A stretch of 64,000 nucleotides of DNA from a virus (lineage: Duplodnaviria > Caudoviricetes), in IMG/VR virus record IMGVR_UViG_3300032321_002024, positions 160,001 to 224,000 of that record. One strand, 5' to 3'. The translations under genes and the position numbers were made by a program. Positions 1 to 64,000 of the stretch are shown here, in pieces. Each line of letters opens with the position of its first letter. The first letter of the stretch is position 1. The notes under the pieces are model-generated. The model was given only the letters and a program-made list of their open reading frames with translations. It ran no database searches and was not told the DNA's origin.

Positions 1-231
1 TTTATCTTCTAATCCTGTTAAATAAAATACGATTTCATTTGAAGAGGTATAAGCATTCCATTCTATTCCGTCACGGTCAAAATCTTCCTGTAAGTGGTCA
101 AAGTTTTTGCACATAAGGTGCTCCATTAGGTGACTCATCCCATACCATCCTTTCTTTTCTAAATTTGTGGAACCTTCATATACCACATAAAATCCTGAAA
201 GATCTGTTTGACTTTTTAAATTAGTTATCAT
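1..231 (-). CDS. M16 (insulinase-family) zinc peptidase, N-terminal part (runs off window)
   Basis: Manual translation from ATG at 231: MITNLKSQTDLSGFYVVYEGS...GMSHLMEHLMCK...WNAYTS; inverted HxxEH zinc motif and NAxT motif. Confidence 0.85.
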   Translation of the reverse strand, partial: MITNLKSQTDLSGFYVVYEGSTNLEKKGWYGMSHLMEHLMCKNFDHLQEDFDRDGIEWNAYTSSNEIVFYLTGLEDK

Positions 232-247
232 TTTGTATTTTTAATTT

Positions 248-1324
248 TTAATCTTCTTTGAACGTTCCCCAAATAATTAAATCGTCAGTATCTGTTAGTT
301 CAATATCTAAAGAGAATCCTTCCATTTCTTTTACAAATTCAGCAGAAGCCATTTCAATATCACTATGTTTTACTTCTTCAATTCCATTTAGTTTAAGTAT
401 TTCTAAACATAATTTATCTATGTCAATAATGATTCTATCTTCTTCTACAATAGAAAAATCATCTAATTTAAATTGTCTTATTAAACCTCTTATTTCTTCT
501 CTGGTCAGCATGTTGTCAATACCAAGAATTTGTTTAGGTTCTTTGAATGCTATAGCATATAGTATTTTACCACAGATTGATGTAAATTCTTCTTCAATAT
601 ATTTTTGAAAATCATTCATAGCTTCTTCTTTAAGCCAATTTTCATCTATTTGACATTGTTTCATCCAAAGTTTTCCATATTCGGTTTGATGATATCCATA
701 TCTATATCTGATAAAAGCTTCTGAGTAATCCAGACCATTTTCCCATCCGTCAATATCTCCCCAACCTGCACCACCGAGTTGAACAATATTTGTATTAAGT
801 CCTAATTTTTCAAATAATTTATAAAGATAAAAATCAACTGCAGCATTTTGTGAATCTAGTGAGGATCCAACTGAAAACGGTGTTATGATGTCATCATACT
901 GTTGACGGAAATAAGCGAACTGTGTTGAATTGTTTGTGTGTAACTTTGGAAATATCAATTTATTTTTCACACTTAATATGATACTCTTCATTGGTTCTCT
1001 ATTTATAGCATAACTTCCACCTACATAAAGGTCAACTATGTCATATCCACAGTTTTTATTACTTTCTTCTGAGAAAATATCTTTCAACTTTTCTAAAGTA
1101 AATCCTTTTTCATCCAAATATTTTTGAATTTTTTGAAAATCTTCTTCTGGATTTCTATTTATTTTTTTACACATATCTGAGTAATTACCAGTGAAACCGA
1201 AATCAGAATAATCTAATTCGATAAGTTCGTTCCAGAATTTACCTCTTTCTACAAGTAAATTGATTACTTCATCTGTTATTTCAACAGATTCATTAATAAA
1301 GTGATTATATCTTCTTAATTTCAT
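248..1324 (-). CDS. hypothetical protein, putative head-packaged protein
   Basis: 358 aa ORF; N-terminus MKLRRYNHFINES; AAATATATA just upstream. Confidence 0.6.
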   Translation of the reverse strand: MKLRRYNHFINESVEITDEVINLLVERGKFWNELIELDYSDFGFTGNYSDMCKKINRNPEEDFQKIQKYLDEKGFTLEKLKDIFSEESNKNCGYDIVDLYVGGSYAINREPMKSIILSVKNKLIFPKLHTNNSTQFAYFRQQYDDIITPFSVGSSLDSQNAAVDFYLYKLFEKLGLNTNIVQLGGAGWGDIDGWENGLDYSEAFIRYRYGYHQTEYGKLWMKQCQIDENWLKEEAMNDFQKYIEEEFTSICGKILYAIAFKEPKQILGIDNMLTREEIRGLIRQFKLDDFSIVEEDRIIIDIDKLCLEILKLNGIEEVKHSDIEMASAEFVKEMEGFSLDIELTDTDDLIIWGTFKED

Positions 1325-1339
1325 AGAGTATATATTTAA

Positions 1340-2341
1340 TTAGAATTTTCTATTCTTGAGGTGCTCTATAAAATTAAAAGAATTGTCTTTGTTTATATTT
1401 ATCATATCATCAGTAACTTCAATTTCTTTTAATGATGATAAATCCATCTTTTTTAAGAAGTAAAGTTCTGAAGCATCTTTGTAATCTTCGCTAATAAATA
1501 TTTTAGTTTCAATATCATATTGATTAAAGAAATCTGAAAGTATAGCAGATGTTCTAAGTCCTACCTCGTCATTATCTGAAAAGAATTTAATCATCTTTGG
1601 TTTCTTTTCTAATAACTGATATAACTGAATTCCTGACCACATAGCTGATGAACAAGAAACTGATTTCTCACCTAATTCATAAATAGCCATTGTATCAAAT
1701 ACACCTTCTGTAATCCAAAATTCATCACCATCTTCAATTTTATCTAATCCCCAAACAGGAATATCTGGACAAGCTAAAGTATATTTAAGAGTTCTTGTAG
1801 AACCGTTACTCTCTAATCCAATTTTTCTTACAGCACAATTGATTAGATTTTCATCCTTATCAAAAAGAGGTATAACAATACCACCACTTTCAATAGCATC
1901 ATTTAAGAACTTTGACATTGTTGGATGAACAGTAGCTCCAATTATTTCCAATTCTCTTTTATCTTTAATTTGAGAGAGTCCGAAAAGTTTCCATTTCCAC
2001 ATAACTTCTTGACCAACACCTCTATCAAAAAGAAAGTGAGTTTCATCATAAGAGAATTTACCAACATTTAAATAAAAGTCCTCTGATAGTTCTTTTAAAT
2101 CATTTGAGTTAACTAATATATCATTTGAATTTTCATTAATTTCATTTATATTTACCTCAACCATTCTATCATCGGATTGAAACTTAGATTTTGAATTTTT
2201 TAAAATCCTTTCTAATTTCGTCAATGTGAATGGATTTATACCTTTTGGTATGAAGTTTTTTACAACACCATTAACAGAACGGTTGTTGTAAAGTATAAAT
2301 CCGAGTTCTTCTGGGGTCCAGTTCATTAAAATATTAGTCAA
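1340..2341 (-). CDS. DNA primase-like TOPRIM protein
   Basis: ITEGVFD, FSDNDEVG and KDASE TOPRIM/primase motifs. Confidence 0.75.
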   Translation of the reverse strand: MTNILMNWTPEELGFILYNNRSVNGVVKNFIPKGINPFTLTKLERILKNSKSKFQSDDRMVEVNINEINENSNDILVNSNDLKELSEDFYLNVGKFSYDETHFLFDRGVGQEVMWKWKLFGLSQIKDKRELEIIGATVHPTMSKFLNDAIESGGIVIPLFDKDENLINCAVRKIGLESNGSTRTLKYTLACPDIPVWGLDKIEDGDEFWITEGVFDTMAIYELGEKSVSCSSAMWSGIQLYQLLEKKPKMIKFFSDNDEVGLRTSAILSDFFNQYDIETKIFISEDYKDASELYFLKKMDLSSLKEIEVTDDMININKDNSFNFIEHLKNRKF

Positions 2342-2345
2342 ATAT

Positions 2346-2376
2346 TTTGATTAGTTTATAAAAAGTTATATATTTG
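2346..2376 (+). promoter_or_regulatory. Bacteroidota-type sigmaA promoter
   Basis: TTTG-N19-TATATTTG upstream of coaE-like gene. Confidence 0.6.
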
Positions 2377-2393
2377 TAATATAATTTTTCATT

Positions 2394-3017
2394 ATGATAA
2401 AAGTAGGACTATCAGGTAATCGTTATTCGGGAAAGAATAGAGTTGTAAACATTTTCAAACAAATCGGAGTTCCGGTTTTTGAAGCCGATGTTATTCTAAA
2501 GTTTATTCTTCAACACAACTATGAACTACAAGCCGAAATCTCTGACAAATTAGGTAGAGTTTATTTTAAAAATGGTCTTCTTAATGAAGAAAAAGTAAAA
2601 TGTGATGGTAAATTTTCCGAAATATTGGAAATTGTAAAACCTGATTTGATGTCAACTTGGAATCGTTTTTTAAAGAAAAATAAAGGGGCTATTTATTGTA
2701 TTTTCCATTCATCAATTTTATTCGAGTCAAATTTGTATAAAGAAATGAACCAAAACATTTCAGTATTTGCTCCATTTTCTGATAGAGTTGATAGATGTAA
2801 GTATTTAACTAATAAGTCGGTTTCATCAATTTACTCACTGGTTAAAACGGAAATGGATGAGCTAGATAAAAATAAACTTTCTAAATATGTAATTCATAAC
2901 TATAATATCGATAATTCTTTCTACGGTGATGCTTTGACTCAAGTCAATCAAATTGACCAATTGATTATAGATAATTATCTCAAAGAGAATATGACCGAAA
3001 AAGTATTTGCACTATGA
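2394..3017 (+). CDS. coaE: dephospho-CoA kinase-like protein
   Basis: VGLSGNRYSGK P-loop, GVPVFEAD and ILFES motifs typical of CoaE. Confidence 0.75.
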   Translation: MIKVGLSGNRYSGKNRVVNIFKQIGVPVFEADVILKFILQHNYELQAEISDKLGRVYFKNGLLNEEKVKCDGKFSEILEIVKPDLMSTWNRFLKKNKGAIYCIFHSSILFESNLYKEMNQNISVFAPFSDRVDRCKYLTNKSVSSIYSLVKTEMDELDKNKLSKYVIHNYNIDNSFYGDALTQVNQIDQLIIDNYLKENMTEKVFAL

Positions 3018-3454
3018 AAAGAAGAATAAGAATGAAACTACTTTCTGAGTGTAAAAATAAACTTCAAGTTGTTAAGTTAATTAAAGACTGCACTGGATTA
3101 GGTTTAAGAGAGTCTAAAGATATCGCTGATGAAATGTTCAACCATATTGGTTTAGTCAAAGAAATTGAGTTAAGAGAGCCTTATATAAAAGAAGGTAAAA
3201 CTTTTAATCCATATGAAGAATTCGCAAAAAACATTCAAGATTTTGGTCATTTTCATGTCACCGGTGGATTATCTTGGGAAAGAGATGCAAAAATGTTAGG
3301 AATTGGTGTCGGTGATGTTGAAGATTATGCTAACTTTGTATCTGAGTATATGAGTTATAATAACTCTGATGAAAATAAAATGATTTTAGAAGTTCTTTTT
3401 TCTAAATTAAAGAAAGAAGATTTAGTTGAATTAGTAAATCAAATCAAAATATAA
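3014..3454 (+). CDS. ribosomal protein L7/L12 C-terminal-like domain protein
   Basis: NKLQVVKLIKDCTGLGLRESKDIAD matches the L7/L12 CTD signature KI.VIK.VR..TGLGLKEAK..V. Confidence 0.7.
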   Translation: MKRRIRMKLLSECKNKLQVVKLIKDCTGLGLRESKDIADEMFNHIGLVKEIELREPYIKEGKTFNPYEEFAKNIQDFGHFHVTGGLSWERDAKMLGIGVGDVEDYANFVSEYMSYNNSDENKMILEVLFSKLKKEDLVELVNQIKI

Positions 3455-3455
3455 T

Positions 3456-3851
3456 ATGGCAAACGCATTTATACACGCAAAATCATCAGCTCGTCGTTAT
3501 GGTGGTGAACCAGACGACTACCTAGCAATTCATATCAAAATGGATTGTTCAAAGGCTTACGTTGCTGATAACAGGCACCGTGCGCTCACTCATACCAACT
3601 TTTGGATCCACGAAGTAATGCTTCCGATTTTTGGATACACATTCACAAATTCCGCAGGAAAAATAGTATCTGTAAAAGATGTTTGTGAACAACACATACT
3701 TGAAGATTTCGGTATGAAATTCATACCCACGGCACAGGACTACATTGAGAATATGGAATTCAAAGACTGGATGCAAAATGGAATTAAAGGACACCCATCT
3801 TCGTTTAGGAAATTAGCAGATAAAGGAAATATTAAAGTAAATTTAGACTAA
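3456..3851 (+). CDS. conserved phage protein (DUF6915-like, His-rich)
   Basis: HAKSSARRYGG...HRALTH...EQHILED pattern recalled from a phage DUF family. Confidence 0.55.
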   Translation: MANAFIHAKSSARRYGGEPDDYLAIHIKMDCSKAYVADNRHRALTHTNFWIHEVMLPIFGYTFTNSAGKIVSVKDVCEQHILEDFGMKFIPTAQDYIENMEFKDWMQNGIKGHPSSFRKLADKGNIKVNLD

Positions 3852-3852
3852 T

Positions 3853-4026
3853 ATGGAAAAAATAATTTACTCTTCTACGATCTCATTAATATTACATATT
3901 TTTATGTTTTATTTTTGTTGGACTTATTGGTCACTTCCCCTAATTATTTTTTGGGCCTTATTTATTGTTTTATATACTGAGAAAAGATATAATTGGAAAA
4001 AATTTAAAAATTCACAAAAATGGTAA
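3853..4026 (+). CDS. small membrane protein (57 aa, not in ORF track)
   Basis: Manual translation MEKIIYSSTISLILHIFMFYFCWTYWSLPLIIFWALFIVLYTEKRYNWKKFKNSQKW; fills the gap in the operon. Confidence 0.55.
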   Translation: MEKIIYSSTISLILHIFMFYFCWTYWSLPLIIFWALFIVLYTEKRYNWKKFKNSQKW

Positions 4027-4742
4027 TAGTAGCATTAAAAAACACAACAAAACTAGTAAAAGGAGCTCGTTATGAAGTTTATCAACTTAACAATTCAACA
4101 ACTACAACAGGATCATACCGTAGAAACAGAGTTTGGATTAAAGGACTTGGCGGTTATGATGTAAAAGGTTTTTCTGATACAAATGGAAATCCCTTACCTC
4201 AAATTGATATTAAGCCGACATTTGTTGAAATTCCAAAATTAGAGTTTGAGTCTCTTAAAAAAGGAGACCTAATTGTTTGTAATAGCAATGGTTATAAAAC
4301 TCTTGTTCCTAACGCAAAGTATAAAATTACAGACTTAAAAGTTGATAAAGTAGAATATACCGCTTGGAATGGAACCAAAGGTGTTAGAAATTATCCTAAA
4401 GTAAAATTTGAAGGTGTTAACCGTTGGTTTGATTTTAGCTATTGGAAATTTAGAGGATTATCTACTGAAGAAATTAGAGAGATTTCTTTAAGTCAAGTTT
4501 TAGAAGGAAAAGATCCAGAAATCATCAAAACTGATAAGTTAAGAAAAATTGACCACGTTAAGAATAAAGACAAAGAACTTATTCTTTATTTATCTAAAGC
4601 AATTTTTGATTCTAATAGAAATAACATGGACATTATTGGATGGGCCTCTAAGATGGGTTCAAAAATGGGAATTGAAAGAAAAGATTATGATTATCTTTTA
4701 AATCTACCACTTAAAGAAATTATTGAAAAATTTGAAAACTAA
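4020..4742 (+). CDS. hypothetical protein
   Basis: 240 aa ORF in operon. Confidence 0.7.
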   Translation: MVIVALKNTTKLVKGARYEVYQLNNSTTTTGSYRRNRVWIKGLGGYDVKGFSDTNGNPLPQIDIKPTFVEIPKLEFESLKKGDLIVCNSNGYKTLVPNAKYKITDLKVDKVEYTAWNGTKGVRNYPKVKFEGVNRWFDFSYWKFRGLSTEEIREISLSQVLEGKDPEIIKTDKLRKIDHVKNKDKELILYLSKAIFDSNRNNMDIIGWASKMGSKMGIERKDYDYLLNLPLKEIIEKFEN

Positions 4743-4748
4743 ATAAAT

Positions 4749-5240
4749 ATGAATTACCAAGAAAAATTAAAAACACTAAGAGAAAAAAATTCTGAAGTTT
4801 ATAAACTTAAGTCAGAGATTATTGACATTTCTTCTGATATCTTTGAAGAATTCTACAAATATATTTTTGAGAAGTATCCTACATTAGAATCTTTTGGATG
4901 GACGCAATACACACCTTACTTTAATGACGGAGAATCTTGCATTTTTTATGCAAACACCAGCTATTTAAGTGTTAATCAAGAGTGTGTTGATGAGGCTGAT
5001 TGGTCTCAAAAAACAAAAGTTCTTAATTGGGGAACTTGGAATAAAGATACAAAAAAATACGAAGGTCGTGTTGAAGAAGATAATGTAGATTATGATCCAA
5101 TTTTGACTGAAGCATCAAATGAGATTGTAAATTTCTTAGAACAATTTGATAATGATTTTTATTTGATTAAGTTTGGAGACCATGCTGAAATTACAGTAAA
5201 TAAAAACGGTGTTGACATTTCAGATTATGACCACGATTAA
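4749..5240 (+). CDS. hypothetical phage protein
   Basis: 163 aa; WTQYTPYFNDG...FGDH conserved-looking motifs. Confidence 0.7.
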   Translation: MNYQEKLKTLREKNSEVYKLKSEIIDISSDIFEEFYKYIFEKYPTLESFGWTQYTPYFNDGESCIFYANTSYLSVNQECVDEADWSQKTKVLNWGTWNKDTKKYEGRVEEDNVDYDPILTEASNEIVNFLEQFDNDFYLIKFGDHAEITVNKNGVDISDYDHD

Positions 5241-5508
5241 GATACTTTTATTTTCTGTTCTTTTAAGTTTTAATTTGTTCTCACAAGATACAACAAAATT
5301 AATGAGACAACATTTGATAGGTGGTTGTGTTATGGTAACCGCATCAATTATGCCTTACTCGGTTGCTTACCAGACTTATATTTATAATAAACAAAATCCA
5401 TACTCATATCTTTATACTGGAGTTTGGTTTTCATTTGGATTGGTTTTAGACATATCAGCGACTAATCATTTCATCCAATATCATAAATTAAAAAAGAAAT
5501 ATAAATGA
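5227..5508 (+). CDS. membrane protein
   Basis: Signal-peptide-like N-terminus plus two hydrophobic segments; ATG 5227 preferred. Confidence 0.6.
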   Translation: MTTIKILLFSVLLSFNLFSQDTTKLMRQHLIGGCVMVTASIMPYSVAYQTYIYNKQNPYSYLYTGVWFSFGLVLDISATNHFIQYHKLKKKYK

Positions 5509-5735
5509 GATATAAAAAAGGAGATATTGTAATTTGTGTAACTAATAAGATGTATGGAATGACATACCTATTAGAGGAAGGCGAACAATATCGAATTGAT
5601 GATTTTGTTGTGGTAGGTGAAAAAACCTTAGTAAGTGTAAGTAAATCAGGAGAACACGTTAGTATATTTGATGATAAACATTTTATGCCATTAGATGTTT
5701 GGAGAGAATTTCAACTAAGAAAATTATTGAAATAA
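5505..5735 (+). CDS. hypothetical protein with C-terminal REFQLRKLL motif
   Basis: 76 aa ORF overlapping the previous stop. Confidence 0.65.
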   Translation: MRYKKGDIVICVTNKMYGMTYLLEEGEQYRIDDFVVVGEKTLVSVSKSGEHVSIFDDKHFMPLDVWREFQLRKLLK

Positions 5736-5762
5736 AAAAAGAGACGTTAAACATCTCTTTTA
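5734..5762. terminator. bidirectional intrinsic terminator
   Basis: AAAAAAAGAGAcGTT-AACaTCTCTTTT hairpin between convergent genes. Confidence 0.65.
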
Positions 5763-6008
5763 AACCATTTCCCAGATTTCAGTTTCAACATCTTTTTCTA
5801 ATATAGAATTATCAGAGTTGACTAAATTAATAAGGTTTTTCATTTTAGACTCTAAAACAGACCAATCAGAGTGATTAATGAAGTTGGAGTAGTCTTCGTC
5901 GTGTAATAAATTATCAACTGGAAAAACGAAATTACCATCAACATTGATGAATATCATTTTACACATTTCAACAAATTTATCTTTGATATCTAAGTCTGAA
6001 TTAATCAT
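5760..6008 (-). CDS. hypothetical protein
   Basis: ORF; ATG 6008 preferred. Confidence 0.55.
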   Translation of the reverse strand: MINSDLDIKDKFVEMCKMIFINVDGNFVFPVDNLLHDEDYSNFINHSDWSVLESKMKNLINLVNSDNSILEKDVETEIWEMV

Positions 6009-6027
6009 ATACAAATATAAGGAAATT

Positions 6028-6519
6028 TTATAGAATATCAATGAATTTTATAACACCATTTCCTTTTTTTCCTGGTAAAATTGTAATAATTCTTACTTCA
6101 TAGATACCATCTGAATATTCGTCTATATCAAAATGTATTATAATTGTAAAGTTATATTCTTTTGAATAAAGTGAGTATCTACCAGATACATAAATTTCTT
6201 TTCCAACCATATCAGGAAATATTCTATTGAACTCGCCTTTAAAATATTGATTAAAATCCTCAACACTTCCAAATGATGTTCTTTCTTTAATCCTTTTTAC
6301 CAAGTTGTGTGTGGCTGAATCATTCCAATTTATTTCAAATTGAATCTTTTTATTATTTACTCTTTTCTTAAGTGTTATAAATCTTACTAATTTTTTATTT
6401 ATATCAAATTCAGCATCTTTTATATCTGTCATTTGTTTCACTAAATCACCATCACCCTTAATATTAAGAACATCAGCTAATCTAGCCTCACAAAATAAAT
6501 CAAATTTTGTAATAATCAT
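6028..6519 (-). CDS. hypothetical protein, putative head-packaged protein
   Basis: N-terminus MIITKFDLFCEA; TATATA motif immediately upstream. Confidence 0.6.
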   Translation of the reverse strand: MIITKFDLFCEARLADVLNIKGDGDLVKQMTDIKDAEFDINKKLVRFITLKKRVNNKKIQFEINWNDSATHNLVKRIKERTSFGSVEDFNQYFKGEFNRIFPDMVGKEIYVSGRYSLYSKEYNFTIIIHFDIDEYSDGIYEVRIITILPGKKGNGVIKFIDIL

Positions 6520-6530
6520 TTAGTATATAT

Positions 6531-6564
6531 AAAAAAAACCTCAGATTAAATCTGAGGTTTTTTT
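6531..6564. terminator. intrinsic terminator after the S1 gene
   Basis: AAAAAAAACCTCAGAT-TAA-ATCTGAGGTTTTTTT perfect hairpin with A/T tracts. Confidence 0.8.
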
Positions 6565-6569
6565 AAATC

Positions 6570-7646
6570 TTATCCTATAGTCAGGAAGATTTTTCGTGAG
6601 GCTCTATCAACAGATAGAACCTTTACTTTCACTTCTTGGTCTGCTTGAAATCTCATTTTCAATTTTTCCATTTCAGAAGTGTGAATCAAACCGACTGTTT
6701 CATCGTCAAGACTTACTAAAGTTCCAAATTGTTTAACATCTTTGACAACACCTTTAAGTGTTTGTCCGTTTTTGATGTTATCCCAAAGAGTTTCTCGTAA
6801 AATTTGAGTAAGAATAATCTTTTCTCTTACGATCTCTTTGATATAGAACTCGATTTCGAAACCTGGTTTGATATCTTTTAATCTTTCTTGCCAATCAGGA
6901 TGAACATTCGCTTTGTGAATCATACCAGTCAAACACTCGTTAAACTCAACAAAGACACCAAAAGGAGTAGTTCCCGTAACGTGACCAGTGTAAGTTAGTT
7001 CGTAATTTAATTCCTTAATTGCTTTTGGAATCAATGTTTGAAGATATTTTCTTCTACTTACAATGTAAGTTCCTTCTTGTTCAGCATAAGACTCAATCAT
7101 AACTTCAAATGTGCTTCCTACAATTGAGTTAACATCATATAGTTTATTGATACCCGCTAGTGTGTTTGGCATAAACCCTGGTAATGTTACTCCACCGTGA
7201 GTCAATTCAACATCATATCCAGCTGGATTCAATGATTTAATGTGTGCTAAAACAGATTCCCCCTCTTTCAATGATTTAAGAGTTTGGTGAGCTCTGTTTT
7301 CATAAAGTGTAGAAATGCTTCCTTTGATATAAAAATTATCATGATTGATATCAGTAATTAAAACATCAACAGATTCACCAAATTGTGAGTTCTTTAAGTA
7401 TTTACTCTCAGATAATTTGTTATCCACTCTTATATCATCTTTATATCCTGTCTTAGAAAAGACAAGACAGTCTTTTGTTTCACTCGTGAAAGTTGCGTTA
7501 ATAATTTGTCCAACTTGTGGCATTTCAACGAATGTTGATTCGTAAAGTTTAGAAAGTTCTATTTCTTGTTGAGTTTTTTTCTTTGTTCTGAAAGAGTCCT
7601 GTTCAAATAAGAACTCTAAATCTGGGTTTCCAATTGTTTGTGTCAT
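6570..7646 (-). CDS. rpsA: ribosomal protein S1-like multi-S1-domain RNA-binding protein
   Basis: Tandem S1 domains (GHVTGTTPFGVFVEF..GMIH; GVVKDVKQFGTLVSL..GLIHTSEM; VKVKVLSVD..RKIFL). Confidence 0.8.
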   Translation of the reverse strand: MTQTIGNPDLEFLFEQDSFRTKKKTQQEIELSKLYESTFVEMPQVGQIINATFTSETKDCLVFSKTGYKDDIRVDNKLSESKYLKNSQFGESVDVLITDINHDNFYIKGSISTLYENRAHQTLKSLKEGESVLAHIKSLNPAGYDVELTHGGVTLPGFMPNTLAGINKLYDVNSIVGSTFEVMIESYAEQEGTYIVSRRKYLQTLIPKAIKELNYELTYTGHVTGTTPFGVFVEFNECLTGMIHKANVHPDWQERLKDIKPGFEIEFYIKEIVREKIILTQILRETLWDNIKNGQTLKGVVKDVKQFGTLVSLDDETVGLIHTSEMEKLKMRFQADQEVKVKVLSVDRASRKIFLTIG

Positions 7647-7702
7647 ATTTTTTTATTTAAAAGTTAAAAATTCTATTCTTATTTAGTATTAAAGTTTACT
7701 TA

Positions 7703-8089
7703 TTAATCAATTTTTCTTTTGATATTCATTGATAGCATATAATCTCTAAGAGCAGCCGCTTCTTCATACTTCTCTTCTTTGATTAAAGCATCTAATTTTT
7801 CATTAAGAATTATAGTTAAGTTGATTGATTTATCATGTATAACAATTTCATTCATTTCTTCAAGTAGACTGTTATAAAAATCATCCATTTGATTAAGATT
7901 GTTAAAAGACTCTAAGTCTGAATTTGAGCATTTGTTAGATAGTTCATTCAATTTAAAACTTTTGTCTATCTTTCTCAAAAAATCTTTATTAAAAGCCGAA
8001 TTGTCTAAAAGATATTTAGACAAATGATATGGTCTGTTTTTAAACAGTTTTAAAAATGTAATTAGATTTCTTTGTGTTCTATCACTCAT
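7703..8089 (-). CDS. UVR (UvrB/C) coiled-coil domain protein
   Basis: LDALIKEEKYEEAAALRD motif. Confidence 0.65.
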   Translation of the reverse strand: MSDRTQRNLITFLKLFKNRPYHLSKYLLDNSAFNKDFLRKIDKSFKLNELSNKCSNSDLESFNNLNQMDDFYNSLLEEMNEIVIHDKSINLTIILNEKLDALIKEEKYEEAAALRDYMLSMNIKRKID

Positions 8090-8112
8090 AAACTTTATAT
8101 TATCATGGTAAT

Positions 8113-8802
8113 TTAAAGTTTAACTAAATTGACATTAAAAAAATAATCATATGAAAAGTCTTTACTTGATTGTTCCTGATTGAATGTTAGTTTAACTATT
8201 GAGTTATTTGTAGAGTATTCACTTTGAACTTTTGTAAGTTTATTTTCAACATCAGTAATGTTTTTGTTCCAAGTATTTTTAAGTCTTAAAATATTTTGAT
8301 TTCTAAGAGATTTATATGAGACAAATAAATCTATAGTTTCTACTTTGTATCTATCATAAACATTAAAGTCTATGTAATTCCTAATAGCAACATTAACATC
8401 ATCATAAATTGTCATGTCTTTTTTAATTCCTTCAAATGTTCTATACTTTTTCAAATTAGCAAATAAGAAATTCTTTATTATTTTTTCTAAATCTATAGTT
8501 AGAATCCACCTTGTATTTTCGGTTTTTTGATAAAGTGGTTGAGAGTCGTCAATAAATAATGTGTGATTTTGCTCTTTATCAGTTATTGATGAGTAATTGT
8601 AAGATTGAAGTGAAGATTCAATTGAAAAGTCAATTTGTTCACCGTTTGCATTTTGATAGTAAATTATTTCTTGATTAGAAATTATAATTGAATCCTCTAT
8701 TTCAAGCATCTTGGATCCAAAGAAATTACTTTCTTCTACCATATTAAAAGTTCCATAAACTCTAACACTTTTATATTCAGGTGAAATATAGTCTCTTCTC
8801 AT
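8113..8802 (-). CDS. probable virion structural protein
   Basis: 229 aa; co-transcribed with two giant late genes. Confidence 0.5.
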   Translation of the reverse strand: MRRDYISPEYKSVRVYGTFNMVEESNFFGSKMLEIEDSIIISNQEIIYYQNANGEQIDFSIESSLQSYNYSSITDKEQNHTLFIDDSQPLYQKTENTRWILTIDLEKIIKNFLFANLKKYRTFEGIKKDMTIYDDVNVAIRNYIDFNVYDRYKVETIDLFVSYKSLRNQNILRLKNTWNKNITDVENKLTKVQSEYSTNNSIVKLTFNQEQSSKDFSYDYFFNVNLVKL

Positions 8803-8804
8803 TT

Positions 8805-11800
8805 TTATAAATTATAATTTTCGTTACTTTTTTTGACATCTTCTGGTTGTCCAAAATTTTCTCTTATAGAGCTTTGTATTGATGGAAAATCAATATTAAA
8901 TCTAGGTTTAGTATTTTGAGTTATAGTTTCCCAGTGATATTGAAAATCCCATGTAGAAGAGAATATAAAGAAATCTCTTGTAGAATATCCAAATTCATCT
9001 AACATAGGATAAACCGATGTTAAATCTTGTTCATTTCTTAACTTTAGTATAGATCCTTTTCTGTTAATTTTCGAAACTTTTCTTTCTTTCATAATGGCAA
9101 ACTCTGTTAGTGATGTATCAAACTTTGTGTTTTCTGATATACCATTTAACTGTTTGTCAAAAAGTTGAATATCATAGAAAGTTGGCATGTAATATCCATT
9201 ATGTCTATAAAGAATATTAGTGGAATAATTTTTAACACCGTGTAAGTTAGCAATTATTTTTCTTGTAATTGAAATTTTTTGTATATCTGCCGCATATGGT
9301 AAATCATTATACCAATTCAATTGACTTAATGTTCTTATATTTCCATTTACTAGTCTTCTTGTAGACTGTAGTTTTTTAGGATTTTCAATTGGAACTACCT
9401 TAATAGAGTTTATTTTTACTCTAAATTCCTCAGGTTCTTCTACTTTCAATAGACAACTTAGATTAGATAAATTATTTTTAAAATTATGTTTAGTAATGGT
9501 ATTATCTTCATTAATTATAACATAAGATATATAATCAGTAAATCCGTATTTATTTGAAATATCATTTATACAGTTAGAAAAATTAACAGCTGTTAGTTTC
9601 TTAAACAACTCTTGATAAATCGAATCTCTATCTGAATTTCTAAGATTTGGCATAGTATTATCAGATATATTTACATTAACTAATATATTTTTCCATTTTT
9701 TATTAACATACACTACTATACCATTGTCTAAAGTAGAATTTGATAAATTGGATTTACACATATAGTAAACATCATTCATTTGAATAATTGGATTGCTAAT
9801 TTTATCATATACAAAATCCGTATCCGGAACTAAACTATATTTTTTATTCCACAGATTTGAGAATCCTGGTTCATCTCCAACTAAAGGAGCTGTCACAGAA
9901 GAACTTACATAAACTATTTCATTATGAACTACCAAACTATTTAAGCCATAAGATACAATTGGATTCCATAGATCAACTGTTTTCCATTTAGGTGTTGTTG
10001 ATGCAGTAGCTGCTTTCCATTTCATTGTTACGGTAAAACCGAGTCCAATTCCATTAAAAGAAAAAGATGGAATTTTAAAATCAGGTGGCCACTCATTGTT
10101 ATTTACATTTGAGATATAGTATTTACCGCGAAATAATACTACATCACTTTGTGTATATCCTGTTGTTGAAGCAAAGCTAGGATTCCAAAAGTCATCTGTT
10201 CCAGTAGAATCATAATAATAATAATCCTCGTTATTAAAAACTACATCACCATTAGAATAAGATGTAAGTGGTGACCAAAATATTGAATTAGTTCCTAATG
10301 GATTAATTGGTGAGTTTTCTAAAAATGACCAATCATTTGAATTATAAGGTGCTGATTTTACACCTAATCCAACATTGGCTTTGGTTGGCTCAGTAGTAAT
10401 TGTCTCAGACTGTGCTTGATAAAGTATATCATTAAATATAATTATAGAACCTGTCGCATATGTTCTATCCATTTCCCACTCTTTAATTATTTCCCACTCC
10501 ATTAGATTTTGAGAATTTTCAAGTTGACCTGAATAGTTCACAGAAGTATCATTATCTGATAATAAAATTGAAAATTTATAACTGTCATATTTATTTGAAT
10601 TTGACAAATTAACCGTGTTTATTTCTCCAGTAGAGTTTACATCTACGCTATTTACATCATACATATAAAATTTTAAACCTCTAAAAACTGTCACATTTGG
10701 CAAAGAAACATCCCCTCTATTAAGTTCAGAATATTTTTTTACATTTTTGATTATATTATTATCATTAAACCTTTGTTTTTGATAAAAGAAATCTGTGAAG
10801 TAATCAGATGAATATGTTGCATAAGAATTTGTTCCAACAGAATATGTTGCTAATCCTAAATACTTATCAAGTTCAAAATTAAAATTGGTATCCAATGAGT
10901 AGTCATCTTTATAACCTTCAATATGAAGACTATGATGAACATAGGAACTAGTTGAAGAGTTAATTGTATAAAAATAATCTAAGTTTCGTTCTATTCTAGA
11001 AGGATTTGGATCAAAGACATTTACTGAACGATTAAAATCTTCAAAAATTGTTGAGTTATTTAAACAATATGGATAGTCATTAGCAGATATTGAATTTTGA
11101 TATGACCATCTACAATATACCGGATTCTTTCTCCAAATATCAGATAGTTCATTATTTGTTACTTTGAAAGTTTCATAACCAGCTGTGTATTCAGATGAAA
11201 CTGGAATATTTACAACTTCTCCTCTGTATATAAAATCATCATAATCTTTTGGATCACCACTTGTTAAGTAATTTTCTAAATAGATTTTTGTCTCATCTGT
11301 TTGTGTTAACTCATCTTCTTTTTGATATTCAAATTTTGAATACTCGGTGTCTAATATTTTTGTATCAAAATCTTTTATATCCGTGAAGTTAACTCTATAA
11401 ATAGTGAATTTTTTTGGTGGATTATCTGAATTAACTGTAAAGTTAACTGTTGTAGTTTCACCAGCAACTTTATAATCATATATATTTTCAAAAAAACTAA
11501 ATGAGTAGTCAGTATTAACTTTTAACTTACCATCTGTGAGTATTAAATTATGATAAATTCCATCAATTTCAATTAACCAAACTGACCAATCTTCAAATCC
11601 ATCAATTGTTAAGTAGTTATTATTATAATCAATTAAGAAATTTTGTGTATCAATTCTACCGTAGTTTAGATTAAGTTGTGATTGCTTACCTGTTAAATCA
11701 ACATCCGCTATTATTCTGTATTTATCTTGACTAACATTGGCGTATTGTTCTACTATTAGTCCACTACTTTCAGGAACAAGTATTAATTGATTTGTTAAAG

Positions 11801-12824
11801 TCTCTAAGAACTTCTCAACTTTGTAATATTCACCATTATACTCTACATAAAATGATCTTTTATCTGAAAATCCTTCAACAAAAGGATCGGTATTTGAAGG
11901 TGAATAAAAAATGTTACCTTCTAATATCTCAACATCATTTCTGAGAAACGGAGTTATGTAAGGAGAGATTGTTCTAACTTTTTCAAGACTATCTACATAA
12001 AGTCCATAATATCTGTTTAAAGACCACTTTCTTTTAATATCTGGATTTGCTGGTTCATCATCAAAAAGAAATGAGAAATTTATAATATTTGAAAATACCA
12101 CTTTATTACTTTTATAAGATTCTAAAATGAATTTTTCAAATTCAAATATTTCTTTTTCCTCTTCCAAGAAATCATCTATAAAAAATGACTTTGATGTATA
12201 GCCACCAGATTCATAATCTATACCATTCCATTTACAAAATTCTAAATCTCTAAAATCCATTTCAAGTGGTGTATCTGGATAGTATTCATTTTTAATAAAG
12301 TTTCTATCTATCCATTGACCAGCACTGGTCGTTAAACTTAAATCAAATATTTTTACAACTTTAAAACTGTTACTTATTTGGTTAATAAAGTTTTCTTTTG
12401 TTAATAAGTCTATTCCAGGACCATCTACTCTAAAAATTATAAAATTTGATGGAATGCGACTTTTATCTAAATAAAGAGGTGCAAAATATTCAAATTCTTC
12501 AGTATAGCTTTTATTAGCAATAATATTTCTAGCACCATATTGATAAATCTCATCATATTGGTCTTTGAAGTCTGTTGACATTGTATCAACATCTCTATCA
12601 TATTTAATCGAGTATGCTATATCAGATGGTGTGTTCTTGAAAAAATAAGGAACTAATTCATCATAATAATTCGATTTATTAAAAGATAGTTTTTGGTATC
12701 TATCTAAAGAAAGTTCAGAGTTTGATTCAATACTTGATAAACTCAAGTTATAAACCGAGTCTATCATAACCTTGACATTAGTAGTCAACCCAACATTGGT
12801 TCTTAATATAGCAAAACTTCTCAT
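8805..12824 (-). CDS. large virion (baseplate/tail-associated) protein with chitin-binding-like repeats
   Basis: 1339 aa; about 4 repeats of W-x5-Y-x2-G/S-D/S-x-V-x-F/H-N/R-x3-Y resembling CBM5/12. Confidence 0.55.
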   Translation of the reverse strand: MRSFAILRTNVGLTTNVKVMIDSVYNLSLSSIESNSELSLDRYQKLSFNKSNYYDELVPYFFKNTPSDIAYSIKYDRDVDTMSTDFKDQYDEIYQYGARNIIANKSYTEEFEYFAPLYLDKSRIPSNFIIFRVDGPGIDLLTKENFINQISNSFKVVKIFDLSLTTSAGQWIDRNFIKNEYYPDTPLEMDFRDLEFCKWNGIDYESGGYTSKSFFIDDFLEEEKEIFEFEKFILESYKSNKVVFSNIINFSFLFDDEPANPDIKRKWSLNRYYGLYVDSLEKVRTISPYITPFLRNDVEILEGNIFYSPSNTDPFVEGFSDKRSFYVEYNGEYYKVEKFLETLTNQLILVPESSGLIVEQYANVSQDKYRIIADVDLTGKQSQLNLNYGRIDTQNFLIDYNNNYLTIDGFEDWSVWLIEIDGIYHNLILTDGKLKVNTDYSFSFFENIYDYKVAGETTTVNFTVNSDNPPKKFTIYRVNFTDIKDFDTKILDTEYSKFEYQKEDELTQTDETKIYLENYLTSGDPKDYDDFIYRGEVVNIPVSSEYTAGYETFKVTNNELSDIWRKNPVYCRWSYQNSISANDYPYCLNNSTIFEDFNRSVNVFDPNPSRIERNLDYFYTINSSTSSYVHHSLHIEGYKDDYSLDTNFNFELDKYLGLATYSVGTNSYATYSSDYFTDFFYQKQRFNDNNIIKNVKKYSELNRGDVSLPNVTVFRGLKFYMYDVNSVDVNSTGEINTVNLSNSNKYDSYKFSILLSDNDTSVNYSGQLENSQNLMEWEIIKEWEMDRTYATGSIIIFNDILYQAQSETITTEPTKANVGLGVKSAPYNSNDWSFLENSPINPLGTNSIFWSPLTSYSNGDVVFNNEDYYYYDSTGTDDFWNPSFASTTGYTQSDVVLFRGKYYISNVNNNEWPPDFKIPSFSFNGIGLGFTVTMKWKAATASTTPKWKTVDLWNPIVSYGLNSLVVHNEIVYVSSSVTAPLVGDEPGFSNLWNKKYSLVPDTDFVYDKISNPIIQMNDVYYMCKSNLSNSTLDNGIVVYVNKKWKNILVNVNISDNTMPNLRNSDRDSIYQELFKKLTAVNFSNCINDISNKYGFTDYISYVIINEDNTITKHNFKNNLSNLSCLLKVEEPEEFRVKINSIKVVPIENPKKLQSTRRLVNGNIRTLSQLNWYNDLPYAADIQKISITRKIIANLHGVKNYSTNILYRHNGYYMPTFYDIQLFDKQLNGISENTKFDTSLTEFAIMKERKVSKINRKGSILKLRNEQDLTSVYPMLDEFGYSTRDFFIFSSTWDFQYHWETITQNTKPRFNIDFPSIQSSIRENFGQPEDVKKSNENYNL

Positions 12825-15800
12825 TATTTAATTTGTGTATTTAATGCCGGTGTAATCTTTTTAAGTATAACTTTATTTCTATTGATATTAAATTTCAAAC
12901 TAAATGTAAATGGTCTGTTTTCAGCCTCATTTTCTAAGAAAAATTTAACCTTCTTAATATGTTTTACAGTTTTATTTGAATTATTCAAATTAACATACTG
13001 ATAGTTAAGACCTTGTTGATTGGTATCCAATGCATTCAATTTAAAATAAATATTAATTGGAATAACTATATCATTCTGGTCACCAGAATTAACAGTTTTA
13101 ACTTTATCACTATTTGTTTCAGTTATTTTTTCTAAGTCTTGAACTACTGGATGAATACTCGTTAACAATTTTGTTGTAGAAGCCACTGATGTTGAATTAT
13201 CAATCCATTTAACTGGTTCGAGTAAAGATAAGTTGTTACCAATAAAGTTCAAAACAGTTGTTTCATTGTATCCAACATTGAATTCATTTGAACTCAAAAC
13301 TCCAGTAATTGAGTTATTTGTTGTAAAGTTGTTACCAATGTTTTCAGATAATTTTGTCACACTGCTATCCGAAACCGAATCATAATTAACAGACCAAGCA
13401 AATTGATAGTTAATTTGTGTCTTAGTAGAACCAGAGACATCAGAGGTCATTAATTCATCTTTCTCATTAACCCAGAAAGATTGAGGAACAGATGTATTAT
13501 AAACCGCTGAGTTTTGAAGATAAGTTCTATTGGATAATAGTCCAAGAGGTGAAGTAGATTTGTTTTTAATTCTAACAACAAAGTCTTTAATTACATAAAT
13601 ATTATTTTCATAAACTCTACCCGTTGGAATACCTTGAGCAGTGAATGATTCTAAGTAATCTTCACATTCTACATTAAACACGGTTTCTGATCCATTTGTA
13701 ATTATAAATTCTTGATTATTTCTAAATACAATAACTTCAAGTTCACCTTTAACTCTATTAATTCTATCTTCTAAACTTTTTATTCTATTTTGTAAAGCCT
13801 GAAGATATTCATAAAGGTCTAAAGCTGCTCCATTTTCATCTTTGAATCCTGATAAAACCGATGCTGAATCATGATGATAAACTTTTCCATCGATAGTTAA
13901 TTGATCAGAAAGGTGTTCATCTAAACCTTTAGCTGAAAGTTCATTTGCCATATTTACCTTTAGCTCTTCTTTAGTTGCTGACTGTAATATAGCATTGATA
14001 TCATTTTCTTGATATACATTATTTAAATCATCTGGGAATTCAATTGTTAATATTTCAGAAAATTCTGATTCTACTGGTGAATCTGGCCAACCAACTTCAG
14101 AAATAGCAGCAACTCTAAATTGAACTGACTCATTTTGTTGAATTGAGATATCAATTTGATTGATATTTGGTGTATCAGCATCTGCCACATTTTCTATTTG
14201 CCAACTGTATTCTCCAGTTGTTGCATTAAAAACTCTTTTTCTCGCATCAGTTTTGAATTCCACCCAGTTAGAAAAACTAGCTTTATTATTTGCGTTATCT
14301 ACTTGGAACGTTTCGACTGGTGTTTCTTTCCCATCTTTTGAGACATATTTATATTGAACTCTAAATTGAACTATTTCTTGTGGTTTAGTTCCTCTAGTTG
14401 CTACCGCCTCTGGTATCGACCAGAATCCTCTCATTCTGAATTTTGGCTCTACTTTTGAGTTTGGATTATTTGAAATATTGATAATTTCCTGAGCTATTGT
14501 GGATAATTGCTTTGCCTTACTTTCTCTTTTTAATTGCAAATCATCAAGTTCAATATCGAATTTCTTTTTTTCAGAAATTGATTTGAATTTACTAACTTTT
14601 AATTTCTTACCCCTATCTGAAATTGCATTTTGAATTTGTTCAATCTCTGATTTTATATTAAGTTGTATATTGTGCTTTTGTTTAATTAAATTAGCATCTG
14701 GTGTATCAGTTAAATGTTGATTAATCTGAACTACTTTAAAGTTATCCGTATTTAACGTAACTGGATTAGGTGTTCCTGCTAAAGTATTTGGTATTTTTTT
14801 AGCAACTAAATCTTTAAGAACGGTTCCATAATCGTAAACATAATCAATATAAAACTGTTGAAGTGATGTTCCATTTGCAGATGACGAATCTTCTAACAAC
14901 AAATCATTTGTATAGAAAGCAGTTCCACTACTCCAATTTTTAGCAACTATGTTTGTTTCTGCGTTAACTGGTTTTAAGAAGACTACGTTTCTCTCATCAT
15001 ATCCAATACTAATTCTGACTTTTTTAGCAAAAGACACTGGAGAATATATTTTCAAAGTTCCTATTCCAGTAGTTATCGGATCAAATCCATCAATTCTCTC
15101 CATTCTCAATCCAAAACCACTATTAGTATTGATTTCTAAAATTTTATATCTAGTAGCTGCTTTTACATTTTGACCAAATGTATTAATAACCATTTCATCT
15201 CCTATGGCTAAAGTTCTTTGTGAATTATTTTGAATATCTCTATATTCAAGTTTATCTACTTTAATGAATAGTTTTCTATTAATTTTGTCTTCCTCAAATT
15301 GAAGCACATTAAATAATCCATCATATAATAAACTATTTGCTTCACAATCAAACATTTGTTCATCATATCTTGGATTATTAGGTTCCATTACACCAGGTGT
15401 TGTTGTGTGCCAATTTAAAAAGTTATTTAAACTACCCGCTCCAGTTGCTTTACCCACAAAATTATCATTAAATGAGTTAAGTGCTGATTGGCCTAAAGTT
15501 GTAAGTGTTCCATCTGCATTTTTCGCAAAATCAACAATATATCTTCTTGACTGAATTTTTCTGACACTATCTTCAACACCTGCTAAGTCAAATTCAACTG
15601 AAAGTAGTGGATTTAATAATGAGTCAAAAAACCAGTTTGGAGATTGTTTAAACTTAGCAACTGATGAAATTATTCCTAAATCTTGTGGCTCTCTATTTAA
15701 ATCTACAGTAATTATCTTTTTAAAGTTGTTTGATCCTTCGGTTCTTATCAAAGATCCTGATCCATCTATTGAATATAAAGATCTAATATTAGTGTCTAGT

Positions 15801-16012
15801 CTTTGAAGTTCTTTTTGTATACCTAATAATGAAGGCATCGTATATGATTTAGAAGCACCATTCTCATCAGCAACTGTAAAACTTATCGTTGTATCCTGGG
15901 TTTCGGTAATTTTTGATAAATTTGTTAAAATATCAACGACATTTTTATTATAATTTATTATTTGTTCTGCTACCTTAGGAAATGAACTTTGAACTGTAGA
16001 ATATGTAGCCAT
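12824..16012 (-). CDS. large virion structural protein with coiled coils and FN3-like segment
   Basis: 1062 aa; TAATATATA late motif upstream; QFRVAAISEVGW...SEFSE FN3-like strand. Confidence 0.55.
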   Translation of the reverse strand: MATYSTVQSSFPKVAEQIINYNKNVVDILTNLSKITETQDTTISFTVADENGASKSYTMPSLLGIQKELQRLDTNIRSLYSIDGSGSLIRTEGSNNFKKIITVDLNREPQDLGIISSVAKFKQSPNWFFDSLLNPLLSVEFDLAGVEDSVRKIQSRRYIVDFAKNADGTLTTLGQSALNSFNDNFVGKATGAGSLNNFLNWHTTTPGVMEPNNPRYDEQMFDCEANSLLYDGLFNVLQFEEDKINRKLFIKVDKLEYRDIQNNSQRTLAIGDEMVINTFGQNVKAATRYKILEINTNSGFGLRMERIDGFDPITTGIGTLKIYSPVSFAKKVRISIGYDERNVVFLKPVNAETNIVAKNWSSGTAFYTNDLLLEDSSSANGTSLQQFYIDYVYDYGTVLKDLVAKKIPNTLAGTPNPVTLNTDNFKVVQINQHLTDTPDANLIKQKHNIQLNIKSEIEQIQNAISDRGKKLKVSKFKSISEKKKFDIELDDLQLKRESKAKQLSTIAQEIINISNNPNSKVEPKFRMRGFWSIPEAVATRGTKPQEIVQFRVQYKYVSKDGKETPVETFQVDNANNKASFSNWVEFKTDARKRVFNATTGEYSWQIENVADADTPNINQIDISIQQNESVQFRVAAISEVGWPDSPVESEFSEILTIEFPDDLNNVYQENDINAILQSATKEELKVNMANELSAKGLDEHLSDQLTIDGKVYHHDSASVLSGFKDENGAALDLYEYLQALQNRIKSLEDRINRVKGELEVIVFRNNQEFIITNGSETVFNVECEDYLESFTAQGIPTGRVYENNIYVIKDFVVRIKNKSTSPLGLLSNRTYLQNSAVYNTSVPQSFWVNEKDELMTSDVSGSTKTQINYQFAWSVNYDSVSDSSVTKLSENIGNNFTTNNSITGVLSSNEFNVGYNETTVLNFIGNNLSLLEPVKWIDNSTSVASTTKLLTSIHPVVQDLEKITETNSDKVKTVNSGDQNDIVIPINIYFKLNALDTNQQGLNYQYVNLNNSNKTVKHIKKVKFFLENEAENRPFTFSLKFNINRNKVILKKITPALNTQIK

Positions 16013-16033
16013 TTTTAAATTTTGATTTTTTGT

Positions 16034-16042
16034 TATATATTA
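16034..16042 (-). promoter_or_regulatory. putative phage late promoter TAATATATA
   Basis: Recurrent motif upstream of structural and CTS-bearing genes. Confidence 0.6.
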
Positions 16043-16093
16043 ATTTTTAGTTATTTCTTTGATGTTTGTTCTTTATTTTTTATATTTGTGATT

Positions 16094-16330
16094 ATGAAGA
16101 TATTTACAGTTACATTTAATGATGGTGGTTGGTATAGTAATAGACCCGATTATAAGGTAGTTGCTGAAGACGTTAAACAAGCAATTGAAAAGGTTTTAGT
16201 TGAGAATCCTCAATATAGAAGTGGATATGACGCTTGGGCTACTGAATTTAAAATTCCAGGTTATGTTATTGAAGTTTATAATGAAGTATCGTATAATCGA
16301 GAAAAGAATCTGGAAAATCTTGATATTTAA
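16094..16330 (+). CDS. hypothetical protein with C-terminal REKNLENL motif
   Basis: ATG 16094 just after a TATATTTG -7 element. Confidence 0.65.
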   Translation: MKIFTVTFNDGGWYSNRPDYKVVAEDVKQAIEKVLVENPQYRSGYDAWATEFKIPGYVIEVYNEVSYNREKNLENLDI

Positions 16331-16354
16331 TAATAATTTAACTATATTTGTATT

Positions 16355-18175
16355 ATGATTAACGAACTAAAAGAAAAAATTGTAAAAGCCAACGAAGCTT
16401 ATAGAATTGGAGAACCAATAATGTCTGATAAAGATTATGACCAATTAGTTGAAGAATTAGAATTACTATCACCTAATGATGATGTTCTCACTAAAGTAGG
16501 TCATGTGGTTGCTGATGAAACTCGTAAATCAAAGTTACCAATTGAAATGGCTTCGATGAATAAAATTAAATCGATGAATGATATTAACGATTGGTGTCGT
16601 CTAAAAAATATAACATCACACAATTTCGTTATTATCACTCCTAAGTATGATGGTCTTTCATTATGTGTCAATGAAACTACGTCAGAAGCTTTTACTCGTG
16701 GTGATGGAACATACGGTCAAAAATCAAACGAACACTATTCTCGCATCGGTAATCACTTATCAGGAACTAATTTTTCTTTCACTTATGGTGAGGTTATGAT
16801 GTCAAAGAAAACTTTTTTAGAAAAGTATTCAAGTGATTTTGCAAACCCTCGTAATTTAGTTGCTGGTCTTCTTAATTCCAAAGAAGCAACTGATGCTTTA
16901 AAAGATTGTGATTATATTAAATATGGAGCGATTCAATCAAGAAATATGTTCCAGTCAAAAAAACAAATTTTAGATGAACTTAACTCTGGTCAAAGTGTTA
17001 AAGTTTCTTACCATATCTGTAGAATTTCTGATATTACAGAAGAACTACTTATTAATCTTTTCCATGAGTATTCTATCGATTATGAAATTGATGGTCTAAT
17101 TATTGAGATTAATGACCTTAATACTCAAATTACTTTAGGTCGCGAAACATCTTCAAATAATCCTGTATGGGCAAGAGCATTCAAACACCCTTCTTTTGAG
17201 CAATCTGCTGAAACTGAAATCATTGGCATCTCTTGGAATATTTCTAAACAAGGATATCTTAAACCTACTTTGCATATTAGTCCTGTTAAATTAGACGGTG
17301 TTACTGTTTCTAATGTAACTGGTAACAACGCTCGTTTTGTAAAAGATATGGGTATTGGTGTTGGTGCAAAAGTTATTGTAAAACGAAGTGGAATGGTTAT
17401 TCCAATCATTGCTGATGTTATTGAGACAGTTGAATTCCAAATGCCGGATGTTGATAATATTGATTGGAATGAAAATGGTGTTGAACTGATTACTTTAACT
17501 GAAACAGACGACCAAAAATTGAAAAAGAATATTTCTTTCTTTGAAATCTTAGAAGCGGATAATGTTTCTGAAGGTGTTATCACTCAATTGTGGGATGCTG
17601 GTTATAAAACTATTTCTGATATCTTAAATTTGACAACATCAGACTTAGAGAAAATTGACCGATTTGGAAAACGAAAAGCAAAGATTGTTTTTGACTCTAT
17701 TCAGAAATCAGTTACTAATGTTAGCTTGTCTAAACTACAACACGCTACCGGCATCTTTAAAGGATTGGGTTCTAAGAAATTAGTTCTTTTAGAAGACTTT
17801 ACAACTAAACCAACTATTGACCAAGTAATGGCAATTGAAGGATTTGCTGAAGTATCTGCTAAATCATACATTGACTCATATGATATTTACTTTGACTTTG
17901 TTAAAGACTTACCTGTAACTATCTCTGAAAAAGTAGAAGTTGTTAAAACTGGAAGTGACTTAGATGGTAAACAATTTGTTTTCACTGGTGTTCGTAGACC
18001 GGACTTAGAATCTGTGATTGAATCTCGTGGTGGAAAAATCAGCAGCGGTGTTTCTAAAAACACAACACACTTAGTTATGAAATCAGTTGGTAGTGGTTCA
18101 TCTAAAGAGAAGAAGGCTATTGAATTAGGAGTTGAAGTTATTACAGTTGAACAATTAGAAGATTTGTTGAAATAA
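16355..18175 (+). CDS. ligA: NAD-dependent DNA ligase
   Basis: KYDG adenylation motif, TRGDG, NPRN, IDGL, HhH repeats, C-terminal BRCT. Confidence 0.95.
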   Translation: MINELKEKIVKANEAYRIGEPIMSDKDYDQLVEELELLSPNDDVLTKVGHVVADETRKSKLPIEMASMNKIKSMNDINDWCRLKNITSHNFVIITPKYDGLSLCVNETTSEAFTRGDGTYGQKSNEHYSRIGNHLSGTNFSFTYGEVMMSKKTFLEKYSSDFANPRNLVAGLLNSKEATDALKDCDYIKYGAIQSRNMFQSKKQILDELNSGQSVKVSYHICRISDITEELLINLFHEYSIDYEIDGLIIEINDLNTQITLGRETSSNNPVWARAFKHPSFEQSAETEIIGISWNISKQGYLKPTLHISPVKLDGVTVSNVTGNNARFVKDMGIGVGAKVIVKRSGMVIPIIADVIETVEFQMPDVDNIDWNENGVELITLTETDDQKLKKNISFFEILEADNVSEGVITQLWDAGYKTISDILNLTTSDLEKIDRFGKRKAKIVFDSIQKSVTNVSLSKLQHATGIFKGLGSKKLVLLEDFTTKPTIDQVMAIEGFAEVSAKSYIDSYDIYFDFVKDLPVTISEKVEVVKTGSDLDGKQFVFTGVRRPDLESVIESRGGKISSGVSKNTTHLVMKSVGSGSSKEKKAIELGVEVITVEQLEDLLK

Positions 18176-18324
18176 TGAAAACACTAGATGAAATAGAGAC
18201 TGACTATGTTAATAATATCATTGAGTTCTTTTGCAAAGAAATGCCAACTCATCATATATCAGTATTAATTGATAGAAAAGGTATTTCTAGTTTTTACGAA
18301 TTAAAATATAAAGTATAAATAAAT

Positions 18325-18828
18325 ATGGGTTGTGATATACATTTTTATGTAGAAAGGTGGACTTCATCAAATAACTATGGTGGACCAAGAGACCTATCTG
18401 AAGATAGGGAACAAAAATTAAGTGAAGTTTTAGAAGACGTTCCAACTAAATTTAGATGGGTATCTGCTGACAAATGGCAAATTGAAGATGGTGAATGGCA
18501 AATCGATTGGAATGATGAATATTATGGTGATAGAAATTACTATATTTTTGGTATCTTAGCGGATGTAAGAAATGATGGTGGTGTAGAACCTATTAATTAC
18601 CCGAAAGGTATCCCAGATGATGCTTCAACTGGTTACCTTTATAAGTGTGATCAATGGGATAGTGATGCTCACTCACACTCTTACTTTACTTTAGATGAAT
18701 TATTAAATGTTGATTGGTCTGAATATGAACCAGGATACATTAGTGATTTTATGGAAGCTTTAGAAAAAATGAAAGAGATTGATAATGATCCTCTTAATGT
18801 AAGATGTTGCTTCTTTTTTGATAATTAA
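18325..18828 (+). CDS. conserved phage protein (MGCDIH...FFDN family)
   Basis: 167 aa; MGCDIH, RNYYIFG.LA.VR, HSHS, FDN motifs. Confidence 0.7.
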   Translation: MGCDIHFYVERWTSSNNYGGPRDLSEDREQKLSEVLEDVPTKFRWVSADKWQIEDGEWQIDWNDEYYGDRNYYIFGILADVRNDGGVEPINYPKGIPDDASTGYLYKCDQWDSDAHSHSYFTLDELLNVDWSEYEPGYISDFMEALEKMKEIDNDPLNVRCCFFFDN

Positions 18829-18842
18829 TTACATTGGAAAAT

Positions 18843-18868
18843 AAACTTTTTGGATATATACAATATAA
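18843..18868 (+). promoter_or_regulatory. candidate ECF-sigma promoter AAACTT-N13-AATATAA
   Basis: Bipartite motif recurring upstream of several genes, here upstream of the sigma gene itself. Confidence 0.45.
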
Positions 18869-18925
18869 ATATAATATAAACGGCAAATTAACGGCGATGG
18901 CGGCTTACAGTCAATTTAAAAATTA

Positions 18926-19534
18926 ATGGCAATTATGGAATCAAAAATGAAATCATTTTCTGAACAGGAAAAACTATTCAGAGAAAAAACAGGGAAAGAA
19001 TTTACACAACTTTATTCTAAGTATTATCCCAAATTAATCTACTTTACAAATCGTATTTGTAATGACTCTCAAAAAGCAGAGGATTTATCGACAGACTCTT
19101 TTATGATAGCACTCGATAAAATTGAAAAATACGACAAAGACAAATCACAGTTTTCAACTTGGCTATTTACAATAGCTAAAAATCTTACTCTTCAAGACTT
19201 AAAGATTGAAAAAAGATCTATCTCATTGGATATTGAATTTGATGATGAAGGAACAACAATGAAAGACTTTATCACAGAAGAAGAGTCTGATATACATCTT
19301 CAGTCTGTCTCAACAATGAAGGCAGAAATTATGAAGAAACATATGGATACTTTAAAAGAACCATATAAAACAGTAATCGAAATGAGAGAAATTAAAAAGA
19401 TGGCTTATAAAGATATAGCCGACCAATTAGGTAAAAACCTCTCAACAATCAAATCACAAATTAGAAACGGAAGACACATTTTAATATCTCAAAGTAAAAA
19501 AGAATTTGATGATATTGATGAAATGTATATGTAA
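18926..19534 (+). CDS. ECF-type RNA polymerase sigma-70 factor
   Basis: Region 2 (AEDLSTDSF..FSTWLFTIAKN) and region 4 HTH (YKDIADQLGKNLSTIKSQIRNGR). Confidence 0.9.
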   Translation: MAIMESKMKSFSEQEKLFREKTGKEFTQLYSKYYPKLIYFTNRICNDSQKAEDLSTDSFMIALDKIEKYDKDKSQFSTWLFTIAKNLTLQDLKIEKRSISLDIEFDDEGTTMKDFITEEESDIHLQSVSTMKAEIMKKHMDTLKEPYKTVIEMREIKKMAYKDIADQLGKNLSTIKSQIRNGRHILISQSKKEFDDIDEMYM

Positions 19535-19558
19535 TTTTAACAACTAAATTTTATAAAA

Positions 19559-20125
19559 ATGGCAGAAAATCTACCCCTCCCCAAAAAACGCGACTTGTTT
19601 TTTACTAAACAAGTCGACCAATCATCTATTGGTGAATTAACTCAAAAAGTAATTGAGATAAACCAGGATGATGAACATTTAAAGAAAGTGTATTCTATTT
19701 ACAATTTAGAATATAAACCAGAACCAATTATCATTTATATTGACTCTTATGGTGGTCAAGTTTATCAATGTTTTGGATTACTTTCTGTTATTGAACGAAG
19801 TGCAACTCCTGTTCATACTATTGTTACAGGGTGTGCTATGAGTTGTGGATTTCTTTTACTTCTTTCTGGTCACAAACGATTTGCTCACAAAATGTCTACA
19901 CCACTTTATCACCAAGTTTCAACTGGATTCTGGGGTAAAGTTCAAGATATGGAAGAAAAGTTAGAAGAAACAAAAAGACTTCAAAAACAAATTGAAGATT
20001 ACACCACCGAAAGAACAAAAATCGGTAAAAAGAAACTAAAAGAAATTTTAGAGAATAAGAAAGACTGGTATATGTCTTCTGAAGAAGCTTTAGAATTAGG
20101 AGTTGTTGATGAAATTTTAAAATAA
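19559..20125 (+). CDS. clpP: ClpP-family protease
   Basis: IYIDSYGG, GCAMSCG (catalytic Ser), YHQ, DWYMSSEEALELGVVD. Confidence 0.85.
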   Translation: MAENLPLPKKRDLFFTKQVDQSSIGELTQKVIEINQDDEHLKKVYSIYNLEYKPEPIIIYIDSYGGQVYQCFGLLSVIERSATPVHTIVTGCAMSCGFLLLLSGHKRFAHKMSTPLYHQVSTGFWGKVQDMEEKLEETKRLQKQIEDYTTERTKIGKKKLKEILENKKDWYMSSEEALELGVVDEILK

Positions 20126-20130
20126 AAAAT

Positions 20131-21411
20131 ATGAATATTGAAAATTTTGTAAGAACTGCTGTAAATAAAATAAAAACAGATTGGGGATTGCCTGATAAAG
20201 GTTTTGTTGCTGGAGGATCAATTGCAAATTTAGTTTGGGAGTTGGTCTCTGGTAAAAAAGCTATTGTTAATGATATTGATGTTTTTATATTTGACGGAAT
20301 TGTTGATGGAATAGACCCTACTAATAAAAAATCACTTTTCAGATATCAAGAAAAAGAATCTAAGTTCTGGGAAGATTATAATGGAATTAGATATTCTACT
20401 ATCAATAAAGATTTTTATACAATTGAAAGTTCTGAACATGAAGGAATGTTTAACAATGTCAAGTATAAATCTAATAAAGCAGATACTGATATTATTCTAA
20501 GATCTTTTGATATTAACGCCACAAAGGTTGGATATTCAATTGAAGAAGATAAGTGTTATTGGACACCAGAATTTGAAGAATTCTTAAAAACTGGTGAGTT
20601 GAAGGTTTGTAATTTAATGACACCTTCACACACAGCAATTAGAATTGTTAAAAAAAGAAAAGAGTTAGATTGTAAATTGACACAATTTGAATTAGATCTC
20701 TTAAGACACTCTTTAGAATATAGATTTAGTGATATTATTAAAGTTAGATTCAAAGATAGATATTATGATATTTTTAATGATTATATAGATGATTTAAAAG
20801 AAAACTTTATAATAAAAAGAGATTTTCAAGCTGAAGAATACGTTAAAATTCACTTTCAAGAAGAAGTAAATCTTTATTATTTACAATCGATAATTGATAA
20901 ACCGGTTAATGATATTGATGAGTTTATTTATGGAAGAGAAGTTTTTGATGATTCTAATATTAGAAAGATTCATAATAGTCAAGAGTTTCTTTTTTATATG
21001 AGAAATATCTTTGGAAAAAATGATTTACCTGAAATTTGGTCTAAACTTTACTTTTTCTTCACTGATAAATCATATATTGATTGTCAACCAACTCAGGAAG
21101 ATTTGAATTTGATTAGTCGGTTAGGAAAATATGCTCCAAATTCAATTGATAATCTTAAAGGTAAAAAACTATCAGAACAGATTAAATTAGTCAAATGGAT
21201 TTTAGAGAAGTTTGAAGAAGATCCAATCGTTGCTATTTCAATTTTGGAAAAACATAAATTATCTCAAGATATTTTAGATGAACATGATTTGTTTCTTTTA
21301 GAATTATCAGTCAGAAAACAAATAGTTAATGATACGAGAGGTAAAGCCAATAAAGTTTTAGGTGTAAATGATGATAGCCCATTAAATAACTCACATTGGT
21401 GGTTGGAATAA
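20131..21411 (+). CDS. nucleotidyltransferase (CCA/poly(A) polymerase head-like)
   Basis: FVAGGSIA..NDIDVF and SFDINA motifs. Confidence 0.6.
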   Translation: MNIENFVRTAVNKIKTDWGLPDKGFVAGGSIANLVWELVSGKKAIVNDIDVFIFDGIVDGIDPTNKKSLFRYQEKESKFWEDYNGIRYSTINKDFYTIESSEHEGMFNNVKYKSNKADTDIILRSFDINATKVGYSIEEDKCYWTPEFEEFLKTGELKVCNLMTPSHTAIRIVKKRKELDCKLTQFELDLLRHSLEYRFSDIIKVRFKDRYYDIFNDYIDDLKENFIIKRDFQAEEYVKIHFQEEVNLYYLQSIIDKPVNDIDEFIYGREVFDDSNIRKIHNSQEFLFYMRNIFGKNDLPEIWSKLYFFFTDKSYIDCQPTQEDLNLISRLGKYAPNSIDNLKGKKLSEQIKLVKWILEKFEEDPIVAISILEKHKLSQDILDEHDLFLLELSVRKQIVNDTRGKANKVLGVNDDSPLNNSHWWLE

Positions 21412-21452
21412 ACTTTTATCAAATTAAAAAATATAAAATAGAAAACAAAATT

Positions 21453-21794
21453 ATGATAGCATATATAACAGAACTTAATAGTGAGAACTTTAAAATGTTT
21501 ACTGATAGTGAATTTTCACTTGTTGATATTTGGGCACCTTGGTGTGGACCTTGTAAGTTAATTGCTCCTATGGTTGATGAGATTTCATCAGAATATCAAG
21601 GTCAATTGTCAGTTGGTAAATTAAATGCAGATGAAAATAGTGATTTAGTAAAAGAACTTGGTATTAGAAATATTCCAACTTTACTATTCTTTAAAAATGG
21701 GGAACAAGTTAAAGATTCTGAAGGAAATACTGTCAAACTAGTTGGATCTGTTCAGAAAGAAAGACTTAAAGAAGTTATTAACGAAAATCTTTAA
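21453..21794 (+). CDS. trxA: thioredoxin
   Basis: WAPWCGPC active site, IRNIPT; ATG 21453 preferred. Confidence 0.92.
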   Translation: MIAYITELNSENFKMFTDSEFSLVDIWAPWCGPCKLIAPMVDEISSEYQGQLSVGKLNADENSDLVKELGIRNIPTLLFFKNGEQVKDSEGNTVKLVGSVQKERLKEVINENL

Positions 21795-21797
21795 TAG

Positions 21798-22337
21798 ATG
21801 AATTCTAAAGAAGATTTGTGCAGTTTGATTGGGGAATCAACACTTACACTTATTGGATACACTTTCAAAGACGAAAGAATTAAAGACGAATTAATTTCTA
21901 ATTTCAATTATGTTGAGATTAAAGAAATTGATTCGTCTTTTTCTTTTAAGTCTTTTTTAAGAAATGAGAAATTAAATCAAGTTTTAGATAGTGGTAAAAA
22001 GTTTGATTATATTCTTTTAGACCTAAATAATATCAGACCTACATACGATGGTGTATCTAAATGGGATAAGTCTTCTTTTATAAGAAATGTTCTTGAAAAA
22101 TTAAGAGAAAGAATATGGGTAGAAGTAGAACCTCAATATAAAATAATTGTAACTTCACCACTTAACAAAACTTCAGATAAAGATGAAATGGGTAGTTTTG
22201 TTGGAGGTAACCAACCTATTTATATGTCTGATTTGGTTGTTGTACTAAAAGGTGAAATATCCAGAGTTATAAAGAACAGAAACGGTGGTGAAGGTGATTA
22301 TATTCTTTATAATACTAAACAAAGTGTAGAAATTTAA
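21798..22337 (+). CDS. hypothetical protein (degenerate RecA/DnaB-like C-terminal features)
   Basis: ILLD..., YMSDLVVVL...VIKNRNG resembles helicase motifs, but no P-loop. Confidence 0.5.
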   Translation: MNSKEDLCSLIGESTLTLIGYTFKDERIKDELISNFNYVEIKEIDSSFSFKSFLRNEKLNQVLDSGKKFDYILLDLNNIRPTYDGVSKWDKSSFIRNVLEKLRERIWVEVEPQYKIIVTSPLNKTSDKDEMGSFVGGNQPIYMSDLVVVLKGEISRVIKNRNGGEGDYILYNTKQSVEI

Positions 22338-22350
22338 TTATATTTGTTAT

Positions 22351-22785
22351 ATGAGTATAGTAAATAACAGAAAAGCATATTTTGAGTATCATATTCTTGA
22401 AGAATTTGAAGCTGGAATTGTGCTATTGGGTTCTGAAGTAAAGTCAATTAGAATGGGTAATGTTACCTTAACCGATTCTTTTATTTACTTAAAATCTGGT
22501 GAAGTGTGGATTAAGAATTTTAAAGTTGCAAGATATAAACAAACACATCTTTCTGAAAAACACGAAGATAATAGAGAGAAGAAGTTGTTGCTTACAAAGA
22601 CACAGATTATAAAAATATCTCGAATGATGGAAGATAAAGGTATAACTTGTGTTCCACTTCAGGTCTTTTCCAAAAATAACAAATTAAAAGTTAAAATTGG
22701 TGTTGTAAAAGGAAAAAAACTTTATGATAAAAGACAGTCTATCAAAGAACGAGATATCAAAAGAGAAATGCAAAGAGGTTTATAA
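22351..22785 (+). CDS. smpB: SsrA-binding protein SmpB
   Basis: NRKAYFEY..EAGIVLLGSEVKSIR...KLLL...KGKKLYDKR. Confidence 0.95.
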   Translation: MSIVNNRKAYFEYHILEEFEAGIVLLGSEVKSIRMGNVTLTDSFIYLKSGEVWIKNFKVARYKQTHLSEKHEDNREKKLLLTKTQIIKISRMMEDKGITCVPLQVFSKNNKLKVKIGVVKGKKLYDKRQSIKERDIKREMQRGL

Positions 22786-22786
22786 T

Positions 22787-23164
22787 ATGAGTAAACGTGA
22801 AGATTATGATCTGATTTTATCAGATTTAAAATTATCTCAAAATGAAGAAGAAGTGATTACTAACATCACTAAAATTATCAAAGGATTTACTTCTGATTAT
22901 TACAAAAATGATTTATATGAAAATCCTTATTTCAAGTCTTTTATTCCTGAGATAAAAGAAATTATCACATCTGAATTATCGCAGATAAAATACACTCTTA
23001 AAGAGGAAATTTCAGCAATTAACAATGAAATTATGGGTTTAAATAGTAAGGGTATTACTTCTATAAATGATCCAGATATTTCAAAACTTCGGCAATTAAA
23101 AAAAGAATGTTTAATATTGATAAAAGAATTAGATAATAGATTAGAGGATTTACTTTTATTATAA
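22787..23164 (+). CDS. hypothetical coiled-coil protein
   Basis: ORF; ATG 22787 preferred. Confidence 0.55.
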   Translation: MSKREDYDLILSDLKLSQNEEEVITNITKIIKGFTSDYYKNDLYENPYFKSFIPEIKEIITSELSQIKYTLKEEISAINNEIMGLNSKGITSINDPDISKLRQLKKECLILIKELDNRLEDLLLL

Positions 23165-24775
23165 AGTTTTAATGAAACTTCTAATTCTGTTTATTTTTTC
23201 TAAATCTTGTTTATAATCTTCTTCAGTGTATTGATTATCATAAGTTGAGAAATAGTAATTTGTTTCGTCTGTGTATCTGAATCCACCTAATACTTCTCTC
23301 ACTTGATAATTGAATTGATTTCTACTCATTCTTATCCATTCGTATAAAGAACGAATTTTTTTACTAGTTAACCAAAGGTCGTCAATTGTATTCAGTTGTT
23401 TTTTTGTAAATATTACGTTAATTTCACTACCTAATTTAAATATCTCATCAAAAATCTTTTTTAACGGACTATCACCTTTTATAAAAGTTTTATTTGTTTG
23501 GTACCTCAAGAATTGATTATAATAATTTTCGGTTTTTCTTTTATACATATCTTTTACTCTGTTTATATAATACTCTTTGTCACTACTATCAACTACTTGA
23601 TATAAATAATCAGTAAAGTCAGTTAAATCACTCCAATCTGGTCTTTGATGGAAAATAGAAATATAACTGAATTCTTGAGATAAATGTTTACTTACAATTT
23701 TTTCTAAATTAAAAAAATCAGTTTCTGTTATATTTAAAGAAACAACTAACTTCTGAATGTATCTTTCAATATTCATTTTTTTAATTTCAGAGTCCGACAT
23801 CAGTTTAGTTGCACCTTCTTTTTCTGTCCTCCTTTGTTGTTTAGTTTCACTTGGTTTTTCAAACAAAATTGCATCAGATTCTGGATTTATTAATTCATCA
23901 AAATAAAGAACAAGTGCAAAATCGGCTTCATTTATATCTTTAGTTGTTCCTATTGATGAACCTCTACCCCATCTACTAAAAACTAATCTGTTACTCAATG
24001 GTAAGTTCCAAACCAATGGGCTTTCTGTTTTCTCTTCTTTCTCTTCTGATGATTCTTCTTTAGGTGGTTCTACATAGTGAAGTTCATCACTTGATTGTTT
24101 CCAATAGTGTAATTTACGGTGGTCACTTCCCATTTCAGTATTTTCAAATATCCACCAACTTTGACCACCATATTGTCTATAGTTTGTCCAATCAGGATTG
24201 GGTGCTTCTGATCCTGAAGCAACACTTTGAATCGCATAAGTTCTTCTATTATCATGTCTATCAACAAATATTTTTGCAATTCCGATACTAGAATCAAACT
24301 CACCAATTACCGTATCTCCCGTTTGTAACTTATTATAGTCTAAAACTTTCCAGATTTCTCCAGTTGGTGTTATTCTATCTTTGATATATTGTATATCTCT
24401 ATCGGTAAAACTTAGTGTATCTCTTAAACCATTTTGATTATTATCTGAAGATTCTATTTCTTTTTCTTCTTTATTTCCGGTGGCTGTATATCCTAAAAAT
24501 CCCTTTTCGATTGAAAACCAATATTTAATAACCCAGATACCTCTTTCATTAGTTACTGGTGATTCACATCTTAGTTGAATAGCTTTTTTTGCACTTAAAT
24601 ATTTAATATTACTATCCGATAATTTGTCTATTGGAAAGTCTACACCAGTCATAAAATCTCTTAATGAGTTAATAAAACTATCAGATGATTGTTTACCTAC
24701 TTTATCTTTTAAGAATTTTAAAGTATTACTAATTCCTTTTGATTGAAAAGCTTCATAAAATTTTAGATATTTCAT
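23159..24775 (-). CDS. hypothetical protein, putative head-packaged protein
   Basis: 538 aa; N-terminus MKYLKFYEAF; TAATATATA at 24782-24790. Confidence 0.65.
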   Translation of the reverse strand: MKYLKFYEAFQSKGISNTLKFLKDKVGKQSSDSFINSLRDFMTGVDFPIDKLSDSNIKYLSAKKAIQLRCESPVTNERGIWVIKYWFSIEKGFLGYTATGNKEEKEIESSDNNQNGLRDTLSFTDRDIQYIKDRITPTGEIWKVLDYNKLQTGDTVIGEFDSSIGIAKIFVDRHDNRRTYAIQSVASGSEAPNPDWTNYRQYGGQSWWIFENTEMGSDHRKLHYWKQSSDELHYVEPPKEESSEEKEEKTESPLVWNLPLSNRLVFSRWGRGSSIGTTKDINEADFALVLYFDELINPESDAILFEKPSETKQQRRTEKEGATKLMSDSEIKKMNIERYIQKLVVSLNITETDFFNLEKIVSKHLSQEFSYISIFHQRPDWSDLTDFTDYLYQVVDSSDKEYYINRVKDMYKRKTENYYNQFLRYQTNKTFIKGDSPLKKIFDEIFKLGSEINVIFTKKQLNTIDDLWLTSKKIRSLYEWIRMSRNQFNYQVREVLGGFRYTDETNYYFSTYDNQYTEEDYKQDLEKINRIRSFIKTL

Positions 24776-24793
24776 ACTTCTTATATATTAAAA

Positions 24794-24824
24794 TTTGTTT
24801 ATTAAAAAATAATTATTACTTTTG
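24794..24824 (+). promoter_or_regulatory. Bacteroidota-type sigmaA promoter
   Basis: TTTG-N19-TACTTTTG. Confidence 0.65.
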
Positions 24825-24830
24825 TATTCA

Positions 24831-25229
24831 TAAAGAGATATCAAAACAATAGTTTCGAGAAAATGCGGAAAGAAACAAGTTTTTAACTTCAAACGCTTAT
24901 GTGTGAGTTTTGATGTAATTATGGTGGTAAGTAGCTGACAAATAAATTAACACTCTTACTAAAAATCAGTGAACCACCTTGTATTATATATATTAGATAT
25001 AAATAAGAAGGGTGTATGTATTGAGAATTGAGTTGGTTCGATATACTTCTATTAATTTAGTAAATTTCAACTCTAAAGAGATTTTAAACGAGCAGAATGG
25101 TAACACTGCTTAACCAAGGGCGATGAACCCATTAAAAGGTAATCCTAAGTGATGAGGTCACTAAAAGTCAAGTTACTATAGGTTCTAGGGTTCCGACCAT
25201 ACTTGACAGGCGTTCCAAACTCTCTTTAT
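24831..25229 (+). ncRNA. candidate structured non-coding RNA, unknown family
   Basis: ORF-free 400 nt after a promoter; AAAGAGA (24832 and 25075) complementary to TCTCTTT (25221); several hairpins in 25075-25227. Confidence 0.45.
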
Positions 25230-25250
25230 TTAATTGTAAAAATTTAAACA

Positions 25251-25673
25251 ATGATAAAAGAACAAATTAACAATGACTACATGACGGCATTCAAATCAAA
25301 GAATACTGTTGCTAAAAACTTACTTTCTGTTGTGAAAGGAGAAATTCAAACTATTGAAAAAAATACTGGTGTTGATAATTTGTCTGATGAAGAAGTTCTC
25401 AAAATTTTAACAAAGACATCAAAATCTCTTAATGAGACTATTAAAGCATTATCACCAATTGATGGTAAAGGGGAAGATTTAGTTCAAGCGTGTGCTGAAT
25501 TAGCAATAGTTCAATGTTACCTACCAAAACAAATGTCTAAAGAAGAAGTTGCTGATAAAGTAACTGAACTTGTAAATTCTGGTGTAACAAATATAGGATT
25601 AATTATGAAAGAATTTGCAACTCTACCTGTAGATAAGAAATTGGTTTCTGAAATAGCAAAAACATTTTTATAA
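25251..25673 (+). CDS. yqeY: GatB/YqeY domain protein
   Basis: IKEQINNDYMTAFKSK...LSDEEVLKIL...ELAIVQCYLPKQMS...IGLIMK. Confidence 0.85.
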   Translation: MIKEQINNDYMTAFKSKNTVAKNLLSVVKGEIQTIEKNTGVDNLSDEEVLKILTKTSKSLNETIKALSPIDGKGEDLVQACAELAIVQCYLPKQMSKEEVADKVTELVNSGVTNIGLIMKEFATLPVDKKLVSEIAKTFL

Positions 25674-25704
25674 TAATCAATAAATGAATCATGATGTTTC
25701 ATGA

Positions 25705-25974
25705 TTAGTAGAACTCAGAGAACCTCAAAATCTTATTTTCCGACAATTTTTCAGGTAAATCGTTGTGTTTAGTTTTAGCAAAATCTCTGAGTTTTTTTAT
25801 TGCTCTTTTCTTTGCTGACTCTTTAGAATTCTTTGTCTTTTTACCTTTAGTTTCTGCTTCAATAAAAGACTTAGCAACTTCTTTTGCAGTCTCTGGAACA
25901 TTTTTATTTTGACCAGTTGCAAAAGCGTAAGCTGACCCCATTAGACGTTGTTGAGTTTTTGAAACAGATGGCAT
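25705..25974 (-). CDS. DUF3008-like small basic protein
   Basis: MPSVSKTQQRLMG...LRDFAKTKHNDLPEK; late motif upstream; C-terminal KILRFSEF. Confidence 0.65.
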   Translation of the reverse strand: MPSVSKTQQRLMGSAYAFATGQNKNVPETAKEVAKSFIEAETKGKKTKNSKESAKKRAIKKLRDFAKTKHNDLPEKLSENKILRFSEFY

Positions 25975-26021
25975 AACAAAAGATAATTTTTTTACTATAT
26001 ATTAAAAAATAATTTTAAATC

Positions 26022-26234
26022 ATGCCATACTTAAGAAACAACGGAATTATAAGTAAAGAAGAATATGTTGGTAAAACGATCGAAGAAGCAACACAATATG
26101 CGACTTCGGGTGGATTTATCACCAGAATTGTTGAGACCGATGGTCAACACAAAATGTTAGATATGTCTAATAGAGGAGACAGAGTTAATTTTAGAGTAAG
26201 AAATGGGATTGTAACTGACGCTTTCGGTGGATAA
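26022..26234 (+). CDS. hypothetical protein (peptidase-inhibitor I78-like C-terminus)
   Basis: RGDRVNFRVRNGIVTDA resembles the I78/I13 R.DR.N..V..G.V pattern. Confidence 0.45.
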   Translation: MPYLRNNGIISKEEYVGKTIEEATQYATSGGFITRIVETDGQHKMLDMSNRGDRVNFRVRNGIVTDAFGG

Positions 26235-26255
26235 TCCTAAAAAAATAAGATAAAA

Positions 26256-26287
26256 TTTGGTAGAATTAAAACTTTTTACTAATTTTG
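26256..26287 (+). promoter_or_regulatory. Bacteroidota-type promoter of tRNA operon 1
   Basis: TTTG-N20-TAATTTTG; a TAATATATA motif follows at 26319-26327. Confidence 0.7.
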
Positions 26288-26332
26288 TGTAAAATAAGAA
26301 CAAAAGAGAAAAACTTTTTAATATATAAAGAA

Positions 26333-26434
26333 ATGACAACAAATCGCACACATAAGCATTTTAGTAAATCGAGCAAGTGGTTTAGCACCCAGTTCGGTAC
26401 TGAGAAAGTATTGTGTGATTTTTCTACACTATAA
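26333..26434 (+). CDS. attenuator leader peptide 1 (33 aa)
   Basis: MTTNRTHKHFSKSSKWFSTQFGTEKVLCDFSTL; R,H,K,F,S,W match downstream tRNAs; contains AGTTCGGtACT complementary to the terminator 5' arm. Confidence 0.8.
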   Translation: MTTNRTHKHFSKSSKWFSTQFGTEKVLCDFSTL

Positions 26435-26459
26435 TGTAGTAAATTATAAGACAATATTT

Positions 26460-26493
26460 AAAGTCCGAACTTCAAAAGAGTTCGGACTTTTTT
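26460..26493 (+). terminator. attenuator terminator 1
   Basis: AAAGTCCGAACT-TCAAAAG-AGTTCGGACTTTTTT. Confidence 0.85.
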
Positions 26494-26507
26494 GTTTATA
26501 TCATTTT

Positions 26508-26580
26508 GGAATGGTGGCAGATCAGGTGATTGCGCTGGACTGAAAATCCAGAGGAGTGGGTTCGATACCCACCCGTTCCA
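26508..26580 (+). tRNA. tRNA-Phe(GAA)
   Basis: Cloverleaf; CTGGA-CTGAAAA-TCCAG. Confidence 0.9.
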
Positions 26581-26589
26581 CAAAATTTA

Positions 26590-26662
26590 GGACTCGTAGC
26601 TTAATCGGGAAAGCACTCCGCTTTTAACGGAGGGAGAGTGGGATCGTAACCCACCGGGTCCA
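26590..26662 (+). tRNA. tRNA-Lys(TTT)
   Basis: CTCCG-CTTTTAA-CGGAG; T-loop ATCGTAA. Confidence 0.9.
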
Positions 26663-26670
26663 CTAAATAT

Positions 26671-26743
26671 GATTTCGTAGCTCAGTTGGTAGAGCACCGC
26701 ACTTTTAATGCGGGGGTCGAGGGTTCGAACCCCTCCGGGATCA
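26671..26743 (+). tRNA. tRNA-Lys(TTT)
   Basis: CCGCA-CTTTTAA-TGCGG; canonical T-loop. Confidence 0.92.
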
Positions 26744-26745
26744 CT

Positions 26746-26818
26746 GTGAATGTAGCTCAATTGGTAGAGCGCTTGATTGTGATTCAAGAGGTAGCGGGAT
26801 CGTAACCCGTCATTCACC
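26746..26818 (+). tRNA. tRNA-His(GTG)
   Basis: CTTGA-TTGTGAT-TCAAG; C73. Confidence 0.9.
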
Positions 26819-26822
26819 AAAT

Positions 26823-26893
26823 ACGTCATACAGACATGGTGTCGGTCAGGTCTCCAAAACCTCGACGGGTGGGTTCAATTCCTACATGGCGTG
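26823..26893 (+). tRNA. tRNA-Trp(CCA)
   Basis: AGGT-CTCCAAA-ACCT; acceptor ACGTCAT/ATGGCGT. Confidence 0.85.
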
Positions 26894-26901
26894 CTAATAA
26901 T

Positions 26902-27030
26902 GGGGATGTAGCTCAGTGGTAGAGATTAAACTTCTCTTTTGAAATTTTACCTTGTAAGAGTGTTGATTGAAAGAGTTACTTCGTATATTTTGAACATATA
27001 AGGTCGTTGGTTCGAATCCAACCATCCCCG
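26902..27030 (+). tRNA. atypical tRNA (anticodon TGA, short variable loop) interrupted by a 57-nt insert
   Basis: Removing 26925-26981 gives a 72-nt cloverleaf GGGGATG..GCTC/GAGC..TATAT-TTTGAAC-ATATA..TTCGAAT..CATCCCC-G. Confidence 0.65.
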
Positions 27031-27036
27031 CTAAAT

Positions 27037-27109
27037 AGTTTCGTCGTTCAACTGGACAGGACACTCGGCTACGAACCGAGAAATGAAGATTCGACTTCTT
27101 CCGAGACTA
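27037..27109 (+). tRNA. tRNA-Arg(ACG)
   Basis: CTCGG-CTACGAA-CCGAG. Confidence 0.88.
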
Positions 27110-27118
27110 CAAAAAAAA

Positions 27119-27202
27119 GGAAGAGTAATTAAGCTGGCGCTTGACCTAGTCTTGAAAACTAGTGGTACTGAAAGGTATGGGGATCGATACCTCACTCTTC
27201 CG
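27119..27202 (+). tRNA. tRNA-Ser(TGA)
   Basis: CTAGT-CTTGAAA-ACTAG; long variable arm; G73. Confidence 0.88.
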
Positions 27203-27209
27203 CAAAAAA

Positions 27210-27296
27210 GGAGAATAAACTAATCTGGTGATTAGGACCGCCTGCTAAGCGAGTCGCACGTTGAATTTGTGTGGGGTTCAATTCCTCTGTTCTCCG
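27210..27296 (+). tRNA. tRNA-Ser(GCT)
   Basis: CGC-CTGCTAA-GCG; long variable arm. Confidence 0.88.
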
Positions 27297-27297
27297 C

Positions 27298-37047: not shown

Positions 37048-37079
37048 TTTGGTAGAATTAAAACTTTTATCTAAATTTG
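37048..37079 (+). promoter_or_regulatory. Bacteroidota-type promoter of tRNA operon 4
   Basis: TTTG-N20-TAAATTTG; TAATATATA at 37121-37129. Confidence 0.7.
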
Positions 37080-37135
37080 TATAAAATAATGACAAAAACT
37101 CGAAAGAGGTTAATAACTTTTAATATATAACAATA

Positions 37136-37249
37136 ATGAAAACAAATAATACAAATATGATGAACCTGACACTCAATGTGGTGAATATTACGTTATGTAA
37201 TATTAGACCTTCTGAGGGTTCTCCGCTATTTAGTAAATTTGTCTTTTGA
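37136..37249 (+). CDS. attenuator leader peptide 4 (37 aa)
   Basis: MKTNNTNMMNLTLNVVNITLCNIRPSEGSPLFSKFVF; residues 3-24 use only T,N,M,L,V,I,C,R; TCTGAGGGTTCT is an exact 12-nt complement of the terminator 5' arm. Confidence 0.85.
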   Translation: MKTNNTNMMNLTLNVVNITLCNIRPSEGSPLFSKFVF

Positions 37250-37277
37250 TATGTGAAAATTTATAACTAAATAATTA

Positions 37278-37309
37278 AGAACCCTCAGATAAAAATCTGA
37301 GGGTTTTTT
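37278..37309 (+). terminator. attenuator terminator 4
   Basis: AGAACCCTCAGAT-AAAA-ATCTGAGGGTTTTTT. Confidence 0.88.
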
Positions 37310-37324
37310 GTTTTAATAAAATTT

Positions 37325-37397
37325 GACTCCTTCGTCCAACGGGACAGGACATCGCTCTTCTAAAGCGAAGATACTGGTTCGAATCCAGTAGGGGTTA
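37325..37397 (+). tRNA. tRNA-Arg(TCT)
   Basis: TCGCT-CTTCTAA-AGCGA. Confidence 0.9.
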
Positions 37398-37404
37398 CTA
37401 AAAT

Positions 37405-37493
37405 GGGCTTGTAGCTGATTTGGTTTTAGCTGGTGACTGTTAATCACTGTATGAAAAATTGAAATAAAGTAGGTTCGAATCCTGCCTGGCCCG
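37405..37493 (+). tRNA. tRNA-Asn(GTT) with enlarged variable region
   Basis: GGTGA-CTGTTAA-TCACT; about 20-nt AT-rich variable region. Confidence 0.8.
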
Positions 37494-37500
37494 CAAAAAT

Positions 37501-37573
37501 AGTCTTGTAGCTCAATCGGGGGAGCGCCACTGTTACATAGTGGAGGGAGTCGGATCGTAACCGACCAGGACTA
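37501..37573 (+). tRNA. tRNA-Val(TAC)
   Basis: CCACT-GTTACAT-AGTGG. Confidence 0.85.
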
Positions 37574-37580
37574 CAAAAAC

Positions 37581-37654
37581 TGTCGATTAGCTCATTTGGT
37601 CAGAGCGCCACGCTGATACCGTGGAGGTGGTGGGATCGTAACCCGCATCGACAA
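37581..37654 (+). tRNA. tRNA-Ile(GAT)
   Basis: CCACG-CTGATAC-CGTGG. Confidence 0.9.
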
Positions 37655-37664
37655 CAAAAAAAAT

Positions 37665-37737
37665 GACACCGTGTCTGAATGGCTTAGGTCCCAGTCTGCA
37701 AAACTGTGGTATGTCGGTTCGAACCCGACCGGTGTCT
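37665..37737 (+). tRNA. tRNA-Cys(GCA)
   Basis: CAGT-CTGCAAA-ACTG; U73. Confidence 0.9.
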
Positions 37738-37743
37738 CAATAA

Positions 37744-37815
37744 GCTTCTTAAGCATTAATGGTGATGCGCTAGTCTTGTAAACTAGAGAAATCGGATCGT
37801 TACCGGTAAGAAGCT
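37744..37815 (+). tRNA. tRNA-Thr(TGT)
   Basis: CTAGT-CTTGTAA-ACTAG. Confidence 0.88.
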
Positions 37816-37817
37816 CA

Positions 37818-37937
37818 ATAACAGATGGTGATTAAGAGTGTTACTTCGTGAAATTGGTATACACATTTGACTTATAATCAAACTTTTGAGGGTTCAAGTC
37901 CCTCAGTAAAATCACTCTCAAGACTTTCCTCTGTTAT
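37818..37937 (+). ncRNA. tRNA-like element (D, anticodon TAT and T arms) enclosed in a long non-tRNA stem
   Basis: TTTGA-CTTATAA-TCAAA and GAGGG-TTCAAGT-CCCTC arms flanked by AGAGTG/CACTCT and ATAACAGA/TCTGTTAT helices. Confidence 0.6.
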
Positions 37938-37941
37938 ATCT

Positions 37942-38032
37942 GCCTCAGTGGCGAAATTTGGTTGAAACGCGCTAGACTTAGGATCTAGTACCCAAGTGGT
38001 AAACGTTGTCGGTTCGAGTCCGACCTGAGGTA
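37942..38032 (+). tRNA. tRNA-Leu(TAG)
   Basis: CTAGA-CTTAGGA-TCTAG; long variable arm. Confidence 0.9.
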
Positions 38033-38042
38033 CAAAAATTGC

Positions 38043-38114
38043 TACCGCGGCTTAGTGGAAAAGAACATTGGCTCATATCCTATGTTAAGTGAGTTCGAAC
38101 CTCATACGCGGTAC
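38043..38114 (+). tRNA. degenerate tRNA-Met-like (CAT)
   Basis: TACCGCG/CGCGGTA acceptor, CTCATAT loop, TTCGAAC T-loop; irregular spacing. Confidence 0.5.
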
Positions 38115-38683
38115 TATCTTACAATTGTAACGTGACCGGTGATTAACTTCTTATCATCGTTATCAATCATATCTAACCTCATTATCCAAGAATATGTTCC
38201 ATCCGGAACTAACACACCGTTATATGTTCCATCCCATTTAGAATTAACATCATTGGATTCCCATATTAAACCACCCCATCTGTTGTATATTGATAATTGA
38301 AAATTATCAACAGATATACCACTTGTTAATATTGGACCCCACGTCTGATTAAACTCATTTCCATCTGGAGTAAACGAATTAGGAACCCAATAAATTAGTG
38401 GATCACACTGAGTAACAATAATACTCAATACCTGTGGTGTTCCGGGACATCCTATATCATTATACCCAATTGCAACTAATTGAAAATCACCTGGTTCATC
38501 ATAAGTTATATCTACTGATAAACCCTGACCAATTAAACTTCCATTTAGAAACCATTCTACCGAACCATTAACATCAATTGTAGTTGAATAAGTAAAAGTA
38601 TTTGCATTCTCACAAATCTCAAATGTATGTTGACTAAAAACATTTAGACTGATTAATAAGAACAAAGATAAAATTAGTTTCAT
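38114..38683 (-). CDS. T9SS type B (gliding-motility-associated) C-terminal domain protein
   Basis: Signal peptide; VPNSFTPDGNEFN..IYNRWG..WDG..GTY..GHVTIVR. Confidence 0.88.
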   Translation of the reverse strand: MKLILSLFLLISLNVFSQHTFEICENANTFTYSTTIDVNGSVEWFLNGSLIGQGLSVDITYDEPGDFQLVAIGYNDIGCPGTPQVLSIIVTQCDPLIYWVPNSFTPDGNEFNQTWGPILTSGISVDNFQLSIYNRWGGLIWESNDVNSKWDGTYNGVLVPDGTYSWIMRLDMIDNDDKKLITGHVTIVR

Positions 38684-38691
38684 ATTCTATT

Positions 38692-39258
38692 TTAATTATG
38701 TTGTATTGGTGTTAATGTTGGTTGTGGAGAAACTCCGGTATTTGTAGTTGCTGTAAATGAACATCCACCATTGGTATAAGTATATGTTATTGTAGCGGCT
38801 CCCGGTCCTGCACTTCCCGGACAAAACTGACCATTGACAACGCCATTACCGGTCCAAGTTCCACCTGCTGGTAAACCAACTAATGCCACACACGGATCTG
38901 TAACACAAAACGGTCCAATTGGTGTAATAGTCGGAACGACTTGATAAATAAGAACATTTAAGTTTACTGCTGGTGATGGACACCCAGCCTGTGAAGTATA
39001 AATAACACTAACTGCGTTATTAATTAATCCTGGAGGACAGTTTGACCAGTTGACTTGAATTTGATTTGTTCCCTGGCCAGATGTGATTGTAGCACAAGCT
39101 GGAACTGTCCAAGTATAAGTTCCCGCACCGATTGAAGTCACTTGATACTGAGATAGTGATTGAGATTGATAACAAACTGTGTCTGGATTTGTTGTGGTTA
39201 ACTGACCGAATAATATTGTCGTGAGAAACAAAAACGATAATAAAACTAAATTTTTCAT
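38692..39258 (-). CDS. secreted PKD/Ig-like adhesin-domain protein
   Basis: Signal peptide; YTWTVP..ITSGQGTNQIQVNW; PAGGTWTG..F.P; ends PIQHN. Confidence 0.75.
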   Translation of the reverse strand: MKNLVLLSFLFLTTILFGQLTTTNPDTVCYQSQSLSQYQVTSIGAGTYTWTVPACATITSGQGTNQIQVNWSNCPPGLINNAVSVIYTSQAGCPSPAVNLNVLIYQVVPTITPIGPFCVTDPCVALVGLPAGGTWTGNGVVNGQFCPGSAGPGAATITYTYTNGGCSFTATTNTGVSPQPTLTPIQHN

Positions 39259-39277
39259 ACTTTTCTTTTTTTTTATT

Positions 39278-40324
39278 TTAATTATGGCTTATTGGGCCTA
39301 AAATTACTTGAGGTGGTTGAGTTATTGTAACACTTCCAGTAGCTATACAACCATTTAAATTAACAGATACTGTATAGGTTCCTGGACAAAGATTAGATAT
39401 TGATTGAGTGGTCAATCCGTTTGACCAAAGGTAAGTTGCTCCTGGATAGTTAGCATTTGCAGTTCCGTTACAAAGACCAAAACAAGTTACATTTGTTGAA
39501 GTTGGATTTACAATTAAATTTACAGGAGTCCAAGTTATCGAAACATATCCGTTTCCTGTATTGTTTCCAGCAAGACAACTTCCACCGACCGGTATTAATG
39601 AAGAACCAGCTCCACCTCCACCACCTCCGTTAGATCCTGTGCAACAACCATCATTTCCACCACCTCCACCTCCGTAGTAACCTCCACCGCCGCCTCCACC
39701 AGAAGCAGTTTGCCAAAATCCACCATTACCTCCTTGACCTAATGTTCCTGATTGTCCACCTGGAGGAGTTCCAGCCCAGGGAGCACCACCAGCACCACCT
39801 GTAGTTTGAGTCCCGCCTCCGCCACCAAATCCAAAACTATTTACACCCGCACCTCCATTGTTGCAATTAGACACACCACCACTTGTAGTGGTTGTTGAAC
39901 CTCCGCCTTTTCCGCCACCACCTCCAGCTACAATTACTCTGTTACCTAAAGCAGTTCCACCAATTCTGATATCAGAAGCACCTCCACCTCCACAAGAATT
40001 ATAATTTGCGTTTGCTGGATTAGATGCAAAACCTGTTCCTCCACCATTCCAACCACCTGAGTTATTACCACAAGAACCTTGACCACCAACATAAATATTT
40101 AGAATTTGACCAGGTGTTACAGCTATTGTTGCTGAGATTCTAGCACCGTTTCCTCCGATATTTCCTCCTCCTTTTGCCCCAGCAACAATTACGTTTATAG
40201 AAGTGACACATGGTGGAACTGTCCAGGTTTGGACGTTTCCTGTATAATTAAAAGTTTGAGATTGAGCAAATAATATATTAAATACTGAAGATAGAACCAA
40301 TAAAATTGAAAAAACTATTCTCAC
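39278..40324 (-). CDS. secreted glycine-rich domain + SprB-repeat protein
   Basis: Signal peptide; FNYTGNVQTWTVP..GGGGASDIR..VAGGGGG; TNVTCFGLCNG..YLWSNG; ends PISHN. Confidence 0.8.
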   Translation of the reverse strand: MRIVFSILLVLSSVFNILFAQSQTFNYTGNVQTWTVPPCVTSINVIVAGAKGGGNIGGNGARISATIAVTPGQILNIYVGGQGSCGNNSGGWNGGGTGFASNPANANYNSCGGGGASDIRIGGTALGNRVIVAGGGGGKGGGSTTTTSGGVSNCNNGGAGVNSFGFGGGGGTQTTGGAGGAPWAGTPPGGQSGTLGQGGNGGFWQTASGGGGGGGYYGGGGGGNDGCCTGSNGGGGGGAGSSLIPVGGSCLAGNNTGNGYVSITWTPVNLIVNPTSTNVTCFGLCNGTANANYPGATYLWSNGLTTQSISNLCPGTYTVSVNLNGCIATGSVTITQPPQVILGPISHN

Positions 40325-42775
40325 CTATTTAATTTCTATTTTAACAATTTGAGTGTATTCAATATTGTTACTAATGTATATATAGTATATTCCAGATGAA
40401 CTTTTTACATTATCAATATAAATTGCGTTTATACCTGGTTTAACATTTATCTCTTTGTTTAAAATCTCAGCACCCTTTGTATCTTTAATAAAAATTGAAC
40501 ATTCCCCAACTAAGTTTTTGTTATTTAACAATATTTGAAATTGACCAGAATTAGGATTTGGAAATATTGAAAAATAACCACTATTATTTGTTTGACAATT
40601 TACATTTATTGGACCATATTCTTTTGATTTACCATCAGTATCAATTTGTAATAGTTTATAATATCCGTTTCCGTAATATCCTTCATTATCAACAGTAGAA
40701 TAATAAATTAATTGTGTTGAATTTCCAGATGACTCAACATTAGTTAATTGAGACCAATCTAAACCATTTCTAGATTTTAAAATACTAAAATAATCACTAT
40801 TATGCTCACTAGATGTAATCCAATTTAAAGTTACTATACCTTCTTCACAATTTCCATCAAAACTTACTAATTCAACCGGAAGTGCACCATTGACGATAAC
40901 AAAGAAATCGATGATTTGTGTTCCACAGTTGTAGCCATTGGAAACGGTTGCTCGAACCGATCCGTCTGTTGTTGTTTGTGGCCAAGTAAAAGTAATCGTT
41001 GGTGAATTGGAATTAGCGATGTTTATCCACATAGGTGCAGTTACGGACTCTGTATAAGACCATTGGTAGTTCACTCCAGCTATTGGTGTGATTGAATAGG
41101 TTTCTTGCGTTCCTGCTATAATGGTATTATTTCCCGATATGTTAGATACTGATCCAACAGAAGGATTAACGGTTATTGTTGTCGATGTTGATGTTGAACA
41201 TCCGTTTGATGTTGCGGTTAATTGATAGGTTTGTGTAGTTGTGGGAGAGGCAAAAGGACTTGGCGCAGCTGGATTTGAGAGTCCGGTTGATGGAGTCCAT
41301 AGATACGTTATCGGTGATCCACCTGTGTTTCCTACCGATGAAATCAATTGAGTATTTGACCCATTACATATAGTATTAGTTACTGCGTTGATGTTTATCA
41401 CAGGGTTGGAATTAACTGTTATAGTTATTGAGGCACAACCTCCACTAAAAAGACCACCGTTTAGATTTCTTGCATAGTATGTAGTGGTTGATGCAGGACT
41501 TACCGAGATGGAATTTCCGGTTGCCACAAAAGTGGAAGCACATCCTCCGGTATACCAATAAACCACTCCAATAGCACCGTTTGCTGTCAAAGTGGTAGAT
41601 GATCCATCACAAATAGTATTTTGTGTTGCAGATATAGAGGATGGATCTGGTGGAGGCGGAGATACACATGTTAGATTAACAGAAAAGCCACTATTTGATG
41701 AATATCCATGAACCAATATGTAGTAAATTGTTCCTACTGTGGAAGTCCATGAATATGAAGCAGACGTACTAGCACAAGCTGGGCCATAATCATCATTACC
41801 TCCTACGCATGTTAGTGTGCTACAATTTGGTCCAGAAAAAACACTAATTTTGCTATCCCAAGCAGTTGCACATAGAGAAGCTGTCATGATTTGTCCGTTT
41901 CCTGTTACAGCATACCATACACCCGGCATTGTTTGCATGGTAGTGCAAGTTCCATTTTCGCCAGTGCCTGAGTTTGTTGCATTTACAGTAGTTCCCGATA
42001 ATGTTTGACCACACGTAATAGATGTTGAATTACAGACTAAATCGTTGGATGGCGGGGTTGGTGCAGAACATGTTAAACAAGATATTGAGGATGTTCCACA
42101 ACTTGAAGCAGTTCCACACGTATTATTTGTATTGTAATGCACAAAATATGTTCCTGAAGATGGGCAAACCCAATTTAGTGGAGAGTTTCCACTAGTAACT
42201 ACAGTACCATTATAAGTTCCCGATCTAACTGTGATATATCCACCTAAATTGTAATATGATTGATATGTTTGTCCTGCAACACAAGAAGTAATTGTACTAT
42301 ACTCTGCTTGATATTGACATGTACTAATAGTTACAGTTGTTGGAGTTGATGGAGCGATTGCTGATCCGTATGATGAGGTATTAGTACACGGTCCGGGAGC
42401 TGCAGCTGCACAGCTCCCTAGTACTGTTTGTCCACCTGTAGTTGCAGTACCCGCAACTGGTTGTATAGTATTGATTATGATAGACCCTGCTCCATTGAGG
42501 ACTTGTATACGCATTTCGGAAGGGTATAATCCAGCTGCTGTTCGATAGACTCTAATCGTGGCACCTACTGCGGCAGTAAATGTAGAATTGGTAGGCCCTA
42601 ATCCAACACAACTTAAGCCACTTAAAACAGTAACTCCATTAACTGAAACTGCAACGGTTCCTCCGTTCCAACCGTCACCAAAGGTATCTGTTCGTTTAAT
42701 TGTGTGTGTACATGATTGTGAAAGTACAGCCGTGTAAGTAAAAAGAAAGAAAAAAATTGCAATTAAAGACTTCAT
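40325..42775 (-). CDS. T9SS type A sorting domain surface protein
   Basis: Signal peptide; Cys-rich Ig-like repeats; LPVELVSF linker; IFPNP...GIYYI..KIEIK CTD. Confidence 0.88.
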   Translation of the reverse strand: MKSLIAIFFFLFTYTAVLSQSCTHTIKRTDTFGDGWNGGTVAVSVNGVTVLSGLSCVGLGPTNSTFTAAVGATIRVYRTAAGLYPSEMRIQVLNGAGSIIINTIQPVAGTATTGGQTVLGSCAAAAPGPCTNTSSYGSAIAPSTPTTVTISTCQYQAEYSTITSCVAGQTYQSYYNLGGYITVRSGTYNGTVVTSGNSPLNWVCPSSGTYFVHYNTNNTCGTASSCGTSSISCLTCSAPTPPSNDLVCNSTSITCGQTLSGTTVNATNSGTGENGTCTTMQTMPGVWYAVTGNGQIMTASLCATAWDSKISVFSGPNCSTLTCVGGNDDYGPACASTSASYSWTSTVGTIYYILVHGYSSNSGFSVNLTCVSPPPPDPSSISATQNTICDGSSTTLTANGAIGVVYWYTGGCASTFVATGNSISVSPASTTTYYARNLNGGLFSGGCASITITVNSNPVININAVTNTICNGSNTQLISSVGNTGGSPITYLWTPSTGLSNPAAPSPFASPTTTQTYQLTATSNGCSTSTSTTITVNPSVGSVSNISGNNTIIAGTQETYSITPIAGVNYQWSYTESVTAPMWINIANSNSPTITFTWPQTTTDGSVRATVSNGYNCGTQIIDFFVIVNGALPVELVSFDGNCEEGIVTLNWITSSEHNSDYFSILKSRNGLDWSQLTNVESSGNSTQLIYYSTVDNEGYYGNGYYKLLQIDTDGKSKEYGPINVNCQTNNSGYFSIFPNPNSGQFQILLNNKNLVGECSIFIKDTKGAEILNKEINVKPGINAIYIDNVKSSSGIYYIYISNNIEYTQIVKIEIK

Positions 42776-42954
42776 AGTTCAAAATATTTTATTTGAACTC
42801 ACTTGAAGAATCTTTTTAAGAAACCCCCATCTTCCATGGGCCGGTCGAGTATTAGTGTATATATCTTTTGATTATGTGAGGTTTTACTGAAAAAGTATTA
42901 AAAAAAATATACTCTGTATATGATTTAGCAAAATCAATATCTGGGTTAGCATTC

Positions 42955-45195
42955 TTATTCAAATAGAGGGAATCTTGGTAGATATAATCTAGTTGTTGCG
43001 TTATCAGCAAAGATTAGATATTTCGAATCATCTCTAATGATGTATTGATTACACATCTTATTGTGTTCTGTTTCAGGTATTATTTCTGTAAATAATCTTA
43101 TATTAGTGATCTTCATATCTGATGCTAAAATCTCTGGATTGAAACCTTCAGCTTCAAATTCAAACTGTTCTATATCAAATGACTGTTTGTATAACTGTCT
43201 TAACATAGTATATGATAAATTAGCAGCCTCATCTTCTTCATCAACATTTCTCTTATAGATAAACTGTTCAGCTTTTTTGTTTCTCTGATCTACATTTAAT
43301 ACATAACAATACCAAGTATCTTCTGTAAGAGCAATCGCATTGTTATTAGGTTGTCCCATTAAAGATTGACTATATGTCACTCCATTAAGAGTGAATTTTA
43401 ACTCATCACTTTCAAGTTCAAACTTATATCCTATATTCGAATTATAATTATAGTAACTCATAAAGTTATACGTTTCACCTGGTATATAATTATTCAAATT
43501 AAACCAACACATAAATCCTATATTATTAGTAGTTCCTAAAATAGGATTAAAGTTTACATATCTAACTGCTAAATTTCTATAAGCTAGTGATGATAAATCA
43601 TAATGAGCTTTTGAAATAATCGTAGTTGAGTTTTCAATTAATTCTTTATTTATACTTGCATTATATTCTAACCTTATAACTTCAGTAGTAAGTGGTTTAA
43701 ATTGATCTTTGTTTGCAATTGCTTCTTTTTCTTGGTTATTTTCAAATCCAAATAACTCATCAATTGTTGTGTTTTTAGTAAGTCTATCAACAGATTGTTT
43801 GATGTTTTCATCTGCGTAGGTGATGTTTGCGGTTTTGTTGTATTTTTTCAGAACCAGTTTGTAGTAAACTGCCGCATTGTTAAAATTTCTAAACTGTTGA
43901 GCATGATCAACAGAATACATCCTATTTAAATCACAGAAATATAAAAAGTCTTCTTTTGCTGGTCTTCTTTGAGCTCCAAAAATCTCTTTGAATTGTTGTT
44001 TAGTTATATGAACTTGAAATGATTCAAATAAATTCAAATCAAATTGATTCATTATAATCTGTGAATCGGGAAAATTGTTTCCTTCTACTGAGACTTTTAA
44101 TTCTCCTTCACAAACTACATTATATAATTGATACTCGTGAAGTATTGTATCTTGTCCTTTTTTATCTGGATCAGTTGCGTAGTAAATTACTCTATGTCCA
44201 AAAATCATCTGAGCATCATTACTCAATTTTTGTAATAAATTCATAGCCTGACTTTGTTGATAAGGATTGAAAAGATTTGCCTTCTCATCTGTAGTCATTT
44301 GTGGTAGTGAGCTTGTTTCTGGATCACATCCAGGCCCACCTGAACTTCCATTAGCATTTAAATTACTATTAGGAACAAATACTCCATTCTCATCATAAGC
44401 ACCCATTAAATTAGACTGACAACATTGTCTAATACCAAACAAGTTAGTTTTCTTAGAATCTTCCGAGACATTTTGAAAACTTCCTAATAGATTTATATCT
44501 TGTATAGTCACACTTTGATTTGAATTATTTTCTATTAAATATTCAATTTGAAAAAATCTAATTGGATTTATTCTTCTCGTTGTTATATTTTCTTTAGTGA
44601 ATAATTCATAATCAGACCAACTTCTACTACTATCTTGTGAAAATCTATAAGATATTTTACAACCTGATGGAATTCCAGTTGATGATATAATTTCAATATC
44701 TGTAATTCTAAATACTTTAAAAATAAAAGGTGGCTTAATAATAAGAGTTTTACCAGCTGGAATTGTAGATACACCCTCTTCATTTTGCATTGGTCTTTCT
44801 AATTCACCTTGAATATTATATTCTAAAATTCTAATTACACCAATAGTAGATGTTCCTTTTCTTACCCATTTAACTTCTAAATAAAAAGGATCTAATGGAT
44901 CGATAATTGGAAAGTTCATAACTTTTAAAGTTAGGTCTAACCAATCTGTCCAATTTTGACCATCTCTTGAAACTCTATAATAGTTTAGTAAATATCTTGC
45001 GTCGGTTAATCCAATAGTGTCATAGTAAAATCTTGTTAACGTTTTAACATTTTGAATTTCAGGAAACGACAAAATATATTCATCTCCAATATTTGAAAAT
45101 GAAGGACAAGCGTTAGCCGCTTGAACTCCTACAGTTGGATCGAATTTGTCTGAAATAACAAGTTTACCTAGAATTATATCTGAAGAGATGTTCAT
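42955..45195 (-). CDS. virion protein with T4 gp14 (neck)-like central domain and LamG-like C-terminus
   Basis: GHRVIYY..D.ILHEY...RPAKEDFLYF..MYSV resembles gp14; TAATATATA at 45201-45209. Confidence 0.5.
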   Translation of the reverse strand: MNISSDIILGKLVISDKFDPTVGVQAANACPSFSNIGDEYILSFPEIQNVKTLTRFYYDTIGLTDARYLLNYYRVSRDGQNWTDWLDLTLKVMNFPIIDPLDPFYLEVKWVRKGTSTIGVIRILEYNIQGELERPMQNEEGVSTIPAGKTLIIKPPFIFKVFRITDIEIISSTGIPSGCKISYRFSQDSSRSWSDYELFTKENITTRRINPIRFFQIEYLIENNSNQSVTIQDINLLGSFQNVSEDSKKTNLFGIRQCCQSNLMGAYDENGVFVPNSNLNANGSSGGPGCDPETSSLPQMTTDEKANLFNPYQQSQAMNLLQKLSNDAQMIFGHRVIYYATDPDKKGQDTILHEYQLYNVVCEGELKVSVEGNNFPDSQIIMNQFDLNLFESFQVHITKQQFKEIFGAQRRPAKEDFLYFCDLNRMYSVDHAQQFRNFNNAAVYYKLVLKKYNKTANITYADENIKQSVDRLTKNTTIDELFGFENNQEKEAIANKDQFKPLTTEVIRLEYNASINKELIENSTTIISKAHYDLSSLAYRNLAVRYVNFNPILGTTNNIGFMCWFNLNNYIPGETYNFMSYYNYNSNIGYKFELESDELKFTLNGVTYSQSLMGQPNNNAIALTEDTWYCYVLNVDQRNKKAEQFIYKRNVDEEDEAANLSYTMLRQLYKQSFDIEQFEFEAEGFNPEILASDMKITNIRLFTEIIPETEHNKMCNQYIIRDDSKYLIFADNATTRLYLPRFPLFE

Positions 45196-45242
45196 GAAAG
45201 TATATATTAAAATTATTTATTCACAATAATATTTGTGAAAAA

Positions 45243-45274
45243 TTTGTTAAAACAATAAATACTCCGTATATTTG
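45243..45274 (+). promoter_or_regulatory. Bacteroidota-type promoter
   Basis: TTTG-N20-TATATTTG. Confidence 0.65.
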
Positions 45275-45341
45275 TATAAATCTATCAAAGGATAGTAGTT
45301 TAGAATAGTTCTAAACTGAATTGAAATAAAAAATATAAATT

Positions 45342-46586
45342 ATGAATATTAAAGAAAAGTTCTTAGAATTAACAAGCAGAACCTACCCTCACGGGACAGA
45401 GGAAGAACTATTTCCAATTTTATTTAATACCGTAGATGGTCTGCAGAAAGACGAGTTCGGAAACCTATTCATAAAAATCGGAGATAGTGATGTAATGTTT
45501 ACTTCACACTTAGATACAGCAACTTCTGCTAACACTCCAGTAAATCATGTTTTTGATGGTGATATTATTAAAACAGATGGTAAATCTATCTTAGGAGCTG
45601 ACGATAAATCAGGTGTTACTATTATGTTGTATATGATTAAAAACAACATACCAGGTCTTTACTATTTCTTCTTAGGTGAAGAAGTTGGATGTATCGGTTC
45701 AAAAAAAGTGGCTAACGTTCAAAAAGAAAATAAAATTGAAGGTATCAATAAAGTAATTTCATTTGACCGTAGAGGAACCAATTCGGTTATTACTTATCAA
45801 AGTGGTAAAAGATGTTGTTCAGATAACTTTGGTAAAACACTAGCTGCTCAACTTAATCAAGCAGGTGGTGATTTTGAATATGAAACTGATCCAACTGGAA
45901 TTTTAACAGACTCTATTCAATTTATTAGTATCTATTCAGAGTGTACAAATATCTCTGTAGGTTATCAATCAGAACACACTTATTCTGAAACTCAGAATAT
46001 TAAACACTTAGAAAAATTAGCTGAGGCTTGTTTAAAAGTTGATTGGAATTCACTTCCTGTTGAAAGAGATCCTTCTGTAGTAGAGTATAAATCTTATGGT
46101 AGCTCTTGGGGTTCTCCAGGTTGGGATGATTATGATGATTACCATGGTTATGGATATGGGTCTAGAAGTCAAGTAAAAGGATATTCTACTTACAACAATT
46201 GGGGGAGTATAACTAAACCAAAGACAAAAACAGAAAACATTTGGTTTCACGATAAGAAATACAACTATGTTTCAAAAATAGAAATTGAAGAGTGGACTAA
46301 AAAAGTAATTTCAGTTGACCTTTGTAAAGAAAGAATTTCTGAGGAAAAGATTATTATTGACTCATTGTTGAAATCTCTTGACTTAGATTTCAAATCAACA
46401 GAGTGGAACGGTTTCAAACTTAAAGTCAATTATGAAACAAACTACTCAACAGAGTGCGATAGAAATGATTTGATTGGATATCTACCAGAATTAGACTACT
46501 CTAAAACTGAAGATTTAGGAGATTTCTCAAACAATTTCTTTGATACAGATTCTTACTTGGATATGTGTGATGGTTTTTATGACTAA
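45342..46586 (+). CDS. M20/M28-family zinc peptidase
   Basis: SHLDT, LGADDK, GEEVG, FDRRG and EH motifs. Confidence 0.85.
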   Translation: MNIKEKFLELTSRTYPHGTEEELFPILFNTVDGLQKDEFGNLFIKIGDSDVMFTSHLDTATSANTPVNHVFDGDIIKTDGKSILGADDKSGVTIMLYMIKNNIPGLYYFFLGEEVGCIGSKKVANVQKENKIEGINKVISFDRRGTNSVITYQSGKRCCSDNFGKTLAAQLNQAGGDFEYETDPTGILTDSIQFISIYSECTNISVGYQSEHTYSETQNIKHLEKLAEACLKVDWNSLPVERDPSVVEYKSYGSSWGSPGWDDYDDYHGYGYGSRSQVKGYSTYNNWGSITKPKTKTENIWFHDKKYNYVSKIEIEEWTKKVISVDLCKERISEEKIIIDSLLKSLDLDFKSTEWNGFKLKVNYETNYSTECDRNDLIGYLPELDYSKTEDLGDFSNNFFDTDSYLDMCDGFYD

Positions 46587-46788
46587 TATTATGAAAGTAA
46601 TTAAAGATAAATATGTAACTAATTGTGCTAGACACACAAAGGTTGAGTTCGATAATAAAAATTTCAGAAGATTTCATTTTGGATATAAAGGTAGAACCGC
46701 CGAAATACTGTGGCTTTCTAATGAAAGAGAATTTATCCCAGATAGTTTAGAAAAATTCTTAGAAAAAGAATTCAAAAAAGTCGGTTAA
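46579..46788 (+). CDS. hypothetical protein
   Basis: Short ORF before a terminator. Confidence 0.5.
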   Translation: MTNIMKVIKDKYVTNCARHTKVEFDNKNFRRFHFGYKGRTAEILWLSNEREFIPDSLEKFLEKEFKKVG

Positions 46789-46804
46789 TTCCGACTTTTT
46801 TTTT
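46774..46804 (+). terminator. intrinsic terminator
   Basis: AAAAAAGTCGG-TTAATT-CCGACTTTTTTTT. Confidence 0.8.
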
Positions 46805-46955
46805 ATATTTGTAATATGATGAGCATTTTTAAAAAATATTTTCAAAAAAGAAAGATTAAAGATAAGATTTACAAAGAGTATGAAAATGCTCTTGAGAATA
46901 AAGATTATATCAGAACTAGTATACTATCCAAAAGATTTCTTAAAATTAAATAATT

Positions 46956-47441
46956 ATGAAAATCGGTGAGATTAAATCATTAATTGATGAAAAACAAAAA
47001 TCATCAAATATGTTACATAAACAGTTGATTAATTTACAAACAGAATTAACTCAATTGAGAAGTCAATATAATCTTCTTGAAATGCAAGAATTTGTAAATT
47101 ATTTACAAATTGGTGAAGTTATTGAATTAGATAGTTATTATTCATTTAGTGGTTTTTGCAAAGATCCTAAATCTAATAATTCATTTCAATCTGGTGAAAA
47201 GATAAAAATTGTAAAAAAGAATAAAAAGTCAATCGTTATTGAGGTGGTAAAAAAACACACAAAAAAATGGGATGAAGTTCAAAAGAAGTCAATTATCACA
47301 GGTGAAACTAATCCAGGTTGGAATATCAGAGTTGATTTAGACTCTTTTCATCACTTCTATTTAAAAAGTGCAACAATGAGATCGGCATTTGATTCTTATG
47401 TTAAAAGAAAAAACGCTTTAGATAGTTTATTTGATGAATAA
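46956..47441 (+). CDS. hypothetical protein with C-terminal RKNALDSLF motif
   Basis: 161 aa ORF. Confidence 0.65.
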   Translation: MKIGEIKSLIDEKQKSSNMLHKQLINLQTELTQLRSQYNLLEMQEFVNYLQIGEVIELDSYYSFSGFCKDPKSNNSFQSGEKIKIVKKNKKSIVIEVVKKHTKKWDEVQKKSIITGETNPGWNIRVDLDSFHHFYLKSATMRSAFDSYVKRKNALDSLFDE

Positions 47442-47874
47442 AGAAGTTGAAATATTAAAGATAGGAAGTATCATGCCAATTGTTCCTATTTTAGGTGCAA
47501 GAGTATATGATACTTCTCAGTTTAGAAAAACAACCATTATGGTTGTTTTTGATGGTGGTAAACTATTTGATTACTATGTTAATGGGTTAATAGTAAATTG
47601 TGGTGACGAATATAGTTATCAAAGAACCGCTCAGTCTATTGTCGGTAGCCCTTTTAGTTTCAGACCTGGAGTAAAATCAGAAAATATTTTAAAAGGTATC
47701 TCAGATGGTGAACCAATAATTGGTCAATCTTATACAATAAATAACTCCAGTTGGCACACTTCTAAAGTTGAAAGAATAATAGATGGTTGTATTCTTATTA
47801 CAAAAAACTCTGTTTATGCTATTCATAATCTATCCGATGTAAGAGAAAAAAAATTAGGAGATTTAGGTCTATAA
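47434..47874 (+). CDS. hypothetical protein with C-terminal REKKLGDLGL motif
   Basis: ORF. Confidence 0.65.
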   Translation: MNKEVEILKIGSIMPIVPILGARVYDTSQFRKTTIMVVFDGGKLFDYYVNGLIVNCGDEYSYQRTAQSIVGSPFSFRPGVKSENILKGISDGEPIIGQSYTINNSSWHTSKVERIIDGCILITKNSVYAIHNLSDVREKKLGDLGL

Positions 47875-47929
47875 CTCTTTATTTTACTATATTTTAAAAT
47901 TTGATTCATATTTTTTAATATATAGTTTA

Positions 47930-49354
47930 ATGAAGTTTCTACAAACATACGAAGGATTGAATAAGGCTTATAGAAATAAGTCACTACCACATGCTGGTGA
48001 ACCAATTCACTCAGGTGATAAGATATCTATTTTACAACAAGACTGGTTCGAGAAACTTTTACCTGAAACTTTTACTATACACTCTAATCCAAATATTAAA
48101 AAATTAAATAAAGACTTGACCATCACTGATATTGATGGAAATAAAGAATATGTTTTTGATAAAAATGAATGCACAATTGATAATGGATTAGTTCAGTTTA
48201 GTTATTACTACAATAGTGCTGATCAACAAGATGAAAAAAACAAACATAAAAGACCAATACCATTAGATCCTAATTATGTTTTAGAAAATGGTGAGCCATC
48301 TATGCTTGAATTTGACATACACTTTTCAAAAATAGGACAAGGTGATATTTTTGCAGAAGATGATGAAATAAAAATGCTTGTTGATATTACTTATGGTAAT
48401 AATATGGCAGTTGAGTTTTCATTGGAAGCTCCTAATAAAATTAATATTGTTCATTATACATCAGTTGGGTCTAAATATGATTCAGAAACACACTGGGGTT
48501 TCACTCATGAGTCAATCGATGACTTAGTAAAGTTTTTTAATGCGTTTAATCACGGTATAGAACTTACCTCTGATGATTTAAATTTTTTAGATGAAAACTA
48601 TGATAGTTATAAACATCAAGATGAAAATCCGAAACACCTTTATAATGATGATTCAGATTTAATTAAATTTGGAAATTCCTATGAAGAATCCTTCACTGAA
48701 AAAGAAGATATCTTTTTGATTATTAATAATGCTAAATCACCTTTATTTAAATATTTTCCAAAAGTTGCTAGATACTTAAGAGTAAAAGATATTCCTTATA
48801 AAGCAGCTTGTTCACCTGAAGAAGTTCAAAGATATAATCAAGAATATAATATTATTGGATGTTTTTCTACAGGTTCTGACTATAGTATGAAATCACCGGA
48901 CTCAAAAGCAGAATTTGCGGCATCTGAGGAAGCACTAAGAATTTTAAAATGTCCTATACTAGCAATGTGTTATGGATTTCAATCAATGGTTAAGTTCTAT
49001 GGACAGAACGTTGATGGTGGTGAATTAAATTGTGGTTTATTTAACCTAACTGATTTTGATTCAGAACATTTTTTATTTAAGAATATTGACCTTACTGAAC
49101 AAAAAGTTAATTTCTGTTTCCATGACTATCCGGTTAATGTTCCGGTTGACTTTGAAAATATTGCTATGTTAGGTGAGACAATAGCTGGGATATCTAATAA
49201 GAATTTAAAAAGGTATGGAATACTTTTTCATCCAGAAGAATTAGAAGAAACTTGCATAATTTTAGATAATTTTGTTAATGAATGTAAAATTTCTACACCT
49301 ACTAAATTACTAAAACTTCAAACTTTTGAAAATTTTATTAAAAAATCTTTGTAA
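47930..49354 (+). CDS. fusion of an unknown phage domain and a class I glutamine amidotransferase-like domain
   Basis: PILAMCYGFQ (nucleophile Cys) and FHPE; N-domain paralogous to 34843-35397. Confidence 0.75.
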   Translation: MKFLQTYEGLNKAYRNKSLPHAGEPIHSGDKISILQQDWFEKLLPETFTIHSNPNIKKLNKDLTITDIDGNKEYVFDKNECTIDNGLVQFSYYYNSADQQDEKNKHKRPIPLDPNYVLENGEPSMLEFDIHFSKIGQGDIFAEDDEIKMLVDITYGNNMAVEFSLEAPNKINIVHYTSVGSKYDSETHWGFTHESIDDLVKFFNAFNHGIELTSDDLNFLDENYDSYKHQDENPKHLYNDDSDLIKFGNSYEESFTEKEDIFLIINNAKSPLFKYFPKVARYLRVKDIPYKAACSPEEVQRYNQEYNIIGCFSTGSDYSMKSPDSKAEFAASEEALRILKCPILAMCYGFQSMVKFYGQNVDGGELNCGLFNLTDFDSEHFLFKNIDLTEQKVNFCFHDYPVNVPVDFENIAMLGETIAGISNKNLKRYGILFHPEELEETCIILDNFVNECKISTPTKLLKLQTFENFIKKSL

Positions 49355-49378
49355 AATAGAAACTTTTTTCTAAATTTG
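49348..49378 (+). promoter_or_regulatory. Bacteroidota-type promoter of tRNA operon 5
   Basis: TTTG-N19-TAAATTTG; GAATATATA at 49411-49419. Confidence 0.7.
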
Positions 49379-49426
49379 TATAGAAAATTGATAAACAAAC
49401 AAAAATAATTGAATATATACTTAACA

Positions 49427-49519
49427 ATGAAAAACTTAAATGTAAATATCGTAGTAAATCAACAACCGCAGGATCAAGATCGTGTCGGAGTGGCTAACTA
49501 TGTCTTTACAATAAGTTAA
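49427..49519 (+). CDS. attenuator leader peptide 5 (30 aa)
   Basis: MKNLNVNIVVNQQPQDQDRVGVANYVFTIS; QQPQDQD matches downstream Asp, Asp, Pro and Gln tRNAs. Confidence 0.85.
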   Translation: MKNLNVNIVVNQQPQDQDRVGVANYVFTIS

Positions 49520-49540
49520 AAATTTATATAACAAATTTGT

Positions 49541-49573
49541 AAAACCCGGTTAGTAATCTAATCGGGTTTTTTT
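49541..49573 (+). terminator. attenuator terminator 5
   Basis: AAAACCCGGTTAG-TAAT-CTAATCGGGTTTTTTT. Confidence 0.85.
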
Positions 49574-49580
49574 GTTTTTA

Positions 49581-49652
49581 GGTCTATTAGGGTAGTGGTT
49601 ATCCTTCCTCACTGTCTATGAGGAGACGCGAGTTCGATTCTCGCATAGACCG
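49581..49652 (+). tRNA. tRNA-Asp(GTC)
   Basis: CCTCA-CTGTCTA-TGAGG. Confidence 0.9.
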
Positions 49653-49716
49653 CAAGTTGGGTTGTGAGTGACTTCCCGTTTTGGCTTAAGCCTTAGGTAT
49701 GGAACTCTCAAATTTT

Positions 49717-49789
49717 GGTCTATTGGTGAAATGGCTTATCATCCCACCCTGTCACGGTGGAGTAGACGGATCGTAACCGTCATAGACCG
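49717..49789 (+). tRNA. tRNA-Asp(GTC)
   Basis: CCACC-CTGTCAC-GGTGG; T-loop ATCGTAA. Confidence 0.88.
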
Positions 49790-49853
49790 CACAAAGTAAC
49801 TGTTTGGTGGTGAAAGTACTCTTTAGGGAATAGAGTAAAATAATTCTCAAAAA

Positions 49854-49927
49854 CTAGGTGTAGCTCAGTTTGGTAGAGCGGGGAGTTTGGGACTCTCAGG
49901 CCGCAGGTTCGAACCCTGTCACTTAGA
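49854..49927 (+). tRNA. tRNA-Pro(TGG)
   Basis: GGGAG-TTTGGGA-CTCTC. Confidence 0.9.
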
Positions 49928-49935
49928 CTTAAAAT

Positions 49936-50010
49936 TGTCCTGTAGTGAAATTGGCATCACGTATCATTTTGGCTGATAAGTTTGAGGTTCGAACCCTCAC
50001 AGGACAACCA
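49936..50010 (+). tRNA. tRNA-Gln(TTG), CCA encoded
   Basis: TATCA-TTTTGGC-TGATA; ends ACCA. Confidence 0.88.
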
Positions 50011-50068
50011 GATATAAGACCTTCCGAGGAAAGACCTTTATTTTAATATATAAAATAAAAAATAAATT

Positions 50069-50884
50069 ATGGAATGGTCGGAAATTGAAATCAATTTTTT
50101 AATTAATAATTATGAGAAAGGTGTGGATTTTTGCTCAAATGAGTTGAAAAGAACTAAATTGGGAGTTACAAAAAAATTAAAAAAATTAGGATTTAAATTT
50201 GTTAAAATTAAAGAAAAATATAGAAAAAATAATATAGAGATAATTATCAAAGAATCAAAAAGTATTGGAGAAGTTTTAGATAAATTAAATCTGAGAAGAG
50301 CGGGCGGTAACTATGCTGTTATAAAAAAATACATAATATTGTATAATTTAGATATAACACACTTTACAAACGAAAACAACTCTATATTCAATGTAGTTGA
50401 AAATTTTGTTAAAAAGTCTTTAGAAACCTATCTAGTTGAGAATTCAACGGCATCGAGAGGAAATGTTAAGAGAAGATTGTTAGAAGAGAAAGTTTTAAAA
50501 AATGTTTGTTCTCTATGTGGACAAGATGAAAACTGGAATGGAATGAATATCTCATTAATATTGGACCACATAAACGGAGTTTATAACGATAATAGATTAG
50601 AAAATCTAAGAATTGTTTGTCCTAATTGTAATGCCGGATTAGATACACATGCTGGTAAAAACTCTAATAAAAAAGAAAGATCGAAAAAAATAATTGATAA
50701 GGAAATTGAAAAAAGATTGTATAATGAAGGAAGACGAAAGGTAGAGAGGCCTGATTACGAGGATCTAAAAGAAGATGTTTTAAAAAACGGATATTCAGCT
50801 ACTGGTAGAAAATATGGAGTTAGCGATAATTCTATCAGAAAGTGGATAAGATACTATGAAAAAATATTAACAATTGAAAAATAA
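50069..50884 (+). CDS. HNH homing endonuclease
   Basis: CSLCG..LDHINGVYNDNRLENLRIVCPNC; C-terminal HTH (GRKYGVSDNSIRKW). Confidence 0.9.
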   Translation: MEWSEIEINFLINNYEKGVDFCSNELKRTKLGVTKKLKKLGFKFVKIKEKYRKNNIEIIIKESKSIGEVLDKLNLRRAGGNYAVIKKYIILYNLDITHFTNENNSIFNVVENFVKKSLETYLVENSTASRGNVKRRLLEEKVLKNVCSLCGQDENWNGMNISLILDHINGVYNDNRLENLRIVCPNCNAGLDTHAGKNSNKKERSKKIIDKEIEKRLYNEGRRKVERPDYEDLKEDVLKNGYSATGRKYGVSDNSIRKWIRYYEKILTIEK

Positions 50885-50894
50885 AAAAATGAGT

Positions 50895-51287
50895 TTAACT
50901 TTCAGAAATTTCAATCCATCTACCATCAGATAAGAATTGAAATTTACCGATATAGATATATTTATTATTCCATTCTTCTGGTGAAATTATAGAGAGAAAC
51001 TCACCTTCTTCTTTTTCATATAAAAAATATACATGACCGGATATTGGTTCAAAATTGTGTTTTGCTAGATAAAGACGCTCATTTACAGAAATTTCCTTAA
51101 TCAACTTTTGATACTCTTTTTGTATCTCTTCAAATTTAGAAGAAAAATGGTGTTTTAGTTTAGATGTTTTTTCAAGCTTAAATAATTGAATATCATCCGG
51201 TGAAAAGTTCTGAGAACCTAATTCAGTAGGATATTCTTTTAATCTCCTTTCCGGAACATAAGAATCGGGTAGTTTTTTTTCCATCAT
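50895..51287 (-). CDS. DUF2452-like protein
   Basis: FEPISGHVYFLY..FLSIISPEEW..G.F.FLSDGRW. Confidence 0.6.
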   Translation of the reverse strand: MMEKKLPDSYVPERRLKEYPTELGSQNFSPDDIQLFKLEKTSKLKHHFSSKFEEIQKEYQKLIKEISVNERLYLAKHNFEPISGHVYFLYEKEEGEFLSIISPEEWNNKYIYIGKFQFLSDGRWIEISES

Positions 51288-51348
51288 TTATTATACTGAA
51301 AATGTTCAATAAAGATTAAACTAAAAAAAATAAAAAAATATATAATAT

Positions 51349-51813
51349 ATGGTTAACCACGTCTACAAAATAAAGTTTGGTAAATCTTCATTTGATTTAA
51401 ATGAAGATTATGATAGATTGTCAGAACATGAAAAACAAAAAATTTCAGATTTAGACGCTGAATCTTTTTTTGACTATCAGGATTATAAAGATAGATATAT
51501 TTGTTATGTGATTTGTAAACCAACAGAGATATCAAAATATTCAAGTATACTTATTCAAAATTTAATCAGTCATGATGTGTGTGATTTATCTAATGACATA
51601 CTTAAATTTAAAATTGATTTAGAAACAGAACTTAAACCATTACTTAGTACAATAAATTCTATCAAATATAGTTTTTTCATAGATGATATCAATGATTGGA
51701 TAATTCAACATTTAAATATTGATGATGTTTTAGATAGAATTTCTGAATTAGGAACGGTAGAACATTTATCAGAAATTGAAAAAGAATTCTTAAAAAACTT
51801 TCAACTTCCCTAA
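51349..51813 (+). CDS. hypothetical protein
   Basis: C-terminal IDDVLDRISELG..LSEIEKEFL (DUF6576-like). Confidence 0.6.
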   Translation: MVNHVYKIKFGKSSFDLNEDYDRLSEHEKQKISDLDAESFFDYQDYKDRYICYVICKPTEISKYSSILIQNLISHDVCDLSNDILKFKIDLETELKPLLSTINSIKYSFFIDDINDWIIQHLNIDDVLDRISELGTVEHLSEIEKEFLKNFQLP

Positions 51814-51843
51814 TTTATTCTTATATTAGCAAAAAAAAGTATT

Positions 51844-52026
51844 ATGATTAATAAATTTAAAAAATTCAAAAGAAATATTATACAGACTTTCGCACAAGCT
51901 TGCGCCAATGTCTTATTAAAAAAATTAGAAACTGAAATCGACTCTGATTCATTTTTTATCACCTTTGACCAAGCAGTTAAGTTAAACGCTTACTGTATTG
52001 TGTTTCATGAAATTTACTTAGACTAA
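51844..52026 (+). CDS. hypothetical protein
   Basis: 60 aa, translationally coupled to the next gene. Confidence 0.5.
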   Translation: MINKFKKFKRNIIQTFAQACANVLLKKLETEIDSDSFFITFDQAVKLNAYCIVFHEIYLD

Positions 52027-52448
52027 TGAAAAAGATAGGATTTACTTGTTCCTGTTTTGATCTTTTTCATGCAGGACATATTATGATGCTTAAAGAGTCA
52101 AAATCTATTTGTGATTACTTAATAGTTGGACTTCAAACGGATCCTACAATTGATAGACCTGAAAAAAATAAACCAATACAAAGTATCTTTGAAAGATATG
52201 TTCAATTAGAAGCTTGTAAGTATGTAGATGAAATTGTTGTTTATGCAACAGAAAAAGAATTATTAGATATTTTACATTCTTATCCAATAAATATAAGAAT
52301 AGTTGGTGATGAGTATAAAGACAAAGAGTTTACCGGAAAAGAATTATCACATATTGAAATGTATTATAATTCTAGAAAGCACTCGTTTTCGACTACTGAG
52401 TTAAGAATGAGAGTTATTGAAAAATATAAATTAGAAAAAAAGAAATGA
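52026..52448 (+). CDS. cytidylyltransferase (TagD/glycerol-3-phosphate CT-like)
   Basis: FDLFHAGH (HxGH), LIVG, SIFER, YVDEI, FSTT. Confidence 0.88.
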   Translation: MKKIGFTCSCFDLFHAGHIMMLKESKSICDYLIVGLQTDPTIDRPEKNKPIQSIFERYVQLEACKYVDEIVVYATEKELLDILHSYPINIRIVGDEYKDKEFTGKELSHIEMYYNSRKHSFSTTELRMRVIEKYKLEKKK

Positions 52449-52864
52449 AAAAGTTATTTCTAGACGATATAAGAATTCCAAAAGATGCTATAGGATTAGT
52501 TCCTTCTAATCTTAATCAATTCTATTTTGAAAATGATTGGGTTGTAGTAAGAAATTTTTGGGAGTTCTGTAACTACATACAAAAGTTTGGTCTACCAAAC
52601 TTTATCTCTTTTGACCATGATCTGGCAGATGAGCATTATAACGATCTTTTTTCTGATAAAAATTGGTCAATTCCGGATTCTGATATTGTTTTGAAATATG
52701 ATGAATACTCAGAAAAAACAGGATATGAATGTGCTAAGTGGTTAGTTGATTGGTGTTTAGAAAACTCAAAAAAAATACCTGAATTTGTGGTTCACTCAGC
52801 TAATCCGGTTGGTAAAAAAAATATTGAATCTTATTTAAATAACGCTACTAAACACTTATTATAA
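52445..52864 (+). CDS. cyclic-phosphate-processing receiver-domain-like protein
   Basis: LFLDDIR, ISFDHDL, TGYECAKWL, VHSANPVG. Confidence 0.7.
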   Translation: MKKLFLDDIRIPKDAIGLVPSNLNQFYFENDWVVVRNFWEFCNYIQKFGLPNFISFDHDLADEHYNDLFSDKNWSIPDSDIVLKYDEYSEKTGYECAKWLVDWCLENSKKIPEFVVHSANPVGKKNIESYLNNATKHLL

Positions 52865-53166
52865 TGGACTTTATCAAAACTCATTTGATTTCAAAAATCA
52901 AAAACAGTGTAAAGGAAAAACAAAAAATATTAAAGTTTGATGGTTTCTTTTTCTTAGATAATCCTATTGAAGATGGAAAAAAAACTATAAATAGATTGAA
53001 CCAGTGGTCAATTTATCCAAAAGAAGAATTAATACCTTTAAATTGGTATCAATTACAAGGAACTTCTCTTTTGGATATTTATTCACAGCTGAAAGAAAAT
53101 AATGTTTATATCTATAAAATGTTAGACGGTAAATCTCATAAAATGAGAATTAAGAAAAAGAAATGA
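52864..53166 (+). CDS. hypothetical protein
   Basis: 100 aa ORF. Confidence 0.6.
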   Translation: MDFIKTHLISKIKNSVKEKQKILKFDGFFFLDNPIEDGKKTINRLNQWSIYPKEELIPLNWYQLQGTSLLDIYSQLKENNVYIYKMLDGKSHKMRIKKKK

Positions 53167-53876
53167 TAGAAACACTTAGAAATGATTTTAAATATATGGT
53201 GTCATATGATTATGATACCATATATTCATGCGAAGAATCTGGGTGTAATGAAGAAGGAATTTGTAGATGTGGTTGCATCACAAATACTTATTTAAATAAA
53301 GTCGATGTTTCTGCAATAGTTACTAATATTTATTCAGAAATTTTTGACAATTCGATATCTACAAAAAGACATAATGCTATCAATTCACTTTGGGGTATTT
53401 CTGAAGAGATTCAAAAATATACTATTGATAGAATATTAAGAGTAAATAAAATCTGGAAACCACAATTTTGGGATATAAATGTTTCTGGTGGTTATTATGG
53501 TCAGGAAATTGATGAAGTTGTCTTAATAGAAGATGTGGTTCTAAAGATAAACTCTCAATTAGAAAGGGCTTTCCAAATAGACAATCTTTCTGAAAGAGTT
53601 GAGTATTTATTGACTATAGAAAATGGATTTATATTAGACAATATAAAAGACAAAAAATATCACATATCTGTAATTGACATAGATGATATTATTTTTTCAA
53701 ACACAGAACATAAAAGAAAGGTTGTAATTGAAGAATTGGAACACTACTCTGATAGAAATTACTCTGGTATTAGAGGAATTGTAAAAAAAGACGGTCTTAA
53801 GTTTAAATTAATTGATGGTTATCACAGACTTTCTAAAACAGAGAATAAATTAGTTAAAGTCTTAGTTGTTGAATAA
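53163..53876 (+). CDS. hypothetical protein with C-terminal ParB/Srx-like motif
   Basis: LIDGYHRL; N-terminal Cys cluster CEESGC..CRCGC. Confidence 0.55.
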   Translation: MIETLRNDFKYMVSYDYDTIYSCEESGCNEEGICRCGCITNTYLNKVDVSAIVTNIYSEIFDNSISTKRHNAINSLWGISEEIQKYTIDRILRVNKIWKPQFWDINVSGGYYGQEIDEVVLIEDVVLKINSQLERAFQIDNLSERVEYLLTIENGFILDNIKDKKYHISVIDIDDIIFSNTEHKRKVVIEELEHYSDRNYSGIRGIVKKDGLKFKLIDGYHRLSKTENKLVKVLVVE

Positions 53877-53925
53877 ACTTTTTTACCTGTAAATTATATC
53901 ACCTTAAACTAAAATTATTTTTATT

Positions 53926-54693
53926 ATGGCAAATTTTATTTATTCAAGAGTTACTATCGAACCTGAAGAGGCTATGGACAAAATCTGTGATATGATTGAG
54001 TCAATGCCAGCGGCTGAATATGGTAAAGAAACTACACAAGTTGTTAAAACATTTTACACAGAAGAAGAGCTTAACAGACCTTATAATAACGGTGAAACTC
54101 AATATCCAATTACTGATTCTGGTGTGATGCATGGTTGGCTTTATGATAATGTTGGAACTAAATGGATTACCGTTGGAATTGATGATGATATTCGTATTGA
54201 GTCACCTTCTTATATTTCAGATGGTTTTTTAATCAAACTTTACTCATTATGTGTTGATGAATTTGAAGATGTTAAATTGACTTGTAAATGGTATGACGAA
54301 ACAGAAACTCAATGTGGAACCGCTGTTATTTGGAATGGAGTTTATACTGAAGATGAAGAAAATTTAGAAGATGAGGACATTAGTGATCCAGCATATGAAG
54401 CAACCGGTGAAGAAGATATTGATGAAGTAAAAGATTGGATTTTAGGTGAACTTACTGAGGATTCTTATATGAAATCAGAAGAAGTTGAAGCAATGGATGA
54501 AGAAGGATTAAGAGAATTATTTGAGGATTGGAAAAGACAAGGTAAATGGGATTATATCTCAGAGCGTCAGGAATCTATGTATTACTCTTGCGAAGAAGCA
54601 ATTGAAACAGAAGATTTTCAATTTCCAATATCTAAAGTTAAAAAGATTGCAAATAAGAAATTTTCAATGATTGAAAATTGTTATCCTTTCTAA
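53926..54693 (+). CDS. acidic hypothetical protein
   Basis: 255 aa; W.YDNVGTKW motif. Confidence 0.6.
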   Translation: MANFIYSRVTIEPEEAMDKICDMIESMPAAEYGKETTQVVKTFYTEEELNRPYNNGETQYPITDSGVMHGWLYDNVGTKWITVGIDDDIRIESPSYISDGFLIKLYSLCVDEFEDVKLTCKWYDETETQCGTAVIWNGVYTEDEENLEDEDISDPAYEATGEEDIDEVKDWILGELTEDSYMKSEEVEAMDEEGLRELFEDWKRQGKWDYISERQESMYYSCEEAIETEDFQFPISKVKKIANKKFSMIENCYPF

Positions 54694-54696
54694 TTT

Positions 54697-55419
54697 ATGG
54701 AATTAAATAAAATCTACCACGGTGACTGTATAGAAGGTCTTAAATCAATGTCTGATGCAACTGTTGATTTAGTTGTCACATCACCTCCTTATAATCTTAA
54801 CATTGACTATGCTCATCATAAAGATGATATGAAATTAGAAGCTTACTACAATTGGTGTAAAGAGTGGATATCAGAATGTTATAGAGTGTTAAAACCAGGC
54901 GGTAGATTTTGTTTACAAATTGGATGTTTTCAATCTCAGTTAAATGAACCGAGTTATGCAACATTTACAAATATATTTCAGGAAACAGGATTTACTTTTA
55001 GAGAGTTTATTATTTGGAATAAAAATCAAATTCCTAAAAGAACCGCGTGGGGTAGTTGGAAAAGTCCATCAAATCCACGCATCTTACCACCTTTTGAAAT
55101 GATTATCAATTTTCATAAAGAGTCTCCTAAGATTTTAGAAAAAGGTGAAACTGATTTAACTAAAGAAGAATTCGTTGCTTGGACAAATGGTCTTTGGGTT
55201 ATGGCTCCTGAAAGTGCCAAAAAAAGAAATCATCCGGCTCCTTTTCCAGAAGATTTAGCCATTCGTTGTATTAAAATGCACTCTTATATTGGTGGGGTTG
55301 TTTTAGACCCATTTAATGGTAGTGGAACAACTACATCAGTTGCAAATAGATTAGGTAGAAAATATATTGGATTTGATATTACAGAAAATTATTGTCAATT
55401 AGCAGAGGATAGATTATAA
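54697..55419 (+). CDS. orphan beta-class N4C/N6A DNA methyltransferase
   Basis: TSPPY, HPAPFP, VLDPFNGSGTT. Confidence 0.92.
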   Translation: MELNKIYHGDCIEGLKSMSDATVDLVVTSPPYNLNIDYAHHKDDMKLEAYYNWCKEWISECYRVLKPGGRFCLQIGCFQSQLNEPSYATFTNIFQETGFTFREFIIWNKNQIPKRTAWGSWKSPSNPRILPPFEMIINFHKESPKILEKGETDLTKEEFVAWTNGLWVMAPESAKKRNHPAPFPEDLAIRCIKMHSYIGGVVLDPFNGSGTTTSVANRLGRKYIGFDITENYCQLAEDRL

Positions 55420-55439
55420 TTTTTTATTATATTTGTGAT

Positions 55440-56018
55440 ATGATATTATACATAGTTGATACGATAGATAATGGTATAAAGATTTTTGAGTGTGAGAAAA
55501 AACTTAATACTTATTTGACTAACGAGAAAATCGTTGGCAAGAATATTAATCATTATAATGTGACCACTTATGAAGCTGAAGTAAAATCAACATCTAACGG
55601 ATTAAATATTATTGAAAACTATTCTTCATCTATTACAAGAGATAACAAATTAGACGCTGCTTTAGGAGATGAATATGCTTCTAATGTAGAGAGGTTGAAG
55701 CAAATGATTATTGAATTGGCTAAACCTGGTAAACAAAAAGATGCATTTATCTCAAAGTTAAATATCACTACTTTTTCTAAATCTGAAATATCTGCGTTAC
55801 TTAGAGGTCACATTGATTTTATTCTTTATGAATTTCCTTTAAGTCTTGCTGATTGTTTAGAATACTACAAACTTTTACTTAAACTTCATAATTTTAGAAA
55901 TATTAAAGATAGGTTTGTGAGAGAAACTTATAATAGTAGTGGTTATCTACACTCAAGAAGTAATTGTGTTACCCCTGAAAGATGTTTGACTAATTTTAAA
56001 TTAGCAAAAGGAGTTTAA
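55440..56018 (+). CDS. hypothetical protein
   Basis: 192 aa; internal RDNKLDAAL motif. Confidence 0.6.
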   Translation: MILYIVDTIDNGIKIFECEKKLNTYLTNEKIVGKNINHYNVTTYEAEVKSTSNGLNIIENYSSSITRDNKLDAALGDEYASNVERLKQMIIELAKPGKQKDAFISKLNITTFSKSEISALLRGHIDFILYEFPLSLADCLEYYKLLLKLHNFRNIKDRFVRETYNSSGYLHSRSNCVTPERCLTNFKLAKGV

Positions 56019-56020
56019 AA

Positions 56021-57931
56021 TTATTTTTCAATAAATTGATTTGTATCAATTTCCTCAACTCTTTCTTGATATCTTTCTAATCTCTTTCTAAGTTGATTCA
56101 TATACTTTTCTTTATCTTCATCACCGAATTTGATTTGTAATTGACCTTTTTCTTCAATTATATCTTCAATTCTTTTGATTTCAGAGTTTAATTTAGATTT
56201 AAGCATATCTCTGATTTCAAAAACAGTCAGTTCATATGTGAATTTATCAGTTAATCTTTCTTTTTCATTATCTACTTTAACTCCTAAAAGAAGGGCGTCA
56301 ACTTCAGAAAGGTATTCAATGTCTTCTAAATCTTCTGGTTTATCACCAGTAATCTTATAAGTTTGTAATTGGAATTGAATTGGAATAGGTTCATCTTTAT
56401 AATCTAAAGTAAATAATTCTCTTAAAGCCCAATCATAATCAACCCAGTTACTCCATTCTTTTGAAAGAACATCATACCAAATTTGATTTCTGTATTCACC
56501 TGCTCTAATTATATCATCATCATCTCTATGATACCAGTTTGAATCGGCTCCTAATGCTTCACCATCACTATCTATACGATTGATAACTTCAACAGCATTT
56601 TGGTCATAAATAGAGTATCCATATGCTTCTGAATATACCGCGTCATCTGTGTGAATTGGTTCATCAATCCATTCATCATAAACAATATCATCACAATCTT
56701 CTGGATACCAAGAGTCCCTATTTCTACGAGAACCTGTTTCTACATAAGTTGCATAGTCTCTATTCAAATAAGAATCTGCCCAATCAGACCAAACTGCTTG
56801 ATCATGTGGAATTCTTCTATCATGCCACTCAGACCAAACACCAGATGCAATTTCTTCATAACTACCACCTGTATCATTTAAAATATATTGACCTTCGTAA
56901 CTTTCATCTTCATCATCATCGTTGTAAAGAATTCCTTCGTTTGGATCAAATCTTCTAAAAGTATCCATATAAGGATATCTTCCGTAGTTTTTTGCTTTAA
57001 CTTGAACCTCTAATGTGGCATTTTTTTCTTCACCTTCTATTGTTACATTAGTAAATGAGTGATGATTATTAGAAGATTTGTAAATCCAACCTTTTTCTTT
57101 AGCATAATTTCTGAACTTTTCAACATCAGAATCCTTAATAGTATATTGTCTATCCATAAACCAACTGTCCTGTGCTGGATCTTTTCCATATATTTTAATT
57201 GAGCTTAACTTCCAAACTAAGGCTCTACCAATAATTTTATCATCTTCAACTAAGATAAGTAATTTACAAACATCCGGATTCTCGGTATAAATTCCAAACA
57301 ACCCGGATTTTCTAGCCATACAAGAGTTACCTAAAGTTCCAGACATTTCTTTATAGTTATCAGCATTATACCAGTGATTTATATCTTCTCCAAAAACTTC
57401 CTCAAAATACTCACCTTGTTTTGATAAAGATGCTTTAAATTTATTAGTAAATTCTTCAATATCTTTTGGTGTATATTTACCTGGAAGAAGCGCGTTTATT
57501 AACCTACCTAATTTAACATCGTTTCTTGATTTAGTTCCTAAATCATACTCCTTAAAAAGATGATTAACATCCGATTGACTAGTTTCCCCTTTTTCAATTT
57601 TATTGATTAGTGTATTTAAAACACTTTGAATATGTTCATCCGATAATTTCATAGATTTGGCCCAATCAGTAAAGGATTTTTCTACATTCTTTTTTAAGTT
57701 TCTTAAAGTAGAACCTGAGATATATCCTTCTCTATCAGAAAGAGATATAAAAGTCATATCATTTTTAACATCTTTATATTCTAAATCAATTAAGTCTTTT
57801 GCTATTTCAGATTGCTTTGATAACTTATTAAGAACATCTTTAAAATCTTTTACAAAGTAAACATAAGTTTCATTGATTAAACTTTCAAAAAGTAAATCAT
57901 TTTCAATAAAAGAATTGTATCTTAAAATCAT
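56021..57931 (-). CDS. hypothetical late protein (NSCM..GRALVW..MDRQY..YPYMDTF family)
   Basis: 636 aa; N-terminus MILRYNSFIE; TAATATATA at 57936-57944; acidic repeats. Confidence 0.65.
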   Translation of the reverse strand: MILRYNSFIENDLLFESLINETYVYFVKDFKDVLNKLSKQSEIAKDLIDLEYKDVKNDMTFISLSDREGYISGSTLRNLKKNVEKSFTDWAKSMKLSDEHIQSVLNTLINKIEKGETSQSDVNHLFKEYDLGTKSRNDVKLGRLINALLPGKYTPKDIEEFTNKFKASLSKQGEYFEEVFGEDINHWYNADNYKEMSGTLGNSCMARKSGLFGIYTENPDVCKLLILVEDDKIIGRALVWKLSSIKIYGKDPAQDSWFMDRQYTIKDSDVEKFRNYAKEKGWIYKSSNNHHSFTNVTIEGEEKNATLEVQVKAKNYGRYPYMDTFRRFDPNEGILYNDDDEDESYEGQYILNDTGGSYEEIASGVWSEWHDRRIPHDQAVWSDWADSYLNRDYATYVETGSRRNRDSWYPEDCDDIVYDEWIDEPIHTDDAVYSEAYGYSIYDQNAVEVINRIDSDGEALGADSNWYHRDDDDIIRAGEYRNQIWYDVLSKEWSNWVDYDWALRELFTLDYKDEPIPIQFQLQTYKITGDKPEDLEDIEYLSEVDALLLGVKVDNEKERLTDKFTYELTVFEIRDMLKSKLNSEIKRIEDIIEEKGQLQIKFGDEDKEKYMNQLRKRLERYQERVEEIDTNQFIEK

Positions 57932-57983
57932 AATTTATATATTAAATTTCTTTACTTAAATTTATTTTATATATATTTGTATT

Positions 57984-58460
57984 ATGAATTTAAAAGAGCC
58001 TTTTGTTATGTTACTTGTTGGACCTACTTTATCCGGCAAGTCCACTTGGATAAGAAATAATTATCCTACTATAAATGTTATCTCTAGAGACGAAATAGTA
58101 ATGGAGGTTGCTGGAACCAGAGATTACAATAAGGCATTTGAAACAGTCGACCAAAAATTAGTTGATAGAGTTTTAGCAGAAAGACTAACTGATGCTAATT
58201 TAACTAAAACATCTACTATTGTTGATATGACAAATATGACAGTAAAAAGAAGATCTCAAACTTTGAGATATTTTGATGATAATTTTTATAAAATCGCTGT
58301 TGTTTTTCCTATACTTTCTGATGAGCAGTATCAAATGAGAAATATTGATAGAAATTCAAAAGAAAATAAATGGATACCACCATCGGTAATAAAATCAATG
58401 ATAGATTCTTATCAAGAGCCTACATCCGATGAAGGATTTAGTAAAATTATTTTGTTGTAA
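57984..58460 (+). CDS. AAA_33 / polynucleotide-kinase-like P-loop kinase
   Basis: VGPTLSGKSTW, ISRD, VDMTN..R, P..DEGF. Confidence 0.82.
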   Translation: MNLKEPFVMLLVGPTLSGKSTWIRNNYPTINVISRDEIVMEVAGTRDYNKAFETVDQKLVDRVLAERLTDANLTKTSTIVDMTNMTVKRRSQTLRYFDDNFYKIAVVFPILSDEQYQMRNIDRNSKENKWIPPSVIKSMIDSYQEPTSDEGFSKIILL

Positions 58461-58525
58461 AAACCCCTCAAATTTTTGTAAAATTGAATATTTATACTAT
58501 CTTTGTATAAATAATAAGGATATAT

Positions 58526-58876
58526 ATGATTTCTACTGAGCACGTAATTGATTTTGATAACTTAGTTTTAACAAGCAAAGAGGTATTCGAAGATTGGGAA
58601 TATCTTATTGTTGAAAACGATGGTTCTTACTCAGAAGAAGACCAGTATTTATACTTTGATTTCAAAGGAATTGAAGTTTGTATTGGATTTGAACTGACTA
58701 TTAAAGGTTGGCATTGGTATCGACCTTCATCATATATGGAACCAGAAGATGGTGAAACTCATATCACAGATGTTGATATTGATGTAAATTATCTATTGGT
58801 TGCTGATGAAGAGGTAGTCATTGATAAAGATCTTAAAAAGACTTTATCAGATGTGGTAAAAAAATATTTAGATTAG
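58526..58876 (+). CDS. hypothetical protein
   Basis: After promoter TTTG(58475)-TATCTTTG(58498). Confidence 0.6.
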   Translation: MISTEHVIDFDNLVLTSKEVFEDWEYLIVENDGSYSEEDQYLYFDFKGIEVCIGFELTIKGWHWYRPSSYMEPEDGETHITDVDIDVNYLLVADEEVVIDKDLKKTLSDVVKKYLD

Positions 58877-58877
58877 T

Positions 58878-59192
58878 ATGAATAAAGTTTACTTTGACAA
58901 AGAAAAAAAGACTTGGTTTGTAAATGAGCCAGAAGACTTCTACTCTTTTAAGAGTGTTAATTGTGAAACTAACGAGGAACAAAATCAAATTATTTCCTGG
59001 ACGCGAGGTTTTGATTTAAAAGACTATCCATATCACGTAAGAATGTATGATGTTGAAATAAAAGGAGTAAAATACTTTTTTTTAATGAAACCAAATGGTG
59101 TTCATTATCTTATTGAATCAGAGGATCCAACAGCCTTAGAAAGACTAATCAATAATGAAAAAATATTTTTTGTTGGATATACTCTTAGTTGA
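58878..59192 (+). CDS. hypothetical protein
   Basis: 104 aa ORF. Confidence 0.6.
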   Translation: MNKVYFDKEKKTWFVNEPEDFYSFKSVNCETNEEQNQIISWTRGFDLKDYPYHVRMYDVEIKGVKYFFLMKPNGVHYLIESEDPTALERLINNEKIFFVGYTLS

Positions 59193-59217
59193 TTTTAGTT
59201 TTTAATATATACCCTTA

Positions 59218-60087
59218 ATGAAAATAAGAAAATTAGGGGATTGGAAACCACGGGTTTTAGTTTTTCAGGGCTCACCAAGAGACCCTGAGACTTGTTCTGG
59301 TATGGAGTCTAAGACTCATAAAGTAGTTGATTATATCATAAAAAAATGGTCACCTTTTATCAACTTTCAAGTTATAGATTTGGCTGTTAATCAATCAAAA
59401 AGACCTATTATTCAACCATGTAAGGGATGTGTCTCTACATCTGGTGGATTCCATTGTCATTTCTCATGTTCTTGTTATTTCAAAGGTGATTCTGAAAAAC
59501 CAGATTTGTTAAAAGAAGAAGGAGTTTATCAACTCTTAAAAGAATGTGATGCTTTTATTATTGTTTCACCAATTCACTGGCATGCTTTGACTTCACAAAT
59601 CAAATTACTTTTTGATAGACTTGTTTGTGTTAATCAAACACTCACAATAGATGATGCTAAAAATTTAATGGGAGCTGACAATATAAAAAATGCGGAAATT
59701 ACAGGTAAATTTGGCCGTTCAGGAGATTATAATCACTTATTTAGAAATCATTTAGAAGGAAAAGTTGCGGCTTTTTATGTTCATGGTGACGACGGGGCTA
59801 ATGATTATTCCGGCACAGAACTTCCACCATCATATGCTGATGTTTTAGATGATGGTTTCGGTCACAATCCAAAAAGTGTAGTAATGCCTTATGTTATGCA
59901 ATTAAAATACTCTGGAATATTTGTTCCAGATGAATTAATAGAAGCATTCTATGTTAATAGAGGAATAGACTATAACACAGCAAATAAAACATTCAAAAAA
60001 ACTAAAGAATTTTTTGAAAGAGCTGATAATCTTTTAGAGAATTTATTAACTTATTTAGAAGAGAACGTTTATACAACAGAAATTTAG
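59218..60087 (+). CDS. flavodoxin-fold NADPH-dependent FMN reductase / iron-sulfur flavoprotein
   Basis: GSPR, PCKGC..CHFSCSC, SPIHW..KLLFDRL. Confidence 0.82.
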   Translation: MKIRKLGDWKPRVLVFQGSPRDPETCSGMESKTHKVVDYIIKKWSPFINFQVIDLAVNQSKRPIIQPCKGCVSTSGGFHCHFSCSCYFKGDSEKPDLLKEEGVYQLLKECDAFIIVSPIHWHALTSQIKLLFDRLVCVNQTLTIDDAKNLMGADNIKNAEITGKFGRSGDYNHLFRNHLEGKVAAFYVHGDDGANDYSGTELPPSYADVLDDGFGHNPKSVVMPYVMQLKYSGIFVPDELIEAFYVNRGIDYNTANKTFKKTKEFFERADNLLENLLTYLEENVYTTEI

Positions 60088-60112
60088 ACTTATTAGAAAT
60101 AATATATAACCT

Positions 60113-60619
60113 ATGAAAATTAGAAGATTTACTGAAGAAGCTGGATTTGACGATGAAGAAATGAAATCTCAGTATGAGATTCCTAACCTAATGGGTGAGT
60201 TCGAACCCGATAGTCCTACTTTAAGACCTTTTTATAGACACTCTAATAAAATCAATACTGAGAGTGAGTTAAAAAAACTTATTTATAGATTTCCTATTAT
60301 TGAAAGATTTAAAAAAGATTATAAAAGATTTGAAGGTTCACTTTTAACTTCATTCTATGCAACTTCTAAAGAACCAATAGATGATGCTGAGTTTTATGCT
60401 CAATTATCTTTTGCTTATCACGATGAACAATATTATATTGGAACTGTATTAAGAAATATAGAAGACCATGAAAATGAAGATGAGTGGGTCAGACATACTT
60501 TTTTCTTTGATACTTTAGATGAAACATTCAAAATTGCAGAAGCATTTGTTCAAGTCTGTAAAAAGTTAAATATCATTGATAGTAGTGACTTACTACCTTT
60601 TACTCCTAAATTAAATTAA
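60113..60619 (+). CDS. hypothetical protein, putative head-packaged protein
   Basis: N-terminus MKIRRFTEE; TAATATATA 4 nt upstream. Confidence 0.6.
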   Translation: MKIRRFTEEAGFDDEEMKSQYEIPNLMGEFEPDSPTLRPFYRHSNKINTESELKKLIYRFPIIERFKKDYKRFEGSLLTSFYATSKEPIDDAEFYAQLSFAYHDEQYYIGTVLRNIEDHENEDEWVRHTFFFDTLDETFKIAEAFVQVCKKLNIIDSSDLLPFTPKLN

Positions 60620-60686
60620 TTTTAATTTTTTTCACTAAAAATTTGGCAGAACCACATTCTTGACTTATCTTTGTATTCACAAACAT

Positions 60687-60774
60687 GGGGAAGTTCCAGA
60701 GCGGCAAATGGAGTTACGTTGTAACGTGACTGGTCTCAAATGATCTTCGTAGGTTCGAGTCCTAACCTTTCCCA
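60687..60774 (+). tRNA. degenerate tRNA-Tyr-like
   Basis: Tyr-type D arm and long variable arm; irregular anticodon loop around TTGTAA; own promoter at 60642-60673. Confidence 0.55.
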
Positions 60775-60791
60775 CAAAAAAATAAAAAAGA

Positions 60792-60909
60792 TTTGGTAGA
60801 TTAAAATATTCTTCTTATCTTTGTAAAACAAATCAGAAACGTCTGATATAAGTTAAACAAAAAATCTTTACATAAGATTTGGTAGATTGAAAAACTTTAC
60901 TTATCTTTG
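60792..60909 (+). promoter_or_regulatory. tandem Bacteroidota-type promoters (direct repeat)
   Basis: Two copies of AAGATTTGGTAGATT-N-CTTATCTTTGTAAAACAAA at 60792-60823 and 60878-60909. Confidence 0.75.
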
Positions 60910-60945
60910 TAAAACAAAATTGAAATAAAGAGTATAAAAATATAT

Positions 60946-61018
60946 CGCGGGGTAGAGCAGTTGGAAGCTCGCAAGGCTCATAACCTTGAGGTCACTGGTT
61001 CGAGTCCAGTCTCCGCTA
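60946..61018 (+). tRNA. tRNA-Met(CAT), initiator-like
   Basis: CAAGG-CTCATAA-CCTTG; C1:T72 mismatch. Confidence 0.9.
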
Positions 61019-61025
61019 CAAAAGA

Positions 61026-61055
61026 GTTCTCAACGGAGAACAACGTTCTTTGAAA
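61026..61055 (+). promoter_or_regulatory. boxB-like hairpin plus boxA-like antitermination site
   Basis: GTTCTC-AACG-GAGAAC hairpin followed by GTTCTTTGAAA. Confidence 0.55.
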
Positions 61056-61059
61056 TATT

Positions 61060-61897
61060 GTCTTTAACAGTCGGTTTCGGCTGACTGTGAAAAGAAGGGC
61101 GGCTTATAGTCCTTAAAATAAACTTCGAAAGGAGGATAAAGTGAATCCAAAGCAAAATGGATTTGCGTCTTGAAAGTTCTTCGGAACAATTGAGGTCGAG
61201 TAAGCAAGTGGGATACCACAAATTCTGAGTAGTCGAGGGTAACACTGTAGACCAAATGAGTTTGTGACCAGGCAATTGTAGATTGTTTGGTTGACCTCGG
61301 AAGAGGAATAGGAATAACCCATAGGTCTGTTGCGAGAAGTGTTGACTCACCGGTCTTCATCATTGCGGAGTCCAACTTAAGAGGTGTCTTAAAGTTGAAA
61401 GACAATCAAGTGTACGGGTGGTGCTGTTACTTGACACTCTACTCTCTACCAGGAGAGTTGTTGTGAAGATATCTTAAAAAGTTGTGATGGAGGCATCACA
61501 CGGAGTTGTCCAGTATTCCTGAGTTCAAAAGATTTGGGAGCTGAAAGGTAACCACAACTTCGACAAAATCTACAAAGCACTACAATTTAAATGTAAAAAC
61601 TTAAATCGAAAGTGTTACCTAGTTACTGGTGAAAGGTACCTACTTAGTCGTGAGTGTTCACGGCCACTGAAGCTCGAAAGGCTGATGTGATTTCATCGAA
61701 AAGCTTATAGAGGGTCGAACCTCGAGTCAGCTCGCAAGGTTGAGTAAGTGGATTAAATGGAGAGTAATTAGTAACTTAAGGAGTGGTTAGTCTAACTAAC
61801 CGGTATTGGCAGAATACTTCTCAAAAGGGAGTGGATAAGAAGGGAAACCATAATCTAACAAAAGTTCTGTCGTAATAAGGTGTAATCTCAACCTTTT
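61060..61897 (+). ncRNA. large structured ncRNA, GOLLD-like (boundaries approximate)
   Basis: About 840 nt, GC-enriched, no plausible + strand ORF, many hairpins (GNRA-type loops), located within a tRNA cluster; family inferred from size and context only. Confidence 0.6.
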
Positions 61898-62038
61898 CTG
61901 GTCGGTTCATTGGAACCATTGAGAGCAAGACTCAAACCGACCACGAAGTTTTCGTAGTGGTTAACTTTTCCCTTTAATTAGGGGGTCTACTGAAATGAGT
62001 AAGTAGGGTGGGTACCAAACCCCATACTAAAAAAACTT

Positions 62039-62143
62039 GGCCCGTTCGTCTAGTGGACTCTTAAAAGAGATACAGAAATTTGTGAACGTAGAGGACGCCT
62101 AACTTTTCATTAGGATACAGAGGTTCGAATCCTCTACGGGCTG
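62039..62143 (+). tRNA. atypical Glu-like tRNA with ~35-nt D-loop insertion
   Basis: GGCCCGT/ACGGGCT acceptor, GTCT..GGAC D stem, CCTAA-CTTTTCA-TTAGG arm. Confidence 0.55.
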
Positions 62144-62158
62144 CAACAATCGAATAAT

Positions 62159-62189
62159 AAAAAACCTATCAAATTTGGTAGGTTTTTTT
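62159..62189 (+). terminator. intrinsic terminator-like hairpin
   Basis: AAAAAACCTATC-AAATTT-GGTAGGTTTTTTT. Confidence 0.7.
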
Positions 62190-62191
62190 AT

Positions 62192-62265
62192 GGTCTTTTA
62201 ACTCAGTTGGTTAGAGTATCTCGCTCATAACGAGAGAGTCGTAGGTTCGAGTCCTACAAGGACCA
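62192..62265 (+). tRNA. tRNA-Met/Ile2(CAT)
   Basis: TCTCG-CTCATAA-CGAGA; elongator-type body. Confidence 0.88.
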
Positions 62266-62292
62266 CTATTAATGAATTAAATAGTAGGTAAA

Positions 62293-62802
62293 ATGAATAT
62301 TGAAATTGAAAGAAAATACCTTTTAAAGGCAATACCAAAAGGAGAACCAATTGAAACCATTGAGATATTTCAATGGTATTTGAAGAATTCAGAAGGCATC
62401 TGGGAAAGAGCTCGTTCTTGTTACTCTGATGTAAAGGGATTCTATTTTGTTCATACAATCAAAAAAAATATAGCACCTGGTATAAACGAAGAAGATGAAA
62501 AAACAATCTCTTCAGAAGATTTTAATCAGTTTGTTGAGCGGTGTAAAATATCTCAATCAAAATATATTTCTAAAGAAAGACTAATTTACCCAGATGGTGA
62601 TTTAAAATGGGAAGTTGATGTTTTCAATAATGGACATCATCTTATTGTTGCTGAAATTGAAGTTCCGTCTATGGAATATGAAGTAAAAATTCCTAAATTT
62701 ATTAATGATAGGTTACTTATGGAAGTTACCGGAATGAAACAATTTGGTAATAGAAATTTATCAAATAAATATGTTAACAAAAATCAAACATTTAATACTT
62801 GA
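62293..62802 (+). CDS. CYTH-domain protein
   Basis: EIERKYL, ISKER, WEVDVF, VAEIE. Confidence 0.88.
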   Translation: MNIEIERKYLLKAIPKGEPIETIEIFQWYLKNSEGIWERARSCYSDVKGFYFVHTIKKNIAPGINEEDEKTISSEDFNQFVERCKISQSKYISKERLIYPDGDLKWEVDVFNNGHHLIVAEIEVPSMEYEVKIPKFINDRLLMEVTGMKQFGNRNLSNKYVNKNQTFNT

Positions 62803-62816
62803 GTAATATAATTTCT

Positions 62817-63407
62817 ATGAAACAGAAATTAGAACTCAGAATGTATGGTCTTGTTCCATACAACATTTCACCAATACAACAAGCAATTCAATACGGACAT
62901 GCCGTAGTTGAATATGGTCAGATGGTTAAAATGCCTCAATCATTAAGTAAAATGAATATTAATGCTAGTTGTGTCTATGATGATTGGGCTGATAACTGGA
63001 AAACATTTATTATCTTAAATGGTGGCACTACAAATCATAGAAGTGGTGATGATGGATTACCTTTCGGATCACTTAATAATCATGTTTTAACATTAGATGA
63101 AAATAGAATTGATTTTGCAACTTTTAATGAACCAGACTTGGGTGACCAATTAACCGCTGTTGTGTTTATTGTTGATGAGCGTGTTTTTAATCGTAAAAAA
63201 TATCCTGACTTTGAAGATTGGGTTATTGAAAACTATGGTGAATTGATTCGTTCTGATTATTATACAACTTCATATATGTTGGCTCAAAAGATAAAAACAT
63301 CCGAAAGTAAAAGTGATAAAAAAGTTTACGAAGAATGGATTAAATTTGTCGGTGGTAATAAGAATGTCTTTTTAAGAGACTTTCTAAAAAACTTTAAATT
63401 AGCCTAA
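62817..63407 (+). CDS. peptidyl-tRNA hydrolase 2-like protein
   Basis: AIQYGHA, KTFIILNG, FNEPDLGDQLTAV; ATG 62817 preferred. Confidence 0.65.
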   Translation: MKQKLELRMYGLVPYNISPIQQAIQYGHAVVEYGQMVKMPQSLSKMNINASCVYDDWADNWKTFIILNGGTTNHRSGDDGLPFGSLNNHVLTLDENRIDFATFNEPDLGDQLTAVVFIVDERVFNRKKYPDFEDWVIENYGELIRSDYYTTSYMLAQKIKTSESKSDKKVYEEWIKFVGGNKNVFLRDFLKNFKLA

Positions 63408-63821
63408 ATGAGGTGGTTTAAAATAGGTGATGATAGTTTTACTGCTAGAGATTTAAGTATTCAATATTCAATTGATACTGCTAATAATACTTTTGGATAT
63501 GCCAAAATGGTTCAAAGTAATGGGCAAACAATTGATATAACTATATCTGTTGATTATAATCAAAATAACAAAGATTACTTTTTTAATCTCTTTGATAAAA
63601 GAAATCAGATGTTGTCTGCTTCTGAGTATAAATTTTCAATATCATCTACTGGATTTTTAGCACACGGTTGTATTATCAGATCAATCACTACAGATCCAAC
63701 TACAAAATTAATTGTTATGGAGATTATTAGTGATTATTCAATTGTCAAACCCTTTGATGAAAGAAGAGATGAAATTATTGATGAAATACTAAATGAAACT
63801 TATAAAAATAATAACATATAA
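63408..63821 (+). CDS. hypothetical protein with C-terminal RDEIIDEIL motif
   Basis: 137 aa ORF. Confidence 0.6.
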   Translation: MRWFKIGDDSFTARDLSIQYSIDTANNTFGYAKMVQSNGQTIDITISVDYNQNNKDYFFNLFDKRNQMLSASEYKFSISSTGFLAHGCIIRSITTDPTTKLIVMEIISDYSIVKPFDERRDEIIDEILNETYKNNNI

Positions 63822-63844
63822 TAAAAAGATAAAAATAACACTTT

Positions 63845-64000
63845 ATGATGAATAAAAAAACAAACAAATTAGAGGGTAAAGACTATGTGAGTCCAGACAT
63901 CAAAATGGCATTGGAAGATGATGATGATGATGATAAGTTTGGATCTTCTTCTAAAAAGAGCGAGGGTAAATCAAGAACTCCTGTTTTAGATACTTACAGT
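63845..64000 (+). CDS. Clp ATPase (ClpB/C-like), N-terminal fragment
   Basis: Manual translation ends KSRTPVLDTYS, matching the S.TP.LD.(F/Y).RDLT lead-in to the first AAA domain. Confidence 0.6.
   Translation, partial: MMNKKTNKLEGKDYVSPDIKMALEDDDDDDKFGSSSKKSEGKSRTPVLDTYS

Follow-up and report, generated by a model that had tools for sequence, protein, structure and literature searches.

A putative leader-peptide attenuator upstream of the Asp, Asp, Pro and Gln tRNA genes of a phage

A short stretch of the DNA of a giant phage, directly upstream of four tRNA genes, is quite likely to be a working attenuator of the ribosome-mediated (leader-peptide), four-region type, controlling transcription of the tRNA operon behind it. 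As judged from the arrangement of the sequence, the phage probably makes these tRNAs (Asp, Asp, Pro and Gln) only during slow decoding of the corresponding codons. A first-pass annotation had already read the element as a leader-peptide attenuator, and its open reading frame (ORF), block of control codons and tRNA genes were all recovered where it had placed them. The reading is supported by the ORF, the match between its codons and the downstream tRNAs, an intrinsic terminator, alternative RNA pairings and comparison with relatives. These features are present in the DNA and conserved among the relatives, and no room for a promoter is left between the terminator and the first tRNA gene. From them we infer translation of the leader, stalling of the ribosome on it, the geometry of the ribosome footprint and regulated read-through into the tRNA genes.

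Locus layout and codon content of the leader

The source record is 262,603 bases long and all 25 tRNA genes called by ARAGORN are located within the window, i.e. the whole 64-kb stretch of DNA that was analysed. The window is AT-rich phage DNA with a G+C content of 29.8 %. A GOLLD RNA is also present in the window, as found by an Rfam search. The gene upstream of the leader encodes a class-I glutamine amidotransferase (GATase) domain, while the gene downstream of the tRNA operon encodes an HNH endonuclease. All elements described below are located on the + strand. A candidate promoter of the Bacteroidota type, composed of TTTG (-33), 19 bases and TAAATTTG (-7), lies at 49348-49378 and overlaps the 3' end of the upstream GATase-domain gene. 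The window contains 16 copies of the pattern TTTG-N17-21-TANNTTTG, where 4.7 would be expected, and each of them is on the + strand. It also precedes leaders 1 and 4 of the five leaders in the window, of which the present one is the fifth, and the RNA genes at 60.6-60.9 kb. A second motif, AATATATA, is found at 49412-49419, seven bases 5' of the leader ATG. The genome harbours 96 copies of this motif, about half of them at most 20 bases 5' of the ATG of an ORF, on both strands, and the distances to the ATG form clusters of 4-8 and of 16-20 bases. AATATATA precedes real genes (47930, 50069 and 59204+) as well as leaders 1, 4 and 5. Possibly the motif is a phage promoter or a translation-initiation element.

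The leader ORF (49427-49519) consists of 30 codons and a stop codon (49517-49519) and encodes the peptide MKNLNVNIVVNQQPQDQDRVGVANYVFTIS. Its codons 12-18 (49460-49480) form the control block CAA CAA CCG CAG GAT CAA GAT, specifying Q Q P Q D Q D. The operon downstream, called by ARAGORN and scored with the Rfam tRNA model, comprises two tRNA-Asp (GTC) genes (49581-49653, 59.4 bits; 49717-49790, 45.7 bits), a tRNA-Pro (TGG) gene (49854-49928, 60.1 bits) and a tRNA-Gln (TTG) gene (49936-50010, 60.8 bits). Neither significant structure nor a terminator was found in the 63-base spacers after each tRNA-Asp or in the stretch after tRNA-Gln. The first tRNA gene starts seven bases after the T-run of the terminator, and in several homologues this gap is about 3-6 bases. 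Since a promoter does not fit into the 7-base gap, transcription can reach the tRNAs only by passing the terminator.

All seven codons of the control block are read by the three downstream anticodons under standard wobble, which bears out the earlier claim that this compact block matches the operon. Asp, Pro and Gln together account for 12.8 % of the residues in the long ORFs of the phage, and the probability of a run of at least seven of them in 29 codons is 1.1e-5. When the six strictly cognate codons are counted (frequency 0.115), the probability is about 6e-6. Among the 981 mechanical ORFs of 20-60 amino acids in the 262-kb genome, the leader is the only one with a D/P/Q run of five or more. 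When the whole genome is translated in six frames, only two other runs of seven turn up, both of them poly-Pro. Furthermore, each of the five leaders in the window matches its own tRNA block, and the true assignment of leaders to blocks is the best of 120 permutations. Extra Ser tRNAs were also noted. Codon choice within the leader is also skewed. CAG and CCG are over-used, while in the phage genes they represent 16 % of the Gln codons and 7 % of the Pro codons. It may be speculated that this over-use makes the leader a more sensitive sensor, or that it serves RNA structure.

Homologous leaders were collected with the upstream protein, with a pattern of the two antiterminator arms (regions 2 and 3, described below) in IMG/VR and JGI metagenomes, and with a pattern of the codon block alone. 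The looser codon-block pattern returned mostly unrelated coding sequences from IMG/VR and one true homologue, L043. Together with 19 distinct leaders this homologue makes up a set of 20, originating from lake and sediment metagenomes and from huge phages of 634-642 kb. A distant BLAST search revealed syntenic Pro/Asp/Gln tRNA arrays in the uncultured phages LR745206.1 (634,780 bases) and LR756502.1 (642,428 bases). The homologues are close relatives, and their conservation and covarying pairs reflect few independent events.

The leader frame is open in 20/20 distinct homologues and comprises 30-35 codons, and gaps in the alignment of the ORF always come in multiples of three. In the 16 canonical homologues the control block reads N-(P/Q)-Q-P-Q-D-Q-D. 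Variation within this block is confined to CCA/CCG/CCT, CAA/CAG and GAT/GAC, plus one change of P to Q (CCN to CAA) in the window, which remains inside the cognate set. The four codons 3' of the block are hypervariable, with up to six amino acids each, and several of the changes add P or D. In the 3' (C-terminal) part of the ORF it is the nucleotide sequence that is conserved, as expected if this part serves as an RNA arm. The pattern of the block points to selection on which tRNA reads each codon, and not on a peptide. In every homologue with enough downstream sequence, tRNA genes of the Gln/Asp/Pro set follow the leader within a few bases. Their order and number vary, including Gln-Asp-Pro, Pro-Asp x4-Pro and Asp-Asp-Pro-Gln.

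Five relatives (L001, L002, L022, L025 and L043) carry a separate array of Gln tRNAs only. Each of these arrays is found behind its own terminator and its own short ORF of mostly Gln codons (MTTTQQIQQQQINQTD and MTTSFQQQQQQQINRTD are examples). In both Gln-only leaders that were folded (L001 and L002), an antiterminator was found with a 5' arm spanning the stop codon. These split arrays can be regarded as a natural experiment, suggesting that leader codons follow tRNA content. The first leader keeps its Gln codons in the relatives with split Gln arrays. This fits serial read-through, though the model does not require these codons. The window is without a separate Gln-only unit; its tRNA-Gln gene starts seven bases after tRNA-Pro and the single leader holds four Gln codons.

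Alternative RNA structures and ribosome position

The intrinsic terminator (49541-49573) consists of a 13-pair stem (49541-49570) with a GC core (CCCGGUUAG / CUAAUCGGG), a UAAU loop and a run of seven T residues (49567-49573). Its predicted energy is -17.1 kcal/mol (z -5.95), and no other terminator-like site is present in the interval 49000-50300. Region 2, the 5' arm of the antiterminator (49493-49511, GCUAACU .. GU. UUUACAA), is located within the 3' end of the ORF. Region 3, the 3' arm (49537-49554, UUGUAAA AC .. GGUUAGU), spans the entire 5' half of the terminator. The antiterminator pairing proposed in the first-pass annotation was found again: GCUAACU (49493-49499) is complementary to GGUUAGU (49548-49554) and UUUACAA (49505-49511) to UUGUAAA (49537-49543), while pairs of GU with AC also join the helix. 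Region 1 (49433-49455) is predicted to pair with region 2, giving an anti-antiterminator or a pause hairpin, and its UGUAAA and CGUAGU mimic region 3.

The proposed antiterminator is exactly the minimum-energy fold once the 3' half of the terminator and region 1 are omitted. The earlier remark that it is the weakest of the five also holds, with -12.6 kcal/mol against -25.8, -23.9, -28.1 and -27.2 kcal/mol for the other four. Taken alone its energy is not significant (z -1.6), as 14/200 shuffles fold equally well. The hairpin of regions 1 and 2, in which codons 3-10 pair with the 3' end of the ORF, has a predicted energy of -21.0 kcal/mol (z -3.4). Attenuator 5 differs from attenuators 2-4 in its strong predicted 1:2 hairpin, so that termination would be the default of the naked RNA.

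Even when a stalled ribosome is masked in the thermodynamic fold, the state of lowest energy is still the terminator. In the E. coli trp attenuator the 2:3 pairing is likewise much weaker than the 3:4 pairing, the choice between them being kinetic. The preference for the terminator in the equilibrium folds would be expected for a kinetically controlled switch and is consistent with the imbalance of the trp attenuator. Since such a switch is kinetically controlled, equilibrium folding cannot decide the mechanism. During stalls at the last Asp codons the ribosome leaves region 1 uncovered, and the 1:2 pairing is then thermodynamically allowed; the model assumes that it is prevented sterically.

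Across the homologues 98.4 % of the cells of the terminator are paired, and one A-U/G-C covarying pair is found in 9/19 sequences. For the antiterminator this is 93.4 %, with four pairs changed on both sides, including a change of C-G to U-A in four sequences. These antiterminator counts are reached by at most 3/500 shuffles, and slid controls are 23-59 % paired. The lower stem of the antiterminator was fixed by the search pattern, so that its invariance in the 19 sequences is not evidence and L043 alone is unbiased. L043, found via its codon block alone, has a different terminator stem (CCCUCAUAAG / CUUAUGAGGG), and its region 2 (ACUAACUAUG) is still complementary to CAUAAGUUAGU, giving a predicted antiterminator of -14.0 kcal/mol. 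The 1:2 helix is 70 % paired across the homologues; its core GUAAA/UUUAC is kept in 17-18/19 sequences, and little else. RNAalifold prefers a consensus made up of the terminator and a small local hairpin within region 2. This local hairpin may compete transiently.

Between the end of the last control codon (49480) and the start of region 2 (49493) there is a gap of 12 bases. The A site of a ribosome and its front edge are about as far apart. The stop codon (49517-49519) is located 6 bases 3' of region 2 and 21 bases 5' of the terminator stem. Because the stop codon lies only six bases past region 2, a terminating ribosome would cover the upper antiterminator arm. This spacing fits a stalled ribosome that leaves region 2 free and a ribosome at the stop codon that masks it. 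With 21 bases between stop codon and terminator stem, a terminating ribosome should not prevent the terminator from functioning (compare PMC4824070).

The proposed course of events is as follows. Host RNA polymerase would initiate from the Bacteroidota-type promoter (about 49348-49378) or perhaps from the AATATATA element, and a ribosome would translate the 30-codon leader. When Gln-, Pro- and Asp-tRNA are plentiful, the ribosome would reach the stop codon at 49517 and mask region 2 (49493-49511), the terminator (49541-49573) would form and transcription would stop about 7-8 bases short of the first tRNA. If the leader is left untranslated, region 1 would pair with region 2 and the terminator would form again. 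Slow decoding of CAA, CAG, CCG or GAT would stall the ribosome at 49460-49480, with its front edge about 12 bases downstream, just before region 2. Region 2 would then pair with region 3 once this has been made, sequestering the 5' half of the terminator and allowing read-through into tRNA-Asp, Asp, Pro and Gln. The read-through transcript would subsequently be processed into tRNAs. Such a circuit would constitute negative feedback on tRNA supply, because the product tRNAs relieve the slow decoding of the sensed codons.

Huge phages of more than 634 kb have been predicted to infect Bacteroidetes (PMC7162821), and the closest large relatives of the present phage share the size class of these phages. 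In view of the Bacteroidota-type promoter motif and these size-matched relatives with a predicted Bacteroidetes host, the host polymerase, which obeys intrinsic terminators, is the likely transcriber. The host of the phage is accordingly likely to belong to the Bacteroidota, with its polymerase transcribing the operon, as far as these sequence features indicate.

Alternative explanations and possible triggers

It is conceivable that the locus is unregulated, the ORF encoding a small conserved peptide or nothing and a leaky terminator giving constitutive read-through, with a codon match that derives from shared ancestry of the locus. The lack of energetic significance of the antiterminator alone agrees with this explanation, as does the close kinship of the homologues, for which co-inheritance of leader and tRNAs is expected. 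Selection at the protein level, however, would not keep the D/P/Q block alone while the adjoining residues vary freely, and conservation in the C-terminal half of the ORF is at the level of nucleotides, in the manner of an RNA arm. A run with a probability of about 1e-5, combined with a match at all five operons in the window, argues against it as well, and the rule is seen again where Gln-only arrays are headed by unrelated Gln-only leaders. An unregulated locus is considered improbable.

A second alternative keeps the same hardware and changes what is sensed, namely amino-acid starvation or general translation stress, which would make the element a stringent-type switch instead of feedback at the level of tRNA. 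The trp and his attenuators are known to respond to the charged fraction of their tRNAs. An attenuator of this kind responds to the charged fraction, so that a lack of the amino acids Gln, Pro or Asp would cause stalling too, and Asn, Val and Ile codons are abundant in the N-terminal half of the leader too. Extra tRNA would be of no help if the amino acid itself is missing, however, and the five leaders are each tailored to exactly their own tRNAs, while the Gln-only leaders track tRNA content where the array is split. Product feedback fits this tailoring and the Gln-only leaders better than a general stress sensor does, and the starvation alternative is judged quite improbable. Very improbable is an RNA switch of the T-box or L20-leader kind that binds a protein or a tRNA, with one helix stabilised by a factor and the ORF irrelevant. 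A sub-threshold Rfam L20_leader match over 49470-49580 (28.9 bits, E 0.0017) speaks for it, but an untranslated switch leaves unexplained the in-frame indels and synonymous-only block variation, which indicate selection at the codon level.

The L20_leader family (RF00558) was rejected as an assignment, its 28.9 bits comparing with a gathering score of 58.7. In Rfam searches of the leader and tRNA locus, at the gathering threshold and with E up to 1, the only matches were the tRNAs and this sub-threshold L20_leader; no leader family was found, and for the T-box there was no match at either setting.

For the attenuator reading, several triggers are candidates: the codon demand of a phage with 30 % G+C in its host, decay of the host tRNA pool in the course of infection, and cleavage of tRNAs by host defences. 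Host defence systems that cleave or target tRNAs have been described (PMC10264068; PMC11555353; PMC12409363). It is tentatively suggested, as a possibility of rather modest probability, that the attenuators are tRNA-pool sensors serving counter-defence against anticodon nucleases or tRNA-targeting immunity of the PrrC/RloC, PARIS or retron type. Loss of particular host tRNAs to such a system would stall ribosomes on the leader with the corresponding codons, and only the replacement tRNA block that is needed would be switched on. If this were true, the codon list of a leader would be a readable record of the tRNAs that the phage expects to lose.

For fifty years there has been debate about the reason for tRNA genes in phages, and two ideas dominate it: codon compensation, and the substitution of tRNAs that host defences have destroyed. 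If the attenuator operates as proposed, the phage does not simply express its tRNAs but measures the decoding speed at their codons and responds to it. The reason for phage tRNAs would then become testable, by changing the tRNA pool and reading the switch. Small sensors that report tRNA availability for specific codons are a further prospect, and the 20 homologues and the split Gln-only versions are natural variants ready for testing.

Comparison with known attenuation systems

The other four attenuators of the window likewise combine a promoter, a codon-matched mini-ORF and a terminator adjoining the first tRNA. Among the five, attenuator 5 has the most compact block (7/7) and the weakest antiterminator. 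T-box riboswitches likewise make a choice between terminator and antiterminator ahead of translation-related genes, set by the state of a specific tRNA. A T-box, however, involves no translation and binds uncharged tRNA directly, by means of its specifier codon and T-box sequence, whereas here the ribosome would read an ORF.

A full-text literature search yielded no description of leader-peptide attenuation of tRNA genes, either in phages or in cells. Attenuation is unmentioned in the study of huge phages by Al-Shayeb et al. 2020 (PMC7162821), and in Naville and Gautheret 2010 no match was found for tRNA gene, tRNA operon or Bacteroidetes. A Phe-rich, attenuator-like leader of E. coli pheV was considered as a precedent and rejected: at the MG1655 locus an ordinary promoter directly adjoins the tRNA and an ORF of this kind is absent, and the leaders of pheU and pheV have been reported to be 3-4 nt (PMC7049720).

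By analogy, the pheM leader of pheST appears to be the nearest case within the translation apparatus. The pheM leader attenuator of E. coli controls pheST, encoding phenylalanyl-tRNA synthetase, and responds to charged cognate tRNA. It differs in that it is chromosomal, controls a synthetase protein and concerns a single amino acid, whereas here the tRNAs themselves are the controlled products and three tRNA species would be read at once.

The classical leaders trpL, hisL, pheL, thrL and ilv of E. coli and Salmonella resemble the present element in having a short leader ORF, here presumably translated, in which regulatory codons follow one another. They also share the 2:3 antiterminator and the 3:4 terminator, with region 1 mimicking region 3 and a 1:2 pairing that is predicted here as well, the placement of the stop codon that lets a terminating ribosome mask region 2, and an antiterminator that is weaker than the terminator. 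Several amino acids are mixed in the thrL and ilv leaders, as are Gln, Pro and Asp here. In contrast to the classical attenuators, the present element is phage-borne, has a Bacteroidota-type promoter and shows no similarity to any Rfam leader family. Classical attenuators control biosynthetic enzymes, whereas here the regulated products are tRNAs, the very molecule that is sensed when short. With tRNAs as the regulated genes the novelty lies in the target, and the mechanism is unaffected. What appears to be new is the application of leader-peptide attenuation to tRNA genes, the mechanism itself being already known. If the proposed control is real, a textbook mechanism is extended to a new class of targets in which the product is the sensed molecule, the shortest possible feedback on translation capacity.

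The leader of attenuator 5 and its start motif

The N-terminal half of leader 5, the short ORF that precedes the terminator and the Asp, Asp, Pro and Gln tRNA genes, encodes the residues N L N V N I V V N (window 49433-49459). Against the tRNA set of operon 4 (Asn, Val, Ile, Leu), this half is cognate at 7/7, and it also resembles leader 4 (..LNVVNIT..). This match between leader 5 and operon 4 could reflect common ancestry, a constraint imposed by the pairing of region 1 (49433-49455) with region 2 of the same leader, or cross-talk between the operons.

The motif AATATATA is present at window 49412-49419 and at 11 other sites. In the whole genome, counting both strands, about half of the 96 copies lie at most 20 bases 5' of an ORF ATG, with distances clustering at 4-8 and 16-20 bases. 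Attenuator leaders and ordinary genes are both among the ORFs that it precedes. AATATATA may serve as a translation-start element or as a phage-specific promoter, in which case leader mRNAs could be nearly leaderless.

Other predicted attenuators and tRNA-like genes

A further unit, whose leader contains MNKLATYYYEAEG and which has its own terminator, is located at window 32866-33097. An extra promoter motif (33012-33042) between its terminator and tRNA-Glu and tRNA-Tyr suggests that this tRNA block may also be transcribed independently of the attenuator.

ARAGORN, with introns allowed, revealed two tRNA-like genes interrupted by insertions of 40-50 bases, at window 26902-27031 (Rfam tRNA, 45 bits) and 62039-62144.

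Relatives harbour a second attenuator family (L001 4270-4392 and L002 3566-3682; also L022, L025 and L043). Its leader is nearly pure Gln (MTT.QQ.QQQQIN.TD) and is followed 3' by arrays with three or four tRNA-Gln genes. In L001 and L002, the two that were folded, the predicted antiterminator spans the stop codon.

The GOLLD RNA

A full-length GOLLD RNA was identified at window 61501-61894 (281.7 bits; gathering score 150; context 61020-62040), flanked by two tRNA-Met genes and preceded by three Bacteroidota-type promoter motifs. The ~480 bases 5' of the Rfam match, outside the coverage of the model, are GC-richer and ORF-poor.

Surroundings of the Asp/Asp/Pro/Gln operon

Each tRNA-Asp gene is followed by a spacer of ~63 bases (window 49654-49716 and 49791-49853), in which neither a significant fold nor an Rfam match was found. 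Comparable gaps occur 3' of tRNA-Asp in the huge phage LR745206.1. One of the tRNAs that ARAGORN reported within the Asp/Pro array of LR745206.1 has an anticodon of four bases (gtag; L001 3996-4069). Directly 3' of the tRNA operon lies an HNH homing-endonuclease-like gene (window 50069-50884), whose DNA sequence resembles HNH genes from unrelated Bacillus, Yersinia and Streptomyces phages.
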